From contig NZ_LSUQ01000002.1 in NCBI RefSeq assembly GCF_001642725.1, positions 115,525 to 135,524 on the forward strand: a stretch of 20,000 nt of DNA. The letters run 5' to 3'. Source of the DNA: Ferroacidibacillus organovorans. GTDB lineage: Bacteria > Bacillota > Bacilli > Alicyclobacillales > SLC66. Each line of letters begins with the position of its first letter. Position 1 is the stretch's first letter. The notes below the pieces were generated by a model. That model was given only the letters and a program-made list of their open reading frames with translations, did not search any database and was not told the origin of the DNA. The translations under genes were made by a program, and so were the position numbers. Below, in pieces: positions 1 through 20,000 of this stretch.

Positions 1-30
1 TCCGAATCTAACAGAAAGAGGGGAAAAAAC

Positions 31-1581
31 GTGGCGCGTGACTCAGTGGAGCAGTCGAGGCATGACGAGGAAATGCTTCACAAGCTCGGGTACAGGCAAG
101 ATCTGGCGCGGGCGATGGGTGGATTTTCGAACTTTGCGATCTCATTTACCATCATCAGTATTTTGTCAGGATGTCTCACACTATTTTCCTTCGGCCTGAC
201 CAGCTCTGGTACGACTGCCGCGTCCATCGGGTGGCCGATCGTAGCCCTATGTGTGATGCCGGTGGCCATATCTATGGCAGAAATCGCATCCGCCTACCCC
301 ACGGCCGGCGGCCTCTACTATTGGGCCAGTAAACTGGGTGGGCCGGCGTGGGGCTGGTTTACAGCTTGGTTCAACTTGATTGGGCAAGTGGCGATCACCG
401 CCGGAATTGTCTACGGTCTCTCCATCTTCGTCGATGCGCTTATCAACCAGTTCGCACCCGGCTTCCCGGCCAGCGGCCATGCTGGTGCCATCGCTACACT
501 CGTCATCTACGCCATCATTTTGCTCGTCGGTGCGTTCATCAACTTCGCAGGCGTCAACGTCGTCTCGACCCTAAATTCCATTAGCGCCTGGTGGCATATG
601 ATTGGCGTGGTCATCATCGTTGCAGCCGTACTGTTCTTCGCACCGATCCATCCGCATCCTTGGCACTTCGCCTACGCGACGAATCAATCATCGAGCGGCT
701 TCCCCAACTGGTATGGGTTCCTTATCGGTCTGTTACTCGCCCAATACACATTCACTGGCTATGACGCGTCGGCTCACGTCTCCGAGGAGACCGTCGGTGC
801 GGACAAGAATGCGCCCCGCGGAATCATCCTGTCGGTTGCCGTGTCTGCCATCGCAGGCTATGTACTCCTGATGGGTCTAGTCTTCGCGATACCGGACCTG
901 ACCAAAACCATGGCTTCTACGAATCCGGTTCTGTACATCTTGACCACGCGTCTTGGCGTGTCAATCGGAACCACACTCTTTATCATCGCGCTGTGTGCCC
1001 AGTTCTTCTGCGGGACCGCATCGATTACCGCAAACTCTCGCATGATCTACGCCTTTGCGCGCGATCGCGGTATTCCCGGTTGGAAGAAGTGGAGCAAGAT
1101 CAACAAGGAAAAACACGTCCCCACGAACGCCATTTGGCTCGCCGTCGTCTGCGCCTTCATTCTAGCCTTGCCAGCCCTGTTCAGTACCGTGATCTACGCA
1201 GCCGTCACTTCAATCGCCACGATTGGGCTCTACGTCGCCTACGTAACGCCGGTGTTTCTTCGCCGTATCCACCCGGAACGTATGCCCCAGGGTTCGTTTC
1301 AACTCGGCAAGTGGGGTGTGTTTCTGGGTTGGTGGTCTGTCGCTTGGGTCATCTTCATATGCATTCTATTCATGCTCCCAACCGTTGGACCGGTGACGCT
1401 GTCTAACTTCAACTTTACTCCGGTGGTTCTGCTCGTCGTATTTGCCTTCCTCGTCCCTTGGTGGTTCAGTAGCGTGAAAAACTGGTTCCACGGACCGATC
1501 CGAGAGATTGACGAGGAACCGACGGTCGCGACGAATCAGTTCCAATTGCGGATGGGTGACCCGTTGAAACTTGATGAATGA
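31..1581 (+). CDS. APC-superfamily amino acid/amine permease
   Basis: 516 aa with many hydrophobic segments; motifs FSNFAISFTIISI, MAEIASAYPTAGGLYYW, FTGYDASAHVSEET, SRMIYAFARD; GTG start after AGAGGGG. Confidence 0.92.
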   Translation: MARDSVEQSRHDEEMLHKLGYRQDLARAMGGFSNFAISFTIISILSGCLTLFSFGLTSSGTTAASIGWPIVALCVMPVAISMAEIASAYPTAGGLYYWASKLGGPAWGWFTAWFNLIGQVAITAGIVYGLSIFVDALINQFAPGFPASGHAGAIATLVIYAIILLVGAFINFAGVNVVSTLNSISAWWHMIGVVIIVAAVLFFAPIHPHPWHFAYATNQSSSGFPNWYGFLIGLLLAQYTFTGYDASAHVSEETVGADKNAPRGIILSVAVSAIAGYVLLMGLVFAIPDLTKTMASTNPVLYILTTRLGVSIGTTLFIIALCAQFFCGTASITANSRMIYAFARDRGIPGWKKWSKINKEKHVPTNAIWLAVVCAFILALPALFSTVIYAAVTSIATIGLYVAYVTPVFLRRIHPERMPQGSFQLGKWGVFLGWWSVAWVIFICILFMLPTVGPVTLSNFNFTPVVLLVVFAFLVPWWFSSVKNWFHGPIREIDEEPTVATNQFQLRMGDPLKLDE

Positions 1582-1596
1582 GGAGGCAACGTAGAA

Positions 1597-3081
1597 ATGG
1601 GATCTATGCAACGGTCAACAAGTCCATTGAATCTATCGAATCTCGTAGATCGCAATGCGCATTTTATCGATGGAGAGTGGGTGACGTCGACAAGCGGCGC
1701 GCTCGACGTCATCAACCCCGCAAACGGTGAGATTGTTGGCCGCGTCCCGAACGGGGGCGCGGTGCAAGCCGGAAAAGCGATCGAAGCCGCCTATCGGGCA
1801 CAGCGTGAATGGGCCGCCATGACACCTGCGGAACGGGCAGTCTACATGCATGCCTGGGCCGCGCGTATCCGTGACAACGCTGTCGAACTCGCACGAATTC
1901 TCACAAGTGAGCAGGGCAAACCCCTGTCAGAGTCTCTCGAAGAGGCGGAAGGCGCGGCGCTGTTCATCGAGTGGTATGCGGAGGAAGGCAAGCGAGCTTA
2001 TGGGGAGACCATTCCAGCGCTCGCGCGTAATAAGCGAATTCTCGTGCTTCCGCAGCCCGTCGGCGTCACAGCCCTCATCACGCCGTGGAATTACCCAGGA
2101 ACGATGGTCGCGCGCAAGGGAGCTCCGGCGCTCGCCGCCGGCTGCACTGTCGTATTAAAGCCGGCCAGCCAGACGCCACTTACTGCCGTGGCACTCGTTG
2201 CACTTGCACAGGAGGCCGGCTTTCCTGCAGGGGTCATCAACCTGGTGACGGGAAAATCGAGCGAAATTGGTGAAGAATTTATGACGAACGCGAAGGTGCG
2301 CAAGGTGTCGTTCACGGGATCAACCGAAATCGGCAAGCTGCTCATCCGCTCATCCGCAGAGCAGGTCAAGCGTCTGTCACTTGAACTCGGCGGAAACGCA
2401 CCCTTCATCGTCTTTCCGGATGCCGACCTCGATGCTGCGGTTGCGGCCGCAGTCGGCAACAAGTTTGAAAACTGTGGACAGATGTGCAATGGAATCAATG
2501 TGATATACGTGCACAAGGATGTTGCGCAAAAATTCTCGAGGAAGGTGACGCAGAGAGTTGCTAACCTCAAGGTCGGTAGCGGTCTGGAAGAGGACGTGCA
2601 ACTCGGACCCGTAATTGACCACCGAGCCGTGGCGTTCGTCGACGAATTGGTCCAAGATGCCGTGCAAAAGGGCGCCAAAGTAGAAATCGGAGGCGGCTGT
2701 CTGACCGAAACGCCGTACCAGAAAGGATCGTTTTACGCGCCCACAGTCCTGACTGGCGTGACGACGGAGATGCGGATCGCGCAGGAGGAGGTATTCGGAC
2801 CCGTCGCACCCATCGTCACTTTTTCGTCGGAGGAAGAAGTTCTCGCCATGGCAAATGCCACCCCGTTCGGACTCGCCGCCTATGTGTTCACCAAGGATGT
2901 CCGACGCGTATTCGAAGTATCTGAGCAGCTTGAATTCGGCATGGTCGGCGTCAACAGCGCCTCGCTTAGTGTACCTCAGGCGCCGTTCGGCGGAATCAAG
3001 CAGAGTGGTCAAGGCCGGGAAGGCGGCCATCACGGGCTCGAAGAGTTTATGGAGATTAAGTACATCTCGCTCACACTTTGA
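1597..3081 (+). CDS. NAD(P)-dependent aldehyde dehydrogenase, GabD/SSADH-like
   Basis: ITPWNYP, KPASQTP, SFTGSTEIG, LELGGNAP (catalytic Glu), ENCGQMC (catalytic Cys), EEVFGP, PFGGIKQSG; RBS GAGGAGG. Confidence 0.93.
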   Translation: MGSMQRSTSPLNLSNLVDRNAHFIDGEWVTSTSGALDVINPANGEIVGRVPNGGAVQAGKAIEAAYRAQREWAAMTPAERAVYMHAWAARIRDNAVELARILTSEQGKPLSESLEEAEGAALFIEWYAEEGKRAYGETIPALARNKRILVLPQPVGVTALITPWNYPGTMVARKGAPALAAGCTVVLKPASQTPLTAVALVALAQEAGFPAGVINLVTGKSSEIGEEFMTNAKVRKVSFTGSTEIGKLLIRSSAEQVKRLSLELGGNAPFIVFPDADLDAAVAAAVGNKFENCGQMCNGINVIYVHKDVAQKFSRKVTQRVANLKVGSGLEEDVQLGPVIDHRAVAFVDELVQDAVQKGAKVEIGGGCLTETPYQKGSFYAPTVLTGVTTEMRIAQEEVFGPVAPIVTFSSEEEVLAMANATPFGLAAYVFTKDVRRVFEVSEQLEFGMVGVNSASLSVPQAPFGGIKQSGQGREGGHHGLEEFMEIKYISLTL

Positions 3082-3104
3082 TAAATCGTGAAGGGGACGC
3101 AGCG

Positions 3105-4493
3105 ATGAGAACACAAAACAGCAGGAGCACCACAGCACTCGACCATCTCGTCGAGCAGATCCGCGCGGGCGCGATTGAAACGGTCATCGTCGCCTTCTGC
3201 GACATGCAAGGGAGACTTGTTGGAAAGCGCTTGACCGGGCAGTACACACTCGACCATGTCATTGAGGACGGTATACACTTCTGCGTGTACCTGCTTGGAA
3301 CCGATATGGAGTTGAATACGCCGCCCGGTTTCCCGGACATGGGTTGGGGACAAGGATACGGCGACTGGACCGCACGCCCGGACTGGTCGACGGTACGCAC
3401 GCTTCCGTGGCACGAAAAAACGGCACTTGTTCTATCAGACGTGACCGATCACGCAGGTAACCTCATCGCAGTCGCTCCTCGCACTGTTTTGCGGCGGCAA
3501 CTTGAGCGTGCGGCGAATCTCGGCTTCACCGTGAAGATAGCGTCCGAACTCGAATTTTATTTATTGGATGAGTCGTACGACGCGGCGCACGCGAAGAACT
3601 ACCAAAGCCTTGCGCTCGCTGGCACCTATTACGAGGACTATCAGCTTCTGCAGGCATCGCGCAATGAACCATTCTACGCAAAGCTCCGTAAGCAGCTCTC
3701 TTTGGCCGGGATTCCGATTGAAGGTACAAAGGGTGAAGCCGGAGTGGCCCAGCACGAGATCAACGCCTACTATACTGACGCGTTAGAGGCCGCCGATCGA
3801 CATGTACTGCTCAAGCACGGCGCGAAGGAGATCGCGATTCAAAACGGCCGTGCCGTCTCCTTCATGGCTAAACCGGATCACTCGTGGACGGGATCGAGCA
3901 GCCATATCCACTTGAGTCTGTGGGATCAAAAGGACGTCAACGCCTTCTTTGATTCATCGTCCGACCTGCACCAGATGTCGGACATGATGCGTCACTTCCT
4001 CGCCGGCCTGATTGTTCATATTCGCGAACTATCGTTATTGTTCGCACCCTATGTGAATTCGTACAAGCGATTCATGACAGCGAGTTGGGCTCCAACGCAC
4101 ATCGTCTGGGGCGTCGACAACCGCACCTGCGGGCTGCGCGTCGTCGGACACAGCAATGGCAAGCGCATCGAGAACCGCTTCCCGGGCGCGGACACGAACC
4201 CGTATCTCGCTACCGCCGCGATGTTGGTCGCTGGACTCGACGGAATCGAAAACCGAATCGCGTTGCCTCCAGAGTGGGTCGGCAACGGTTATGTGGCGCA
4301 AGATGTCCATGCCGAGTCTCTGCCGACCTCCCTGTACGAGGCCATCCGGGCGTTCGAAACGAGCGAGTTTGCGAAAAATGCACTCGGTGAGAACGTTTAT
4401 CAACACTATCTAAATGCAGCACGCGTGGAACAACGTGCTTACGACCAGGTCGTCACGAACTGGGAGAAACGGCGCTACTTTGAGCGGGTTTAG
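3105..4493 (+). CDS. Glutamine synthetase-like gamma-glutamyl-amine ligase (GlnA4/PuuA type)
   Basis: DMQGRLVGKR, GWGQGYGD, APRTVLRRQL, ELEF, QHEI, FMAKP..TGSSSHIHLSL, NSYKR, WGVDNRT, RIENRFPGADTNPYL. ATG 3105 after AAGGGG preferred over 3078. Recalled resemblance to Streptomyces GlnA4. Confidence 0.9.
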   Translation: MRTQNSRSTTALDHLVEQIRAGAIETVIVAFCDMQGRLVGKRLTGQYTLDHVIEDGIHFCVYLLGTDMELNTPPGFPDMGWGQGYGDWTARPDWSTVRTLPWHEKTALVLSDVTDHAGNLIAVAPRTVLRRQLERAANLGFTVKIASELEFYLLDESYDAAHAKNYQSLALAGTYYEDYQLLQASRNEPFYAKLRKQLSLAGIPIEGTKGEAGVAQHEINAYYTDALEAADRHVLLKHGAKEIAIQNGRAVSFMAKPDHSWTGSSSHIHLSLWDQKDVNAFFDSSSDLHQMSDMMRHFLAGLIVHIRELSLLFAPYVNSYKRFMTASWAPTHIVWGVDNRTCGLRVVGHSNGKRIENRFPGADTNPYLATAAMLVAGLDGIENRIALPPEWVGNGYVAQDVHAESLPTSLYEAIRAFETSEFAKNALGENVYQHYLNAARVEQRAYDQVVTNWEKRRYFERV

Positions 4494-4605
4494 TGTGCAG
4501 CAAAGAATATGGATGCGCTTCGACTGATTTGAATAGATGTCTTACAGCCAGCAGGCACTCTGAATTAAGAAGATCCTTTAAACAGAAAAAGGGAGGCAGC
4601 CGAAC

Positions 4606-5373
4606 ATGCGATTGAAAGATAAGGTATGTGTGATCACCGGTGCAGGTGGAGGCATGGGTCTCAAAGCCGCAGAGCGATTCGCCGAGGAAGGGGGCCGGAT
4701 CGCGATCTTCGAGATAAGCGAGGCGATCGGTCAGAAAGCGGAGGAGTCTATCCGCGCGCAGGGCGGCGACGCGAAGTTTTTCGCGTGTGACGTGTCGAAT
4801 GAGGGGAGTGTTAAGGTCGCAGTCGCCGCCGCGGTCGAGACGTTTGGGCGACTGGACGTGCTTTATAACAATGCGGGAATCATGCCAGAAGCGGACCACT
4901 CCGTCCTCGATACGAGCGTCGAAATGTGGGATAAGGTCATGGCTGTCAACGTACGCAGCATCTTCCTGACCTGCAAGTACGTGATCCCGCACATGCTGGA
5001 GAAAAAATCAGGATCAATCATCAACATCGCATCCTTCGTCGCGATGGTCGGTTGCAGCGTGCCGCAAGACGCGTACACAGCATCGAAAGGCGCTGTGATC
5101 TCGCTGACCAAGTCACTCGCTATCCAATTCCGACCGCAGGGTGTGCGTTCGAACGCAATCTGCCCTGGCCCTATCGAGACACCTCTCATGACGGAGTGGC
5201 TGCTAAAGGACGAAGAGGCCAAGCGAATCCGTCTGAACCGCCAGCCAAGCGGGCGCTTTGGCCGACCGGAAGATATCGTCAACTGCGCGCTTTACCTCGC
5301 ATCGGACGAGTCGGATTGGACAAATGGCGCGGTCATGGTCGTCGACGGCGGCATCACGAGCAACTATTTCTAG
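4606..5373 (+). CDS. Classical short-chain dehydrogenase/reductase
   Basis: TGAGGGMG, NNAG, catalytic YTASK, ICPGPIET, VDGG; RBS GGGAGG. Confidence 0.93.
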   Translation: MRLKDKVCVITGAGGGMGLKAAERFAEEGGRIAIFEISEAIGQKAEESIRAQGGDAKFFACDVSNEGSVKVAVAAAVETFGRLDVLYNNAGIMPEADHSVLDTSVEMWDKVMAVNVRSIFLTCKYVIPHMLEKKSGSIINIASFVAMVGCSVPQDAYTASKGAVISLTKSLAIQFRPQGVRSNAICPGPIETPLMTEWLLKDEEAKRIRLNRQPSGRFGRPEDIVNCALYLASDESDWTNGAVMVVDGGITSNYF

Positions 5374-5570
5374 CAAAGCTGAAAAGTAGCGCCGTTGGCA
5401 CTCTACGCTCCCGAAAAGTCAATAGGAACGCTTACACATTTGCCACTAAATTAAACTTCCGGACCTATGAGGCTGCTCTAACAAGAAACCGTCGAAATTC
5501 CGATTAATATATTCAAAATTAACAGCGATTTAATGCTGAGAGACGATCTAACTCTAAGGAGGATCGAGAG

Positions 5571-6272
5571 ATGAACCCTAAAGCCCGTATCCTACTAGTG
5601 GATGACGAGTCGATCGTTCGCATGGATATGCGTGAAATGCTAATGCTTGAGGGCTACGACGTTGTTGCTGAGGCGTCGAATGGCGAAACTGCCATTGAGC
5701 AGACGCTGCGCCATCAGCCGGACCTCATTGTGATGGACATTAAGATGCCGAAAATGGACGGCATCACCGCTAGCCGCATCATCGATCAAACGTGGCGCAT
5801 CCCCATCCTCTTGCTTACAGCATACAACCAGTCGCAGCTTATTGATGATGCAAAGGAAGCCGGGATTTTCGGATACTTGGTCAAGCCGATCACAGAGTTG
5901 GACCTCGCCCCGGCGATTGAAATAGCCCTCGCCCAAGCTGAGCGCCTAAGGCGGCTCATTAATGAGAAGTCAGAACTCGAGGAGCGATTGAAGGAGCGTA
6001 AGCTGATCGAGCGGGCGAAAGGTGTGCTGATGGATCACAGCGGGAGCACGGAGGCTGAAGCCTATCAATGCATGCGCTCTCAAGCGATGAATCGGCAGGC
6101 ATCACTCGCAGTGGTTGCAAAAAAGATTCTCGCTGAACACCAGCGGACGGATGCACGACGCGCATCATCCGCGCCGATGGCGACAATGTCAGTCCCTGCG
6201 AACCGAGAACCTTCAGGACTCAACACTTTCATCAATTCCATCTTGGAAGGTGAGTTCCATGGAGAGCGTTGA
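5571..6272 (+). CDS. ANTAR-domain response regulator (EutV/PdtaR-like)
   Basis: Receiver (LLVDDE, MDIKMP, LLTAY, YLVKP), coiled coil, ANTAR (ERKLIERAKGVLM...EAEAYQCMRSQAM); RBS AAGGAGG. Confidence 0.93.
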   Translation: MNPKARILLVDDESIVRMDMREMLMLEGYDVVAEASNGETAIEQTLRHQPDLIVMDIKMPKMDGITASRIIDQTWRIPILLLTAYNQSQLIDDAKEAGIFGYLVKPITELDLAPAIEIALAQAERLRRLINEKSELEERLKERKLIERAKGVLMDHSGSTEAEAYQCMRSQAMNRQASLAVVAKKILAEHQRTDARRASSAPMATMSVPANREPSGLNTFINSILEGEFHGER

Positions 6273-7824
6273 CGCCAACCCCACTGCCAGCCTCATCACG
6301 TCCGTGTGCCGGACAAAATCCGACCTGAACGAGGCTGAGATCAAGGAAATCGTCCGCGTCGCCGGCCACTTGCAGATGATGGCTGATCTCAACGGATCCG
6401 ACGTGTTTATCGACTGCCTCTGGAGAGGGCGTGAAGACCAAGCTGTCGTCGTCGCTCAGGCTAAACCGGCAACTGGAAAGAGCCTCTACTCTGAGTTCAT
6501 CGTCGGGCAACGCATCCTGCGCGACAACGAGCCCGGCGTCTTTTACGCTTTCCAGACCGACAAGTATGTGACTGGCACCCGCGCCATCACGAACGAGAAT
6601 GTCACGATCCAGCAGAAAATCCTGCCGATTCATGGGCCAGGCAGGAAGTCCAGAGCGACAGGCGTACTCGGCACAGGTGTCCACGCCACATCCGACACCT
6701 ATGTTGGCGACACCTCCTCTACACCTGCCACCGCCTCCCCCAGTCGACTCATCGGTGTCATAATCCTCGAACAGGACATCTCTACGCAGGTCATTCAGGA
6801 GCAAGCGGCACGCTTGTTCCAACAGACAGCGGAGGACCTCGGTGAAACCCTGTGGGAAGTCGCCGTTGCCGAGATTAACCTGCCGAGCCTTATCCATGAG
6901 GGTGTCATCCTGTGCAATTCGGAACATCTATTTACTTACATCAACCCTACAGCACGCCAATGGTTCGAGAAATTACGGCAGCCAAGGCCAGAGATGGGCT
7001 CGCCGCTCGCATCCGTGTTTTCCGGAGTGCTAGAACATGTGCTTCAGAATGCGCACGACCGTGGCGTAGAGGCGCGCGAGTTTACCTTTGGCGACAATAC
7101 CGTACTCGTGAAGGCCATCTCCATTCAACGAAAAGGAACATTTAAAGGCGGTCTGATTCTCCTCTCGGACATTACGGAACTGCGTGACAAGGAGCGTCAG
7201 CTATCCATCAAGTCGGCGGTTATAAAGGAGATCCACCATCGCGTTAAGAACAACCTTCAGACCATCTCGAGCCTGCTACGGTTGCAGATGCGGAGGACGA
7301 AATCAGAGGAGATCCGTACCGCGTTTTATGACAGCATCCACCGCATCAAAACCATCGCGCTTGTGCACCAGACGCTTTCGCAAAGCGGGATTGAGTTCGT
7401 TGAACTCCGCCAGTTGATAGAGTCCATCGCGTCGATGTTGATCCAAACCGCTGGCCATCCTGACCGAATGGTGTCGTATCGTGTAGAGGCAGACGACATT
7501 TCGCTGCCGTCAGAAAAGGCGACGCCAGTGGCATTGATTCTGAACGAACTCATTCAAAACTGTCTCGATCACGCCTTTGAACACCAAACCGCTTGCCGAA
7601 TCACAGTGTCCGTGGTATATGGTGATGGCGAACTCCGATTGGTCGTTCAAGACAACGGACAAGGCTGGGATCTGCTCAAGAGCGGCGAAGCGTTAGGGAC
7701 TCGCATCGTCGAAACCCTGGTGACCGAAGATTTGAGCGGCCGTATCGACTACGCGAATTGTGATGGCATGCGCGTTACCGTGTGTCTCCCCATTCGTTGG
7801 ACGACTCCTGGAATTCCCAGCTGA
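6259..7824 (+). CDS. Cytoplasmic sensor histidine kinase (EutW/PdtaS-like; GAF-like N-term, PAS, HisKA_2, HATPase)
   Basis: ATG 6259 after GGAAGGTGA; DVFIDC..SLY..NEPGV N-terminal motifs typical of EutW; KEIHHRVKNNLQTISSLLRLQ; NELIQN, QDNGQG; no TM helix. Confidence 0.92.
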   Translation: MESVDANPTASLITSVCRTKSDLNEAEIKEIVRVAGHLQMMADLNGSDVFIDCLWRGREDQAVVVAQAKPATGKSLYSEFIVGQRILRDNEPGVFYAFQTDKYVTGTRAITNENVTIQQKILPIHGPGRKSRATGVLGTGVHATSDTYVGDTSSTPATASPSRLIGVIILEQDISTQVIQEQAARLFQQTAEDLGETLWEVAVAEINLPSLIHEGVILCNSEHLFTYINPTARQWFEKLRQPRPEMGSPLASVFSGVLEHVLQNAHDRGVEAREFTFGDNTVLVKAISIQRKGTFKGGLILLSDITELRDKERQLSIKSAVIKEIHHRVKNNLQTISSLLRLQMRRTKSEEIRTAFYDSIHRIKTIALVHQTLSQSGIEFVELRQLIESIASMLIQTAGHPDRMVSYRVEADDISLPSEKATPVALILNELIQNCLDHAFEHQTACRITVSVVYGDGELRLVVQDNGQGWDLLKSGEALGTRIVETLVTEDLSGRIDYANCDGMRVTVCLPIRWTTPGIPS

Positions 7825-7987
7825 ATGTCGTTACTGTAGCAAATAATCCACGTGCTATAGGTATATTTGAAATTGTCCACATGGAGTTACCATTTCGACT
7901 TGAAAGTAGGTTTATTCGGAGAAACTTAACGGAATCTTAATGGACGAACTCGTCATAGCCAAGCTACCTTGGATAGGTACAACCTGT

Positions 7988-8395
7988 TTATAATCTGTTA
8001 TAGATTTCATTCTCGACAGCTTCCAACCATTCCGGCGTACCTGCAGTGATTGCTATGTGTTCAAACCAGCTGTCTTTTGTGGCACCATGCCAGTGTTTTA
8101 CACCATCCTGTGTGACAATCACATCACCAGCTTTTAAGCTTTGAGCAGGCTTTCCTTCTTCCTGGTACCAACCCTCGCCACCAGTCACTAATAAAAGTTG
8201 AAACCCGTTCCGATGAATATGCCAGTTGTTTCTGCAACCAGGCTCAAAGGTTACATTCCCAACGCCAACATTCACTTGCAGATCAGCAACTAATGTTTGG
8301 AGGTAACTTTGTCCCACAAAATATTGTGCATATGCCTCATTTTTCTCTCCCACTGGAAAAATGACACCATTTTTTACTTCTTCATATTTTGCCAT
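7988..8395 (-). CDS. Cupin-domain protein
   Basis: VTFEPGCRNNWHIH, GEGWYQEEG, GVKHWHGA; start 8395 (MAKYEE) after AAAGGGTG. Confidence 0.88.
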   Translation of the reverse strand: MAKYEEVKNGVIFPVGEKNEAYAQYFVGQSYLQTLVADLQVNVGVGNVTFEPGCRNNWHIHRNGFQLLLVTGGEGWYQEEGKPAQSLKAGDVIVTQDGVKHWHGATKDSWFEHIAITAGTPEWLEAVENEIYNRL

Positions 8396-8630
8396 TGTAA
8401 AACACCCTTTCTTCGTTTTCTGGAATGACTTCATTGACGCAAGCGAGTGCGTTCAGCGTTCTCGGAAAGCCCATATACGGGAGGCTATGTATAATGGCAG
8501 CGATCATGGTTTCCTTGCTATTTCCCACATTGAGGTTGCCCTGCACATGTGCCTTTACTTGCCCTTCGCAGCCTCCTAAACTGCTTACGACGCACAGTGT
8601 CAGCAACTCCCGCGTTTTCAAATCGATAAT
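8382..8630 (-). pseudogene. 5'-truncated carboxymuconolactone decarboxylase/AhpD-like protein
   Basis: DLKTRELLTLCVVSSLGG..QVKAHVQGNLNVGN..LPYMGFPRTLNAL is a CMD-type C-terminal repeat; upstream sequence runs into a terminator hairpin with no convincing RBS/start. Confidence 0.72.
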
Positions 8631-8663
8631 TCCTATTCTGATGTCCGATGGTTCTTCAATGCA

Positions 8664-8703
8664 ACAAGAAACAGGGCACGATTTAAGCTGGCCCATTTCT
8701 TGT
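8664..8703 (-). terminator. Probable intrinsic terminator of the AKR gene
   Basis: Imperfect hairpin ACAAGAAA-TGGGC...GCCC-TG-TTTCTTGT immediately after the stop at 8706. Confidence 0.55.
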
Positions 8704-8705
8704 GT

Positions 8706-9686
8706 TCAAATTGCACCAACAACTCGATGCGGCACATAGGGCTCTTCTAAATGTGCAATTTCTTCAGATGTTAACCGAAGCGAGAGTGCGGCAACCGCAT
8801 CATCAAGGTGGGAGGATTTCGTAGCGCCGATAATTGCGGCGGTGACCGGCTGTTTCTGTAACAACCACGCAAGTGCGATGTGAGCGCGGGGAACTCCATG
8901 CTTAGAAGCCAGTTCAGCCACTCGGTCTATAATGACTTGATCAGCGTCCGCCATCGCATCGTATTTCCTCTTTTGAACTTGATCCGTTTCAGCACGATGT
9001 GTTTTTTCCCCCTGGTCCCGCGTCAATCTTCCAGATGCAAGCGGGCTATATGGAATCACACCGATCTTCTCTTCCCTGCAAAGGGGTAGCATCTCCCGTT
9101 CCTCTTCACGGTAGATGAGGTTTAGATGGTTTTGCATCGATACAAACCGAGTCCACCCGTTTTCCTCGGCGACATTCAGTGCCTTTAAAAACTGCCACGC
9201 ATACATCGCAGAAGCGCCAATGTATCTTACTTTTCCTGCCTTCACCACATCATGAAGGGCTTCCATGGTTTCTTCGATAGGCGTATTGTAATCCCAGCGA
9301 TGAATCTGGTACAAATCAACGTAATCGGTTCCGAGTCTCTTGAGACTGTTGTCAATCTCCGTCATGATTGCCTTTCTTGACAGCCCAGCCCCATTTGGAC
9401 CTTCATGCATCTGGAAAAAGACTTTCGTTGCGATGACAACTTCGTCTCGCTTGGCATAGTCCTTGAGTGCCCTTCCGACAAATTCTTCGCTGGTCCCATC
9501 CGAGTATACGTTGGCTGTATCGAAAAAATTGATTCCCAGATCGAGCGCCTGTTTCATAATCTGACGGCTGGTCTCTTCATCGCGTACCCACGGATGCGTC
9601 CAACGCTCCGCTACACCAAAGCCCATGCACCCAAGACAGATGCGAGATACATCCAAGCCAGTGCCTCCGAGTTTCACATATTCCAT
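8706..9686 (-). CDS. Aldo-keto reductase (YajO-like)
   Basis: VSRICLGCMGFG, FFDTANVY, ATK, DLYQIHRWD, GKVRYIGAS, IPYSPLASG. Confidence 0.92.
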   Translation of the reverse strand: MEYVKLGGTGLDVSRICLGCMGFGVAERWTHPWVRDEETSRQIMKQALDLGINFFDTANVYSDGTSEEFVGRALKDYAKRDEVVIATKVFFQMHEGPNGAGLSRKAIMTEIDNSLKRLGTDYVDLYQIHRWDYNTPIEETMEALHDVVKAGKVRYIGASAMYAWQFLKALNVAEENGWTRFVSMQNHLNLIYREEEREMLPLCREEKIGVIPYSPLASGRLTRDQGEKTHRAETDQVQKRKYDAMADADQVIIDRVAELASKHGVPRAHIALAWLLQKQPVTAAIIGATKSSHLDDAVAALSLRLTSEEIAHLEEPYVPHRVVGAI

Positions 9687-9743
9687 TTTCGCACCCCTTC
9701 TCTCAGCTCATTTGGCTTGCACCATTAGACTGCCAGCTCCGAT

Positions 9744-10694
<951 letters not shown>

Positions 10695-10765
10695 CTGTCA
10701 TGAAAGAATCGATGAGTGTGGATTATAATCGTAGCAATCAAGAGTTCAGAAATGAGGAGGATTTT

Positions 10766-11683
10766 ATGTCTGAACAAGCAGAAAACCAACAGGATGTCCT
10801 TGCCAAACTCATTGAGCGCCACTCAGAACAGGACGGCGTTCATGAAACGAAAATTCCCTCTCTATTTTTCATTCGTCACTCCTATATAACCGGACCGACT
10901 TATGGAGTTTATAAGCCTTCTTTTTGCATTGTCGTGCAAGGAGCCAAGGAGGTCTTGTTAGGTCAAGAGCGCTTTAAGTATAGCTCTGCTAATTACCTTG
11001 TCGCATCCATGGACCTACCAGTTACCGCTCAGGTCACGGAAGCATCGATCGGATTACCCTATTTAAGTCTTAAACTAGAGTTCACTACGGCTCAAATATT
11101 GGAGGTTCTGAGTGACTCTAAGGTTCACATTGGACCACACAACCATTCGAATCTCGGTATGTTTGTCAGCCAGATGGAGCCTTCGTTGTTAGATGCTGTA
11201 CTAAGGTTAGTACGTTTGTTGGATCATCCAGAGGATATCCCTTTTCTCAGATCGATCATCACAAAAGAAATTCTCTACCGGATTCTACAAGGTGAACACG
11301 GTATTACACTTGAACATATTGCGATGGAGGGAAGTGCCGGTTATCAGATCAGAAATGTAATCGAACACATCGTGAATCATTTGGAGCGGTCTTTTAGGAT
11401 TGAGGAACTCGCGGAAATGGCGAGTATGAGTGTGGCTTCGCTTCATAGGCACTTTAAAGAGGTGACTGCCATGAGTCCAATCCAATTCCAAAAGCAACTA
11501 AGGCTCCAGAAAGCGCGGCGTCTGCTATTTTCCGGGTCGACAGATGCCGCAGATGTCGCCTTCAGAGTTGGCTATGAAAGCCCTTCGCAATTCAGTCGCG
11601 AATATTCTCGCCTGTTTGGATTGCCACCTAGAAAGGATGTAAAACATTTAAGGGAGCGAAATGACCAAACCATAGAAGCCTAA
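10766..11683 (+). CDS. AraC-family regulator (YqhC-like, AraC_N domain)
   Basis: CIVVQGAKEV N-domain; MSVASLHRHFKEVTAMSPIQFQKQLRL, VGYESPSQFSREYSRLFG; ATG 10766 after GAGGAGG. Confidence 0.92.
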   Translation: MSEQAENQQDVLAKLIERHSEQDGVHETKIPSLFFIRHSYITGPTYGVYKPSFCIVVQGAKEVLLGQERFKYSSANYLVASMDLPVTAQVTEASIGLPYLSLKLEFTTAQILEVLSDSKVHIGPHNHSNLGMFVSQMEPSLLDAVLRLVRLLDHPEDIPFLRSIITKEILYRILQGEHGITLEHIAMEGSAGYQIRNVIEHIVNHLERSFRIEELAEMASMSVASLHRHFKEVTAMSPIQFQKQLRLQKARRLLFSGSTDAADVAFRVGYESPSQFSREYSRLFGLPPRKDVKHLRERNDQTIEA

Positions 11684-11829
11684 ATCATGGTTAATAAACT
11701 TACTTTCGCGAGACCTGCTATTCGTGAATAGACTACGTTTTGCGCTGGATTAGTGCCCGCTCCAGCGCCCCAGTCGCGTTCATCCCGCCCATACTTTTGG
11801 ATGGCGTGGGTAGTAACGCTACTCTTTCA

Positions 11830-12660
11830 TCAACTCTTGAAGTAATGACCTTGTTCGAGATCAGCCATGAGTCCACGATGCAATGGATGCCATCCCAAGA
11901 GCTCTTGAGTCTGTACGCTCGACCTTGGGATGTCGAGAGCTGCAACGATACCGAGAAAGCCGAAGTGGGATTCTGCCTCGTCACGCGAAATGCTGACCAC
12001 CGGCAGGTTCAAGTGCTTACCAATGACACTGGCGATATCACGAAACGGCACCCCTTCATCGGCGACCCCATCTAGCCGTGAACCGGCTGGTGCCTTTTCA
12101 AGCGCGAGGCGAAATAGGTGCGCCGCATCAAGTCGGTGTACAGCCGTCCAATGGTTGGATCCGTCTCCGATGTAAGCTGAGACACCCTTATCGCGGGCAA
12201 TGTTGATGAGTCTTGGCACGAAGCCTTTGTCACCCTCACCGTGAACGGACGGTGCTAGAGACACAATTGATGTCCGTGCCCCACGCTTAGCCAGGGCTTT
12301 CACCTCGTTTTCCGATGCAGCTCCGTTGGCGTGAGCCGTGATCACGAACGGTTTCCCCGATCCTTTGAGCACAGCTCCCATTGACTCGACAGCGCGTAGA
12401 TCGGTTTTCAGCGCGTCGTCAAAGTTTGAGAAATCGTGTTTAAATGCAAGGTGAATGACACCGTCCGCAGCAGCAGCTCCGCTTTGAAGACTGTCGAGAT
12501 CGTCGAGGGCACCATGATGTATCTCGACACCCACTTCTTTAAGCATAGCGGCACTACTTCCCGAGCGGGTAAGTCCGACGACTTTATGACCAGCATGGAC
12601 GAGTTCTCGGACGACGGCGGAACCAATGTAGCCTGTTGCTCCTGTTACGAAAACACGCAT
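11830..12660 (-). CDS. Extended SDR / NAD-dependent epimerase-dehydratase family oxidoreductase
   Basis: MRVFVTGATGYIG, ADGVIHLAF, WTAVHRLDAA; RBS AAGGAGG. Confidence 0.9.
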   Translation of the reverse strand: MRVFVTGATGYIGSAVVRELVHAGHKVVGLTRSGSSAAMLKEVGVEIHHGALDDLDSLQSGAAAADGVIHLAFKHDFSNFDDALKTDLRAVESMGAVLKGSGKPFVITAHANGAASENEVKALAKRGARTSIVSLAPSVHGEGDKGFVPRLINIARDKGVSAYIGDGSNHWTAVHRLDAAHLFRLALEKAPAGSRLDGVADEGVPFRDIASVIGKHLNLPVVSISRDEAESHFGFLGIVAALDIPRSSVQTQELLGWHPLHRGLMADLEQGHYFKS

Positions 12661-12709
12661 CGCGAGATCCTCCTTAAACGTTAGGATGTATTTTTACTTG
12701 AACAATATC

Positions 12710-12740
12710 AGTCTAAACTATAGAGTGAACTCTAAGGCAA
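12710..12740 (-). promoter_or_regulatory. MerR-type promoter/operator of the SDR gene
   Basis: Minus strand -35 TTGCCT, 19-bp spacer, -10 TAGACT; spacer holds dyad TAGAGT-GA-ACTCTA (12721-12734). Confidence 0.85.
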
Positions 12741-12762
12741 GTGATCATGAGGAGATATTTGC

Positions 12763-13140
12763 ATGCGAATTCAAGAGTTAGCTGAAAAGGCGGGGTTAAC
12801 AGCTTACACCATTCGTTTTTATGAGAAAGAAGGCTTATTGGACAGTCGGCATGTCAATAGAGAAGATAATAACGATCGCAACTATTCAGAAGGGGCTATT
12901 GACCGTCTAAATCTGGTAAAGAAGTTTTAGGGATTGGGTTGTACACTCTCTGAACTGAAGGAAATCTTGAAAGACCATGATACGAATATGCGCACCAATC
13001 TCGAGGTGATTGAATGGATTCGTCAAAAGATGAGTGAGGTCGAACGCAAAAAGGACGACCTGGATCAGATACTTGAGACACTTAACTGGATGTTGGAGTA
13101 CAGGATGGCATTGATGAAGAATTCCCAACGCTCACTCTAG
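12763..13140 (+). pseudogene. MerR-family regulator (AdhR/NmlR-like) with in-frame TAG at codon 56
   Basis: ATG 12763 after GAGGAG: MRIQELAEKAGLTAYTIRFYEKEGLL...NLVKKF*GLGCTLSELKEIL; TAG at 12928-12930, same frame continues to 13140. Confidence 0.88.
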
Positions 13141-13462
13141 GTTAACGATACGCCTCTGATTAAGTCGTGCGTCGGTTTGATTCAGCACTGTGAACATCCG
13201 ATTCCCCTGGTATCAAAATCCTTATGCACACGTCCGCAAAACTCTATCTGACAAAAGCGAGGTTTCGCATCCAAGGATGTGTAATCGTATAGAATAGTGT
13301 ACTAATTTTCTGTGAAATGCACCTTACTTGCTTGGAATGGATAAAAATAGGAATGGCTAAGCCATAGAAATCGATTTATTAGCCAGTGAAACGCTGTAAC
13401 AGGTAATTGTCTAACTTATCGTAGTGATGTGTTATTTTTAATATGATATGTGGGTATGAACC

Positions 13463-13609
13463 ATGAAAAGTAGCACTCGTAAGGTCACAAGCAAATCCGT
13501 TGCTTCAGAAGCCTCACGTATTCTGCGTGACAAACGATTCAGTGCAGCCTCTAAAAGCGTGGCAGGTTCTGCCCTTGCACAGACCCGAGCAAGGAAAAAG
13601 AGTAAATAA
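13463..13609 (+). CDS. Small basic hypothetical protein (48 aa)
   Basis: MKSSTRKVTSKSVASEASRILRDKRFSAASKSVAGSALAQTRARKKSK; below the ORF-track cutoff; recalled resemblance to a conserved uncharacterised family with SK.VAS.AS..L...KSVAGSAL.Q. Confidence 0.7.
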   Translation: MKSSTRKVTSKSVASEASRILRDKRFSAASKSVAGSALAQTRARKKSK

Positions 13610-13926
13610 GATCGATTGAATCATTCACTCACAAAGGACTGACAGAGATATAGACCGAAAGTATAGAAATTTGTGTTTGTCGTTGGCAGAAGTCACTCAA
13701 AGACCGACGAAATAGATAAGGAGTCAATCGAGCGAATATAGTCCTGTGAGAACGTAACTTTTTGTGTTGTAGTGCAAAGCAGGACCTACAAACTGGTCTA
13801 CAAACTCAACCCTAACATGGCAAAAACCCGCTATTTACGCGGGTTTTGGGGTGAAGGCGATCCGTGCTAGTTCACATCCACGACCTCCACCACAACGCCG
13901 GTATTTGTACTTAAGTAACAAAAAAA

Positions 13927-14319
13927 CTATGGTTCGATAAATTCCAAACCGTATTCCAATTGTGCAAATCGAAGTTGTTTATCTCTGGAAACAAAAGAGA
14001 GTTCATTTTCAAGCGCAGTGGCTAAAATTAAAGCATCCGGCGTTTTAATCGACCGACTGTTTGCGCGTTGGCTCAGTTGCAGCTGTGCAGCTCGTTGTGC
14101 CACCTTCGAATCCACAACAAGAATACGTCGTTCAATCAAAAGTCTGTCCGCCCTCAGATGTTCACCGGGTCTTAAATTGTTTCTAATCTCACACTCGGAA
14201 ATGGCCGAAAAGAAGAATGATGCCCCCTCGCCAGTAATCTTCCGAAGGAAGTTGGTGACAGATTCGTCATTCGCTAATAGGTATATTCCGATATTGGAAT
14301 CAAGCAAGTACCCCGGCAA
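13927..14319 (-). CDS. PIN-domain (VapC-like) toxin
   Basis: YLLDSNIGI, SAISECEI, KTPDALILATA, VSRD: conserved PIN acidic residues; TTG start abutting upstream stop. Confidence 0.88.
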   Translation of the reverse strand: MPGYLLDSNIGIYLLANDESVTNFLRKITGEGASFFFSAISECEIRNNLRPGEHLRADRLLIERRILVVDSKVAQRAAQLQLSQRANSRSIKTPDALILATALENELSFVSRDKQLRFAQLEYGLEFIEP

Positions 14320-14550
14320 TCACGCCCACTCCTCTCGGGAGCGACGAATGTTATCGATAGCTTGTGCCGCTTCCTCCGCGGTGAAATCTGGGGGAGCACT
14401 TAAGATCTCTTCCAAGTCTTCAACTGGGTCTAGTTCTATCGTCTCTGATTCAACATCAATCACGATTCGCTTTCGATCAATATGATTCTTCTTTAGAAAG
14501 TCCCGAAGTTTCATGGCTAGTTCCGGATCCAGTTTCTCATTCATCGCCAT
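14320..14550 (-). CDS. Putative antitoxin of the PIN toxin
   Basis: 76 aa, acidic, C-terminus IDNIRRSREEWA; coupled to PIN gene; RBS AAAGGGGTG; upstream extended -10 TGtTATAAT at 14590-14598. Confidence 0.72.
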   Translation of the reverse strand: MAMNEKLDPELAMKLRDFLKKNHIDRKRIVIDVESETIELDPVEDLEEILSAPPDFTAEEAAQAIDNIRRSREEWA

Positions 14551-14988
14551 TTGGAGAAACACCCCTTTCGCCGTTTTCCAAGTCCATTCATTATAACACT
14601 TGACCGTGTAGTTAAAGCCACAGACAGAAGAACTCAATGCTTCCGCTCTGTGTAACCCATTGCTTGGTATCCATTAAGTCGTTTTCGGAAGAACAAGAAA
14701 GAGTCAAAAATCCAAGCAGGGCAAGTATTTCCGGGGATTTTTGGTTTCACTCACAAGGTGACGTAAAACGCATAGAAAAAGACCCAACCTCTTGGCAGTG
14801 TTAAGGTATCCCTGTATTTGCTAACTTGGTTTTGAGCCGCTTCGATTACCTGAGCGTGAGCCACTCTATTCATGTTTTAATCCATATATAGGCGCTATTT
14901 ACATGAAATCGCCATGGGCATGATTCATTGCGAAGGCGCGATCTCCCAGGAATTTTCGCTAGGCAGACAGCCTATCATTCCCATCACT

Positions 14989-15833
14989 TCATGTAATGAG
15001 CGCCTGGTCAACTAGAAACTCGCTGGCCGATTGCGCGTTTTCGAAGCTCAAAAATCCCCGTGTCACTAAGTTCAACACCTGATCCGCATCCTCGCGCGAC
15101 AAGACGTACTCGTCCACCATCTTCTTCAAGATATGCGACAACTCTTCTACAACTCGCGCTCGTACCGTGGTTGACAGCTTACTAATTTCCACCGCAACGG
15201 CTGCCAGGCAAACTACGTAGTACCATGGCCCATCCGGATTCAAGTCCAGTGCTCGGCGCATCTTCACCAAAACTTGGTGAAGATGATCCATAGAAATCGG
15301 ACTCTCTAAAAAATCAATGACCAGGCTTGCAACTGGTTTTGGCAACCGCTCCAGCTTCGGAACAATTTGCATCAAGGTATCAATCGTTTCTGTCAAAGGT
15401 GGCTCAATAATGGCCAAAATGACCTTTTCCAAGTCCACATCGTCGAGTACCATCCGCATTTCCCCTGATCCTAACGGCCATTCGTGCACAATCCCTGAGA
15501 CAACCGCTTCCCTTCCATCGCCTATTTGCTCGATCAATTGATTCCCCCGAGTCTCCGACAAGGTCCACAGCGCTTGCATGTGCCCCGTCTCATCCGATAT
15601 TTGCAGGGTCAGACAATCCCGCCCATAACTCCCCGGTTCCCGCTCCACAAACTGCACGTATACTCCGAGATACTCAGCACGCCCGCTCGAAGTTCCGAAA
15701 TCGGTTCAGGACTTACTCCTCGACGAATGGATGGAACCTGGAACCGTTCGGCCAAACATCCATAATCCCCACGCTCAAACAAGTCATCAGAAGTCAGTGG
15801 AATCAACTTGTTAAAATTTGTAACGTGAACCAT
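14989..15833 (-). pseudogene. Frameshifted OB-fold protein (YhaM-like N-terminus)
   Basis: ORFs 15833-15609 and 15657-14989 join by a single-base shift near 15658-15662 to give ISELRAGVLSISEY/VQFVEREPGSYGRDCLTLQISDETGHMQALW. Confidence 0.5.
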
Positions 15834-15907
15834 CCTCGCTCTTTGTATCGTCGGTATATGAAATCAACCGCATTGATCGGTAATGTATCTGGCAAAGTGT
15901 AGAATCC

Positions 15908-16111
15908 ATGCATCCGTCGGTCTCTGAACCTCATCAACGCCAAATATCACCGGTCGACTCACGATCAAGTCCTGAATTGGACCTACTACACCATATGGTG
16001 GATGGAATATCAGGCAACAGCAAAATATCTGAGGCGGAAAAAGAGTTAATTCTTCTAGACAATGATAGATGGATTGCACTCGGAATGATCGTCGGTCGTA
16101 AAGGGAAATAA
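15908..16111 (+). pseudogene. Possible truncated gene (3' end of a cassette)
   Basis: 67-aa ORF without clear RBS whose stop lies 35 bp before repeat copy 1, as the RidA stop lies 32 bp before copy 3. Confidence 0.3.
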
Positions 16112-16146
16112 GTGTCCGAAACAACAAGGGGTCAAATTCGACTCCT

Positions 16147-16255
16147 TGTTGCACTATCAGGGTACACATCTGCAGTGGCGGGTGGTACGGTTGTGTTTAA
16201 TTATGCAGTCGGTCATAGTGAAGGTTATTGCGCAACTGGGCAGTTATCATCAATA
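16147..16255 (+). repeat. Tripartite intergenic element, copy 1
   Basis: L TGTTG CACTATCA GGGTAC ACATCTG CAGTG (16147); M GTGTTTAATTATGCA (16193); R TATTG CGCAACT GGGCAG TTATCAT CAATA (16226). Confidence 0.75.
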
Positions 16256-16316
16256 TCTCTCAAGGTAGGCATGTATCATATCTCGGACAAATGGCGAAAA
16301 TAGGCACAAATAATTG

Positions 16317-16345
16317 TGTAACCAAATCCGCTCCCGCTTCGTCTA
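16317..16345 (+). promoter_or_regulatory. Putative ECF-sigma promoter
   Basis: TGTAACC-N16-CGTCTA, 37 bp before the lipoprotein ATG. Confidence 0.5.
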
Positions 16346-16382
16346 TATGGCTGTAAAAGACTTGACAACTGGAGCGATCATC

Positions 16383-17435
16383 ATGAAGAATCGAATTTTA
16401 ATTCTGCCATTGATCATTGTTGCGGGGATAACCCTTACTGCCTGTAGCAACTCATTTGCGGCTGGAGATGCAGGGCAATCTCAGACGTCGGAGGTGACGC
16501 ACGCGGCGGCACCAGCTGTCTCGGCTCCAGCATGGTTCGTACATGACTTGCAACTTGCTGAACAGGCTAATTTGAAGAATGGGTTAAATTACATGCTGAA
16601 TTGGGGCGAAGGTACTGTTACGTCCAACGTCCAAAAACAAATGAATCAACTTTGGTTTGGCGTTTCGACGAACATAAAACAGAACCCTTTATTTGGATAT
16701 TCTTGGTCGATGATGTATCAGATGGTTAAAAGTCAGCCCCAAGCACTGATGTCAGTAAGTGTCTTAGAAAAAGTTGTGCAAGGCGGTAGCACTGCCGGTG
16801 TCCTAGTGTCGGCGAAGAGTATGTCTCTCCCCAACTACGCCTCTATTGCCTTTGCCAATGGGCAAGTTATCACAGCCGCTAACAAATCGGGGGAACTTTT
16901 CTACAGTGTGTATCCTGTAAAAGGTGTGTCGGTTCCATCGACGAATGTATCTGCGAGTTCATCTGCCAAACTGAGCGAATATGGTACACACGACTTTGGG
17001 CTGACTGAAAGGACCTATCCCTCCACCGCTACTGCTTTCAATGCACTAAATCATCTTCAAGACACAAGTATTGGACAGTTCATTCCAACAGGTTCCGATG
17101 TTAGTCTCGGTTCGGGAATTAAAGCGCGACATTCAAACAAAGGTGGATTGAATAGTTATAGCTGGAAGGAAGGGCGGTGGTCAGTTGTTACACAGTTTTG
17201 GGCTAACACTCCAGATGCATTGGGTGTCTCCAGAAACATGGTGAGCTATATGCATTCGCATATGCTTCCTGCTCCGTACAGCAAGGGGTTCATCACCGCT
17301 GTACAGCCGAGGACTTCAAAGCGTTCCAATCATTTAGTTACCATCATTGCATGGCAGGTCGGTAGTCACCTTTATGAGCTGAAGCGGACGGGCAATCCAG
17401 TAACCGCATTAGAAACTGTTTTGACTATGAAGTGA
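16383..17435 (+). CDS. Hypothetical lipoprotein
   Basis: MKNR + hydrophobic core + lipobox LTAC; ATG 16383 after GGAG. Confidence 0.8.
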   Translation: MKNRILILPLIIVAGITLTACSNSFAAGDAGQSQTSEVTHAAAPAVSAPAWFVHDLQLAEQANLKNGLNYMLNWGEGTVTSNVQKQMNQLWFGVSTNIKQNPLFGYSWSMMYQMVKSQPQALMSVSVLEKVVQGGSTAGVLVSAKSMSLPNYASIAFANGQVITAANKSGELFYSVYPVKGVSVPSTNVSASSSAKLSEYGTHDFGLTERTYPSTATAFNALNHLQDTSIGQFIPTGSDVSLGSGIKARHSNKGGLNSYSWKEGRWSVVTQFWANTPDALGVSRNMVSYMHSHMLPAPYSKGFITAVQPRTSKRSNHLVTIIAWQVGSHLYELKRTGNPVTALETVLTMK

Positions 17436-17510
17436 ACACAGATGTACCAACAAAAGCGAGTGGACTGCGAAAGGCAAACAAGGAGTTGAAATGCTCATTG
17501 CGGGTATCTC

Positions 17511-17622
17511 TTCTTCAGGTAAAGGATGCAAGTGTGCAATAGCCGTCGCATAGGCACTAGTGTATGATTATACATGGGATTCGACCAAGCGATCTTGCGT
17601 ATGCTGGCAGTTTAGTTTAGCA
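17511..17622 (+). repeat. Tripartite intergenic element, copy 2
   Basis: L TTCTT CAGGTAAA GGATGC AAGTGTG CAATA (17511); M GTGTATGATTATACA (17560); R TCTTG CGTATGC TGGCAG TTTAGTT TAGCA (17593). Confidence 0.75.
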
Positions 17623-17699
17623 AAGGTTGGTAAATCAGTAAGCGGATGATCAGCATTTTTGCCACACCTTCCATCCGTAACTGAAATAAGGAGGGAATT

Positions 17700-18107
17700 A
17701 TGGAGAGAAACGTTTCATTTATACAATCAGGGAGTCTAGCTTCAGTGGATTACCCATACGCCAGTAGAGTACCCTCGGGAATGGACTTGATTTTCTTAGC
17801 AGGAGCTTGTCCCCTTGATAAAGACGGGAAAGTTCCATTTATCAATAATTATGAGCTTCAGGCCAAGCTTTGCGTAGATAATTTGAAGCAAGCTCTGAAG
17901 GATAGCGGCGCTGCGCTTCGGAATATTGTATATACCAGGGTTATCGTGGCAACTCAAAATTCGACGGATTTGGTAACTGCCTGGAACATGGTAAAGAAGG
18001 AATTTGGAGATCATGATGTGCCAAGCACTTTGTCTGGTGTGACAGTGTTAGGCTATCCAGATCAGCTAGTCGAAATCGAAGCGATTGCCGCAATAGATAC
18101 CGAATGA
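17700..18107 (+). CDS. RidA/YjgF/UK114-family protein
   Basis: IFLAGACPLD, QAKLCVDNL, PSTLSGVTVLGYPDQLVEIEAIA; RBS AAGGAGG. Confidence 0.9.
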   Translation: MERNVSFIQSGSLASVDYPYASRVPSGMDLIFLAGACPLDKDGKVPFINNYELQAKLCVDNLKQALKDSGAALRNIVYTRVIVATQNSTDLVTAWNMVKKEFGDHDVPSTLSGVTVLGYPDQLVEIEAIAAIDTE

Positions 18108-18139
18108 TTAGGTTTGTGAACAACAAGACTTTTGTATCT

Positions 18140-18251
18140 TATTGCACGAAACGGGTGCGAAAATGCAATAGTCAGAGACGATTAACGGGTGTACGATTAT
18201 GCAGAGAGACACCAATGCGATTGTTGCGCATTAGGGCAGGAGAGTACAACA
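18140..18251 (+). repeat. Tripartite intergenic element, copy 3
   Basis: L TATTG CACGAAAC GGGTGC GAAAATG CAATA (18140); M GTGTACGATTATGCA (18189); R TGTTG CGCATTA GGGCAG GAGAGTA CAACA (18222). Confidence 0.8.
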
Positions 18252-18418
18252 GAGTCATAGTATGTAAGTAAGTAAGTAACGTAGATGCTCAACTTTATAG
18301 ATTGATCGGGTATCTTTCAAAGGAGGTCCTTCCAGTGATTATTGCTTGACTCGGAGAGATCATAAGTTGATGATCCCTCCCAAAGGTTGAACCAAGCATA
18401 TCAGGAGGGACAAAATAA

Positions 18419-18952
18419 ATGAGTAATGAAGCTTGTGCTGTTATGGTCATAGACGCGCAAAATGGTTTAGTGAGTACGGTGCGCGATGGCGAAATTGTTT
18501 TGACAAGGATTGCGAACGTGTTGAGAAAAGCACGTCAAAGAAAAGTCCCCATCCTGTTCATTCAACACGATTCGGATGAGGGTAACTTGAAAATCGGAAC
18601 GCCAGGATGGGGACTTCATCCATGCCTTATCCGAACTCAAGATGAAACTGTGATTCACAAGCGAGCATCGGATGCCTTTTATGCAACGGAGCTAGAGGAT
18701 ATTCTAAGGGCGATGGGAATCCAGAGATTGTTTGTTTGCGGCTTTAAGACAGAAATGTGTGTCGATACGACATCTCGACGTGCTACAACGCTCGGATTCG
18801 ATGTGACTCTTATCACAGATGCACATTCTACTACCGACAATGATGTTCTGTCGGCTCAACAGATTACTGATCATCACAACCATACTTTGGATGACTTTGG
18901 CAATGATGCCCACTGGATTGTGACTGCAAGTAGTGACGACGAACTGTTTTGA
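18419..18952 (+). CDS. Isochorismatase-family cysteine hydrolase
   Basis: VIDAQ (Asp), IHKRASDAF (Lys), GFKTEMCVDTT (Cys), DAHST; RBS AGGAGG. Confidence 0.92.
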   Translation: MSNEACAVMVIDAQNGLVSTVRDGEIVLTRIANVLRKARQRKVPILFIQHDSDEGNLKIGTPGWGLHPCLIRTQDETVIHKRASDAFYATELEDILRAMGIQRLFVCGFKTEMCVDTTSRRATTLGFDVTLITDAHSTTDNDVLSAQQITDHHNHTLDDFGNDAHWIVTASSDDELF

Positions 18953-18960
18953 GGATGGGC

Positions 18961-18991
18961 GAAAAGAAGGGGACACCGCCCCCTTCTTTTC
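18961..18991. terminator. Intrinsic, probably bidirectional terminator
   Basis: GAAAAGAAGGGG-7 nt-CCCCTTCTTTTC, 8 bp after the isochorismatase stop. Confidence 0.8.
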
Positions 18992-19341
18992 AAAGTGTTT
19001 ATAAAACTTGGTATCGGTCCCTTACTCAGTAATCGTGGGCGAATGTTCAAGAAAGCCGTGCTGGTGTACTGCCAAATCACCGGTAACCCATTACACGAAG
19101 TCGACTCAAAAGCCTGAAGTTCCAATGACTTCCTTTAGTTTGATTTGCATATCCGGATGATTCACAAAAACCTCGGCCTGTAGACGTGCCGCGCGCTTTA
19201 CTTCGTCACACTCCAACTTAAATAGCGGCTTCGACGATTTACAATATTCCTCCACGTGCTTCAACAGCGGGTTGGGCGTACACGTCTTCGAATCACCATA
19301 TGTCAGCCCTCCATAGGTTCATAGTCATAATGATCGAGTTA

Positions 19342-19374
19342 GTGACGGCCGGAAGCACCACTCCCGGCCGTCAC
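19342..19374 (-). terminator. GC-rich hairpin downstream of the integrase remnant
   Basis: GTGACGGCCGG...CCGGCCGTCAC 11-bp stem just past the stop at 19380; no clear U tract. Confidence 0.45.
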
Positions 19375-19379
19375 CAGAA

Positions 19380-19720
19380 CTAGCTCAGCCGATGCTCCAC
19401 AAAGCTAAACTTACTGTGCTGCAGGTTCACATCATGCGAGAACATCTCTACATATATGCGAACCGTCTCCATACTGCTATGGCCAAGTATCCGCTGAAGA
19501 GAGAAAATGTCTCCACCTGCTAAAATGTAATATTTTCCCATTGTATGTCTGAAAGTATGAGGTGACACACGAACGTTTGCAATCCGCGCCTGTTCCCCAT
19601 ACTGCTTGATGAGCTTTTGTATAGTGCCAATGGCAATGGGCTCATTGTCGATGGTCACAAACAGCGCGTCTGTGGGCGCGTTTCCGCGCTCCTTCATGTA
19701 TTTCTGCAGGACTTGGCCCC
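19380..19720 (-). pseudogene. Tyrosine recombinase/integrase, C-terminal fragment
   Basis: ALFVT, SPHTFRHT (HxxR), LQRILGHSS, TVRIY (catalytic Tyr); N-terminal domains and first catalytic Arg absent. Confidence 0.88.
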
Positions 19721-19797
19721 TATTGCCCAGCACTGCTGCGGACGTGTGTGCCCACACGTCGACGCATAAATCCAGCCAAATCATCACCTATAAAATG

Positions 19798-19839
19798 GTA
19801 GCAGGGTTTTTGAGCTCAAAGGCTCAAAAACCCTGCTAC
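19798..19839. repeat. Perfect 18-bp inverted repeat downstream of the tRNA fragment
   Basis: GTAGCAGGGTTTTTGAGC-TCAAAG-GCTCAAAAACCCTGCTAC. Confidence 0.85.
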
Positions 19840-19861
19840 ACTGCGGTGTTTCAGTCTTTTT

Positions 19862-19919
19862 TGGTGTCGAGAGCGGGACTTGAACCCGCACGGGTTACCC
19901 CACACGCCCCTCAAACGTG
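19862..19919 (-). mobile_element. att site: 3' half of tRNA-Leu(GAG)
   Basis: Minus strand CACGT-TTGAGGG-GCGTG anticodon arm, long variable arm, GCGGG-TTCAAGT-CCCGC T arm, TCTCGAC-A-CCA; no D arm or 5' acceptor strand upstream. Confidence 0.88.
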
Positions 19920-20000
19920 AGATTGCGAGAGAAATGTGTTTGATAACTTAATAGTTGACCACGTGGGCGTTCTTTGACAACTGAAAAGTTGACCACCCCA

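Follow-up and report, generated by a model that had tools for sequence, protein, structure and literature searches.

The window analysed here, a stretch of 20,000 nucleotides from Ferroacidibacillus organovorans (contig NZ_LSUQ01000002.1, positions 115,525 to 135,524), contains a series of genes punctuated by three copies, plus a partial fourth, of a repeated element. Each element is made up of an L site, an M box and an R site. Numbered from the first letter of the window, the features of the region are the following:

15908..16111, + strand: small ORF (67 aa) upstream of element 1, from the ORF list.
16144..16255, + strand: junction element 1, with L site 16144-16178 (core GGGTAC, 16160-16165), M box 16190-16208 and R site 16224-16255 (core GGGCAG, 16238-16243); read from the sequence, and matched by a profile of non-window copies at E 1.5e-11.
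16384..17435, + strand: cassette gene A, a lipoprotein-like ORF; translation from the ATG at 16384 gives a signal peptide whose lipobox, read from the sequence, is LTAC.
17508..17623, + strand: junction element 2, with L core GGATGC (17524-17529), M box 17559-17575 and R core TGGCAG (17605-17610); E 1.2e-14.
17700..18107, + strand: cassette gene B, RidA/L-PSP family (PF01042, E 3.6e-13).
18137..18252, + strand: junction element 3, with L core GGGTGC (18153-18158), M box 18187-18204 and R core GGGCAG (18234-18239); E 7e-22.
18419..18952, + strand: cassette gene C, an isochorismatase-family hydrolase (PF00857, E 1e-33).
19021..19068, + strand: partial element 4, the end of the array, with L core GGGCGA (19037-19042) followed by only the first half of an M box (19060-19068), CTGGTGTA; read from the sequence.
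19380..19787, - strand: C-terminal fragment (135 aa) of a different tyrosine recombinase (PF00589).

The genes between the copies, namely the lipoprotein-like ORF, the RidA and the isochorismatase, all lie on the + strand according to the ORF list and Pfam, as a preliminary description of this DNA had proposed. Gene A matches no Pfam family, and the ORF list starts it at TTG 16314 instead of ATG 16384. Homologs of gene C (31-51% identity) adjoin same-strand elements in the arrays of two other genomes, with an element on one side within 400 nt at two loci of G012, and with elements on both sides in G057. The 67-aa ORF, which has no Pfam family and no homolog in other array loci, is possibly a cassette remnant. 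The recombinase fragment at 19380..19787 is the remnant of an integrative element and not the integrase associated with the arrays, to which it is only 29% identical; an intact homolog of this recombinase is found in contig C15. No integrase of the array-associated family is present in the window's own array. Scans of the window for tRNAs found none, and the Rfam scan gave only one sub-threshold CRISPR-repeat match, away from the elements.

The three full copies sit where they had been placed before, with the sequence agreeing to the nucleotide, and their geometry is reproduced: M to R measures 33 nt in all three (M starts at 16193, 17560 and 18189; R dyads at 16226, 17593 and 18222), L to M measures 46, 49 and 49 nt, and the cores of copies 1, 2 and 3 read GGGTAC, GGATGC and GGGTGC for L, and GGGCAG, TGGCAG and GGGCAG for R. 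A MAFFT alignment of the three copies likewise shows conserved blocks joined by unrelated linkers. The end coordinate of the range originally given touches the partial fourth copy. The description of L and R as dyads holds for the window, whereas the dyad arms are weak in copies outside it. L and R represent a single type of ~30-bp site, repeated in the same direction and built around a GGG core; both have a T-rich left arm, a core of CGGG plus 3 nt, and (T)CAAT 12 nt after the core. In a leave-out test, an HMM built from 11 non-window copies of the same genome and searched against the window matched 18136-18250 (E 7e-22), 17507-17618 (1.2e-14) and 16143-16257 (1.5e-11); it matched nothing else there, and 100 block-shuffled windows totalling 2 Mb gave 0 matches at E<=10.

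Many further copies exist, as anticipated: 14 strong and ~15 weak ones in this genome, and 167 in 42 fetched loci. Matches to the element occur in 38 of the 61 genomes of the order Alicyclobacillales, in arrays that can hold over 35 copies, and one weak match only (G094) was found in ~140 genomes of the class outside the order. The spacing is maintained throughout the family, as seen in a set of 86 distinct copies, with 39-40 nt from M to the R core in 72 of 82, 40-41 nt from the L core to M in 62 of 83, and 79-81 nt from core to core in 60 of 79. The M box is strongly conserved. Exact patterns describe the element poorly, the best of them catching 8 of 80 copies, with hundreds of chance matches expected in public collections.

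The copies lie, as had been suggested, between co-oriented short variable genes, consecutive elements being on the same strand in 120 of 120 cases (167 elements, 42 loci). The upstream gene is co-oriented with the element in 144/164 cases and the downstream gene in 136/165; exactly one ORF of at least 60 aa occupies 71 of the 120 gaps, whose median length is 903 bp. In the complete genome G047, 20 or more elements are found in 20 kb with single genes between them. The cargo of the arrays consists of GNAT, glyoxalase, DinB, NUDIX, RidA, isochorismatase and similar small accessory genes.

Such a layout would also be expected if the element served expression only, providing a hairpin for the upstream gene, a promoter or operator in the M box and a 5' UTR hairpin for the downstream gene, with the mosaicism described below arising from ordinary gene flow whose joins fall in the motifs by chance. 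The elements are always sense-oriented and sit in tight intergenic gaps (medians of 44 nt between the upstream stop and the element, and of 57 nt between the element and the start of the following ORF), and the strong conservation of the M box fits this role. Some copies carry small sense-strand hairpins with compensatory changes and T-G pairs, and this tolerance of T-G pairs in the hairpins of L and R could indicate a function exercised by RNA or by a single strand. However, a scan for sigma-70-like consensus (-35/-10, 16-18 nt spacing) calls nothing in the three window elements, nor did the M box fit, by eye, the consensus sequences of alternative sigma factors. There is no Rfam match in the element region at E<=1, the RNAalifold consensus fold is limited to a 5-bp palindrome in the M box, fold z-scores are near zero in 13/14 copies on both strands, and no fixed-column covariation was found. 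A structured RNA or riboswitch was ruled out by the lack of both an Rfam match and a covarying fold. Moreover, the last elements of arrays lack a co-oriented downstream gene, as in C72 (8269-8375).

The preliminary description had also stated that the elements are not attC sites, which stands up to testing. An attC site is an imperfect hairpin with R''/L''/L'/R' boxes, its structure being conserved and not its sequence. For the elements, RNAalifold finds nothing beyond the 5-bp palindrome of the M box, the z-scores for single-stranded DNA are ~0 in 13 of 14 copies, and covariation is absent. The end motif of attC is GTTRRRY/RYYYAAC, and no such ends are visible in the element consensus.

Differences between genomes break at the 6-bp cores, as the same description had expected, and this is seen in segment ends, orthologous loci, single cassettes and a metagenome contig. 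Of the 225 distinct ends lying internally in segments shared between genomes (>=85% identity, >=200 bp), 14 fall within 8 nt of a core (11 R and 3 L) against 0.8 expected, the remaining 211 being found elsewhere, at IS elements and repeated genes. Elements contain or adjoin 22 of the ends, and model positions 94-99 account for 8 of these. Contigs C83 and C61 have 1503 bp in common at 96.8% identity, stopping after GGGCAGTT. Two species of the genus have an orthologous locus with conserved flanks and different content (1.6 kb in one, 6 kb in the other), and the breaks there are at R cores. On the scale of single cassettes, one in G012 is 99.5% identical only from the GGG of the R core to the GGG of the L core, and another, 94.8% identical, spans one R core to the next R core. 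A hybrid empty site, in which R-left is joined to L-right at the GGG, is common to two tandem elements. As for the window itself, a contig from metagenome run X9 differs in the L-left half and becomes continuous with the window precisely at 19039, within the GGG of partial element 4. Three metagenomes (X5-X7) carry the window array in the same order, in contigs of a kind that cannot show rare forms, and no circle or excision joint of this array was seen among metagenome contigs. The only joint found in these contigs, from 19111 to 19325 in X9, lies outside the array.

A recombinase co-occurring with the elements, whose existence had been put forward as a point to check, was found intact in 8 genomes of the order, but in this genome it is a pseudogene: both copies here are broken, as is that of G001. 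This array-associated integrase is a 280-aa Xer-like tyrosine recombinase (PF00589) with a SAM-like N domain and a catalytic domain, and residues R137, K161, H227, R230, H253 and Y262 are invariant in the 8 intact proteins (8 genomes, 280-aa frames). Its homologs are 73-96% identical over the full-length query in both families, with shorter partial matches at 60-93%. Within the order, the integrase is matched at E<=1e-40 in 18 of 61 genomes, all but one of which (17 of 18) carry elements, as a raw genome count ignoring kinship. Elements are still carried by 21 of the 43 genomes without the integrase, including G012 (32 matches), G046 (15, or 23 in a looser search) and G027 (16). In a phylum-wide sample, 7 of 400 other genomes contained relatives at 44-49% identity, none closer being found in that sample; over all comparisons, integrases from outside the order reach 44-65% identity.

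The integrase gene heads certain arrays or lies inside them, co-directional with the cassettes and with a site at its 3' end. Taking as threshold a score above the 99.9th percentile of 2000 control windows, a core site is found 52-186 nt downstream of the gene, on the same strand, in 11 of 17 loci, and the other 6 have no high-scoring site within 230 nt; these 17 loci are not independent, since two pairs are near-identical. In G028 the core site comes 21 nt after the gene, and in three Alicyclobacillus-like genomes the DNA homology comprises only the integrase gene plus ~73 nt, ending at the core. An element acting in expression alone would leave this integrase-linked site unexplained, together with the sharp GGG breaks in 99%-identical segments and the hybrid R/L site, and we regard such a role as an unlikely explanation of the family. 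A further tyrosine recombinase, which heads a small array in G036 (L069:2528-3514), was dropped as a general partner. No convincing element lies within 1.5 kb in the 29 loci around its homologs (the closest 38-59% identical), where the two weak matches (E 0.003-0.017) both belong to one locus.

Even without a dedicated recombinase, the sites might be dif-like and be recombined by the host XerC/XerD, as in the pdif modules of Acinetobacter or in IMEX. The R site can be written in an 11+6+11 format (CTTGCGCATTC, GGGCAG, GTAAGTTCAAT) with the homology breaking in the 6-bp centre, which is where Xer strand exchange occurs according to PMC5357621. Many arrays have no recombinase gene nearby, and the IS110-family element found here at an R core resembles in this the pdif-targeting IS elements known from PMC10132070. 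As to the host site, three complete genomes of the order have a candidate chromosomal dif (ACGTCCGATAA, TATATA, TTATGTnAAnT) at mid-chromosome, and a fourth genome, G038, has a candidate with the same left arm but near the chromosome end. The arms of R match this candidate at only 3/11 and 7/11 positions by hand count and the centre is unrelated, the 11-6-11 layout alone being shared; host-dif mimicry was rejected on this comparison. In addition, the sites flanking pdif modules alternate, C/D and D/C, whereas all sites here are in direct orientation (120/120 consecutive elements), and the site is physically linked to a separate integrase. Recombination by the host Xer proteins is, in our judgement, quite improbable.

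According to the literature, pdif modules and IMEX also contain genes flanked by short 11-6-11-like core sites, modules present in different contexts, joins at the sites and site-targeting IS elements; what sets the present case apart is its chromosomal arrays of dozens of units, its own Xer-like integrase, and its sites, unlike host dif and all direct. XerS/difSL and XerH/difH, reviewed in PMC5357621, likewise have an Xer-family gene immediately beside its own target site. However, those are single sites for chromosome-dimer resolution, whereas here one site type recurs between variable genes, in tens of copies per genome.

Another kind of enzyme might move the cassettes, either a large serine recombinase that cuts the ~35-bp dyads in the middle, or an IS110- or HUH-type enzyme acting on the small hairpins. 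The breaks do fall at the geometric centre of each dyad, and large serine recombinase genes adjoin arrays of this genome (G000) in C72 (8724-10217) and C59, a 497-aa ORF of the G004 array in C27 occupying the matching position, as a candidate by position only. Furthermore, in G047 the exact boundary of R-left and the R core is occupied by an inserted IS110-family element, and in two genomes a group II intron lies directly against the L core. Against this, most arrays have no adjoining gene of this type, and the recombinase domain PF07508 is present in 56/61 genomes, with or without elements, its number being uncorrelated with theirs (3 domains for 32 element matches in G012, 1 for 16 in G027). 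The IS110-family element and the group II intron look like parasites of a conserved target, and attC sites are likewise targeted by parasitic elements. Such enzymes thus represent a very improbable explanation.

We lean towards the reading that the repeats are the junction elements of a chromosomal gene-cassette array of non-integron type, with twin recombination sites and moved by the Xer-like integrase. The preliminary description had proposed gene capture or shuffling through double-stranded recombinase sites. This is supported by what the sequences show, namely the element family, its geometry, the array architecture, the breakpoints at cores, the hybrid R-left/L-right site and the linkage of integrase and site, and recombination itself would be the step deduced from them. 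According to this model, each junction would comprise two directly repeated ~30-bp double-stranded sites, with cores ~80 bp apart and the M box midway, the latter being a putative accessory site or binding site of an architectural protein. The 280-aa integrase would cut and exchange strands in the 6-7-bp core. As all sites point the same way, an R core recombining with the L core (or the R core) that follows it would release the gene in between as a circle; the reverse reaction would insert a gene from such a putative circular intermediate, and small accessory genes would thereby be shuffled within and between genomes. Since both integrase copies of this genome are pseudogenes, the window array is probably static now, and it can be likened in this to an integrase-less cluster of attC sites (CALIN).

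Apparently, this is an integron-like gene-capture system built from different parts in one Gram-positive order. As in integrons, long arrays of co-oriented and mostly single-gene cassettes are split by a repeated recombination element, the content varies between genomes, a primary site adjoins the gene of a tyrosine recombinase, and many arrays lack an integrase. Integron cargo is also alike (GNAT, glyoxalase, DinB, NUDIX, isochorismatase), and integron sites likewise host IS110-family elements and group II introns. However, the integrase is not IntI, with TIGR02249 scores of 95 and 84 bits (cut-off 265), and comes closer to the XerC model (202-208 bits, cut-off 335); the whole genome has 0 IntI matches above the TIGR02249 cut-off. 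Contrary to attC sites, which are folded hairpins, the sites described here are conserved in sequence, apparently double-stranded, and two per junction with the M box midway. Contrary to classical integrons, the integrase is co-directional with the cassettes and has the site at its 3' end. The host also differs, being a Gram-positive order, and integrons are reported by large surveys to be essentially missing from Gram-positive bacteria. Whether the Alicyclobacillales thus possess an independently evolved counterpart of the integron, with an Xer-like integrase and its attI-like site, twin-core double-stranded junctions (40+40 bp), an M box whose bending protein would fold the junction into a defined complex for recombination, and chromosomal arrays in which dozens of single-gene cassettes are captured, stockpiled and shuffled, is a more specific proposal that we consider evenly poised.

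Integrons are the textbook gene-capture platform, and our full-text literature search, covering sources other than subscription journals, returned nothing describing a system of this kind. Were an order of Bacillota to possess a second system of cassettes, evolution would have arrived at cassette arrays more than once, here by pairing a different integrase clade with sequence-defined double-stranded sites. Named Alicyclobacillus species carry closely related integrases (76-94% identical), which makes the question directly testable. For genetic engineering, the system could supply a new site-specific recombinase that is compact and has a short site defined by its sequence, and it would open the accessory-gene pools of these genomes, including those of acid-mine and fruit-juice-spoilage Alicyclobacillus.

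The repeat finding is genuine, and so is the array that it forms. All three element copies reported at 16147, 17511 and 18140 were found on direct reading of the sequence, with 33 nt between M box and R dyad in each and 46, 49 and 49 nt between L and M, as the preliminary description had it. Their alignment consists of conserved blocks with unrelated linkers in between, and they separate unrelated single + strand genes: a lipoprotein-like ORF, RidA and isochorismatase. A profile made from the same genome's 11 remaining strong copies, window copies excluded, recovered these three places and no others (E 7e-22, 1.2e-14 and 1.5e-11), and gave zero matches in 100 shuffled windows. The parts of the element, by model position, and the copy that ends the array are as follows.

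14-19: L core GGGTGC
25-32: TGCAATAG
49-65: M box, GGTGTATGATTATACAG
83-94: R-left, TCTTGCGCATTC
95-100: R core GGGCAG
from 108: (T)CAAT
Window 19021-19068: fourth element copy, truncated (L site and first half of the M box), array end

L and R are one site type repeated in direct orientation: the left arm is rich in T, CGGG and 3 further nt follow, and then comes CAAT, whose spacing of 12 nt past the core holds in 70/82 L sites and 50/52 R sites. M follows the L core at a distance of 40-41 nt in 62 of 83 copies, and the R core follows M at 39-40 nt in 72 of 82, so the M box lies midway between the cores, which are themselves 79-81 nt apart in 60 of 79 copies. Readings of the element as RNA or as a promoter were rejected: it belongs to no known RNA family, a consensus fold and covarying columns are absent, folding energies are ordinary on both strands in 13 of 14 copies, and no sigma-70-like promoter was called inside it. 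Base pairing is possible between the L left arm (CCTTGTT) and an AACAAGG ~14 nt before it, in the 3' end of the unit that precedes (window 16124-16150); a similar AACAACAAG lies upstream of element 3. This pairing may be a hairpin closing each cassette.

Iterated nhmmer searches found further copies in the genome (14 strong and about 15 weaker), clustered on contigs C2 (that of the window), C72, C83, C59, C86, C61, C25, C41 and C21, nearly always on the same strand within a contig; the sole opposite-strand match is weak (E 0.59) and overlaps element 2 on C2. Copies occupy the tight gaps between co-oriented genes, and the cargo includes GNAT acetyltransferases, glyoxalase, DinB, NUDIX, MFS, metallophosphoesterase, HAD, methyltransferases and a caspase-like protein. 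Across the order Alicyclobacillales, a sequence-only covariance model matched 38 of 61 genomes, in both families, and a single genome gave as many as 32 matches; outside the order, one weak match was found in ~140 genomes of a class-wide sample of 151. Among the 167 elements in 684 kb of 42 fetched loci, all 120 consecutive pairs within 6 kb are on the same strand, and neighbouring genes are co-oriented in 144/164 cases upstream and 136/165 downstream, bearing out the claimed co-orientation. The median inter-element gap is 903 bp, and exactly one ORF of at least 60 aa fills 71 of the 120 gaps. The complete genome G047 has a single-strand array spanning tens of kb, with at least 20 elements in a single stretch of 20 kb.

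The window is the end of its contig (genome 3.03 Mb, 98 contigs), and the array region has ~45% G+C versus ~56% in the first 7 kb. The stretch is contained in metagenome runs from mine drainage, mine tailings and sediment, array order and content being unchanged in runs X5-X7; a 4-nt tandem repeat (GTAA/AGTA, 18262-18279) directly after element 3 is shorter by 4 nt in X5 and X6 and by 8 nt in X7. Ahead of the array, in a lower-G+C block, a PIN-domain ORF (130 aa) and an adjoining upstream 105-aa ORF (13927-14637, - strand) are a likely toxin-antitoxin pair. Past it, a truncated integrase (19380-19787) is of a type other than the array-associated one; 62 nt at 19858-19919 are 100% identical to C15:23220-23281, beside an intact 341-aa integrase gene, and the last 67 nt (19934-20000) recur unchanged at the ends of contigs C68 and C3. 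Taken together, these features resemble a scar left by an integrative element; no tRNA was called by ARAGORN near 19858-20000.

If cassettes move by recombination at these sites, differences between loci should break at the cores, as the preliminary description proposed, and an all-against-all BLAST of array loci found common segments that begin and end there. Among 225 distinct internal ends of shared segments (at least 85% identity), 14 come to within 8 nt of a core, 11 of them at R and 3 at L, versus 0.8 expected. Of the 22 that fall inside or close to elements, 8 are at model positions 94-99; the other 211 of the 225 come from IS copies, repeated genes and similar sequences. The integrase modules of C83 and C61, 96.8% identical, diverge directly past GGGCAGTT. 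Two species of the genus differ at one orthologous locus: inside conserved flanks, the DNA between two R cores is 1.6 kb in one and 6 kb in the other, with different content. Genome G012 has a 99.5%-identical cassette common solely from R-core GGG to L-core GGG, a second (94.8%) common from one R core to the next, and a hybrid site, R-left fused to L-right at GGG, common to two tandem elements; such a site would be left behind if an R core recombined with the L core that follows and the DNA between them was excised. A contig of metagenome run X9, from a relative ~92% identical, has a different L-left half, and its join to the window falls at 19039, within the fourth element's GGG.

Other mobile DNA also touches the arrays. 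A group II intron (676-aa RT/maturase ORF; PF00078, PF13655, PF08388) abuts the L core of an element (model position ~13) in two genomes of different genera (C86 of the present genome, locus L004, 5209-7505; G012 C69, L044, 11193-13493; 89.6% identity), a placement reminiscent of integrons, whose attC sites are targets of group IIC introns. In G047, an IS110-family element with terminal inverted repeats (L062, G047:C1:3500001-3520000, ~9960-11465, - strand) interrupts an array element at the exact boundary between R-left TTATTGCGTTA and the GGGCAG of the R core, and further IS110-family genes lie within the G047 and G046 arrays. In the present genome, contig ends next to arrays repeatedly carry diverged copies (75-95% identity) of the 5' part of a DUF255/thioredoxin-domain gene (C72 10921-11131, C86 1-216, C59 10318-10615, C83 8451-8745; also C54, C8 and C68), with large serine recombinase genes near them (C72 8724-10217, C59 11490-12980); this may reflect serial insertion of elements into a single target gene. 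Large serine recombinases adjoin some arrays and were considered as the cassette movers, but they are ubiquitous and do not correlate with elements.

The co-occurring intact recombinase sought by the preliminary description exists in the order but is broken in the present genome, where the integrase adjoining the C83 and C61 arrays carries an in-frame stop and a frameshift. This Xer-like tyrosine recombinase scores under the cut-offs for XerC, XerD, XerA and integron integrase. Its homologs, in both families, are 73-96% identical over the full-length query (shorter partial matches, 60-93%), and the source names of close relatives indicate Alicyclobacillus. Eight genomes hold intact 280-aa frames, with an invariant R-K-H-R-H-Y set and 85% mean identity. 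By raw genome counts, not corrected for phylogeny, 17 of the 18 genomes (of 61) with a match at E<=1e-40 carry elements, as do 21 of the 43 without one.

In 11 of 17 loci, a same-strand core site, scoring by PWM above 99.9% of 2000 control windows, lies +52 to +186 nt downstream of the integrase; in G028 a core site lies 21 nt past the gene. This adjacent site is an M-like box plus R core in family f1, in G028 (f2) and, by eye, in G060. The f2 genomes G047, G043 and G045 have a lone site past a terminator hairpin; their DNA homology covers the gene and ~73 nt only, ending at the core, and the rightward DNA differs among all three. Integrase is followed by array in G004, G028, G033, G053 and G060. 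The G028 gene (L230, G028:C2:13001-33000, 3905-4885) is missing the usual stop after ...YFVQ and reads on to 326 aa through the adjacent half-element. A different, intact 328-aa tyrosine recombinase heads a small array in G036 (L069, G036:C1:3176001-3196000, 2528-4414), with an M+R half-element between it and the cassettes; no convincing element adjoins its homologs in other genomes.

Action of the host XerCD on the sites was also considered, since R can be written 11+6+11. However, candidate chromosomal dif sites, found mid-chromosome by a pattern search with a segment of the published B. subtilis dif (G046:C1:2516230, G047:C1:2471620 and G026:C1:1476506; loci L187, L188 and L190), read ACGTCCGATAA-TATATA-TTATGTnAAnT and are quite different from R. 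An element acting as an expression adaptor would leave the breaks at cores, the hybrid site and the integrase link unexplained, although such a role may be part of its function. The element family, the array architecture, the breakpoints and the integrase link support the gene-capture and shuffling reading; integrase catalysis, circular intermediates and a role of the M box are putative.

Full-text literature searches outside subscription journals found no description of such a cassette system. The integron is the closest analogue of the Alicyclobacillales arrays, but neither of its defining molecular parts is found here: the genome has no IntI, and the sites, when tested as attC, proved not to be such, as had been claimed. 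The system is a cassette array of a make different from the integron.
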